Source of the DNA: Sphingomonadales bacterium
Lineage (GTDB): Bacteria; Pseudomonadota; Alphaproteobacteria; Sphingomonadales; Sphingomonadaceae
Assembly: GCA_038323755.1 (NCBI GenBank)
Contig: JBBQHG010000001.1
Location: 1-44,844 of the forward strand
DNA: 44,844 bases
Direction: 5' to 3'
The stretch's first letter is position 1. Every line of letters starts with the position of its first letter. Position numbers and translations under genes: made by a program. The notes beneath the pieces are model-generated. The model saw only the letters and a program-made list of their open reading frames with translations. It had not been told where the DNA came from and made no database searches. Shown here piece after piece: positions 1-44,844 of this stretch.

Positions 1-2
1 GG

Positions 3-401
3 CTGCTCGGCGCGCTCGGTGGCCTGTTCGGCTATCCCGAGCTGACCTTCCAGTGGATTTTGGGCTATATCCTTTCGCCCTTCATGCTGCTGCTCAATAT
101 CCCTGCCAACGAAGCGGCAGCCGCAGGCAGCCTGGTCGGCACCAAGGTTGTGCTCAACGAATTCGTTGCGTTCATCGATCTGGGGCAGATGAAGAACCTG
201 TCGGCGCGCACCACCGCCGTCGTCACCTTTGCGCTCTGCGGCTTTGCCAATTTCCTGTCGATCGCAATCCAGATCGCGGCGACGGGCAGCCTCGCGCCCA
301 ACCAGCGCCCGATGATCGCCAAGCTCGGCATCCGCGCGCTGGCGGCGGGAACGCTCGCCAATCTGATGAGCGCGGCGCTGGCGGGGATGCTGATCAGTTA
401 G
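3..401 (+). CDS. CNT/NupC-family nucleoside transporter, C-terminal part (5' truncated by window)
   Basis: Motifs GTKVVLNEFVAF, FALCGFANF and AGTLANLMSAALAG are typical of the CNT C-terminus. Confidence 0.9.
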   Translation: MLGALGGLFGYPELTFQWILGYILSPFMLLLNIPANEAAAAGSLVGTKVVLNEFVAFIDLGQMKNLSARTTAVVTFALCGFANFLSIAIQIAATGSLAPNQRPMIAKLGIRALAAGTLANLMSAALAGMLIS

Positions 402-435
402 CGCCGATAGCTAGACCTTGGGGGGGTAGGCACAG

Positions 436-1095
436 ATGAGCGGACCGGCAAATTACAACGACCAGCCGATGGCCACCCGCCACGGGCCCGAACACACGCT
501 GGAACGGCTGATCTTCTTTTCAGACGCGGTATTTGCCATCGCGATCACGCTGCTCGTCATCGAACTCCACGTGCCCGAGCTCGAACCCGGCGCGAGCAAT
601 GTGGATTTCATCAACGCGCTGCTCCGCCTGACGCCGAACTTCATCGGCTTCGTCGTCAGCTTCTACGTCATCGGCGCGTTCTGGGCCGGGCACCACCGCG
701 CCTTTGCCTGCGCTGCGCATTACAGCGACAAGCTGCTCCCGGCGAACATCAACCTGCTGCTGACGATCGCGGCGATGCCGTTCTTCACCGCCTTTCTCAG
801 CAGTTACAGCAACCAGCGCGTGCCCGTGGTGCTCTATTGCTGCTGGCTGCTGCTCACGGCGTTGCTCAACATCCGCATGGGCCGGCTGGCGACCTCGTCC
901 CCCGTGGTCGATCCTGCCGTCCCCGTCGCCACCATCGCCATGATCCGTCGGCGCGGCATCGCCACCGCGCTGGGCGCTGCCACCGCGATCATCGTCGGCC
1001 TGGTCTCGCCCTGGCCCATCCTCGCGCAGGTCTCGTTGATCGCCATTCCGCTCTGGCGGGTGATGCTCGGCTGGCTGGCGAAAAAAACCGCTTGA
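436..1095 (+). CDS. TMEM175-family (DUF1211) membrane protein / K+ channel
   Basis: ERLIFFSDAVFAIAITLLVIEL signature and several TM segments. Confidence 0.9.
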   Translation: MSGPANYNDQPMATRHGPEHTLERLIFFSDAVFAIAITLLVIELHVPELEPGASNVDFINALLRLTPNFIGFVVSFYVIGAFWAGHHRAFACAAHYSDKLLPANINLLLTIAAMPFFTAFLSSYSNQRVPVVLYCCWLLLTALLNIRMGRLATSSPVVDPAVPVATIAMIRRRGIATALGAATAIIVGLVSPWPILAQVSLIAIPLWRVMLGWLAKKTA

Positions 1096-1122
1096 AGTTG
1101 ACGCTGCGTCAACCGCTACAAG
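1092..1122 (+). promoter_or_regulatory. MerR-type promoter with operator dyad
   Basis: TTGAAG (1092-1097), 19-bp spacer, TACAAG (1117-1122); perfect dyad GTTGACGC-T-GCGTCAAC at 1097-1113. Confidence 0.8.
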
Positions 1123-1128
1123 CGGGTC

Positions 1129-1929
1129 ATGACGCAGATCCTCGACATTGCAGACGTTGCCCGCAGTACCGGGCTGTCCGCCCGCGCGCTGCGTTTTTAC
1201 GAGGCGCGCGGGCTGGTCAAACCCTTGCGCACCGGGTCGGGCCGGCGCTGCTATGGGCCGGGTGAGCTTGAGCGGCTGCACCAGCTGGTCGCGCTCAAGC
1301 GGGCCGGTCTCAGCCTCCAGCAGATCAAGGCCTTGTTCGACAAGAAGCCCATCGACCTGCGCCAGCTGGTCGCGCTGCAACTCGACACGCTGAACGATCA
1401 GGCCCGCGCACTCACCGAAGCGCGCACGATCCTGCGCACCACCTTGTCCCGAATCGATCGCGGCGAGCCGATCGATGCCGCGACCTTCTGCTCGCTGATC
1501 AGGACAGGAGACGTGATGATGACCGACGAGCGGGAAAAATGGCAGGCGGTGACTGACCGCTTCATGAGCGACGAGGCCAAGGCCGATTTTGCACAGCGGC
1601 TGCCCGAGATGGGCGATGCCTTCAGTGCCGAGGCGGCGGCGGCGAACTGGAAAGACCTGGGCAGCCGGATCAAGGCGGCAATGCCGATGGACCCGGCCAG
1701 TGCCGAGGCGCGTGGCTTCGCGCGCGAATGGATGGCGCTGCTCGCGCCCTTTGCCAAAATTGCGACCCCAGCCATGTGGCAGGGCTCGCAGCAGATGTAC
1801 GCCAATATCGACAAGTGGGAGGGTGAGGCCGATCCCGGCTTCGACGCGGCGACCTTCCACTTCATCCAGCAGGCGGTCACGGCGGCCAAAGCCGATGGCG
1901 AGGATCTGGCGCCAAAAATCGGCGGATAG
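1129..1929 (+). CDS. MerR-family transcriptional regulator (TipA-like C-terminus)
   Basis: IADVARSTGLSARALRFYEARGLVKP...RRCY HTH, coiled coil, helical effector domain. Confidence 0.9.
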   Translation: MTQILDIADVARSTGLSARALRFYEARGLVKPLRTGSGRRCYGPGELERLHQLVALKRAGLSLQQIKALFDKKPIDLRQLVALQLDTLNDQARALTEARTILRTTLSRIDRGEPIDAATFCSLIRTGDVMMTDEREKWQAVTDRFMSDEAKADFAQRLPEMGDAFSAEAAAANWKDLGSRIKAAMPMDPASAEARGFAREWMALLAPFAKIATPAMWQGSQQMYANIDKWEGEADPGFDAATFHFIQQAVTAAKADGEDLAPKIGG

Positions 1930-1938
1930 GCAAAGCTG

Positions 1939-1973
1939 GCGGCGATTGCGGGCCGCTTGCCCGCGATCGCCGC
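1939..1973 (+). terminator. 15-bp GC-rich hairpin after the MerR gene
   Basis: GCGGCGATTGCGGGC-CGCTT-GCCCGCGATCGCCGC; weak U-tail. Confidence 0.45.
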
Positions 1974-2033
1974 TTCCCGCATCGACGGGGCAGCTTGGGC
2001 AGGCCGGGCACCAGGCTTTCAAGAGGCGGACCA

Positions 2034-2480
2034 ATGACGACATTCACCTTCACCAAGGGCCCGGGCAAGGTCGACTGGCTCGATGTGGTCCGCGCCGATG
2101 GCACAACCGAGCGGATCGATTGCCCCAAGCAACGCATCATTCCGCACGACATGGTCCATTATGTGGTGGAGAGCGAAATCGGCGCCCGGGGCTTTATCAG
2201 CCGTGTCTGCGAAGGCGAGGCCGCATCCTTCGCGATGATCGGCGATGCCGAGAGCGATGGCGTCGAACGTCTGGTCGAAATGGTCCAGGCCGAAGCATGG
2301 TCAGGCGGCAGTGACGATGCGGCCTTCATCGATCTGTACCGCGTCACATGCGATGCGCGCGATTGCGCGCCCTTGCCGGTCGACGCGGCATTGGTCTGCG
2401 CCATCCGGGCGCGGGTGGCGGCGTGTCAGGCGGCATGGGACGCGCTGCCCGTCGGTGGCGCGTTGACGCTCGACCACTAA
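2034..2480 (+). CDS. Conserved hypothetical protein
   Basis: AGAGG RBS then ATG at 2034; IPHDMVHYVVES resembles a His/Glu metal motif. Confidence 0.7.
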   Translation: MTTFTFTKGPGKVDWLDVVRADGTTERIDCPKQRIIPHDMVHYVVESEIGARGFISRVCEGEAASFAMIGDAESDGVERLVEMVQAEAWSGGSDDAAFIDLYRVTCDARDCAPLPVDAALVCAIRARVAACQAAWDALPVGGALTLDH

Positions 2481-2491
2481 AGCATCGCCGC

Positions 2492-3361
2492 TCAGCGCGT
2501 CGGCACTGGCTCGGCACCCGAATAATCATAAAAGCCGCGCTTCACCTTGCGGCCATACCAGCCGGCTTCGACATATTTCACCAGCAGCGGCGCGGGCCGG
2601 AATTTCGGATCGCCCGTGCCTTCGAACAGCACCCGCGTAATCTCCAGACACGTATCGAGCCCGATAAAATCGGCAAGCGTCAGCGGCCCCATCGGGTGGT
2701 TGAGCCCCAGCATGCACGCGGTGTCGATGTCCTGCATCGTCGCCACGCCTTCGCCCAGCGCAAAACATGCCTCGTTGATCATCGGCATCAGCACGCGGTT
2801 GACGATGAAGCCCGGCGCGTCATTGGCGTGGACGATTGTTTTGCCCAACGATTGCCCGAATGCCTCGACGCTGGCGACCGTCGCATCGCTGGTGGCAAGA
2901 CCGCGGATCAGTTCGATCAACCCCATCACCGGCACGGGATTGAAGAAATGCACGCCCATGAAACGCGCCGGATCAGGCGAAGCCTGGGCAAGGCGTGTAA
3001 TCGGGATCGACGAGGTGTTGGACGCCAGGATCGCCTCGGCGCCCAGCACCTTGCCGACCGTGCCGAAAATCGCGCGCTTGATTTCCTCGCGCTCGGTCGC
3101 GGCCTCAATCACCAGCCCGCACGGCGCCATCGCCTCGACACCTGCGACGGGCTCGATCAGCGCGAGCGCTGCATCGCGCGCCTCGGCTGCAATCTTTTCC
3201 TTGGTCACCAATCGGTCGAGCGCCTTGGCGATGCCTGCCTTGCCCGCCTCGGCACGCGCGACATCGACATCGGACAGCAGCACATGATAGCCCGCCTGTG
3301 CCGATACCTGCGCGATCCCTGCGCCCATCTGCCCTGCCCCGATTACGCCGATCGTCTTCAT
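2492..3361 (-). CDS. hbd: 3-hydroxybutyryl-CoA dehydrogenase
   Basis: GVIGAGQMG Rossmann motif, ASNTSS, HFFNP, PGFIVNR, HPMGPL. Confidence 0.93.
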
Positions 3362-3487
3362 GGTTTTTCCCGTCGCCCGTTCGCGCGCTGCTTGCCCTCG
3401 CCGCGCCCCGACAGCAACCCCCATCGAACATCGCTTGCCCGTCCACACGCCGCGGCTTTATGCCTAGGTTGGATAGCGGAGAGCGAC

Positions 3488-3883
3488 ATGAACATCGACT
3501 TGGGCACCAGCGATGCCAGCGCGCAGATCGACGCCAGGCTCGCAAAACTGCGCGACTGGCGCGGCGAGATGTTGGCCCGGCTCCGCGACATCATCCGGCG
3601 CGCCGCCCCCGGCATTGTCGAGGAGGTCAAATGGCGCAAACCCAGCAATCCTGACGGCGTCCCCGTCTGGTCGCTCAACGGCATCATCTGCACCGGTGAA
3701 ATCTACAAGGACAAGGTCAAGCTCACCTTTGCCAAGGGCGCTGCGATCGATGACCCGTCAGAGCTGTTCAATTCAAGCCTTGATGGCAATACGCGCCGGG
3801 CGATCGATGTTCTCGCAGGTGATGTCATTGACGAGGCGGCATTGACCGCCCTGGTGCAGGCAGCCGCAGCGCTCAACGGCTGA
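3488..3883 (+). CDS. DUF1801 domain protein
   Basis: DWRGEMLARLR...EEVKWRKP...VKLTFAKGA...LFNSSLDGNTRRAID; GGAGAG RBS. Confidence 0.88.
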   Translation: MNIDLGTSDASAQIDARLAKLRDWRGEMLARLRDIIRRAAPGIVEEVKWRKPSNPDGVPVWSLNGIICTGEIYKDKVKLTFAKGAAIDDPSELFNSSLDGNTRRAIDVLAGDVIDEAALTALVQAAAALNG

Positions 3884-3925
3884 ACCCGGCGCGACTAGGG
3901 GGTTTGTGATCGAACAAGCCCATCC

Positions 3926-4007
3926 GTCGCCCCGGACTTGAGCCGGGAGGCCAGTTTTTTTCCCTCAGTCGAAAAGAAGCGGGACCCCGAGTCCAGCCCG
4001 GGGCGAC
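3926..4007. repeat. REP-like inverted-repeat pair
   Basis: GTCGCCCCGGACTTGAGCCGGG ... CCCCGAGTCCAGCCCGGGGCGAC between convergent genes; same family as the REP interrupted at 10374/12085. Confidence 0.75.
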
Positions 4008-4041
4008 AGAAAACGGTGGGTCGGTATGAATTTAAGCGACG

Positions 4042-5019
4042 CTAAGGCGCCGTCCGCGGCGCCTGCGCCTCCGCCAGGATCAGCGCGAAGCGGTCTTCGG
4101 CATCGGTCCATTCCGCAATCGGCGTCCAGCCCCCGGCGCGCAGCAATATCCGGGCATCGCGCGCGCCATATTTATGGCTGTTCTCGGTGTGGATCGTCTC
4201 GCCCGCCGCCATCGCAAAGGGGCGGCCCTCGATCGTGAAGGCAACATCCTGCGTCACCTCCAGATGCATCTCGATCCGTGCGCGCATGTCGTTCCAGATC
4301 GCACGGTGGCGGAAGGCGTCCACCGGAATCGTCGCATCAAGCTCGCGGTTGATCCGCTCCAGCAGGTTCAGGTTGAACGCTGCCGTCACGCCTTGCGCAT
4401 CGTCATAGGCGGGGACGAGGATCTCCTCGCCCTTCAGCCGGTCCATGCCAATCAGCAGCAGCGCACTGGTCCCCAGCCACATCCGCATCGCCCGCAGCAG
4501 GTCAACCGCTGAGGACGGGATCATGTTGCCGATCGTGGAGCCCGGGAAGAACCCCAGCTTGGGCAACCCCGCCACCGCCGCTGGCAGCGCAATCGGCCGC
4601 ATGAAATCGGCCTCGATCGGGTGCACGGGCAGACCGGGAAACGCCTGCGACAAGGCGGCCGAGGATTCGCGCAGAAAATCGCCCGAGATGTCGATTGGCA
4701 CATAGGCGGCGGGCGCAATCGCGCGTAGCAGCAGCGGGGTCTTGGCCGATGAGCCCGATCCGAACTCGACCACCGCATGCCCGGCACCAATGCGCTCGGC
4801 AATCGCCGCGCCATTGTCTTGCAAAATGCCCGCCTCGACTCGCGTGGGATAATATTCGGGCAGGTCGGTGATCTGCTCGAACAATTCGGAGCCGCGCCGG
4901 TCATAAAACCACCGCGCCGGAATCGCGCGCGGGCGCGCCTCGAACCCGTTCAGCACATCCGCCCGGAATGCCGGGTCGGCCAGGCTGGCATCGCCATCTT
5001 CGATTTCACGCTTCAACAC
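4042..5019 (-). CDS. egtD: L-histidine N-alpha-methyltransferase (ergothioneine biosynthesis)
   Basis: WFYD..GSELFEQITDLPEYYPTR, EFGSGSS, GSTIGN, AYDD..GVTAAFN, HTENSHKY; GTG start inferred. Confidence 0.93.
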   Translation of the reverse strand: MLKREIEDGDASLADPAFRADVLNGFEARPRAIPARWFYDRRGSELFEQITDLPEYYPTRVEAGILQDNGAAIAERIGAGHAVVEFGSGSSAKTPLLLRAIAPAAYVPIDISGDFLRESSAALSQAFPGLPVHPIEADFMRPIALPAAVAGLPKLGFFPGSTIGNMIPSSAVDLLRAMRMWLGTSALLLIGMDRLKGEEILVPAYDDAQGVTAAFNLNLLERINRELDATIPVDAFRHRAIWNDMRARIEMHLEVTQDVAFTIEGRPFAMAAGETIHTENSHKYGARDARILLRAGGWTPIAEWTDAEDRFALILAEAQAPRTAP

Positions 5020-5021
5020 GC

Positions 5022-6293
5022 CTACAGATCCTTTGCCAGACGCACGCCGGTGAACTGCCAGCGCTGGTGGGGATAGAAGAAGTTGCGATAGCTTGGCCGC
5101 ACATGGCCGCGCGGCGTGGCGCAGGATCCGCCCCGCAAAATGCACTGCCCGCTCATGAACTTGCCATTATATTCGCCGACCGCTCCGTCGACCGCGCGAA
5201 ACCCCGGATAGGGGCGGAACGCGCTGCCGGTCCATTCCCAGACATCGCCGTACCAGGCCGGGCCAGCGGTCGATGGCCTCGGCTCAACAGGACCTGCCCG
5301 ATCGAGCAGATTGCCGCTTTCGCAATCTTGCCATTGTGCCGCTGTTTCCCACTCCGCCTCGGTCGGCAGCCGCGCCCCGGCCCAGCTGGCATAGGCGTCG
5401 GCTTCGTAAAAGCTCACATGCGTAACAGGGGCGGCTGGATCAATCGCGCGCCGCCCGTCGAGCCCGAAGCGCGTCCAGCCGCCATCGCGCTCTTCCCAAT
5501 AGAGTGGCGCGGTGATCGCTTGCGCCTTCACCCAGGCCCAGCCATCCGACAGCCAGTGGCGCGGGTCACGGTAGCCGCCTTCGGCGATAAACGCCGCCCA
5601 TTCGCCATTGGTCACCGTCCGGTCGGCAATCGCATGCGGCGCCAGCAAAATGTCATGGCGCGGCCCTTCGGCATCGAAGGCGAAGCCATCGCCATCATGG
5701 CCGATCTGCGCAATCCCACCGGGATGCGCGGTCCAGCCGATCGGCCCGGGCATCTCGACCGGCACCTTGCGCGCGGCTGGCCAGATCGCCGGTTCGGTCG
5801 GGTTCTGCGCGAACAGGTGCAGCATGTCGGTGATCAGCAATTCCTGGTGCTGCTCTTCATGGTGGCACCCCAGCGCCACCAGCTCGAGCGCGGCGACCGG
5901 CAAATCGGGCAGCGCGGCGAGCAATGCGGCGTCCACCGCCGCGCGGTAACCCAGCACCTCATCCAGCGTCGGCCGCGTGATCATCCCCCGCCGCCCGCGC
6001 GCATGCCGTGCGCCTTCGGCCTCGTAATAGCTGTTGAACAGAAACGGGAAGCGTTCGTCGTGCAGCACATAACCGGGCACGCAATCACGCAGGATGAAGG
6101 TCTCGAAAAACCAGGTCGTGTGCGCCAGATGCCATTTGGCAGGCGAGGCATCGTCCATCGATTGCACGCTGGCATCGGCATCGGAAAGCGGCGCGACGAG
6201 ATCGACTGTCAGCCCGCGCACCGCCGCATAACGCCTGGTCAAGTACGACGGATCGGCAAAGGGCGCTGGTCTTGTTTGCATCCCGGTTTGCAT
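5022..6293 (-). CDS. egtB: Ergothioneine biosynthesis sulfoxide synthase
   Basis: DASPAKWHLAHTTWFFE, HEEQHQEL, FGE-sulfatase C-terminal domain, EYNGKFM. Confidence 0.93.
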   Translation of the reverse strand: MQTGMQTRPAPFADPSYLTRRYAAVRGLTVDLVAPLSDADASVQSMDDASPAKWHLAHTTWFFETFILRDCVPGYVLHDERFPFLFNSYYEAEGARHARGRRGMITRPTLDEVLGYRAAVDAALLAALPDLPVAALELVALGCHHEEQHQELLITDMLHLFAQNPTEPAIWPAARKVPVEMPGPIGWTAHPGGIAQIGHDGDGFAFDAEGPRHDILLAPHAIADRTVTNGEWAAFIAEGGYRDPRHWLSDGWAWVKAQAITAPLYWEERDGGWTRFGLDGRRAIDPAAPVTHVSFYEADAYASWAGARLPTEAEWETAAQWQDCESGNLLDRAGPVEPRPSTAGPAWYGDVWEWTGSAFRPYPGFRAVDGAVGEYNGKFMSGQCILRGGSCATPRGHVRPSYRNFFYPHQRWQFTGVRLAKDL

Positions 6294-6333
6294 CGTCGTC
6301 CCCTGTTCCGGCCCCATAACTGGGCTTGCCCGG

Positions 6334-6903
6334 TCAGCGAGACGCGCCGGGTACCCACAAAATGTCGCCAACCGCCTGTTTGTTCACGAAACGCGCGCAA
6401 ACGAACAAATAATCCGACAGACGATTAAGATAGGCGACCGCTTCCGGATTCAAAGGCACGTGCGCGCGGGCGGCGACCGCAGCGCGCTCGGCGCGACGAG
6501 TGATGGCCCTGGCAAGGTGAAGCGAGGCCGCCGCCATTGTCCCGCCGGGCAGGATAAAGCTGTTGAGCGGCGACAGATCGCCGTTCATTGCATCGATCTC
6601 GCGCTCCAGCCGCGCCACCTGCGCCGGCACGATCCGCAGCACCATGTCGGAAGGGGCAAAATCCTCGCCCGGCGTGGCCAAATCGGCGCCCAGATCGAAC
6701 AGGTCGTTCTGGATCCGCGTCAGCGCGGTCGCAACGGGGCCGTCGCCCAGCGCGGCAATCGCCACGCCCAGCGCACTGTTCGCCTCGTCGACATCGCCGA
6801 TCGCGGTCAGCCGCGCATCGGTCTTCGCCACGCGCGATCCGTCGACCAGGCCGGTCGTGCCGTCATCGCCGGTGCGAGTGTAAATTTTGTTGAGCTTGAC
6901 CAT
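6334..6903 (-). CDS. ATP:cob(I)alamin adenosyltransferase, PduO type
   Basis: KIYTRTGDDGTT, GDVDEANS, FILPGG, RRAER, YLNRLSDYLF. Confidence 0.93.
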   Translation of the reverse strand: MVKLNKIYTRTGDDGTTGLVDGSRVAKTDARLTAIGDVDEANSALGVAIAALGDGPVATALTRIQNDLFDLGADLATPGEDFAPSDMVLRIVPAQVARLEREIDAMNGDLSPLNSFILPGGTMAAASLHLARAITRRAERAAVAARAHVPLNPEAVAYLNRLSDYLFVCARFVNKQAVGDILWVPGASR

Positions 6904-6922
6904 CGCCGCGCTCGCTCCCTTT

Positions 6923-7150
6923 TCAGGTGCGGCCAGTCACGAACAGGATGGCCACCACAATCAAAATCGCCAGCGCCTGAAAGAAGATGCGCTGCTGCAT
7001 CATTTTGTTGGATTTGGTGCTCGCCACGCTGGGGCCAGTCCCTTTCAGGTCGGCCTCGGTCGCCTGCAGGAAGGAAACGATGCCGCGGATCAGCGCAACC
7101 AGGGTTGCGATCATCGCAGCGACGAGCAGGATAGCGAGGAAAATTGTCAT
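6923..7150 (-). CDS. Twin-transmembrane-helix small protein (HIG1-like)
   Basis: Two TM helices flanking SNKMMQQRIFFQ; usual position upstream of the adenosyltransferase. Confidence 0.85.
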   Translation of the reverse strand: MTIFLAILLVAAMIATLVALIRGIVSFLQATEADLKGTGPSVASTKSNKMMQQRIFFQALAILIVVAILFVTGRT

Positions 7151-7159
7151 AACGCCTAT

Positions 7160-8026
7160 CTAACCATTCGCAGCGCCGCTGCCAATGGGCAGTTGGCCCC
7201 CGATTGCTCCGGCCCGCAGCCCCGCCGCCACCGCCAGCCCGTCCGCGCCCGCCATCCGCATTGCCGCCAGCGTCGGCGCCCCGTCGCGCTTGGCGAGCCG
7301 CTTGCCGTCTGCCCCGGTCATCAGCGCGTGGTGGTGATAGACCGGCGTCGCCAGACCAAGCAGGGATTGCAGCAGACGGTGGACATGCGTCGCCGCGAAC
7401 AGATCCGCGCCCCGCACCACATGCGTCACGCCCTGCGCTGCATCGTCCACCGTCACCGCCAGATGGTAGCTCGCCGGCGCATCCTTGCGCGCGAGCACGA
7501 CATCGCCATGCGCCAGCGGATCAGCGACGACATCGCCTGCGAGTTCATCGCGCCAGCCAAGCGGCCCGGCGATCGCCACCGCCCGCGCCATATCGATCCG
7601 CCACGCATGCGCCTCGCCCGCCCGCCGCCGCACGCGCGTCGCTTGGTCCAGCCCCCGGCACGTCCCCGGATAGACGATGCCGTCCGCCCCATGCGGCGCG
7701 CTCAGACTCGCCGCGATATCGGCGCGCGTACAAAAGCACGGATAAAGCAGCCCCATGTTCCGCAACCGATCAAGCCCCGCCTGATAGAGCTCCAGCCGCT
7801 CGGACTGATGCACCACCGGCCCGTCCCAGCTGAGCCCCAGCCACCGCAGATCCTCGACAATGCCCGCCACATGTTCAAGGCGGCTGCGCGTCCCGTCGAT
7901 ATCCTCGATCCGCAGCAGGAACCGCCCGCCCGCCGCGCGCGCGCGGTCATGCGCCAGGATTGCAGAGGCAGCGTGGCCCAGATGCAACGCCCCTGTCGGG
8001 CTCGGCGCAAATCGCGTGACAATCAC
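7160..8026 (-). CDS. gluQ: tRNA glutamyl-Q(34) synthetase
   Basis: TRFAPSPTGALHLGH, RIEDID, YPCFCTR, RLAKRDG; short GluRS paralogue without an anticodon domain. Confidence 0.9.
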   Translation of the reverse strand: MIVTRFAPSPTGALHLGHAASAILAHDRARAAGGRFLLRIEDIDGTRSRLEHVAGIVEDLRWLGLSWDGPVVHQSERLELYQAGLDRLRNMGLLYPCFCTRADIAASLSAPHGADGIVYPGTCRGLDQATRVRRRAGEAHAWRIDMARAVAIAGPLGWRDELAGDVVADPLAHGDVVLARKDAPASYHLAVTVDDAAQGVTHVVRGADLFAATHVHRLLQSLLGLATPVYHHHALMTGADGKRLAKRDGAPTLAAMRMAGADGLAVAAGLRAGAIGGQLPIGSGAANG

Positions 8027-8131
8027 TTTTCCGGCTCTTGACCGCGAGTCGCGCGAAATGTCATCATGCCGTCATCCTAGTCGTCGAAAGGCGGTTCGGA
8101 AAAGGCGTTAGGGCCAAGGCTGGGAGGTGAC

Positions 8132-8715
8132 ATGTATCATCCCGATCTGATCCGGCACCCGGATATGGTCCGGCACCCCGATGGCTGTCCCGCGCTCGTC
8201 CTGAACGCGGACTATACCCCGCTCAGCTATTATCCGTTGAGCGTCTGGCCCTGGCAGACCGCGGTCAAGGCGGTGTTCCTCGACCGGGTCGATATCGTCG
8301 CCAATTATGAGCGAGAGGTCCGAAGTCCCACCGCGAGGCTGAAGCTGCCTTCAGTCATCGCGCTCAAGCAGTTCGTCAGACCCTCGCAATTCCCCGCCTT
8401 CACCCGCTTCAACCTCTTCCTCCGCGACAAATTCACCTGCCAATATTGCGGTGCCGGTCGCGATCTCACCTTCGATCACGTCATTCCCCGGGCGCAAAAG
8501 GGCCGCACCACCTGGGAAATGTCGTCACCGCCTGCGCCCCCTGCAACCTGAAGAAGGGCGGCCGCACCCCCAAACAGGCGCACATGCCGCTCCACGTCGC
8601 GCCAATCCGCCCGACGAGCTGGCACCTGCAGGAACATGGCCGCCGCTTCCCGCCCAATTATCTGCACGAAACCTGGCACGACTGGCTCTATTGGGATGTC
8701 GAGCTCGAGGCGTAA
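8132..8715 (+). pseudogene. HNH endonuclease with one frameshift near 8517-8519 (pseudogene or sequencing error)
   Basis: First frame ends CQYCG...TFDHVIPRAQKGRTTWE; the second frame continues NVVTACAPCNLKKG; adding one A restores TGG GAA AAT. Confidence 0.85.
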
Positions 8716-8758
8716 GCCCGCCTGCCCCGGTTGATCCTCAGCATGCGGTGCCCGGCGT

Positions 8759-8837
8759 CACCCGTTCGCTGGCCGCACCGCCACCCGTTCGTAAGCCGCC
8801 CTGCCGCCCGTTCGTGGGCCACACCGCCACCCGTTCG
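8759..8837 (+). repeat. 23-bp degenerate tandem repeat (about 3.4 copies)
   Basis: C(A/G)CCCGTTCG recurs at 8759, 8782, 8805 and 8828. Confidence 0.8.
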
Positions 8838-8909
8838 TTTCGAGCGAGGTCGAGAAACAGGCCACAAAAAGCTGCGCAGCGTATCGCAGCTTCGCCCGAG
8901 ACGAACCGG
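8831..8909. repeat. Degenerate REP-like element (second family)
   Basis: CCGTTCGTTTCGAGCGAGGTCGAGAAAC pairs imperfectly with GTATCGCAGCTTCGCCCGAGACGAACCGG. Confidence 0.6.
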
Positions 8910-8939
8910 CGTGGTCGTTGATTGAACGCAACGCGCTGT

Positions 8940-9230
8940 TCACGCCGTCCGCAGCCGCGCGACCATGTCGTTCCTGATCTCGTCATTCTTGTCGCGGATC
9001 ATGCCCGGAATCAGGAACGCATCGACCAGCACCCAGAAAAAGCCGATCACGATGAAATAGGACAGGATCTGCAGCACCGCAGATACCGGCCGCCCCAGAT
9101 AAAATCGGTGCGCGCTTACCCACCACAGGAACAGCCAGAGCAGATAGGCAACCGCCGTGCTCGGCCCGTCATTGGCAACGCGCTGTTCGACCAGCGACAA
9201 TTCGGCAGTGGTCAGGGCCATGATCGGCAT
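8940..9230 (-). CDS. TM2 domain membrane protein
   Basis: STAVAYLLWLFLWWVSAHRFYLGR...DAFLIP. Confidence 0.88.
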   Translation of the reverse strand: MPIMALTTAELSLVEQRVANDGPSTAVAYLLWLFLWWVSAHRFYLGRPVSAVLQILSYFIVIGFFWVLVDAFLIPGMIRDKNDEIRNDMVARLRTA

Positions 9231-9398
9231 ATCCTTCAACCGGGCTGCGCGCACCATCGCGCGCCATCCCCGTCACCGCTGATTATATCGCCCCCGACAG
9301 CCCCCGTCATCCAAGATCGGCGATCGAGCATCGCCCGGGGATCGGCTGCGGGAACCAGCAGCGCCTTCGTGCGCTATGCTCCTGATCTGGAGCCATAT

Positions 9399-9656
9399 AT
9401 GTCCTTTCAACAGCTAGACCCGACCATCCCTGTCACCGTGCTTGATAAAGGGCCCGGCTTTGCCTTTGCCGTCATCGATTACGGCCAGGAACATAACCTC
9501 ATCTGGGTCACGGCAATCAACGAAACCGGCGAAATCTGGTGCGCGCCCAACCCGCAGGTCCGCCTCCAGGGCAACTGGACCATGGGCCGCGCCCGCCCGC
9601 CTGCCGCCGGTGCCGACGCCCCCAAGGGCAGCGACGCCTGCACGACGCCAGCCTGA
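9399..9656 (+). CDS. Conserved hypothetical protein
   Basis: GGAG RBS; QLDPTIP...AVIDYGQEHNLIWVTAINETGEIWCAPNPQVRLQGNWTMGR looks globular. Confidence 0.75.
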   Translation: MSFQQLDPTIPVTVLDKGPGFAFAVIDYGQEHNLIWVTAINETGEIWCAPNPQVRLQGNWTMGRARPPAAGADAPKGSDACTTPA

Positions 9657-9729
9657 CGCCCGCCCCCTGCCGCCGTGCGACGCTTCCGCACCGCGACCGC
9701 GCGCGCCCAACACCCATCCGCACCGCCGC

Positions 9730-10056
9730 TCAAAACGGCACCTTCAGCGTCAGCATCACTTGGCCGTCTCCCAGCCGGCCTTGTTGAATTTCAGACCCAA
9801 GCGTCGCGTTACCACCAAGCTTCATCTGTAGGCGCTGCTCGTCGACATAGCGCTCGGGCAAGGGCCGCAGCCGATATCGCTCATTGGCGTCGGTGGACCC
9901 GCAAACGACGATGTCGCCATTGGCACCCTTCGGGCACGGGGTAGTCGGCACCGGCGAGAGCGGCCGGGCAGGCGCAGCGGGCTGACGCGAAGGCAAGGGC
10001 GGCCCGGAAATGATCGCCGCCTGCAGCAACATCCCCGTCACCAGCGCGCCCAGCAT
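9730..10056 (-). CDS. Hypothetical exported protein
   Basis: Signal-like N-terminus, C...DIVVCG...RYRLRPLP motif, C-terminal Phe. Confidence 0.7.
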   Translation of the reverse strand: MLGALVTGMLLQAAIISGPPLPSRQPAAPARPLSPVPTTPCPKGANGDIVVCGSTDANERYRLRPLPERYVDEQRLQMKLGGNATLGSEIQQGRLGDGQVMLTLKVPF

Positions 10057-10431
10057 CGCCTAACCCTCGAAAATCGCCCGGTGAATGATCGCACGACCGT
10101 GCCCGAACATGCCCGGCGAAAATGGCTCAAAAACGGCAGACATGCGGACAGTCTGGCGCATCCGCATCACGGGCAACACGCTGGCGGAACAATCTTCGGT
10201 CCGCAGAACCGGCTGCAGCTCAAGCCTTATGGCCCGTTGCGCGGGGGCGCTTGATCCGGACGCGAGCGAGCGATTGCGCTTCAAGGGCAGCGGACAAAGC
10301 GACCTGCGGATTAGTAGCTGCCGTTCCTCGACCTCGCCATCATAGTCCGATGACAAGCGAGGTTTTACTGGCGGGACCCCGGATCAAGTCGGTAGTTATA
10401 CCCTTTGGACATGTAGCCCTAAATCTGGTAA

Positions 10432-10743
10432 ATGTTCGGGATGCGAATCACATTTCACGGATTGCTCGCAGCATCCCCGGTTCCGCTTGCGGGGTTATGG
10501 CTTGGCGCGTGTCAGATTTGGAATACGCCCAAGAGGATTACGGAATGGGGGTGGCAGCAAATGCACCACCCTCTAGGAGTAGCAATCGCGATCGCCTCCG
10601 TGTTGATCTACGTTTTGATTTTGTGGCTAACACGCCCAAAGAAACCAATAGAGTCGCCCGACACTTTAGGGGCATCTGAAAAGGGCGGGGGCGTTTACAC
10701 ACAGAATCACGCCGGTTCTGGCGACAACGAAATGAACTTCTGA
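10432..10743 (+). CDS. IS cargo: small membrane protein with C-terminal QNHxGSGxN motif
   Basis: Two hydrophobic segments (LLAASPVPLAGLWLGAC; LGVAIAIASVLIYVLILWL), a polar linker and a terminal GGVYTQNHAGSGDNEMNF; start uncertain (10432 or 10441). Confidence 0.75.
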   Translation: MFGMRITFHGLLAASPVPLAGLWLGACQIWNTPKRITEWGWQQMHHPLGVAIAIASVLIYVLILWLTRPKKPIESPDTLGASEKGGGVYTQNHAGSGDNEMNF

Positions 10744-10753
10744 GAGGACTGGT

Positions 10754-11062
10754 ATGGCTGGCAATATCTTTAACCAAAATCATACGGGCAGCGGGAACAA
10801 CGTCATAAATGTAGGGACGCGCGAACAAAATGCGCTCTATCAAGACGACAGAAAAGTCGCCATTGTTGTAAACGGGGCATTCACCGACAAGGAAGGTGAA
10901 ATTCTCTTCGGGGAAATTCGGTTCATTGACAGCGCAGACACAACGAGGCCGTTTCAATTTCAAGGTGTCCGACTCATCTGCGACACACCGAGCGTCATTT
11001 CTACCGCACCGGGAAATTTCATGAACCTTGTTGACAACGTGCGTTGCAGGATTCTCAAATGA
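10754..11062 (+). CDS. IS cargo: small soluble protein with N-terminal QNHxGSGxN motif
   Basis: GAGGA RBS; starts MAGNIFNQNHTGSGNNVINVG, followed by a beta-rich domain. Confidence 0.8.
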   Translation: MAGNIFNQNHTGSGNNVINVGTREQNALYQDDRKVAIVVNGAFTDKEGEILFGEIRFIDSADTTRPFQFQGVRLICDTPSVISTAPGNFMNLVDNVRCRILK

Positions 11063-11250
11063 ATGAAGAACCTACGATAGCAAACGACCCTGGAGCGCGT
11101 TTCGATGCGCTGTTGCTCGCCATGACGAACGGCAAAGCGCCTAGCGCGAAAAAGAAACCATCAGCCGCGCCAGCATCAGGTGAGGCGTCTCGCGCATGTT
11201 GTGACGATATTCAAACTCCGAAAGATACTTCGGAAGATGCTTCGCGCTGA
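11059..11250 (+). CDS. Small IS-internal ORF, antisense to the transposase 3' end
   Basis: ATGA overlap with the upstream cargo gene; MNEEPTIANDPGARFDALLLAM... Confidence 0.45.
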   Translation: MNEEPTIANDPGARFDALLLAMTNGKAPSAKKKPSAAPASGEASRACCDDIQTPKDTSEDASR

Positions 11251-12019
11251 CATGAATGTGCGTGCCATTGATCCCGCGCTTAAGCTGCGCCCACATGCCT
11301 TCGATGGCGTTGGTAGTGGCGCCACGCTTGCCAACGTGCGCGCCCGTCTTGTGGCTGACCGTGATGTGGTCAAAGCCTTGCTGACCGAGGAAGCGATACG
11401 AGCCGAACTCGTCGCTGCTGATCGTGGTGCCTGGGATGATCGACGAATGGATAAGCGCCTCCATTGGCCCGCGCGTGCGACTTTCGACAACGCGCATTGC
11501 GAGCTTTCCGCCGCGCTCTTTCATGCCAACGACAACGGCCTTGTTGCCCATATATCCGTTGCCCTTGCCACTGATCGAGCCGCCAACGATCGTCTCGTCA
11601 ATCTCAACCGTGGTGCCGGGACCGCCAAGGAAATCATCGCCGTCAACGTCGCCCATATACTCGCGGATTTGGTGACACATGCGCCAAGCGGTTTTGTACG
11701 TCACGCCAAGCTGGCGCTCGACTTCTTTCGCAGCAACGCCGTTCCGCGAACTGCAAAACTGAAACATCACAAAGAACCAGTCGCGCAGCGGCGTGCGGGT
11801 GCGATCAAACGGCGTGCCAGCGGTCGGATAGACCTGATGTGCACACCACTGGCACTGATACGAGCGGCGAGCCTTCACGCGCGAAAACTTGGCGGGCCGA
11901 TCGCAGCCGGGGCAATCAAAGTCAGTGCCGTAGCGCACCTGAAACAGGTGATCGAGGCAAGCGTCCTCGGTCGGGAACTGCGCTTGGAACTGGCGAAGGG
12001 TGGGGGCTTTCGTGCTCAT
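11141..12019 (-). CDS. IS1595-family DDE transposase
   Basis: Zn ribbon CPGC...CQWC, HTH (LGVTYKTAWRM), VEIDET, SSDE, TNAIEGMWAQLKR, KHLPKYLSEFEYRHN. Confidence 0.95.
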   Translation of the reverse strand: MSTKAPTLRQFQAQFPTEDACLDHLFQVRYGTDFDCPGCDRPAKFSRVKARRSYQCQWCAHQVYPTAGTPFDRTRTPLRDWFFVMFQFCSSRNGVAAKEVERQLGVTYKTAWRMCHQIREYMGDVDGDDFLGGPGTTVEIDETIVGGSISGKGNGYMGNKAVVVGMKERGGKLAMRVVESRTRGPMEALIHSSIIPGTTISSDEFGSYRFLGQQGFDHITVSHKTGAHVGKRGATTNAIEGMWAQLKRGINGTHIHVSAKHLPKYLSEFEYRHNMRETPHLMLARLMVSFSR

Positions 12020-12165
12020 AGGCATTGTATGCCACATCCGCTTACATGTCGCAAGGGGATAATTGCCGATCAAGTCCGGGGTGACAGCGATGGGGGTGGA
12101 TGTCTGCGCGAAAGACCCGCCGCCACGCGCAGCCAACACGCCCGCCCGCAACAGCGAGGCGCCAA

Positions 12166-13446
12166 TCAGCTCTTGGCTTCAGTCCCGCCCGTCTTTGGCT
12201 TGATGGTCAGGGCATCGAGCGGAATATCGAGCATATAGGCAAATCCACTAGGCCTGTAGTCGAGCTCGACCTTGCCTCTCAATTGCTGACCGAGCGAGGA
12301 CATCATGCGAGTGCCGAAGCTCTTGCGCGTGGGTTGAGCAACAGGCGGCCCGCCGGATTCCGTCCAGCTGAACTGAAAACGATCGCCGATAATCGACCAG
12401 TCGATGCGAACGCTGCCTTCGGGTAACGACAAGGCGCCGAATTTGGTCGTATTCGTGCAAAGCTCGTTCAACGTCATGGCGAACGCGATGACTGAGCTCG
12501 ACGCTATCCGGATGTTGTCGCCAGAAATTATGAAACGGCCGCTCCCCTGATCGAAGGGCTCGACGGCGTTCCGGACGGTGGTGTCGACTGTGGCGTTGTC
12601 CCAGCTCGCTTGCGTCAGAAGATCATGGGCGCGACCAAGCGCGGCAAACCGCCCATCGATTGCCGAGCGCGCATGGACCATGGTCGGCGCGGTGCGCAGG
12701 CTCTGGTGGGTGATCGCACCGACAGTCGCCAACATGTTCTTGATCCGGTGATGCAGCTCGGCATGGATCAGGTCCTGCAGCTTGTCGGCAGCGTCGCGCT
12801 CGTCGGCTTCAATTCCCGACTGGACGACCAGTGCCTTCGCGTCGATGCCGGCCTGTTCGAGCGCGAGCCTCAGGCTGTCGTTTTCCGTTGCTAGCGCGTC
12901 CTGAAAAGGACGGTTCTCTTCGATGATCAGCTGCTGCTTTTCGGTATCGAGCACGGTTTTCAGCAACAGCGCCTTGGCATCGATCGCGGCTTGCTCTAGC
13001 CGGTGGCGGAGGGCGCTGTTTTCCTTAGCCAGCAAATCCTCGACAGCGATCAGCGCCGGCATCAGCTTCAGCGCGCCCTTGCCGATCATTTCCTGAAGCT
13101 CGAGGACCATCCGTTCCACTTCCAGCGGCTTCGGGAAAAACCTGCTGTTGGCTGGTTTGTCGGCGTCGGTGACCGCGATTTGTCCCGACACCAGAATGAT
13201 CTTGATGTGCGGCCAGCGCGAATGCACCGCATGGGCCAGCTTCAGTCCATCCATGCTTCCCGGCATCTGAATATCGGTGAACAGCAGCGAAATGTCGTCG
13301 CGCGATTCGAGCACCTCGATTGCTTCGTCGGCACTGGTTGCCTCGATCGACTTGAACCCGGCGTCTTCGACGATGTCCACTGCGCGCATGCGCAGGACCA
13401 TCTCGTCTTCGACAATCAGGACGATCGGTGTCTGGCCAGCTGTCAT
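12166..13446 (-). CDS. Receiver domain fused to an HWE/HisKA_2-type histidine kinase
   Basis: IVEDE...LFTDIQMPG...FFPKP receiver; ELHHRIKN H-box, NELCTNTTKFGAL, WTESGGP. Confidence 0.88.
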   Translation of the reverse strand: MTAGQTPIVLIVEDEMVLRMRAVDIVEDAGFKSIEATSADEAIEVLESRDDISLLFTDIQMPGSMDGLKLAHAVHSRWPHIKIILVSGQIAVTDADKPANSRFFPKPLEVERMVLELQEMIGKGALKLMPALIAVEDLLAKENSALRHRLEQAAIDAKALLLKTVLDTEKQQLIIEENRPFQDALATENDSLRLALEQAGIDAKALVVQSGIEADERDAADKLQDLIHAELHHRIKNMLATVGAITHQSLRTAPTMVHARSAIDGRFAALGRAHDLLTQASWDNATVDTTVRNAVEPFDQGSGRFIISGDNIRIASSSVIAFAMTLNELCTNTTKFGALSLPEGSVRIDWSIIGDRFQFSWTESGGPPVAQPTRKSFGTRMMSSLGQQLRGKVELDYRPSGFAYMLDIPLDALTIKPKTGGTEAKS

Positions 13447-13659
13447 CACGTGTCGAACTCCCGGGAAGTCCGTATTCCCAAGCAGATAGGGGGAGCCCGC
13501 CACATTGGTGTAGGCAGCGGGCGCGGCTGTCAAGCACGGGGCGACGCGGGTGGGACCGGCAGGTCTCAGCAATATGCCCGCAACAGCCGATATTCCGCTT
13601 CCCGCCCAATACCCCCACCCCGCCTTGACCCCACTCCCGCCGCAGCGCAGCATGCGCGC

Positions 13660-16347
13660 ATGGCGACCCTCCCCCCCATCACCAACAATCCCGACATCCG
13701 CTTTCTGGGAAAGCTCCTTGGCGATGTGATCCGCGATTATGGCGGGGCGGCGCTGTTCGAGCGCGTCGAGGCGATCCGTGCGGCCTCTGTCGAGCGCCAC
13801 CGTGGCAGCGGGGACGAGCGCGCAACCGATATGGCGCTTGACCGGCTCAGCCTTGACGAAACGCTCGATTTCACGCGCGGCTTCATGCTGTTCTCGATGC
13901 TCGCCAACCTGGCCGAGGATCGCCAGGGCATCGCCGCCGAACCCGGTGCAGACATGGCCGCCGCGCTCGAAAAGCTCGCCGCTGACGGCATCGACACCAA
14001 CGCCGCGCTCGCGCTGCTCGATCGCGCGCTGATCGTGCCCGTTCTCACCGCGCACCCCACCGAAGTGCGCCGCAAATCGATGATCGATCACCGCAACCGC
14101 ATCGCCGAGTTGATGAAGCTGCGCGACGCCGGGCAGGCGATCACCGCCGATGGCGATCAGGTCGACGAAGCGATCATGCGCCAGATCGCCCTGCTCTGGC
14201 AGACGCGCGTGCTGCGCCGCGAGCGGCTCTATGTCGCCGACGAGGTCGAAACTGCGCTCAGCTATTTGCGCGATGTGTTCCTCCCCGCGCTGCCCGCGCT
14301 TTACCAACGCTGGGACCGGGCGCTTGGCCAGCGCGTGCCAAGCTTCCTGCGCCCGGGCAGCTGGATCGGCGGCGACCGCGACGGCAATCCCTATGTCGTC
14401 GCCGACTCGATGCGCACCGCTTTGTCCAAGGCAAGCGAGGCGGTGCTCGGTTATTACCTCGATGCCGTCCACACGCTGGGCGCCGAACTGTCGATCTCAA
14501 CCGAACATGCCAGCGTCGATGCCGATCTTGCGGCCCTGGCAGACGCCAGTGGGGACACCGCCGATGTCCGCGCTGACGAGCCCTATCGCCGCGCGCTATC
14601 CGGCATCTATGCCCGCCTTGCCGCCACCCATCTGGCGCTCACGGGCAAGCCCGCGCCGCGCCCCGGCAAGCTGCCCGGTGATCGCTACGCCACGCCGCAG
14701 GGTTTGCGGCATGATCTCGCCATCATCGCCCGGGCGCTTGCGGGTGATCGCAGCGGTGCCTTTGCCACCAGCGGCGCACTTGGCCGGTTGATCCGTGCGG
14801 TCGAAACCTTCGGCTTCCACCTCGCCACGCTCGACATGCGCCAGAACAGCGCGGTCCATGAGCGCGTCGTGGCTGATCTGCTGAAGGGCGCAGGCGTTGA
14901 GGCCGATTATCTGTCGCTCGATGAACCCGCCCGCATCGCGCTGCTCCGCCGCGAACTCACCAGCCTGCGCCCGCTCACCAGCCCCTATGCAAGCTATGCC
15001 GACGAAACCACGTCCGAAATCGCGATCCTGCACACCGCCGCTGCCGCGCATGCCGATTACGGGCCCGGCTGCATCACCAATTATGTCGTGTCGATGGCGC
15101 AGTCGGTGTCCGATCTGCTCGAGGTCAATCTGCTGTTGAAAGAGGCCGGGCTGTATCGCCCCAGCCGGGGTCAGGACGACATGCCCCACGCCGCGATCAT
15201 GGCGGTGCCTTTGTTCGAGACGATCGGCGATCTCGAAGCCGCGCCCACCGTCATGGCCGATTATTTCGCGCTGCCCGAAGTGGCCGCCGTGGCGCGCGCG
15301 CGCGGCCATCAGGAAGTGATGATCGGCTATTCGGATTCCAACAAGGACGGCGGCTATCTGACCTCGACCTGGAGCCTCAGCCGCGCCTCGACCGCGCTCG
15401 CGCCGGTGTTCGAAGCGGCGGGGGTGGCGATGCAGCTGTTCCACGGGCGCGGCGGGGCGGTCGGGCGCGGCGGTGGCTCGTCCTTTGCCGCGATCCGCGC
15501 GCAGCCGCCCGGCACCGTCCAGGGCCGCATCCGCATCACCGAACAGGGCGAGGTCATCGCCGGCAAATATGGCACGCGCGAAAGTGCGATGACCAATCTG
15601 GAAGCGATTGCGGCGGCGACATTATTGGCCAGTCTGGAGCCAGAACGGCTCTCGATGCGCGATTATGCGCGTTTTTCGACTGCCATGGACGATCTTTCGG
15701 GCACCGCCTTTCGTGCCTATCGCGATCTCGTTTATGGCACCGAAGGCTTCCGCACCTTCTTCCGCCAGATGACCCCGCTTGCCGAGATTTCGGGGCTCAA
15801 GATCGGCTCGCGCCCGGCCAGCCGCACCAAGTCGGACCGGATCGAGGATCTGCGCGCCATCCCCTGGGTGTTCAGCTGGGCGCAGGCGCGCGTCATGCTG
15901 CCGGGCTGGTACGGCGTGGGGGCCGCCATCGCCGCGTTCGAGGACAAGGCCCTGCTCAGGGACATGGCGACCGGCTGGCCCTTCTTCGCCGCCGTCCTTT
16001 CCAACATGGAACAGGTCATCGCCAAATCCAACATGGCCATCGCCGCCCGCTACGCCGCCCTGGTCGAAGACCAGAACCTCGCTCGGGGTGTATACCAAAC
16101 CATCTACCAAAGCTGGCACCAGAGTCATGACGGCCTGCTCCTCGCCACCGGCCAATCCCATCTCCTCGCCAACAATCCCGCGCTCGATGCCTCGATCCGC
16201 CTGCGCCTTCCCTATATCGAGCCGCTCAACCTGCTGCAGATCGAACTCATCAAGCGCCGCCGCTCGGGCGAAAAGGACGATCGCATCGGCGAGGGCATCT
16301 TACTCTCGATCAACGCCATCGCCACCGCTCTTCGCAACAGCGGCTAA
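13660..16347 (+). CDS. ppc: Phosphoenolpyruvate carboxylase
   Basis: VLTAHPTE, WIGGDRDGNP, VMIGYSDSNKDGG, FHGRGGAVGRGG, LRAIPWVF, terminal RNSG. Confidence 0.97.
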   Translation: MATLPPITNNPDIRFLGKLLGDVIRDYGGAALFERVEAIRAASVERHRGSGDERATDMALDRLSLDETLDFTRGFMLFSMLANLAEDRQGIAAEPGADMAAALEKLAADGIDTNAALALLDRALIVPVLTAHPTEVRRKSMIDHRNRIAELMKLRDAGQAITADGDQVDEAIMRQIALLWQTRVLRRERLYVADEVETALSYLRDVFLPALPALYQRWDRALGQRVPSFLRPGSWIGGDRDGNPYVVADSMRTALSKASEAVLGYYLDAVHTLGAELSISTEHASVDADLAALADASGDTADVRADEPYRRALSGIYARLAATHLALTGKPAPRPGKLPGDRYATPQGLRHDLAIIARALAGDRSGAFATSGALGRLIRAVETFGFHLATLDMRQNSAVHERVVADLLKGAGVEADYLSLDEPARIALLRRELTSLRPLTSPYASYADETTSEIAILHTAAAAHADYGPGCITNYVVSMAQSVSDLLEVNLLLKEAGLYRPSRGQDDMPHAAIMAVPLFETIGDLEAAPTVMADYFALPEVAAVARARGHQEVMIGYSDSNKDGGYLTSTWSLSRASTALAPVFEAAGVAMQLFHGRGGAVGRGGGSSFAAIRAQPPGTVQGRIRITEQGEVIAGKYGTRESAMTNLEAIAAATLLASLEPERLSMRDYARFSTAMDDLSGTAFRAYRDLVYGTEGFRTFFRQMTPLAEISGLKIGSRPASRTKSDRIEDLRAIPWVFSWAQARVMLPGWYGVGAAIAAFEDKALLRDMATGWPFFAAVLSNMEQVIAKSNMAIAARYAALVEDQNLARGVYQTIYQSWHQSHDGLLLATGQSHLLANNPALDASIRLRLPYIEPLNLLQIELIKRRRSGEKDDRIGEGILLSINAIATALRNSG

Positions 16348-16733
16348 TCAAGGAACGGCGCCGCAATCTCGTCACGCACCCGCGCCAGTCGTCCGGTCAC
16401 CCGGTCGATCAGCGCCCAGGTCGTCACCGCCTCGACCTTCACCTTGCCGTCGGTGCCGGTGAAGCGCACATGCCGGTCGAACCGCGCGCCATAGGGTTTG
16501 CCCGGCACCCAGGTCTCCCCCATCACCGTCTCCCCCGCCGCGACATTGCCGCGGTAATCGATCTCATGCCGCGTCACGACCCAGATATAGGCGGCGACAT
16601 GCTCAGGCGGCGCAACCGCCTGCCAGTGCGCGGTCGCAAGGTCCTGAATCCACCGCACCCAAACCGCATTGTTGACATGACCAAGCGCGTCGATGTCGGC
16701 AGGCTGCGCGGTGATGGCGAGGGTGAAGGCCAA
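16344..16733 (-). CDS. Acyl-CoA thioesterase (4HBT hotdog fold)
   Basis: DIDALGHVNNAVWVRW motif; TTG start after GGAGG. Confidence 0.88.
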   Translation of the reverse strand: MAFTLAITAQPADIDALGHVNNAVWVRWIQDLATAHWQAVAPPEHVAAYIWVVTRHEIDYRGNVAAGETVMGETWVPGKPYGARFDRHVRFTGTDGKVKVEAVTTWALIDRVTGRLARVRDEIAAPFLD

Positions 16734-16735
16734 GC

Positions 16736-18805
16736 CTATCCCTCCATACCCAGCTGCCACAGCACAAAGGCATGCTCCTCAGCTGCCTCCCGCAAACTTT
16801 CGAACCGGCCCGATTTGCCGCCATGCCCGGCGCCCATATTGGTCTTCAGCAGCAACACATTGTCGTCGGTCTTTTCGTGCCGCAATTTGGCGGCCCATTT
16901 GGCCGGCTCCCAATAAGTCACGCGCGGATCGTTGAGTCCGCCCGAGATGAACATCGGCGGATAGGCCTGGGGCTTTACATTGTCATAGGGGCTGTAGCTT
17001 CGGATCAGGTCAAAGGCCGCCTTGTCCTCAATCGGGTTGCCCCATTCGGGCCATTCGCCAGGCGTCAGCGGCAGCGTCTCGTCCAACATCGTGTTGAGCA
17101 CGTCGACGAAGGGAACGTCGGCAATCACCGCACCCCACAGCTCGGGATCACTGTTGACCACCGCACCCATCAGCTCGCCACCCGCCGAGCGGCCCGCGAT
17201 CGCGATCTTGCCCGCGCTGGTCCAGCCGCCCTCGATCAGCCCCTTCGCCACATCAACGAAATCGTTGAACGTATTCGTGCGCTTCTCCAGCTTGCCGTCG
17301 AGATACCATTGCTGGCCAAGATCATCACCGCCGCGGATATGCGCAATGGCATAGGCAAAGCCGCGATCGAGCAGCGACAGTCGCCCGGTCGAGAAGCCCG
17401 GCGGGATGGCGTACCCATAGGCACCATAGGCGTAGAGGAAGAGGGGGCGGCTGCCGTCCTTCGGGAAGTCCTTCGGGTAGACGATTGACACCGGCACTTC
17501 GGTGCCGTCGCGAGCCGTGATCTTCAGCCGGTCGGTGGCGTATTTGCCGGCGTCATAGCCGCTCGGAATTTCCTGCACCTTCAGGACCGTCATCTCGCCG
17601 CTTTCGACGTCATAGTCATAGACCGTCCCCGGCGTGACCATCGATTCATAACCGAGCCGCAGCACGGTCATGTCATATTCGGGATTGTCGCCGAGCCCGG
17701 CATCATAACTAGCCTCGGGGAAAGCGATCCGCTTGGGAGCGCCGCCGTCGTAGGAGTGGATCTCGATCTGATCGAGCCCCTCTTCGCGGCCATCGACGAT
17801 GAAGAAGCGTGCAAAACAACTAACGCCCGTCATGTAGAAATCGCGGCTTGGCGCGATCAGTTCGGTCCAGGTTCCCGGATCGCTGATCGGTGCGGTGCAG
17901 AGCCGGAAATTGGGGTCGGTGTCATTGGTGTGGATGAACAGCGTGTCGCCGTGCGCGTCGATATCATATTCGCGCTCGACCTGGCGTGGCGAGACGCAAA
18001 CGGGCGTAGCGAGCGGATCGCTGGCTGGGACCAGCCAGACTTCACTGGTGACATGATCGCCGGTCGCAATGACGATCCATTGCCGGTCGCTGGTTTCCGA
18101 TACGCCGACGCGGAAGCCTTCATCGGCTTCCTTGAACAGTTCGATATCGTCGGTGACCGGCGTGCCGAGCCGGTGGAAGCGGGCATTGTCGGTGCGCCAC
18201 TGATCATTGGCGAGACCATAGAGAATGCCGCTGTCATCGGCTGCCCAAACGATTTCGGAAAGCATGCCGGGGATCACCTCGGGCAGATGCTCGCCAGAAG
18301 CGATATCCTTGATGCGAACCTCAAAACGCTCTGAGCCATTATCGTCGATCGCATAAGCAAGCAGCCTGCCATCATTACTGACTGACAACGCCCCCAGCCG
18401 GAAATATTCCTTGCCCTGGGCCAGCGCCGGCTCGTCGAGCAGCAGCTGGTCAGCGCCACCAGCAACGGGCTTGCGCCACCATTTGCGATACTGGCCGCCC
18501 GTCTCGAATGCGGTCCAGTAAAGCCAGTCGCCATCCTTTTGCGGGACGGAGGAATCGTCCTCCTTGATCCGCCCCTTCATCTCTTCATAGAGCCTGTCGG
18601 TCAGTGGTTTGAGCGGGGCCATCACCCCTTCAAAATAGCCGTTCTCGGCTTCCAGATACGCCAGCACATCCTTGTCGGACACTTGCGGGTAACCCGGATC
18701 TTTCAACCAGGCATAGGGATCGTCGATCGTGTGCCCGTGGGCTGTGAAGCTGAACTGGCGGCGGTCCGCGCGCGGCGCGGTGGTGGCGTGGGCGGTCATG
18801 GTCAT
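16736..18805 (-). CDS. ptrB: Oligopeptidase B (S9A peptidase)
   Basis: DPYAWL, GRSAGG nucleophile, NDPRV, GAGHGG. Confidence 0.93.
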   Translation of the reverse strand: MTMTAHATTAPRADRRQFSFTAHGHTIDDPYAWLKDPGYPQVSDKDVLAYLEAENGYFEGVMAPLKPLTDRLYEEMKGRIKEDDSSVPQKDGDWLYWTAFETGGQYRKWWRKPVAGGADQLLLDEPALAQGKEYFRLGALSVSNDGRLLAYAIDDNGSERFEVRIKDIASGEHLPEVIPGMLSEIVWAADDSGILYGLANDQWRTDNARFHRLGTPVTDDIELFKEADEGFRVGVSETSDRQWIVIATGDHVTSEVWLVPASDPLATPVCVSPRQVEREYDIDAHGDTLFIHTNDTDPNFRLCTAPISDPGTWTELIAPSRDFYMTGVSCFARFFIVDGREEGLDQIEIHSYDGGAPKRIAFPEASYDAGLGDNPEYDMTVLRLGYESMVTPGTVYDYDVESGEMTVLKVQEIPSGYDAGKYATDRLKITARDGTEVPVSIVYPKDFPKDGSRPLFLYAYGAYGYAIPPGFSTGRLSLLDRGFAYAIAHIRGGDDLGQQWYLDGKLEKRTNTFNDFVDVAKGLIEGGWTSAGKIAIAGRSAGGELMGAVVNSDPELWGAVIADVPFVDVLNTMLDETLPLTPGEWPEWGNPIEDKAAFDLIRSYSPYDNVKPQAYPPMFISGGLNDPRVTYWEPAKWAAKLRHEKTDDNVLLLKTNMGAGHGGKSGRFESLREAAEEHAFVLWQLGMEG

Positions 18806-18854
18806 CGACCTTTCCTATCCGCTGGCGCGGTAAAGTCGAGCCAACTGTACCGGG

Positions 18855-19484
18855 TTAGTCTGCCGCTTTGGCCAGTTCGGTGCGCCATGCCTCATAAAGA
18901 GCGAGAATCGATGCTTTGTCGACGCCCTTCTTGTCCAGCTTTGCCAGCCAGGCCCTACGCGCCCTGGTCAGCGCATGCGGATCAGCACTGTGGCTCAGCA
19001 CGTCCTTGTACAGCAGCGTGACATTGTAGTCGGTAATGGCAAGCGTCCAATGCGTGCAGATCAGCGCTCTACCGATCGAGGCCTTTTCGTCACAGGGGAA
19101 GCTCTGCACGCGCGATGCGGCGCGCGGGTCGGGGGTATCGTCCCGGATGGCCGCCGGTGCGCTGTCGATAACCACAGGCCTTTCCGTTTTCCAAAGCCAT
19201 CCCAGCCAACCACTGTCGCCACCGGTTTCGATACGATGCGTCGCAGGCAGTGGGATCATTCGCATCTTCGCGGACGAAGCGGCAGGTTGTGATGGCGAAG
19301 TCGCCATCGATATCCAGAAGATGATCGCGGCCAGTGCCATGCCCAATACGCTCGTCGCGCCAATAACCTTGACCGGGGACACGCGCGCGCGTGCTTCCTT
19401 GAGCGGACAAGCTGCGTCCTGGCACCGGACAAGCGCGGGCTTGTGGATGTCGCGTTGGCAGCGCTGGCAATCGGTCTGGGCCAT
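18855..19484 (-). CDS. Hypothetical membrane-anchored protein with a Cys-rich N-terminus and LprI-like C-terminus
   Basis: CQRC...C....C, one TM, then SFPCDEKASIGRALIC...ARRAWL. Confidence 0.6.
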   Translation of the reverse strand: MAQTDCQRCQRDIHKPALVRCQDAACPLKEARARVSPVKVIGATSVLGMALAAIIFWISMATSPSQPAASSAKMRMIPLPATHRIETGGDSGWLGWLWKTERPVVIDSAPAAIRDDTPDPRAASRVQSFPCDEKASIGRALICTHWTLAITDYNVTLLYKDVLSHSADPHALTRARRAWLAKLDKKGVDKASILALYEAWRTELAKAAD

Positions 19485-19598
19485 GGCCAAAGCGTCGCAG
19501 AAAATGGTTACTTTCCGGTTTGCCGTTTTTCTCGGCGCAAATCGCGGTATCATGCTGCGTCGATCTTAGGCCTGGCTCAAGCCACCCCTTGCAGGAAA

Positions 19599-21398
19599 AT
19601 GTCCATGTCCACCCATGCCGCCCGCCTTGCCGCCCTCCGCGAACAACTCAAGCGCGACAGCCTCGACGGTTTTGTCGTACCGCTAACCGATGAGCATATG
19701 TCCGAATATGTCGGCGCCTATGCGCAGCGGCTGGCCTGGCTGACTGGTTTCCAAGGATCAGCCGGCACGGCAGCGGTGCTGCCGGAGGAAGCCGCGATCT
19801 TCACCGATGGGCGCTATACATTGCAGGTCCGCCAGCAGGTCGATGGCGACCACTGGGCCTATGTCGGCGTGCCACAGACCAGCGTTGCAGGCTGGCTCAG
19901 CGAGCATGCCGCGCAAGGGGCGCGAATCGGCTATGATCCGTGGCTGCACACGCGCGCCTGGGTGCAGGAAGCCGGCAAAGCGCTGGCCGAACGTGGTGCG
20001 GTGCTGGTTGCCGTTGACACCAACCCGGTCGACGCCATCTGGCCCGATCGTCCTGCGCCCTCCAAGGCGACGCTGGCGGTGCAATCAGACGACAGGGCCG
20101 GACAGTCCTCCGCCGAAAAGCGCGCCGGGATTGCCGACTGGCTGACTGCGCGAAAGGCCGATGCGGTGGTCCTGACAGCGCTTGATTCGATTGCGTGGAC
20201 GTTCAACATCCGAGGCAAGGATGTCCAACACACGCCGGTCGCGCTCGCCTATACCATTGTGCAGACGGACGGCACCGCCGATCTTTTTGTCGCACCCGAA
20301 AAATTGACCGACGCTATTCGCCAGCATCTGGGCAACGCCGTCCGCGTGCATGATCGCGCTGATTTCGCAAATGCGCTCGCTGGCTTTGCCGGCAGGCGCG
20401 TCGCTGCGGATCCCGAACGCGCGGTTGCGGCCATTTTCGATGCGCTCGATGCGGGCGGGGCGACGGTGCTGGCACAGCGTGACCCTGTAGTACTCGCCAA
20501 AGCGCTCAAGAACCCGGTGGAGATCGCCGGCCACCGATCGGCCTCGGCGCGCGACGGGGCGGCGCTCGCCCGATTCTTGCGCTGGGTCGAGGCAGAGGCA
20601 CCCAAGGGGGGGCTGACCGAGTTGCTCTGCGTGGCCAAGCTGCTCGAATTTCGTCAAGCGTCGGGCGTGCTGCTCGATACTTCGTTCGACACCATATCGG
20701 CGACCGGCGCGCACGGCGCATCGCCGCATTACCGCGTGGACGAAGGATCAAATGCGCCGCTTGAGCTTGGTCAGCTCTATCTCGTCGATTCGGGCGGCCA
20801 ATATCAGGATGGCACGACTGATGTGACGCGGGTGCTGCCCGTTGGCGAGCCCACAGCCGAAATGCGTGATCGCTTTACCCGCGTGCTGAAAGGGCACATC
20901 GCGCTGGCAACCGCCATTTTCCCGCATGGCACCAATGGCGGCCAGCTCGATGGCTTTGCGCGGCGCCCATTGTGGGACGTCGGGCTCGATTACGCCCATG
21001 GAACAGGGCACGGCGTCGGCGCTTATTTGTCGGTGCATGAAGGGCCACAGCGGATTGCCACGCCGAACTATCCCGGCGGCGGCCCTTCCGAGCCGCTACG
21101 GGCCGGGATGATCATTTCCAACGAGCCCGGCTATTACAAGGCGGGCGAATACGGCATTCGCATTGAAAATCTGATCCTGGTCGAAGACCGTCTGATCGAA
21201 GGGGCTGAAGCACCCATGCTCGGCTTCGAGACACTCACTTTCTGTCCGATCGAACGCTCGCTGATCGCCCCCGCGCTGCTAACGTCTGCCGAGCGCGACT
21301 GGCTTGACGGCTATCATGCGCGCGTGCTCGCCGTGCTTGGCCCGCAAATGCAGGGCGACGATCTCGCCTGGCTAGAGGCGAAATGCGCGCCAATCTGA
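19599..21398 (+). CDS. Aminopeptidase P (M24B)
   Basis: DEHMSEY, DSGGQYQDGTTDVTR, HGTGHGVG, HEGP, SNEPGYY, GIRIEN. Confidence 0.95.
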   Translation: MSMSTHAARLAALREQLKRDSLDGFVVPLTDEHMSEYVGAYAQRLAWLTGFQGSAGTAAVLPEEAAIFTDGRYTLQVRQQVDGDHWAYVGVPQTSVAGWLSEHAAQGARIGYDPWLHTRAWVQEAGKALAERGAVLVAVDTNPVDAIWPDRPAPSKATLAVQSDDRAGQSSAEKRAGIADWLTARKADAVVLTALDSIAWTFNIRGKDVQHTPVALAYTIVQTDGTADLFVAPEKLTDAIRQHLGNAVRVHDRADFANALAGFAGRRVAADPERAVAAIFDALDAGGATVLAQRDPVVLAKALKNPVEIAGHRSASARDGAALARFLRWVEAEAPKGGLTELLCVAKLLEFRQASGVLLDTSFDTISATGAHGASPHYRVDEGSNAPLELGQLYLVDSGGQYQDGTTDVTRVLPVGEPTAEMRDRFTRVLKGHIALATAIFPHGTNGGQLDGFARRPLWDVGLDYAHGTGHGVGAYLSVHEGPQRIATPNYPGGGPSEPLRAGMIISNEPGYYKAGEYGIRIENLILVEDRLIEGAEAPMLGFETLTFCPIERSLIAPALLTSAERDWLDGYHARVLAVLGPQMQGDDLAWLEAKCAPI

Positions 21399-21417
21399 CC
21401 CTGAGGAGCAAAGCCCG

Positions 21418-21807
21418 ATGCCATCGTTGCTGACGACCCCGATCCACCTCGGCCTCGGCGCCCGCGCCACTGTGGAGCCCGATTTCACGGGCATGGCGTG
21501 GTATGCTGAATATTCCGCGCGTAACGAGGCTGACGGCGCCGAGGGGCGGCTGGTGACGATGTCGCGGTTCACCCAAAGCTGGGATTCGTGGGAAATGCAC
21601 CCGAGCGGGGACGAAGTCGTCCTATGCCTGTCGGGAACGATAACCCTCCACCAGGAGATGCCCGATGGCAGCGAGGCCAGCATAACGATTGGCGCGGGCG
21701 ACTATGCCATCAATCCACCCGGCACCTGGCACACAGCGGACGTCACAGGGGAGGCGACGGCGCTGTTCATCACGTCGGGGTTGGGGACGCTGCATCGTCC
21801 GCGTTAG
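21418..21807 (+). CDS. Cupin domain protein
   Basis: WEMHPSGDEVV...INPPGTWHTA. Confidence 0.88.
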   Translation: MPSLLTTPIHLGLGARATVEPDFTGMAWYAEYSARNEADGAEGRLVTMSRFTQSWDSWEMHPSGDEVVLCLSGTITLHQEMPDGSEASITIGAGDYAINPPGTWHTADVTGEATALFITSGLGTLHRPR

Positions 21808-21910
21808 GCAGTTGGTCAGCCGCGACGCCACGTGCGCGCGCTTTTCGCTTTTTCAGATTGTCACGCAGCTGCGCAGCCAGCCGGTCAGCGCGATCATCCT
21901 TGGTTGTCAT
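21770..21910 (-). CDS. Small basic protein, 46 aa (below the ORF-track cutoff)
   Basis: MTTKDDRADRLAAQLRDNLKKRKARAR...; resembles a small alphaproteobacterial RLAxxLRxNLxxRK family. Confidence 0.6.
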   Translation of the reverse strand: MTTKDDRADRLAAQLRDNLKKRKARARGVAADQLPNADDAASPTPT

Positions 21911-21953
21911 GCCCGCGGCCTATCCCTGTCGACCCCGACATGGCAAGCGCGCC

Positions 21954-21982
21954 TTGACAAGCGCGGCTCTGTCAGACCATAG
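21954..21982 (+). promoter_or_regulatory. Sigma70 promoter of tRNA-Thr
   Basis: Perfect TTGACA at 21954-21959, 17 bp, then CCATAG. Confidence 0.55.
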
Positions 21983-22011
21983 GCGCGCTCCCGCTCGAAA
22001 AGCGGCGAAAT

Positions 22012-22086
<75 letters not shown>

Positions 22087-22652
22087 TTTTTCAATGACTT
22101 AACCTGCCCTTCGGGGCGTTGGAAGTTGGCTGGCAAGCACATGGCAAGCAATCGGCCCATGAACTTGCCATACGAAGATGCGCCGGGACGCTTTGGAAAA
22201 GCGATGAACCGATCGTTTCGCGCGCTGTATAGGTCATTTCGGCCGAAACGGTCGCGGATGCAGGTGGAGCCTGCATCGTGATCAAGAAGGCTTGATCCTT
22301 TTATCGGCCAGACACCCTGCGGTGAGCGCCGATTGCGGAACGGTGCCTTCGACGAACGTTCTACCTCCAAGCGTTGGCTGCGACCTCTATCAAGCTGATC
22401 AATGTGGCTCCTGAACGCTCTTTGTTTGCTATCACCCCATGGGTCCCACCGGCGACATGGGTGGATAGCGGAACGTCGGCTTTGGAGCGATGATCAAACG
22501 TAATCGGACATTCGTTGCAGCACCTCAGGACGTCAGCTCCGCTCGGCAACGTGGGTATCAGTCCGACTGCACCCCATCCGGAAAACGGCAGTTCCAATGC
22601 AGAAAAATATTGCCGGACCTTCGATCGCTCGCCGCTTAGCGGGCCTTGCAAG

Positions 22653-23201
22653 TTACCGCTGCGTCACGCCCTCGTGGACGAAAACTTGCTCACTGAACAC
22701 CTTCAGTGCAGCGGCGCATTTTGCGAGATGCGCCTTGGCCTGAGCGAACCGTCGGTCAGGAAAAAAGTCGCGTGGTTCGATCTTGGCTAGCCACTCAATT
22801 AGTTTTTCGAGGTCGTGTTCAATTTCTTCAAGTTCGGCGAAGGTAAATTTTTGCTTCTTCGTTTCCTTCTCGATTTCGGCGATCAGCATATCGGCGCGTT
22901 CGGCAAACTCATCATATTCGCGTGCACGGTCCGCTCGGGACTGCGCGACGAGTGCCTCGGTTTCGTTCAAGTCAAGCGGATCAGCAGTAAAGATGGCCGC
23001 GCGGCCGCCTTGTTCTCGAACTTTTGACGCAGCTTTGCCGAACAAGTCGGCGTGTGTTTGTGAATACGGCAAGGCCCAAGCACCATTGACGATCCCGATC
23101 GCACCCACGCCGCGCAGTCGCCGCCAGAGAGCGACCCGCGCGCTCGACGGTTCCGCAGGCAATTGAACGTGCAGCAGGAGCCAGCTTCGCTCGATGGTCA
23201 A
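22653..23201 (-). CDS. ChrB N-terminal-domain protein (putative regulator)
   Basis: WLLLHVQLPAEPSSARVALWRRLRGVGA...EYDEF...KFTFAELEEIEHDL..L..W...I..RDFF. Confidence 0.85.
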   Translation of the reverse strand: MTIERSWLLLHVQLPAEPSSARVALWRRLRGVGAIGIVNGAWALPYSQTHADLFGKAASKVREQGGRAAIFTADPLDLNETEALVAQSRADRAREYDEFAERADMLIAEIEKETKKQKFTFAELEEIEHDLEKLIEWLAKIEPRDFFPDRRFAQAKAHLAKCAAALKVFSEQVFVHEGVTQR

Positions 23202-23209
23202 AATGCCTT

Positions 23210-23225
23210 TGAAACAGGTGTTGCA
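23210..23225. promoter_or_regulatory. Candidate operator dyad between the ChrB-like gene and tolC
   Basis: TGAAACA-GG-TGTTGCA, 7-bp arms with one mismatch. Confidence 0.45.
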
Positions 23226-23294
23226 GTACGAAGAGGTTAGTCGTAGCCCACCGCTGGTTCAAGGGCGAAGAGGCACGATGAGGACGAGCGGGTT

Positions 23295-24683
23295 TTGACA
23301 AGACGAAGGTCTGGAATGGTCGTGTTGGTGTCGTTGCTTGCCAATGGCTGCGCCTCTTTGCCGGACCCACCACTAAAGCCCGCTGTGAGTGCGGCCTCGC
23401 TCGACGCTCGATCGCTCGATAACCCGCGCTTGCTGGGCTTCTTGGCTGCATCGGGTGCGCCCGAATTGGTCGCGCGGCGCTGGGACTTGCGCTCACTCAC
23501 GCTCGCCGCCGTATATTATCATCCCGATCTAGAAGTGGCCGATGCGCGGCTGGCGGTCGCAGAGGCGGCGATTCGCACCGCCAAGCAACGCGCCAATCCC
23601 GTCTTCAACCTGACGCCGCAGTTCAATACCAGCAATGCGAACCCGACCGCTTGGACTATCGGAACTGCGATTACCCTGCTCGTCGACCTATTCGGAAAAC
23701 GCGAAGCGCGGACCGCCGAGGCTCGGGCGCTGGCAGAGGCAGCGCGGTTCGACATCGGTACTGCGAGTTGGCAAGTGCGCGGGCGTGTGCGGGGGGCATT
23801 GCTGAATTTGTGGAGCGCGGAGCGACGTGCCACGTTGGCGAGTGAGCGGCGTGCTCTTCAAGCCGACCTGACAGCCCTCGTCGAGCGCCGTCTGGCCGTC
23901 GGCGAAGTATCTGCGCTCGATCTGGCGCGCGAGCGCGCGAGCCGCGATACAGCTATGCTTGCCTTCACCGATGCATCCCGCGACGTCGCCGATGCCCGCG
24001 TCGTGCTGGCTACGGCGGTCGGCATTTCGGTGCATGCGCTCGACGGCGTTACGTTGGACTATGATTCACTCGTTGGCGCGATGCTGCCGCCCGCTCCTAC
24101 CGCGCTACGCCGAGCAGCGCTTACGACGCGCAGCGATATACAGGCGAGCCTCGCGCGATACGGTGCAGCGCAGGCGGCGGTGGCGCTTCAACAGTCCAAT
24201 CAGCTGCCAAGCATCGCAATCGGGCCGGGCTATCAATACGATCAGGGCCAGAACAAGTTTTCGCTGAGCATCCAGTCGGACCTTCCTTTGTTCAACGCCA
24301 ATGGTGGACCGATCGGCGAGGCGGAAGCAAAACGGCGTGAAGCGGCGGCAAGTTTCACCGCACTCCAAGCGCAAATCATTGGCGAAATCGACCGCGCTCT
24401 TGCCGCTTATGCGACCGCGAGCGAAAGTCTCGCCGCGGCCGACCGGCTCGCCGCGCAGCAAGCCGAGCGAAGGGCGCGTAACGCCCGCGTGTTTCGTGCG
24501 GGCGCGCTGGACCGGGTTGCGCTGCTGACCGGCGAGATCGAATTTGCAGGTGGCAGCGCCTCGCAACTCCAGGCGCTTGTTGCGCAGCGCTTGGCGCTCG
24601 GTCAGCTCGAAGACGCGCTGCATGTGCCGATCTTTTCACCCTCGCTGCCCGGTGCTCCGAGCCAAGACGGGATTGTGCGATGA
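23295..24683 (+). CDS. TolC-family outer-membrane efflux lipoprotein
   Basis: Lipobox LANGC, two helical OEP repeats, LPLFNANGG. Confidence 0.9.
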   Translation: MTRRRSGMVVLVSLLANGCASLPDPPLKPAVSAASLDARSLDNPRLLGFLAASGAPELVARRWDLRSLTLAAVYYHPDLEVADARLAVAEAAIRTAKQRANPVFNLTPQFNTSNANPTAWTIGTAITLLVDLFGKREARTAEARALAEAARFDIGTASWQVRGRVRGALLNLWSAERRATLASERRALQADLTALVERRLAVGEVSALDLARERASRDTAMLAFTDASRDVADARVVLATAVGISVHALDGVTLDYDSLVGAMLPPAPTALRRAALTTRSDIQASLARYGAAQAAVALQQSNQLPSIAIGPGYQYDQGQNKFSLSIQSDLPLFNANGGPIGEAEAKRREAAASFTALQAQIIGEIDRALAAYATASESLAAADRLAAQQAERRARNARVFRAGALDRVALLTGEIEFAGGSASQLQALVAQRLALGQLEDALHVPIFSPSLPGAPSQDGIVR

Positions 24684-25723
24684 CGATGACCCCACGGCTC
24701 CGGCTAATCCTCGCTGCTGTGGGAGCCATTGTTCTGTTAGGGATTGCTTATTGGGCAGTCGGTGAAGCGCGCATCGAGGCCGGACGCGACGCCGAGCGCG
24801 AAAGGCCGGTGGCGACGCCGCGGCGAGTATTCACAGAAAACGGCCAGCGTATCGTCAAGATCGACGCGGCGACCATGGCGCGCAGCGGGATTGTTGCGAC
24901 GCAGGTCGTGGCGGGTGACACGGTGGGCGCGACCATCCCGACGTTCGCCTCGGTCGTCGATACGGCGCGACTGACCGACCTTTCTAGTGCGTGGGCAGTG
25001 GGTCAGGCGCAAACAGCGGCGGCACGCGCACGCGTCGCTGCATCGCGGGCAAGCTATGAGCGGACGCGGTTGCTTTATGCCGATGCGCAGAATGCTTCGC
25101 TCGCGCAGGTGCAAACGGCTCAAGCCGCCTATGTCGCTGATCGTTCGGGTGTTGCTGCCGCTGAAGCGCAAGCGAACACATCGCTCGCCAGCGCTCGTCA
25201 GGAGTTCGGACCAAATTTGAGCCTGGGCTCGGCACTGGTGCGAGCCCTGACCGAACGTCGCGCATTGTTGCTTCAGATCGCACTCCCGCCGACAGCCGCC
25301 GATGCGCCCGCGACGTTGCGCGTCGAAGGCGACGGGGTGCGCGCGACCGCGCGATTGCTTGGACCCGCCGCCCGCGCCGATCCGCGCGTGCCGGGACGCG
25401 GTATCTATTATGTCGTCGATGCGTCGAGCGGTCTGGTGCCGGGTATGAACGTCACAGCGCAACTCCCCGTCGCGGGTAGGCGCGGCGGCGTTGCGATCCC
25501 GGCGTCGGCAGTTGTGAGCTGGCAGGGGAAATCATGGATCTACCAGCGCAAGGCTGACGGCGCGTTCGTTCGCACAGAGATCGCGACGGAACAGCGTGAC
25601 GTCGGCGGCAACATCCGCGTCGATACGATCGCCGCTGGAACCATCGTGGCGACGCAGGGTGCGCAACTGCTCTTGTCCGAAGAATTGCGCGGCGACGCGC
25701 CCGCCGAAAGCGATGGCGATTGA
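24680..25723 (+). CDS. RND efflux membrane-fusion (periplasmic adaptor) protein
   Basis: N-terminal TM, helical hairpin, LVPGMNV, IPASAVV, GAQLLLSEE; located between tolC and the RND gene. Confidence 0.88.
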   Translation: MTMTPRLRLILAAVGAIVLLGIAYWAVGEARIEAGRDAERERPVATPRRVFTENGQRIVKIDAATMARSGIVATQVVAGDTVGATIPTFASVVDTARLTDLSSAWAVGQAQTAAARARVAASRASYERTRLLYADAQNASLAQVQTAQAAYVADRSGVAAAEAQANTSLASARQEFGPNLSLGSALVRALTERRALLLQIALPPTAADAPATLRVEGDGVRATARLLGPAARADPRVPGRGIYYVVDASSGLVPGMNVTAQLPVAGRRGGVAIPASAVVSWQGKSWIYQRKADGAFVRTEIATEQRDVGGNIRVDTIAAGTIVATQGAQLLLSEELRGDAPAESDGD

Positions 25724-28700
25724 GCGCTTTGCATTCGACGGGTCCGCAGGGAGCGCTGATCGGGTTCGCGGTGCGCTTTCGCGGCATCGTCATTGCGCTC
25801 GCATGCCTGCTCGTCGTCTATGGCCTGTTCGCGCTGCAACGCGCGCAATACGGCGTCTTTCCCGAATTCGCACCGCCGCAGGTCAACATCCAGACCGAGG
25901 CCCCGGGGCTGTCGCCCGAACAGGTCGAACTGCTCGTCACGCGCCCCATCGAAACAGCGGTCGGCGGATTGCCCGGCATCCAGTCGCTCCGGTCGAGTTC
26001 GATCCAGGGGCTATCGGCTGTTACTTTGGTATTCGCGCCGGGGAGCGACATCTACCGTGATCGCCAGCTTGCCGCCGAGCGACTGGCGACAGCGGCGCAA
26101 AGCCTTCCACAAGGCGTCGCCCCGCCGACGCTGACACCGTTGACCACTTCGACCAGCGTCGTTCTCGTCCTGGGGCTGACGTCGGATCGTCTCGCGCCGA
26201 TGGCGCTTCACAGCGCGGCCGAATGGTCGGTGCGCCGCAGCTTGCTCGCTGTGCCCGGAGTCGCCGATGCCGTCGTGTTCGGCGGTGAAACGCGCTCGCT
26301 CCAGATTCAACTTCATCCCGACCGACTGCTCAGATACGGCGTCGCGGTCAGCGATGTGCTCGCAGCGTCGCGCAACGCCACCGGACTTCGCGGGGCCGGC
26401 GTCATCGACACCAAAAACCAGCGCATTGTCCTCCAGAGCGATGGGCAAATTTTGCAAGCTGACGCGCTTGCCCGGACGATCGTATCGTCATCGGCGACAG
26501 GTCGTGTGACGCTCGGCGATGTCGCTACCGTCGTCGAAGCGCCCGAACCCGCCATCGGTGCTGCGTCGATCATGGGCAAGCCCGGCGTCATCATCAACGT
26601 GACGCAGCAATATGAGGCCGACACGCTGACGGTAACCCGCGCCGCCGAAGCCGCGCTCGACGAGCTGCGCCCGTCGCTCGCGGCGCAAGGTATCGTGCTT
26701 CACGCCGGCCTGTTCCGGCCCGCCAATTTTATCGGGACAGCGCTGTCGAACATCCAGCATTCACTGCTGCTCGGTGGCGTGCTGGTCGTCATCGTCCTGT
26801 TCCTGTTCCTCGCCAATCTGCGCACGGCTGCAATCGCGTGCACGGCAATCCCGCTCTCGTTGCTCGCTGCGACGTTGCTGCTCGGCTGGCTCGGGATCAC
26901 GCTCAACACGATGACCCTTGGCGGCCTCGCGATCGCGATCGGTGAGGTCGTCGATGACGCCGTGATCGGCGTCGAAAACATCGTCCGACGTTTGCGCGAA
27001 AACCGTTCGCTCGGCCTGCCGCGTCCGGCAGGCCGTGTCGTGATCGATGCGGTCTTCGAAGTCCGCAGCGCGGTCGTCTATGCGACGCTCGCGGTCATTC
27101 TGGTGTTTTTGCCTGTCATCGCGCTGCCCGGTATTGCCGGACGTCTGTTTGCGCCCCTCGGCATTGCCTACATTCTTGCTGTGCTGGCGTCGTTGCTTGT
27201 CGCGCTCACCGTCACACCTGCACTCGGCATGGCATCGCTTGGCGGCCAGCATGGCGAGACCGAGGACCCGAAGGTCGCCCGTTACAGCCGCGCGCGCTAC
27301 CAAGCGGTGCTCGCGCCAATGATCGAGCGGGTAAAGCCCGTAATAATCGGGGCGACAATTTTGATAGTCGTAGGGTGCGCGGCGCTGCCGTTCTTTTCGA
27401 CTAGCTTCATCCCCGAACTAAAGGAGGGGCATTATATCCTCCATATGTCGGAAGCACCCGGCACGTCGCTCGACCAGTCGATTGCGCTGGGCAATCGCGT
27501 CACGACGGCACTGCGTCAGATTCCCGAAGTGCGTTCCGTGTCGCAGCGCGCGGGTCGCGCGCCGAAGTCCGACGACATCTGGGGGACACATTACAGCGAG
27601 CTCGACATCGACCTCGTTCCCTTGTCGGGAGAGGCCTCCGAAGCGGTGCAGGGCAGGATCAACAAGACGCTGGCCGGGTTTGCAGGCGCGAACATGTCGT
27701 TGAAGACGTTCCTGACCGAGCGCGTTGAAGAAACTCTGACTGGCACGACCGCGCCGGTTGCGGTCAACGTCTATGGCGACGATCTCGACGTGCTCGATCA
27801 AAAAGCGGCGCAGGTGTCGGAGATTTTGCGCGGGCTGCCGGGGGCGGGCGATGTGCAAGTGATTGCTCCGCCGGGATTGCCGCAGCTCGGCATTCGTTTG
27901 CGACCGCTCGAAGTCGAACGCTGGGGCCTGACCCCGGTAGAAGTGCTCGACGCGGTACGCACCGCTTTCCAGGGCGATATCGTTGGTCAGACCTATGAAG
28001 GCGACCGCGTGTTCAATGTCATCGCGTTGCTTGACCCGGCAAGCCGTAACGATTCGGCAGCTGTCGGGGCCTTGCCGGTCCGCACACCGACGGGTGTATT
28101 CGTGCCGCTCCGTCAGCTCGCCGACATCGTCCCTTCGGCAAGCCGCCAACAGGTTCGCCACGACGGTGGGCGCCGCGTCCAGACGATCACTGCGAATGTT
28201 GCGGATGCCGACATTGGCGGGTTCGTCGAAGCCGCCAAGGCGCGGATCGCCACCAAGGTCGCTTTGCCCGCCGGCACCTATGTTACGTTTGCAGGAACCG
28301 CGCAGGCCCAAGCCGACGCTCAGCGCGATTTGCTCGTCAATACGCTGATCGCAGCGGTCGGCGTAATCTTGTTGCTGTCGGTTGTGACGCGCAACTGGCG
28401 CAATCTATTGCTGGTGCTCGCCAATTTGCCTTTTGCAATGGTCGGTGGCGTTCTCGCGGTACTCCTGACCGGGGGGCAATTGTCGCTTGGTGCGCTTGTC
28501 GGGTTCGTGACGCTTGCCGGGATCACACTGCGCAACTCGATCATGATGATCTCGCATTTCGAGCATCTCGTCGCGGTCGAAGGGCGCGACTGGACCGTCC
28601 GAACGGCAATCGAGGGTGCGAGCGACCGGCTCGTTCCGATTGTAATGACGTCGCTCGTCACCGCGCTCGGGCTGCTGCCGCTGGCAGTCGGCATGGGCGA

Positions 28701-28848
28701 TCCGGGGCGCGAGGTCGAAGGACCGATGGCGGTCGTCATCCTCGGCGGTCTCATCACGTCGATGGTGCTCAACCTCTTGGTGCTACCGACGCTCGCGCTG
28801 GCGTTCGGACGATTCGATCGGCCGTCCGACGACGTAGAATCGGCATGA
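25720..28848 (+). CDS. CusA/CzcA-family RND efflux permease
   Basis: 1042 aa; FPEFAPPQV, GEVVDDAVIGVENI, RLVPIVMTS, PMAVVILGGL. Confidence 0.93.
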   Translation: MSALHSTGPQGALIGFAVRFRGIVIALACLLVVYGLFALQRAQYGVFPEFAPPQVNIQTEAPGLSPEQVELLVTRPIETAVGGLPGIQSLRSSSIQGLSAVTLVFAPGSDIYRDRQLAAERLATAAQSLPQGVAPPTLTPLTTSTSVVLVLGLTSDRLAPMALHSAAEWSVRRSLLAVPGVADAVVFGGETRSLQIQLHPDRLLRYGVAVSDVLAASRNATGLRGAGVIDTKNQRIVLQSDGQILQADALARTIVSSSATGRVTLGDVATVVEAPEPAIGAASIMGKPGVIINVTQQYEADTLTVTRAAEAALDELRPSLAAQGIVLHAGLFRPANFIGTALSNIQHSLLLGGVLVVIVLFLFLANLRTAAIACTAIPLSLLAATLLLGWLGITLNTMTLGGLAIAIGEVVDDAVIGVENIVRRLRENRSLGLPRPAGRVVIDAVFEVRSAVVYATLAVILVFLPVIALPGIAGRLFAPLGIAYILAVLASLLVALTVTPALGMASLGGQHGETEDPKVARYSRARYQAVLAPMIERVKPVIIGATILIVVGCAALPFFSTSFIPELKEGHYILHMSEAPGTSLDQSIALGNRVTTALRQIPEVRSVSQRAGRAPKSDDIWGTHYSELDIDLVPLSGEASEAVQGRINKTLAGFAGANMSLKTFLTERVEETLTGTTAPVAVNVYGDDLDVLDQKAAQVSEILRGLPGAGDVQVIAPPGLPQLGIRLRPLEVERWGLTPVEVLDAVRTAFQGDIVGQTYEGDRVFNVIALLDPASRNDSAAVGALPVRTPTGVFVPLRQLADIVPSASRQQVRHDGGRRVQTITANVADADIGGFVEAAKARIATKVALPAGTYVTFAGTAQAQADAQRDLLVNTLIAAVGVILLLSVVTRNWRNLLLVLANLPFAMVGGVLAVLLTGGQLSLGALVGFVTLAGITLRNSIMMISHFEHLVAVEGRDWTVRTAIEGASDRLVPIVMTSLVTALGLLPLAVGMGDPGREVEGPMAVVILGGLITSMVLNLLVLPTLALAFGRFDRPSDDVESA

Positions 28849-30029
28849 AACCAATCGTGGCAACTGTTCCACGCACAGTCTGGGCACTTGGGCTGGTCAG
28901 CTTGTTTATGGATCTGTCGTCGGAGACGATCCATGCGCTGCTGCCGCTGTTCCTGACTGTGACGTTGGGCGCGAGCGTCGCCCTTGTCGGGCTGATCGAC
29001 GGGATTGCCGAGGCGACGGCCTCGATCGCCAAGGTTTTTTCAGGCTACCTGTCCGACCGGCTGCGTAAGCGCAAGGCGCTCATCCTGATCGGCTATGGTC
29101 TGGGTGCGGTCACGAAGCCGCTGTTTGCGCTCGCAGGGTCGCCCGCCGTTGTGTTCGGCGCACGTTTTGCCGACCGCATCGGCAAAGGCTTGCGAGGCGC
29201 ACCACGCGACGCGCTCGTCGCCGACGTCACCCCGCCCGAAATCCGCGGGCGCGCGTTCGGGCTGCGCCAGTCGCTCGATACGGTCGGAGCGTTTGCGGGG
29301 CCGCTGCTTGCGATCGGGCTGATGGTGCTGTTCGCCAATGACATCCGGATGGTGTTCTGGATCGCAGCCATCCCGGCAGCGCTCGCGGTGGCGTGCGTCG
29401 TGTTCGGCGTCGAGGATGCGCCTGTCGCGATCGCGCCAGTGGCCGCGCCGCCTGTCCGGCTGATCGATCTGAAGCGATTGCCGCACGCCTTCTGGATGGT
29501 CACGCTCGTTGGCATGGCATTCACGCTCGCACGATTCAGCGAGGCGTTCCTCATCCTGAAGGCAGGCGCCGAAGGGCTGCCGCTGACGCTGGCACCGCTC
29601 GTGCTCGTCGTGATGAACATCGTCTACGCAACTGGTGCTTATCCGGCGGGAATATGGTCGGATCGCGTGCCTGCGCGGTGGCTGTTCGGATGGGGCTTGG
29701 TCGCGCTGATCGCGGCCGATCTGTCGCTTGGACTGCTGCCGGGCCTCGGCGGCGCATTCCTCGGTATCGCGCTTTGGGGTGTCCACATGGCGTTGACCCA
29801 AGGGTTGCTCGCCAAGCTCGTCGCCGATCACGCCCCGGCCGACCTGCGCGGCTCGGCGTTCGGCGCGTTTAACTTGATGACCGGCGTCGCGATGCTGTTC
29901 GCCAGCGTCATCGCCGGGCTGGTCTGGGACCGCTTCGGCGCGAACGCGACCTTTCTGGTCGGTGCCGGGTTTGCGGCTGTCGCATTGTTGATAGCCGCTC
30001 AGTTGAAGGCCGTCGCTGAAACGGTCTGA
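28845..30029 (+). CDS. MFS transporter
   Basis: About 12 TM segments; GYLSDRLRKRK motif A; DRIGKGLRGAPRDAL. Confidence 0.92.
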   Translation: MKPIVATVPRTVWALGLVSLFMDLSSETIHALLPLFLTVTLGASVALVGLIDGIAEATASIAKVFSGYLSDRLRKRKALILIGYGLGAVTKPLFALAGSPAVVFGARFADRIGKGLRGAPRDALVADVTPPEIRGRAFGLRQSLDTVGAFAGPLLAIGLMVLFANDIRMVFWIAAIPAALAVACVVFGVEDAPVAIAPVAAPPVRLIDLKRLPHAFWMVTLVGMAFTLARFSEAFLILKAGAEGLPLTLAPLVLVVMNIVYATGAYPAGIWSDRVPARWLFGWGLVALIAADLSLGLLPGLGGAFLGIALWGVHMALTQGLLAKLVADHAPADLRGSAFGAFNLMTGVAMLFASVIAGLVWDRFGANATFLVGAGFAAVALLIAAQLKAVAETV

Positions 30030-30168
30030 CTAGAACGACCTTACCAGATGCACATTGAAAGTGCTGAATTCCAGATGGACTTATGTCGACGATTGGCTTC
30101 CGGTCGATCTAGGGACTTCTGATCTGACAGGGGTTAAGCGGCACGAGCAGAACAGATAGGATCTCGCG

Positions 30169-30981
30169 ATGAATCCGAACAAGGCTTTGTGGGAGAAGGG
30201 CGATTTCACCCGACTCGCGGCGGCGATGCGCCAAAACGGCGACGACCTTGTCGAGAGCCTGGGCGTAACGCCTGGGATGGACGTACTAGATCTGGGCTGC
30301 GGTGACGGAACGACGGCGATCCCAGCAGCGCGGCGTGGGGCAAACGTCCGTGGCGTTGACATTGCGGCGAACCTTGTTGCTGCTGGCAACGCTCGAGCCG
30401 CAGAAGCGGGACTAGAGAATATCCGGTTCGAGGAAGGCGATGCGTCCAAACTGGATGGTATTGCCGACGAGAGCTTCGACTTGGTCGTAAGCATTTTCGG
30501 CGCCATGTTTGCGCCGCGGCCGTTCGACGTTGCACGCGAAATGGTGCGCGTTACGCGGCGCGGCGGCCGGATCGTGATGGGCAACTGGATTCCCGGCGAC
30601 CCCACGCTCGTTGCGCAAATACTGAAGATCAGCGCTGCCTATACGCCGCCGCCGCCCGACGGGTTCATTAGTCCGGTCACATGGGGCCTCGAGGAAAGTG
30701 TTCGTGAACGCTTCGAATCGACCGGCGTGAGCTCGGAAAACATTTCTTGCGAACGCGCCACCTTCGTATTTCGGGATGAGCGATCGCCGTCCGCATTTTT
30801 AGGGCTCTTTCGGGATTATTATGGGCCGACGATGAATGCGTTCGAGGCAGCAGCCAAAGACGGCCGCGAGCCGGAGCTTGCCGCAGAGCTAACAGCACTA
30901 TTTCAAAGTCAGAACCGGGGTGGCCCCAATGCCACCGATATACCAGCCACGTACCTGAAAGTGACTGTTCGGCGGACTTAA
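30169..30981 (+). CDS. Class I SAM-dependent methyltransferase
   Basis: VLDLGCGDG, FDLVVSIFGAMFAP, YYGPTM. Confidence 0.92.
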   Translation: MNPNKALWEKGDFTRLAAAMRQNGDDLVESLGVTPGMDVLDLGCGDGTTAIPAARRGANVRGVDIAANLVAAGNARAAEAGLENIRFEEGDASKLDGIADESFDLVVSIFGAMFAPRPFDVAREMVRVTRRGGRIVMGNWIPGDPTLVAQILKISAAYTPPPPDGFISPVTWGLEESVRERFESTGVSSENISCERATFVFRDERSPSAFLGLFRDYYGPTMNAFEAAAKDGREPELAAELTALFQSQNRGGPNATDIPATYLKVTVRRT

Positions 30982-31318
30982 CATTGCGAGCTTCTCAATT
31001 CAGCGTCTGAACTGTCGATGCCATCCTCCTGAGTTTTGACGGCCCGGGCGACGATCGATCCACCTCGATAAATTGACTCATGGCTATTAAGCGATCCGAT
31101 CGTACGCGGCACCGGATCATTCAGGATCGATCGATCCGCGCCGAAAACGCAAGCTGAACAAATGGCAGAAGTTGGGTAGCCGTCAGAGACGATCGGACGT
31201 CGGGTTCTGGGTCGTTCCGGCATTTCCATCCCCGTGGTCTAATCAGGGGTGTGGCCGTCGCGGTTCGTCATCTGATATTGGGGTGCAATGACGCATACCC
31301 AGGGGGAGATGCATCGAC

Positions 31319-31543
31319 ATGACGGTACTGAGCGACGTCGAGAAGCTGATCTCGAGATTGGCCCCAAGCCCGATCTGCGATGACTGCATTGCCGAGAAGC
31401 TGCAACTCCCCGTCCACCAGCACGCCCACCAAACGACGCGCGAGCTCGTTGGTGGCGGTTTGTTCGAGCGCCGGAAAGACTGTTGCAGCATCTGCGGCGA
31501 GACCAAGCTCGTGATCAGACGATCACCCGGACGAACAGCCTGA
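31319..31543 (+). CDS. Small Cys-rich protein (putative Zn-binding)
   Basis: ICDDC...CSICG pairs; GGAG upstream. Confidence 0.7.
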   Translation: MTVLSDVEKLISRLAPSPICDDCIAEKLQLPVHQHAHQTTRELVGGGLFERRKDCCSICGETKLVIRRSPGRTA

Positions 31544-31639
31544 TATTTGCAACGAGACTGTAGCAAAGCCGGACCGGGCAATGCATTGGAATTTGACGCC
31601 ATGGATGGACCGCTCACCAATCCGGAGAGGGCCGACGAA

Positions 31640-31938
31640 AGCCGATTTACCGAGGATCAGATCATTAGGGTGCATCGCGAGCATGAGGCTGGAGTGAAGA
31701 CGGCGGACGTGTGCCGCAAGCACGAGATCAGCGATTCGACCTTTTACAACTGGAAGTCGAAGTACGGGGGGCCGACGGTGTCCGTCGCTGGCGGTTGTAG
31801 GCGCGCTGGGCACGCGAGCGCCGATGGCGATCCCGCAGGAACCCAATCAGCGTTGGTCGCTCGACTTCCTATCGGACTCATTGGCCCGTTGGCCCGCGGC
31901 CGGCGGTTCCGCTTGCTCAACGTCATCGACGATTTCAG
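31640..31938 (+). pseudogene. IS3-family remnant (orfA start joined to an orfB fragment)
   Basis: RFTEDQII...DVCRKHEISDSTFYNWKSKYGG, then PNQRWSLDFLSD and GRRFRLLNVIDDFS in shifting frames. Confidence 0.88.
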
Positions 31939-33243
31939 TCAGGCGGCCACGACAAGATCGGACAGGGCGACGCTGCAACACGCGAGCGCCAATCCAGCCT
32001 TCTTCTCCCGGCCAACAAGCTGGAACTCTGGCTTTTCGCATAGCAAGCCGGTAAAGCGGATCTCGCACTCGCCGCAACTGCCGAGGCGGCAAGCGTAGTC
32101 GAGCTCTATTCCGTTGGCCTCCGCCAGCTCCAAGATTGTGGAGCACTCATCAGTCTCGACCGTCTTGCCGCTCTTGCTGAATTGGACCAGGTGGCGGCGA
32201 CCGGAAAGCGACAACGGTTCGGCGGCTTTCTTGCCGCCGTCGGCGGTGCGGCCGCTGCCAAAGCTCTCGCTGAACAGTTTGGATTGATCGAAGCCTAGCT
32301 CGTGTAGGCTCTTCCTGGCAGCCGCGGCGAATGGCTCCGGCCCACAGAGGAATACGTGCCTTTGCAGGAGGTCCGACGCCATTTCCGCAATGCGTGATTT
32401 TCCGATCCTGCCGGTCAGGCCAGTCCAAGATTCGGTTCGTCCGGCCCATGCCGACGTCAGGGTAAGCGCAATCCTGAAGCGAGGATGCCGGGCTGAGATG
32501 AGTTCGAGTTCCTTGCGGAAGATAATGTCTGCCGGCGATTTGAACGACGCGAGCACCGTCACATCGACATCTGCCGTGGTGTCGGCGATCCAACGGATCA
32601 TCGACATGAGCGGCGAGATCCCGCTGCCCGCAGCGATGAAAAGCATCTTCGACGCTGGGTGGTCGAAGCAGGTAAACCGCCCCGCCGGTCCCTTTAAAGT
32701 AAGTGATTGCCCACGCCTCAAATGATCGCACAACCAATTCGACACCCGGCCGCCGGGGACGCGCTTCACCGTGATTTCAAGGACATGAGGGCGGGATGGG
32801 CTTGAGGAAATGCTGTAAGACCGCTGTACCGCCTCGCCGTCGAGGTCGAGAAGCAGGGTCACGAACTGGCCCGGTCGATATGAAAACAGGACCGGAGCCT
32901 CGCCGATCAGCCGGAAGGTCTTAACGTCATGTGTCTCTTCGATGATGTCCGCCACCGTCAAAGTCGCGCCCCCCCCGGACCAGCGCGGAATTGAGCCGTG
33001 GTCGTCGATGAGATCGACTAGGATCGGGCTTGAGGGCGGCGGTAACGGTATCTCGTCGACCTGGCAGCCTGCAAACAACCGATCGATCCACGTGCACTCG
33101 CTGCTGCTGTCTGGAGTTAACGTGCGATCTGTGTCGCCAACCGACACTGACCCCGGATTAGACAGGCCAGCGAAGATATCGGTCCAAAATGTCCGATCCA
33201 TGGCGTCGGGTTCCGGACTTTCGTTGCCCGCTGGGGCGGTCAT
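31939..33243 (-). CDS. FAD/NAD(P)H oxidoreductase with C-terminal 2Fe-2S domain (Hcr/PaaE-like)
   Basis: RSYSISS, GSGISP, FLCGP, SESF, CRLGSCGEC...LACC. Confidence 0.9.
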   Translation of the reverse strand: MTAPAGNESPEPDAMDRTFWTDIFAGLSNPGSVSVGDTDRTLTPDSSSECTWIDRLFAGCQVDEIPLPPPSSPILVDLIDDHGSIPRWSGGGATLTVADIIEETHDVKTFRLIGEAPVLFSYRPGQFVTLLLDLDGEAVQRSYSISSSPSRPHVLEITVKRVPGGRVSNWLCDHLRRGQSLTLKGPAGRFTCFDHPASKMLFIAAGSGISPLMSMIRWIADTTADVDVTVLASFKSPADIIFRKELELISARHPRFRIALTLTSAWAGRTESWTGLTGRIGKSRIAEMASDLLQRHVFLCGPEPFAAAARKSLHELGFDQSKLFSESFGSGRTADGGKKAAEPLSLSGRRHLVQFSKSGKTVETDECSTILELAEANGIELDYACRLGSCGECEIRFTGLLCEKPEFQLVGREKKAGLALACCSVALSDLVVAA

Positions 33244-34340
33244 GCTCCGCGATCTAGGAAGTCGTTGCGGGTGGCCTCGACTGCGGCCATCACTTGGCGG
33301 ATTACCTCCTCATGGACGACCAAAGATTCGAGGGTTTGCTTCAGGATCTCGGCCATTCGATCGAAGTGGGGCTCCTCGCAGGCCATCATCCTCGCCAACC
33401 GATCACGGGTCTGGTTGAGACCCTGGCGTGCGCCCGGATAAGGTCCGCCGCACGCCATCGACAAAAAGAGCTTTAGTGTTAGGCGTTGCGCTTCGGTATC
33501 GGAGTCTTGGAAGAAGCCGGCGACGAAGCTGTCAGACAATATATTACGATAATAGACATCAGCGATGACGTCGATCGTTGCGCCCCCTCCGATACGCTCG
33601 TATAGAGATAATTTATGGAGCTCGAAGTAATCTGATTTCTTTACTTGTGCGCTGTCTGTGCCAGGATCGATAGCTCTATCAAGCTTTTTAACGTGTGGAA
33701 TATTTTTCGAGCACTGAATGAAGGCCTCCTCAACCTCGACCATCACCCATCTACTAGGTCGCCGATTGCCTTTCTTGCCCAACTCGACCAACACCCGCTG
33801 CGGCAGTTTGTCGGCGAGTAGAGCGAGCGCATCGCTCTCGATGATGCGCGCCTTGCCGTTGATGTGAAGGCCAATGGAATCGCGGTACAAATCTAAGATC
33901 AACAGGCCGATATGAGGGTTCTCGCTTATATTCCCAAGGCCGGCGAAGACCCCATTGCCTCTATATTCCGGATACAGAACGTGTCTGTCGCCCAGAACGT
34001 TAATGAAACCCGGTTCACCAAATCGCGAACTGCAGTCGCAGTCACCATGGCGGTTAGCGGTTGCGACAAACATAAACTCTTGTTGTAATATAAAGTCACG
34101 CATAAGAGGAGAAAGGAAGTTCAGGACCTGATGGGCGTAAAAGCTCAATGCGCGATCCCGTGAGTCATACTTGATTTGAAGCGCGTGCTCGCCGTCGGAA
34201 CCCGGCAGTAAATCTTGACGCATAGCCTCCGGCGCTGCGTTCATACTGGAGGAGTCAGCCGCGGAGGGATCACGCACCGATGTTTCGCTGGGAAAATCCA
34301 TTCCGTCCAACCGTCCCATGTTCTGCTGCGGACGAGGCAC
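33240..34340 (-). CDS. Pyridoxamine-5'-phosphate-oxidase-like FMN domain fused to a group I truncated-globin-like domain
   Basis: CDCSSRFGEPGF, YPEYRGNG, ENPHIGL, EEAFIQCSK; then LYERIGG...YY..IL.D...FF...FL....GGP; true start may lie further downstream. Confidence 0.8.
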   Translation of the reverse strand: MPRPQQNMGRLDGMDFPSETSVRDPSAADSSSMNAAPEAMRQDLLPGSDGEHALQIKYDSRDRALSFYAHQVLNFLSPLMRDFILQQEFMFVATANRHGDCDCSSRFGEPGFINVLGDRHVLYPEYRGNGVFAGLGNISENPHIGLLILDLYRDSIGLHINGKARIIESDALALLADKLPQRVLVELGKKGNRRPSRWVMVEVEEAFIQCSKNIPHVKKLDRAIDPGTDSAQVKKSDYFELHKLSLYERIGGGATIDVIADVYYRNILSDSFVAGFFQDSDTEAQRLTLKLFLSMACGGPYPGARQGLNQTRDRLARMMACEEPHFDRMAEILKQTLESLVVHEEVIRQVMAAVEATRNDFLDRGA

Positions 34341-34449
34341 CCCACAGCTTGCTATGCAGAAGCGATCACGCGCCGGACTGCCTGCCGTTTACGATCAGCC
34401 TGGCTTTTTGGACGCCTAACGGCACGCGAGGTCGGCGGACCAGAGCGTG

Positions 34450-34690
34450 CCACGGCATGAGTTCGCCAACGCTGTTTGCTTCATGACCATTCGCGAGTTT
34501 GGTGAGGGTCTGCATCAACCAGGTACGCGGGTCGATGCCGCCGAGATTGCGGTTTTCGAAGGGCGTGGCGCTCGAATCCCAGTTGTTTTCATCTCTGTCT
34601 GTTCCGTCGACCAACGCATTTTTTGTAATCCAGGGCCAGCGGCCTGATGCTGCGGTCGACGGCGTTGCTGTCGATATCGACACGGTCGTC
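34450..34690 (-). pseudogene. IS66 TnpC C-terminal remnant
   Basis: DIDSNAVDRSIRPLAL in one frame and GIDPRTWLMQTLTKLANGH...ELMPW in another. Confidence 0.8.
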
Positions 34691-35114
34691 ATCGGGGCAT
34701 CATGACTGACTGGCCCCCGCAGCGCGCGGTACCGCCACATGATTCGTGTCTGCCCGGTCGGTCGCATAGGGATCCTGAGTAGGTCAACGCGTTCGGCCCA
34801 GCCCCTTTGACCGGACAGCGATGTCATCAAGGATAGCGATTTCCAGATCGATAGCGGCAGAATTGCAAGCTTCTTCTGCGACAAGCTGGCGCATAAGCAG
34901 GTTACGCCGATCGCTTCGATCGGCGACCTGACCAGTACCCGATCGCTCAGCGCGGACTTTGCGCTCTACGAAACCGGACACTGGTTCGGGCGCTACTGTT
35001 CGCGGGACCTAGGTCGATCTCAGCCGTTCCACCTGCTCGCCTTAACACGGCGGCCTGTTATTCTGGTTCAAGCTCCGCGACCGAAGTCGGCCCAGTGACG
35101 TCCGATCCCGAGCA

Positions 35115-37412
35115 TCAAAAATGTTTGGTGACAGTCAGTCCTATCGATCGCGGCTCGCCAATGGTCCCGAAGTAGGCACCGTAGATGGTCGCGCCGCCGA
35201 GCGGGTAGCTCTGGAGATATCGGACGTCGCCGAGATTCTTGACCCAGAGCAAGATCGTCGTGCTGGTCTTGTTCATATCCAATCCAAGTTGCGCGTTGGC
35301 GATGCTGGTATCGCCTAATCGAGAATATAAGCTGTTGTCTATATTGCCGAAATATGTCGATCGATAAGCATAGTCGGCTGCGATCGAAATATCGCCGATC
35401 GTTCCAATGCGATGACGGTAACGCGCGGATGTATTGAGTATCCACCGCGGCGCATCGGCCAGAGGATTGCCGCTCAGATCGCAACTGGGCGTCGAGGTAT
35501 TCTCGGGCGGGCACGGGGCGTTCGGGTATCGATCATAATGCGCGTCGTTATATGACCCATTGACGATGATCCCGAAATTGTTCGTCACGCGCCAATCTGC
35601 CTCGACCTCAACTCCACGTGTCGAAACCTGCCCAACATTCGTCAGGATCGCGCTGAACAGCCGATTGAGCGTCGCTTGATAGTCAGCGACCCGCGTGTAG
35701 AAAAACCCGATATTCAAATGCGCGCGCCCGGCCAGCGACATCGACTTCATCCCGAGCTCGAAGCTATCGGTATGCTCGGGGCGCACGATCTGATCGCCGG
35801 CAAATGCAGCTACGATCGGGTTGATGCCGCCCGCCTTGCTCCCCCGCGCGTAGCTCGCATAGAAATGCAGAGCGGCGATGGGCGCATAGGCCAGCGCAAT
35901 CGTTCCCGATGGATCGGCTTCATCGACCGACAGAGCTTGGCGATAGGCCGATTGCGCCGGATTGGCGGGCCGATCGATCACCCCCCATTTGCGCTCATAG
36001 GTCCCGCGCGCGCCGATCGTGAGCGCCAGACGCGGATCGATATGCCAGCTGATCTGACCGAAAGCGGCCAGCGTCTCGGCGTTGAGGTCCGATCCGGTCG
36101 CACTGGTCGTGTTGTTGAAGGATAGCAGCGCGGCGGGTGGCGCGGCGGTATTCCCGAGGAAATTCGCCGCCCGCCCGCCAAACGCCAGCCGCAGCGTCGA
36201 TTGGAGCGACTGCCGAAAATAATAGATGCCCGCGGTCCAGTCCACACTGCTGCCGCTGTGATTGGCGAGTCGCACTTCCTGGCTGAATTGCCAGTCGTCG
36301 GTCGGGACGGCGGCGGAGATATAGGCATCGGCGCTCGACAGATCGCCATCGAAACCCGCGCGGTAGCGCCACTGGCGGAAGGCGGTAATCGCAGTCAGCT
36401 CGGTCGCCCCAAAATCATGAACCAAGGTCGCGGTAACCCCACCTTGCCGCACCCGCAGAAAGGTCGACGCGTTTGCCGTGGTGAAGTAATCGCGGCTCGC
36501 GAGCACTGCCGAGCCACCCGCTGCGGCGACCCGGGACAGATATGTAGCCTGCGGTGGGCCGAACGACCCGGCCACGAGCGTACAGCAACTGTCACTCTCC
36601 TCATGATAGTCGGCGCTTACTCGCAGTTGGGTGTTCGCTGACGGCTCGAGCAGGACCTGGAGGCGCGCGCCGGTGCGATCGTTGCCATTTAGCCGACCAT
36701 TGCCGCCAGCGCTGCGGACCCAGCCCGCCTGTCCAGTGTGATAAAACGAAAGCCGCCCGGCGAGCAGGTGATCGACGAGCGCGCCCGATGCGTTTGCGCG
36801 AAGCTGGACATAGCCCTTGTTGCCGATCGTCGCTTCTGCGCTGCCTTCGGGCGCGAAGGCCGGTTCTTTGGTGGTGATGACGATCGCCCCCGCGGTCGTA
36901 TTCTTGCCGAATAACGTGCCCTGGGGGCCGCGCAAGATCTGGACGGTGTCGATGTCGGTGAGATCATAGACCGCCATTCCCGGTCGGCCGAGATAGACGC
37001 CATCGACGAAAATGCCGACCGCCGGTTCAAGGCCATCACTGGCCGGGTTCCGGCCAATGCCGCGAATCGACACGTAATTGCCGCGCGGGTTGAAATAGCT
37101 GATGTTGAGGCTGGGTGAGAGCTGCTTCAGATCCTCGATCTGATACAGCCGTCGCTGGTCGAGCGTGGTGCCCGTGGCAGTAGAAAGCGCGATTGGAACA
37201 TCCGCCGCCTTTTCAAGCCGTTTGCGCGCGGTGACGACCACATCGGCTTGATCGTCTGATGCACTGGCGGCAGTTTGATCGCTGGCCATCGCGGCACCCG
37301 GAAGGGCCAGCGCAGCAAAGACCGCAAGCGCCCTGCGGGAAAAGCGAAACGGAAACTGCGGCATCCCGCTAGCCCCTCCCTGCGAGGGTTCTACAACCCG
37401 GGAGTCCCCCAT
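35115..37412 (-). CDS. TonB-dependent receptor
   Basis: Signal peptide, DVVVTARKR, plug ILRGPQGTLFGKNTTAG, terminal EPRSIGLTVTKHF; start may be MPQFP. Confidence 0.93.
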   Translation of the reverse strand: MGDSRVVEPSQGGASGMPQFPFRFSRRALAVFAALALPGAAMASDQTAASASDDQADVVVTARKRLEKAADVPIALSTATGTTLDQRRLYQIEDLKQLSPSLNISYFNPRGNYVSIRGIGRNPASDGLEPAVGIFVDGVYLGRPGMAVYDLTDIDTVQILRGPQGTLFGKNTTAGAIVITTKEPAFAPEGSAEATIGNKGYVQLRANASGALVDHLLAGRLSFYHTGQAGWVRSAGGNGRLNGNDRTGARLQVLLEPSANTQLRVSADYHEESDSCCTLVAGSFGPPQATYLSRVAAAGGSAVLASRDYFTTANASTFLRVRQGGVTATLVHDFGATELTAITAFRQWRYRAGFDGDLSSADAYISAAVPTDDWQFSQEVRLANHSGSSVDWTAGIYYFRQSLQSTLRLAFGGRAANFLGNTAAPPAALLSFNNTTSATGSDLNAETLAAFGQISWHIDPRLALTIGARGTYERKWGVIDRPANPAQSAYRQALSVDEADPSGTIALAYAPIAALHFYASYARGSKAGGINPIVAAFAGDQIVRPEHTDSFELGMKSMSLAGRAHLNIGFFYTRVADYQATLNRLFSAILTNVGQVSTRGVEVEADWRVTNNFGIIVNGSYNDAHYDRYPNAPCPPENTSTPSCDLSGNPLADAPRWILNTSARYRHRIGTIGDISIAADYAYRSTYFGNIDNSLYSRLGDTSIANAQLGLDMNKTSTTILLWVKNLGDVRYLQSYPLGGATIYGAYFGTIGEPRSIGLTVTKHF

Positions 37413-37688
37413 AGCGCGCCAGCCGGACTTTCGAAAGCTCCCCGGATGGCCGTGATCGAACCTGTCAGGGAACTAAGACTTCTCTCGAGTGAAATCGCAA
37501 TATCCGCCGAAAACCCATATGTCCAAGCTGACTTAGGCACCGAGAATGGCGTTGGAACCCCGCGTAGGAATTTCTGGCGATGCCGTGCCACGGAAATTCC
37601 AGACGACGAGCCCGACACCCCGGCAGCAGACGAAGGCCGGCTCAGATGGTTGCACGGACGATAAATTCTGGCCTGCCTGCGGGCTGAG

Positions 37689-38216
37689 ATGCCGACCTGC
37701 AGAGTACTGGCGCTGTCCGAGGCTTACTCCTCGGCGCTGATGTGGAGCCACTACGCCGACCATCATCGTGGGCTTTGCCTGGAGTACGATACGTCGATGC
37801 TCGCCGTATCCACGATCGGCGCGGTTGACTATCGGGCACCCCGGGCCGGGCGCGCGCATGACCTGCTGCGCTGGAAGCTCGAAGGCAGCGCGGACGCCGA
37901 AGTGCGGGTGCGACAGACGTATTTCCACACGAAGTCGGAGCAGTGGTCATACGAGCGCGAGTGGCGGGACCTGTCCAGCAAAGTCGGACCGAACGCGCTC
38001 AACTTCGGGCTCAGCGCGGTTCACTTCGGATTGCGGACGGATCAGACCGTCCAGCAAACGAACATTCGGGCACTTGCGCGGGACCGCGACGTCGAGATCT
38101 ATTCGATGTGGGCGGCAGACGATTCCTTCAAGCTCGAGAGGTTGCCGGTGGAACGCGACTATCCTGAACAGACTGGGATCCGACAACCGCCCTTTATCGT
38201 CTTCGGCGCCCGTTGA
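37689..38216 (+). pseudogene. DUF2971 domain protein, apparently 5'-truncated
   Basis: LMWSHYADHHRGLCLEYD and TKSEQWSYEREWR signatures; no in-frame N-terminal FNDP region. Confidence 0.75.
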
Positions 38217-38394
38217 ACGCCTTCCGCCGGCCTATGCGGGAGACGATCGACAGCTGGTTTCCATATTTCCATGTGACGGATAATCCCTGGCCCGGGTCGT
38301 TGCCTGGAAAGGCCGGCGGAAGGCTCTGGTGGGCGGCGGCCGGCGGCCGCCCTTCGTTCATCAGGAGCATCCGGGCCCAGGTCTGGAGTGCGAT

Positions 38395-38595
38395 TCAGGC
38401 GGCGTCGATCGCCTGATCTCGCTGTTGCTTGAGTTCGTCCAACTTCTGCTGCTGGTCAGCAATTCGGTCGGATGATCGGTCCTCGTCATTTCCTCCCGAG
38501 AGGGCCGCGGCCTGTTCCACGAGAACGCGCAGGTTTTCCTCGACGTCGGCAATCCGCTGATCGAGTTCTGCCGGACTGAGGCTAGTGATGGACAT
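38395..38595 (-). CDS. Small coiled-coil hypothetical protein
   Basis: AAGGAGA RBS; helical hairpin pattern. Confidence 0.7.
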   Translation of the reverse strand: MSITSLSPAELDQRIADVEENLRVLVEQAAALSGGNDEDRSSDRIADQQQKLDELKQQRDQAIDAA

Positions 38596-38673
38596 GAGGT
38601 TCTCCTTCGAATCCGTATCGCCTGAACTGGTATCCGCGCCCAGTCGAGGCGCGATCTGGCTGTCGTCGGCCGC

Positions 38674-40572
38674 TCAGGCGGCCTCGTGCTGGGTGAACAC
38701 GACAGGCTGCGGGGCGCCGCGGTTCCCGAATTCGGCGATCTCCGCCAGATGCGCGATAAACTGTGCCGGCGAGACAAGCGCGAAGCTCCAGCAGCTGAAC
38801 TCCCGCCTGCCAGTACGTTCGATCGCGGCCCTCGCCTGCTCCAAGGCCACCGACATCGCCTCCGTCCTGCCGAGCACCGCGTTGGTCAACGCGAGACATT
38901 GGTACCAGTTCGGGTCGTAACCCTCGTGGAACGCGCGATCGAAGAGGCCTGCGGCCTGCTGGAAGGTCGCCTCGTTCGGACGTCCGTCCCGCCCCCACTG
39001 AGCGATTGCGGTGTTGAAGACGGTGATGAGATCGACGCTATCCGCGAGGATGGGTTCGGCGATCATCGCGGCACGTTCGAAACGCCCGCCCGCGATCAAA
39101 GTCATCTGGGACGTGTAGATGTCGACGACCTGTGCTGATCGGACGTCCACTATCTCCTTCAGCGCCATCTCGGTGAACTCGGCGGCGACCGCGCTCAGAC
39201 CCGGGGCCTGGGCGAGCTGACGTGCCACGGCGAGGATTCTCTCGGCGCTGGCTTCGGCGATCGCCGGCGTTTCCTTTGTCGACTGCAGCGCCCCGGGATC
39301 TATGCTCGCGATCGCCAGCATGGCGTCGATCACCATTGCCTCGGGTGCCTTCGCGTCGCCAAGGATGGCCCGGGCGCTCTCGAGTGCCTCGACATCGCGG
39401 TCGAGCTCCGAGTAAATCTTTAGGCGCATGCGGTTGGCGATCAGCCTCACCCGATCGCTGTCGACCGGCCGGGTGGTCCTGGTCGCAGGTATCGCGGCGA
39501 TCGCGGCGTCCACGGCGTCTGCCCCGCTCGCGAGGTCGCGCAGCCGATAATAGGCTCGGGAGAGCTCATGCTGGACGACGCAATCCTCCTTGTGCGCCTT
39601 CCCGATCGCCTCGAGCCGGGATACGATTGCCCCGTGCTTTGACTCGTCGTCGCCAACCCGCACCCGAATGCGGCGGCTCGCAACCGACATCGCGAATGCT
39701 ACGGCCCCGTCAGCGTCCTCGTCGTTGTATTGAACGAGCTGGCCAGCGAGCTCGCGATACTGGGTTGCCAGTCCAGACGAGACGCGGTCGAGAACGAACA
39801 TCGACTGGTTCAGCAGCATGAGGCTGTCGTAATGTTCGATCGTTACCAGCTGGTTCTCGGAGTATCCCAGCTCCTCTTGAAATCTCTCCATGCGTCGTTT
39901 GAGGTGGCCGTGCTCGTCGTCGAGGCGTGGGACGCGCGATGCCACGAACAGAAGCTCGATGTCCTTTGGGCGCGCGCCACTGCTCCGGACGTCGCGGACG
40001 ATCTGACGCAGGCCGATGAGGTTCTGCTCGTTCGGGAAGAAGACGGCGACGACCAGGTCGGGCAGCTGCCTCGTGCATATGCCACCGACGTCGGTGTGAC
40101 CGGTACGGCTGTCGATCAGGACGTAGTCGTAACCGCGCTGTTGCCAATGCGCGCGGATGTTCTCCATCATCAGGAATCCGTCCTGCTTCTCGTACAGGAG
40201 GTTCCAGTCGATGCGGCTCAGGCGTTGCCCGTAACCGTCGTCATCGTCCCGGCCGGCCGGCATGATGTCGATCGAGATCTCTTCGAACCCGGCATTGAGC
40301 TCGTCATATCTGCCGCCCGTCACACAGGTGTGGATGTAGTCGTCCAGCGGCGGAGTGCCGCCCCGTTCGACATAGTCGCTCACCAGATCCACGACGCCCT
40401 TGCCTCCGTCGGCAGGCGCGAACGGGCTGAGCGTCGTCAGTCCCGGAGCCTCGAGATCGAAATCGACGACAAGCACCTTCTTGCCGCGTTGGGCGAGCAG
40501 GACCGCAACGTTGGCGAGTGCGAGGGAGCGACCTACGCCGCCCTTGTAGGAATAGAACGTCGCACAGAACAT
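38674..40572 (-). CDS. ParA/MinD-like ATPase (KGGVGR variant) with a long helical/TPR-like C-terminus
   Basis: TFYSYKGGVGRS, VDFDLEAPGL, YDYVLIDSRTG, PNEQNL; alanine-rich helical repeats after about residue 290. Confidence 0.88.
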   Translation of the reverse strand: MFCATFYSYKGGVGRSLALANVAVLLAQRGKKVLVVDFDLEAPGLTTLSPFAPADGGKGVVDLVSDYVERGGTPPLDDYIHTCVTGGRYDELNAGFEEISIDIMPAGRDDDDGYGQRLSRIDWNLLYEKQDGFLMMENIRAHWQQRGYDYVLIDSRTGHTDVGGICTRQLPDLVVAVFFPNEQNLIGLRQIVRDVRSSGARPKDIELLFVASRVPRLDDEHGHLKRRMERFQEELGYSENQLVTIEHYDSLMLLNQSMFVLDRVSSGLATQYRELAGQLVQYNDEDADGAVAFAMSVASRRIRVRVGDDESKHGAIVSRLEAIGKAHKEDCVVQHELSRAYYRLRDLASGADAVDAAIAAIPATRTTRPVDSDRVRLIANRMRLKIYSELDRDVEALESARAILGDAKAPEAMVIDAMLAIASIDPGALQSTKETPAIAEASAERILAVARQLAQAPGLSAVAAEFTEMALKEIVDVRSAQVVDIYTSQMTLIAGGRFERAAMIAEPILADSVDLITVFNTAIAQWGRDGRPNEATFQQAAGLFDRAFHEGYDPNWYQCLALTNAVLGRTEAMSVALEQARAAIERTGRREFSCWSFALVSPAQFIAHLAEIAEFGNRGAPQPVVFTQHEAA

Positions 40573-41184
40573 CTAGCCGAAGTTCCTGAGCTTGAACTTG
40601 TCACGTCGAACCACTGCGTCAGCCAGCACAGCGGGAAGCTCGGCCTCGAGCGCCGGGAAGCGGCCGCGGATGACATTGTCGTCGTCGTTGACCTGCGCAG
40701 GGGACTGGGAGACGCGTCCATCAAGCCGCGCGGCCGTGGCCGGGTTGGACAGCGCTTTCAACAGGGTGTTCATGCTGCGGTTCTGGATGATCCGGCCGTT
40801 CTCCCAGCGTTCCATCGAGGCAGGCGGAATGCCGTATGCCTCATCAAATTGTCGCCGGGACAGGCCAAGCTTCTCTCGCAGGGCCTTGATCTCAGCAGGG
40901 ATGTACAGACCAAGGTGGCGGCAGGCGGCGACATGCCGCAACTGCTCCGCCCTGAAGTCAGTGTATGCAATTCCACATCCCAGGCATCTGACCATTGGGA
41001 CTTCAACCTGGAAGGAATCTCCCTTCTCGCCAATCATGTGGGTCTCGGTGATCGCCTCCTCGACGATGTGAGGGGCTTCACAATCACAGCTGGCGCTCAG
41101 GTTTGCACCTGGGGTGGCGCCCCCTGCGATTGCCTTCAGCTCTGCCTTTGCGGCAGAGACCATCATTTCAAATATTTCGCTCAT
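40573..41184 (-). CDS. MqsA-like antitoxin (Zn finger + XRE HTH) with a C-terminal extension
   Basis: CDC...RCLGCG; EIKALREKLGLSRRQFDEAYGIPPASMERWENG. Confidence 0.82.
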   Translation of the reverse strand: MSEIFEMMVSAAKAELKAIAGGATPGANLSASCDCEAPHIVEEAITETHMIGEKGDSFQVEVPMVRCLGCGIAYTDFRAEQLRHVAACRHLGLYIPAEIKALREKLGLSRRQFDEAYGIPPASMERWENGRIIQNRSMNTLLKALSNPATAARLDGRVSQSPAQVNDDDNVIRGRFPALEAELPAVLADAVVRRDKFKLRNFG

Positions 41185-41539
41185 AGTGAAAGCTAATCCC
41201 GCCTATCTTTGGTATCTTTTTTTCCATCCGCAAGTCGATGGCAACCTTCATATATATTCTACGGGTATCTCCAGGCTGCGCTGCGATCATGATGTAGCAG
41301 TGGTCACCATGCTCAACCGTTTTCTTATGCTTGATCGGAACCATGCCTTGGAAGCAATCTGCGATGAATTCCCATGCGGCGGCATCGTTGAACAGACCCA
41401 ACGTCGCGGGATGCGTAACCTCCCAAGGCTGCCATTTGTGTGGCTTCTCCAGAAGCGGATGATTTACGCGAGAACCGGGAGCACGGCACAGGGCTTCCAG
41501 CCCATCTCTGCACGCCTCTACATCTGAGAGATCAACCAT
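41168..41539 (-). CDS. Putative MqsR/RelE-fold toxin
   Basis: 123 aa, upstream of and overlapping the antitoxin; C-terminal IYMK...ISFH pattern as in MqsR-like toxins. Confidence 0.6.
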   Translation of the reverse strand: MVDLSDVEACRDGLEALCRAPGSRVNHPLLEKPHKWQPWEVTHPATLGLFNDAAAWEFIADCFQGMVPIKHKKTVEHGDHCYIMIAAQPGDTRRIYMKVAIDLRMEKKIPKIGGISFHYERNI

Positions 41540-42184
41540 AGGTAAAGTTTTCGGCGTTGGGAAGGTCGAAATTGATCATATGAGGCGATTTAGCTCCATT
41601 GCGGGCGGGATACGTCATTGTAGGGTGTGGGACTAATTCACGCCACTCGTCAGGCAGAGGCAACGTTTGAACCCAGATCGAGTTTTGAAGCTAGGAGCGA
41701 TTATGTCCTCAAACGGCTGTCGCAAACCGCCATACCGACCCTCGGAGCTGCCCTCGCCCCCGCCATCAGGGTCGTGATTGGGCACGAAACGGCGTTTGAA
41801 GCCTAGTTCATAGTTGTCGCTACGCGGCGGCGGCCGCGTCAGGCTGGTGACGTGGTTCGGCCGCGCAGCCAGAGCGCGAGATTGGCGACATAGTGTCGGA
41901 CCGAAGCCTGGGCTTCGGGGGGATGGGAGAGGCGGTCGCCGGGCGCTTCCGACACGAAACCTGGTCAGCGCATCGACGGGTCCCAATCACAGCCAGAGTG
42001 GTGAAAGGGGGATTCGACGAGCGCCGGTTCCGTAGTCGCGTTTGGGGGGATCAGGCCGCTTGCACAATGAGGTTGACCTCCCCAATATTCATGTTAGAGA
42101 CACATACATCGAGTTTGTTGCACTTACACTTCGAGGTGGGCCGGCGGCCTTTGTGCAGCGAAGCGTCAACGCGGAGGCTAAGCC

Positions 42185-42826
42185 ATGTTCGACGATGCTG
42201 GTTTGAGAAATGCTGGCGAAGTCATGCTCGAAGTAGACATCTGCGTCCCACCCTCACCCGTCGATCCGATCGAGGTGCTGTTGCTGCGCGTGCGCGGAGC
42301 CGATAGCCGGGCCTTCCGCAAGCTGTACGACATCACGGCACCGCGCCTGCTGTCGAAGGCACTGTCGATTCTGGGCAGTCGCGACGCCGCCGAGGACGCG
42401 CTGCAGGAGGCCTATGTCCGTATCTGGCGCAATGCCAGCCAGTTCGATCCGGCGCGCGGCAATGCCTCCGCCTGGATCATGCGCGTGTTGCGCAATGCAG
42501 CGATCGATCGCCTTCGCCAGGACCGCTTGATTGCGCGCTACCAGAGCGGCGAGGACTTGCCCGAAATACCGATCGCGCCAGAACCCGTCATGGATCGGCT
42601 CGATCTTGAACGTTCCCTCGCGCACCTTACGCCTGAACAGCGCACGACGATCTGCCGTGTGGTCGTTCAAGGATGGACCCACGACGAAGTCGGGATGGCC
42701 GACCAAATCCCTACGCCGACCGCCAAGGCGCGCGCACAGCGCGGGCTGCTTCGGCTTCGAACGGCGTTGACCGAACCAAGCAGTGATGGTTTGTCGGCCA
42801 GCGAATGGGTAAAGGCGGTGGCGTGA
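42185..42826 (+). CDS. ECF sigma factor (SigK-like)
   Basis: AFRKLYD, AEDALQEAYVRIW, WIMRVLRNAAID, region 4 THDEVG...TAKAR. Confidence 0.9.
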   Translation: MFDDAGLRNAGEVMLEVDICVPPSPVDPIEVLLLRVRGADSRAFRKLYDITAPRLLSKALSILGSRDAAEDALQEAYVRIWRNASQFDPARGNASAWIMRVLRNAAIDRLRQDRLIARYQSGEDLPEIPIAPEPVMDRLDLERSLAHLTPEQRTTICRVVVQGWTHDEVGMADQIPTPTAKARAQRGLLRLRTALTEPSSDGLSASEWVKAVA

Positions 42827-42887
42827 CCAGCGAACACCAGCAACAGATCGCACGAGGCCAAGCCGATCATGCGAGGCTCAGCATCTC

Positions 42888-43511
42888 GTGACGTCGGACG
42901 GCCCCAAGGCATCCTATCAAAGCCCGCTGCGCGCGCGGCTGAAGGAGCAAACTTCGCTGATCATCCTCGATGCCGTCGGTACGGTGATCAGCAATGGCGA
43001 CCTTGCGGCGGTCAGCATCGCCGAAGTGGCCCGCATCGCTGAGGTGACCGAGCAAACGGTCTATCGTCACTACCGCACGCGCGACGAGTTGATCCGCGCC
43101 TTTATCAAATGGCATCTTGAACAAGCCGTCGGCGGGCCGGACATTCAGCTGCCCCGGACAATCGACGAGCTGCTCGCGTGGCTCGGCACGCGCTACCGCG
43201 CCTGGGAAGCCGATCGGCAGATCGTCAGCGAAACCTATCTCTCGGCAATCGGACGCGAACTGCGTCAGCCGCTCTATGAAATTGGCTATCAGAACATCAT
43301 TCGGATGTTGGGAAACGAACACTCCGAACTCAGTGATGCGATGCGCCGCGCCATCGCGGCCGCGATGCTAACGCTGATGAGTACCGAGAATTTCGTATTT
43401 CTTCAGCGGAACCTGGGCTATGATGCGAAAGAGGTCCACGTCAGCGTGGTGACAGCAATCAACGCCATGCGGCGCGGCCTCGAGCCCGAACTCGCAGCCG
43501 ACTACATCTAG
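42888..43511 (+). CDS. TetR/AcrR-family regulator
   Basis: SIAEVARIAEVTEQTVYRHYRTRDEL HTH. Confidence 0.9.
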   Translation: MTSDGPKASYQSPLRARLKEQTSLIILDAVGTVISNGDLAAVSIAEVARIAEVTEQTVYRHYRTRDELIRAFIKWHLEQAVGGPDIQLPRTIDELLAWLGTRYRAWEADRQIVSETYLSAIGRELRQPLYEIGYQNIIRMLGNEHSELSDAMRRAIAAAMLTLMSTENFVFLQRNLGYDAKEVHVSVVTAINAMRRGLEPELAADYI

Positions 43512-43523
43512 ACGCGCGCGACC

Positions 43524-43847
43524 TCAGCTGTCCTTGGTTTCGGCAAGCCGCGCCTGAACGATCGCCCATGTGTCGCTCGATGGCGTGATGCCTACGCCAT
43601 CGTCCAAGTCGAATGAAGGCGAATCCTCGGTACGATCGAGCATTTCGCGATAGCCCGCGACCAAGCTGTCAAAGGCTTCGTCATGAGCGCGTCTATCCAC
43701 CGCTCGACCAAGCAACGGTTCGATCAGAATGCCGAGCGCCAGGTCGAGCGCCAGCGCCTGATCGGGTGACAGATCCCGTAACCCCTCCGAACTAGCGCTC
43801 GACGCGTATTCAGGCAGATCGTCATTGTTCATAGCACCATGAGCCAT
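43524..43847 (-). CDS. Stand-alone anti-sigma-domain-like protein
   Basis: ALDLALGIL...DEAFDSLVAGYREML...PSSDTWAIVQARL resembles the RskA/ChrR N-terminal anti-sigma domain. Confidence 0.6.
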   Translation of the reverse strand: MAHGAMNNDDLPEYASSASSEGLRDLSPDQALALDLALGILIEPLLGRAVDRRAHDEAFDSLVAGYREMLDRTEDSPSFDLDDGVGITPSSDTWAIVQARLAETKDS

Positions 43848-43940
43848 TCGTTTGTCGTCGATTTCAACAAGATTCGTCGCTTTGATCGCGCGCGCGGCGC
43901 CGCTCCGCCGCGTCTGTATTGCCCATGATGCCCGGATGAC

Positions 43941-43971
43941 AAAAAATACGGGGGGCGGATGCCCCCCGTAT
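43941..43971 (-). terminator. Rho-independent terminator
   Basis: Perfect 11-bp stem ATACGGGGGGC/GCCCCCCGTAT, 4-nt loop, followed by a T-run on the minus strand. Confidence 0.8.
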
Positions 43972-44113
43972 CTCCGGACGATTGCACACTTGGCTGGAAG
44001 CTCCGATTGCGGGGGGAAGCGGTCGCTCCCACCGTGAGGTGTGCCCCCGTCACGAGCGCCAATCTACCGGGAGGCGGTAGTAGATCGGCTGTGTCACGCC
44101 GAATTGGCCGACA
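43941..44113 (-). ncRNA. Candidate ECF-dependent small RNA (about 170 nt)
   Basis: Lies between an ECF-type promoter and a strong terminator; hairpin CUACCG-CCUCC-CGGUAG; no credible ORF. Confidence 0.5.
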
Positions 44114-44119
44114 TTCTCC

Positions 44120-44148
44120 TTACGACCCGATGCACCGCGCCGGATGCA
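44120..44148 (-). promoter_or_regulatory. ECF-type promoter TGCATCC-N17-CGTAA
   Basis: Inverted copy of the motif at 44213-44240. Confidence 0.65.
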
Positions 44149-44212
44149 CCTTGACGGGAAAATTCTCAAAAGCGCACTTCGCCCCTGCTTTGCAAATAAG
44201 TTGGTCGGCGGC

Positions 44213-44240
44213 TGCATCCAGGATCGAGACACCGTCGTAA
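44213..44240 (+). promoter_or_regulatory. ECF-type promoter TGCATCC-N16-CGTAA upstream of the fasciclin gene
   Basis: Motif occurs twice divergently; SigK-like ECFs typically control fasciclin genes. Confidence 0.65.
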
Positions 44241-44372
44241 TATCGGTATCGGCGGGCGGATTTCGATGAAATCTATGGTTCCTCCGACCGCACACCATCA
44301 TGTGCATTGATGTAACCGATTAGATCTGAAAATATAAACGCTTTTATTAACTCATAATCCAAGGATATTCAC

Positions 44373-44844
44373 ATGAAAAAGACTATGATTGCTTCGATTA
44401 TTTTGGCCGCAACCAGCGCTGTCGGCATCGGCGCTACTGCCGCACTCGCATTGCCGGCTCCGGTTACTGTGGGCGGTGCGCCAATGTACGCCAACAAGAA
44501 CATCATCCAGAATGCGGTGAATTCGAAGGACCACACCACGCTCGTCGCGGCCGTGAAGGCAGCAGGGCTCGTCGAGACGCTGTCGGGTCCCGGTCCGTTC
44601 ACGGTGTTCGCGCCGACCAACGCTGCCTTCGCCAAGCTGCCGGCATCGACGGTGCCGACCCTGCTGAAGCCCGAGAATAAGGGCCAGCTCACCGCGATCC
44701 TGACCTATCACGTCCTGCCCGGCAAACTGTCGGCAGCCGCGCTGCGCGCCAAGATCAAGGCGGGCAATGGCCACGCGATGTTCAAGACCGTCCAGGGCGA
44801 AGAGCTGACCTTCACGCAGGCCGGTCGGCGCCTCCAGATCACCG
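44373..44844 (+). CDS. Secreted fasciclin (FAS1) domain protein (3' truncated by window)
   Basis: Signal peptide; [33 protein letters not shown]; ILTYHV. Confidence 0.93.

Follow-up and report, generated by a model that had tools for sequence, protein, structure and literature searches.

Two adjacent genes, each coding for a protein of about 100 residues, are carried as cargo by an insertion sequence of the IS1595 family in a Sphingomonadales bacterium. They share a short motif, found at the C-terminus of the first protein (ORF1, a membrane protein) and at the N-terminus of the second (ORF2, a small β domain). Judged by sequence, they share the QxHxGSG[DN]N core of BASS11 (known from the Bab/Agp or GAPS6 system) without its last strand. 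There is good reason to regard ORF1 and ORF2 as a natural split, and about an even chance that they represent an anchor-motif-domain protein divided in nature into two parts, joined by an amyloid-type plug and probably used in defence. The DNA analysed is a stretch of 44,844 nt (contig JBBQHG010000001.1), referred to here as the window, and positions are numbered within it.

ORF1 (10432-10743) and ORF2 (10754-11062) both lie on the forward strand with 10 bp between them; the coordinates and translations are those given in an earlier note on this DNA. ORF1 ends in GGVYTQNHAGSGDNEMNF (10687-10740, forward strand; profile E 0.026) and its stop codon follows directly, while the ATG of ORF2 stands directly before GNIFNQNHTGSGNNVINV (10760-10813, forward strand; profile E 0.0064). 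Aligned without gaps, the two copies are identical at 9 of 18 residues, as the earlier note had counted, and their BLOSUM62 score of 59 was reached by none of 20,000 whole-protein shuffles (maximum 44) and by none of 100,000 shuffles of the 18-mers that preserve composition. The match is kept at the protein level, again as had been claimed: different codons are used at seven of the nine identical residues, and the DNA of the two copies is identical at 28 of 54 positions. A six-frame scan of the 2.72-Mb assembly (63% GC, 85.5% complete) found QxHxGxG[DN]N at exactly two sites, one in ORF1 and one in ORF2, at the facing ends of the two genes and with 73 nt from Q to Q.

Bab/Agp is the GAPS6a/GAPS6b abortive-infection system of E. 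coli ECOR25, whose amyloid motif, BASS11, has been tested (10.1101/2024.11.07.622273). That study names Bab residues I87, G88, S89, V90, Q92, D99 and N100; the substitutions Q92P, D99A and N100P each abolish BASS11 foci, and N100P abolishes phage resistance (10.1101/2024.11.07.622273). A reference for the numbering came from a pattern scan of 401 genomes of the phylum, its own included. Matches occurred in 17 of the 400 others; 16 were read as shadow frames, and only L026 was credible. This locus is orthologous to Bab/Agp: it matches PDB 9H9V at E 1e-32, in colinear order along residues 1-84, and also matches GapS6a and GapS6b. Its tail puts I87-G88-S89-V90, Q92, D99 and N100 on TQNHSGSGDN. 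The equivalents of Bab Q92, D99 and N100 are all kept in ORF1, as Q91, D98 and N99. In ORF2, Q8 and N16 correspond to Q92 and N100, and N15 occupies the D99 position, the one at which D99A abolished foci and at which 55 of 58 reference copies have D.

When 50,104 six-frame genome segments were ranked with a profile of 58 non-redundant motif copies, the copies of ORF1 and ORF2 took the top two places; for ORF1 this is in part circular, since its copy fits the pattern with which the loci were gathered. The match takes in only positions 7-16 (ORF1) and 4-18 (ORF2) of the profile's 26. The final (V/I)xG[DN]K(I/V) strand of BASS11 is missing from both proteins: ORF1 ends in DNEMNF, with E where 58 of 58 references have V or I, and ORF2 continues as NNVINVG. 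Both copies depart from canonical BASS11 in the same ways, with an aromatic residue two positions ahead of Q and without the xG[DN]K turn, as would suit a private pair.

The likeness to Bab/Agp extends to the arrangement of the genes, which are adjacent, collinear and about 10 bp apart, to the placing of the motif, which ends a membrane-targeting protein of roughly 100 aa and begins the protein encoded next, to the QxHxGxG[DN]N core (Q92 and N100 kept in both copies, D99 in ORF1), and to carriage on a mobile element. The differences lie in the partners. ORF1 lacks the Bab/Bell helical effector (PF20701, NF047935), which the control L026 matches at E 6e-37 and 2e-36, and ORF2, all-β and of 102 aa, lacks the TPR-GreA/B-C-PIN sensor (NF047936); Agp has 1,094 residues, compared with 80 for the ORF2 domain. 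With the Bab domain and the TGP sensor both absent, the pair resembles Bab/Agp in layout and motif but is not a member of that system.

A shared motif running tail to head, in collinear genes separated by a very short distance, is also characteristic of the BASS1-10 Bell/NLR pairs and of fungal HET-S/NWD2. The intergenic distance is 10 bp or less in 57% of collinear BASS pairs (10.1101/2020.01.06.895854). In contrast to the BASS1-10 Bell/NLR pairs, the present pair has no NB-ARC/NACHT NLR downstream and no Bell or HeLo domain, and its ORFs are of about 100 aa. The earlier note had recognised no NLR or Bell domain either, in agreement with the outcome of family searches: neither ORF matches a family in Pfam, NCBIfam, PADLOC or PHROGs. 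The word GSGDN does not occur in the searched part of supplement 1 of PMC8086366, where related words belong to PDB fragments of the negative set. No description of a BASS11 pair made of a membrane protein and a small barrel, or of one borne by an insertion sequence, was found in the literature searched; the list of architectures in the Bab/Agp paper may hold membrane partners. The partners are new, in that ORF1 is an integral membrane protein and not Bell or Bab, and ORF2 is a predicted β-barrel of 80 residues and not an NLR or Agp.

ORF1, as annotated, has 103 aa. Its true start is probably Met4 at 10441, giving 100 aa, since the sole ORF1 homologue (P0005) begins there. Hydropathy and this homologue identify it as an integral membrane protein with a C-terminal motif. 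The earlier note had described two hydrophobic segments; one is a strong transmembrane helix at about residues 46-67 (Kyte-Doolittle up to 2.5), and the other, near the N-terminus, proved only weak (about 1.2). RPKK comes next to the strong helix, then a polar linker and the motif. By the positive-inside rule, the RPKK that follows the helix would place the ORF1 motif on the cytoplasmic side of the membrane. The motif of ORF2, a protein with no export signal, would likewise be cytoplasmic.

A Shine-Dalgarno-like GAGAGGA (10742-10748, forward strand) lies 5 nt 5' of the ORF2 start. Its duplex energy, -5.8 kcal/mol, is equalled or bettered by 8.5% of 4,000 sampled internal ATGs, and it gives modest support to a separate ORF2 start. 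A scan of the locus for promoters and terminators gave matches at chance level only. AlphaFold2 modelling from four sequences gave a mean pLDDT of 68.5 for ORF2; residues 23-102 are predicted as all-β, mostly at 70-90, and correspond to the β-rich domain of about 80 aa that the earlier note had described. Residues 1-22, which hold the motif, are unstructured or of low confidence. Folding from the single sequence was poor (pLDDT 42.8). With the homologues, the model points to a small barrel. A search of PDB folds with this domain gave nothing at E 0.001 or better, a VIA search gave weak small barrels at best (Z 4.8, rmsd 2.7, 62 aligned, EF-Tu-like barrel), and a search of viral folds gave none; absence of a clear match is not proof of a new fold. 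Two cysteines of the domain, C76 and C98, are invariant in all four sequences.

Effectors of the CBASS Cap15 type are membrane proteins with two transmembrane segments and a β-barrel. If ORF1 and ORF2 are taken as one unit, the combination of membrane helices and a small predicted β-barrel is similar. They differ from that type in that the element contains no cyclase, and in that two separate genes are joined by a motif. No sequence or fold match to Cap15 was reported, and it is not among the best 50 VIA fold matches.

The pair had been placed inside an insertion sequence, and its carrier is now delimited as an IS1595-family element of 1,677 bp with passenger genes (10391-12067, reverse strand), on the basis of inverted repeats, an empty site and related copies. 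The terminal inverted repeats, at 10391-10415 (left, forward strand) and 12043-12067 (right, reverse strand), are identical at 20 of 25 positions when aligned. A 9-bp target-site duplication, GATCAAGTC, is found at 10382-10390 and 12068-12076, and contigs of runs X3 and X4 contain the empty-site allele, with 10381 joined to 12068. The transposase (11141-12022, reverse strand) has a zinc ribbon and a DDE domain (PF12760, PF12762; NF033547 at E 3e-51) and is convergent with the ORF1-ORF2 cargo. IS1595 elements with passenger genes go by the term 'transporter IS'. This one shares with them the zinc-ribbon and DDE transposase, the inverted repeats, the target duplication and the convergent passenger genes; it differs in having a motif-linked pair as cargo. 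The target duplication is of 9 bp here as opposed to 8 bp in most relatives with one detected, among the matches listed.

The cargo slot varies between close copies of the element. In X6 and X8, contigs share the left end of this element up to 10416 and closely resemble its right part, but the cargo between differs and measures 727 and 766 nt; near-identical backbones with different cargo indicate that the slot is exchanged. Thirty related elements (L003, L162-L190), taken from genomes in the same family, formed a comparison set, and the left end was located in 17 of 31 loci. Among the matches listed, a BASS11-like motif is absent from the other 30 elements. In at least six (L162, L163, L165, L169, L170 and L171, by eye) the slot holds one ORF with membrane helices and a variable domain; L174 has a seventh such gene, which comparison with L165 shows to be interrupted by an in-frame stop. 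Where scanned, these seven gave no Pfam or PADLOC match. PADLOC matches were obtained for six of 32 cargo proteins (four PDC-S42, one PDC-M34A and one Cas2/VapD-like), and the models concerned are mostly candidate systems. The variable-domain genes directly inside the left end could possibly be an uncharacterised family of membrane defence genes.

Several other features were seen in or near these elements. An ORF of 63 codons (11059-11250, forward strand) overlaps the ORF2 stop through ATGA and runs antisense into the transposase end; a similar small ORF (DPxAxFDxLLxAM) is found at the same place in L003, and the ORF is perhaps a conserved backbone component whose translation is coupled. Related transposases have a two-gene neighbour (L181:2496-3843 and L183:33-1380) encoding a soluble protein of about 281 aa and a protein with three transmembrane segments. 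This pair looks Kiwa-like; it has no Pfam or PADLOC match at E 0.001, and the soluble protein none in NCBIfam at 0.01. A VapD/Cas2-like gene with an upstream partner adjoins an IS1595 transposase (L188:856-1347, L189). Elsewhere in the window, at 8761-8838, three direct repeats with a period of 23 nt (CCCGTTCG...) occupy intergenic DNA after an HNH-like gene.

A census of the motif gave 13 loci from viral contigs and 111 from metagenome contigs (31 with short flanks), 124 in all. These comprise 42 split pairs, 27 internal or N-terminal singles, 6 C-terminal singles, 4 fused ORFs with transmembrane segment, motif and domain (3 distinct: L056, L082/L100 and L092), 1 transmembrane protein with a C-terminal motif (L075), and 44 put aside because they are probably shadow frames, although at least one of them (L097) is likely a real protein. 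Pairing was counted over 125 loci, including L026, in which the second copy escapes the expression used. Of the 125, 42 have two copies no more than 200 nt apart, in every case split over two ORFs, tail then head; tandem copies in one ORF were seen at none of the 42. The distance from Q to Q in these pairs is 58-141 nt, a range that includes the 73 nt of the window, and the window copies, identical at 8 of 16 residues, fall at the low end of the range for the 42 pairs (8-12). The pairs are mostly Bab-like kin and not independent events: the upstream partner is Bab-like in 35 of the 42, and only 28 pairs count as non-redundant at 70%. L139 has the layout of the ORF1-ORF2 pair with unrelated partners, a gene with transmembrane segment and motif (L139:40-232) and, after it, a gene that begins with the motif.

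Membrane proteins carry BASS11 copies in several layouts (L139, L075, L070/L083, L056, L082/L100 and L092): a transmembrane-motif protein followed by a motif-led one, motif before transmembrane segment, transmembrane-motif-domain, and transmembrane-motif-P-loop NTPase. Such partners go beyond those named in the text of the Bab/Agp paper (10.1101/2024.11.07.622273). The motif has also been detected in other settings. Phage proteins L012, L013 and L015, beside a spanin-like gene in the lysis region, have QxHxGSGDNIGG followed by a His/Ser-rich tail and are possible phage-borne mimics of BASS11. Long proteins that by eye look like LRR-COR (Roco) proteins carry an internal copy (L055, L066, L067, L098, L117, L127 and L128). 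An in-frame Met stands five residues before that copy, which suggests that translation could start internally and yield a C-terminal product led by the motif.

Homologues of the two proteins are few. A profile search of 1.84 billion representatives gave six matches, ORF2 itself among them. The ORF2 domain is C-terminal in three: P0002 (348 aa, E 1e-17), where it follows two membrane segments, P0004 (197 aa), behind a single N-terminal anchor, and P0006 (127 aa), behind a signal peptide. Each has a different short Gly/Asn/Ser-rich motif just ahead of the domain. P0005 (226 aa, E 1.1e-4, 40% identical) is a fused homologue of ORF1 with a related HxGSGxN motif, followed by a different, helical C-terminal domain. 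All four credible homologues are thus single ORFs composed of anchor, motif and domain, and both halves of the pair exist as parts of such fusions with swapped partners. The sixth match, P0003, was rejected as spurious (PPC repeats), as on inspection were the weak matches L010 and L295. The N-terminus of P0002 has a layout similar to ORF1 and no detectable sequence similarity to it, and was not accepted as a homologue.

No second copy of the pair was found in locus scans of genome, metagenome and viral contigs, or in whole-genome searches of 301 genomes of the family, 301 of the class and 301 + 371 of the order, its own genome included. A word-indexed protein search returned only ORF2 itself for ORF2 and no match for ORF1, a search with the barrel alignment among proteins of 55-223 aa returned only the three known members, and tblastn against plasmids gave only matches at E of 2 or more. 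The barrel domain is probably exported in some relatives. The signal peptide of P0006, the single N-terminal anchor of P0004 and the two invariant cysteines weaken the case for a cytoplasmic sensor role. A second linker motif, SxxQxGGITAxxVxV, occurs between anchor and C-terminal domain in the otherwise unrelated P0002 (residues about 249-268) and L243, and may define another amyloid-like family; a scan of viral contigs for SxxQxGGITA gave one clear protein with two transmembrane segments, motif and domain (L243) among 56 distinct contexts.

The fused state of all these relatives, the three with the barrel and the single one of ORF1, is an argument that the pair was once a single anchor-motif-motif-barrel gene, broken by a small indel and now either a decaying pseudogene or a single protein expressed by frameshifting. 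One ORF with transmembrane segment and domain is also the usual cargo of the slot, and one such gene, in L174, is broken. At the junction the two frames share an open stretch of a few bases, and a barrel that is normally anchored and exported would account for the conserved cysteines. This account is a real rival, though a fairly unlikely one. The fused homologues carry one motif each, not two, and none of the 42 two-copy loci has both copies in one ORF. The break would have to hit about 20 of 630 nt, as estimated from the sequence, between the copies, leaving a stop just after the first and an ATG with a ribosome-binding site just before the second, in ORFs otherwise free of stops and frameshifts. 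X1, perhaps the source sample, has an identical junction. The junction recurs in X9, from another study, at a depth of 2; that match begins only 6 nt upstream of the ORF1 stop and has one synonymous change. The amyloid-signalling reading of the earlier note stands in part: the motif is the BASS11 core and tail-to-head pairing is the norm among two-copy loci, and against it the four credible homologues are single ORFs. That note had also held that homologues forming a single ORF with an internal repeat would count against a pair; the four are single ORFs, each with one motif and no repeat.

If the split is natural, the shortened BASS11 copies are predicted to stack as cross-β, joining a membrane protein to a small β-barrel-like protein, and this stacking would replace the covalent link of the fused relatives. 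The unit would most likely serve in phage-triggered abortive infection. A phage product or stress ligand would bind ORF2 barrels and cause them to cluster; the clustered barrels would nucleate the motif and template the ORF1 tails, and the helices of ORF1, once clustered, would damage the inner membrane and arrest the infected cell. Since ORF1 is already in the membrane, activation would proceed by clustering and not, as in Bab or HET-S, by refolding of a soluble helical domain. Sensing, clustering and membrane damage are the weakest part of this mechanism, since two barrel relatives look exported, the domain, unlike NLRs or Agp, has no evident trigger for oligomerisation and the motif is trimmed. 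The reading as a whole is favoured by the use of BASS11 with other membrane partners (L139, L075, L056, L082/L100 and L092), by the tail-to-head split of two-copy loci (42 of 42), by the transmembrane-plus-variable-domain cargo of related elements and by the PADLOC matches of 6 of 32 cargo proteins. It is weakened by the lack of a second copy of the pair in the searches, by the fused state of all four credible homologues, by the loss of the last strand and by the absence of any PADLOC model matching ORF1 or ORF2. In its fullest form, a minimal amyloid immune system of two proteins of about 100 residues each, in which a β-barrel phage sensor acts through a trimmed BASS11 plug on an integral-membrane killer within a 630-bp IS1595 cargo, the proposal is tentative and rather doubtful.

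The main functional rival is a natural split pair in which the motif, as a small β-solenoid or short amyloid, tethers the barrel permanently to the membrane and neither a switch nor cell death is involved; such a pair might be a membrane-bound decoy, a superinfection-exclusion factor or an envelope-stress factor. In the fused relatives the junction of anchor and domain is always filled by a short Gly/Asn/Ser-rich motif, drawn from differing families (P0002, P0004, P0006, L243, L082 and L092), as would suit a tether; no known sensor or killing domain was found in ORF1 or ORF2 with Pfam, NCBIfam or PADLOC, and some barrel relatives look exported. However, a constitutive tether gives little reason for splitting the gene, and the characterised BASS and FASS pairs in the literature found are, or are proposed to be, cell-death switches; a tether without killing is a fairly unlikely reading.

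A still less likely explanation, with little probability, is that the module acts in trans on another BASS11 system, as decoy or adaptor, or is an orphan remnant captured by the insertion sequence. The motif family is common to the widespread Bab/Agp and other pairs and the cargo is freely exchanged, but the host assembly (85.5% complete) has no further BASS11 copy, 300 sampled genomes of the order have none apart from three weak single matches (L192-L194, E 0.02-0.04), and the deviations common to both copies suit a private pair. Chance likeness of two Gly/Asn-rich low-complexity segments, which might be considered given the many shadow-frame matches of pattern scans (44 of 124 loci lack V or I after DN), is effectively refuted by the composition-preserving shuffles and by position, since a 2.7-Mb genome has no copies but these two, which lie at facing gene ends with 73 nt between them.

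Were the gene merely broken, the value remaining would be the census of the motif family. Bab/Agp is the one functionally tested bacterial amyloid-signalling system in the literature found. If the plug between ORF1 and ORF2 is real, it would work without an oligomerising sensor of NLR or TGP size and without a Bell or HeLo effector, and the pair would be the smallest amyloid-signalling circuit available for dissection. It would also suggest a function for the orphan genes with transmembrane segment, motif and domain that are exchanged by IS1595 elements. If the pair is indeed a minimal immune system, these orphan cargo proteins, with an anchor, a Gly/Asn motif and a variable domain, would be all-in-one switches with interchangeable amyloid linkers.
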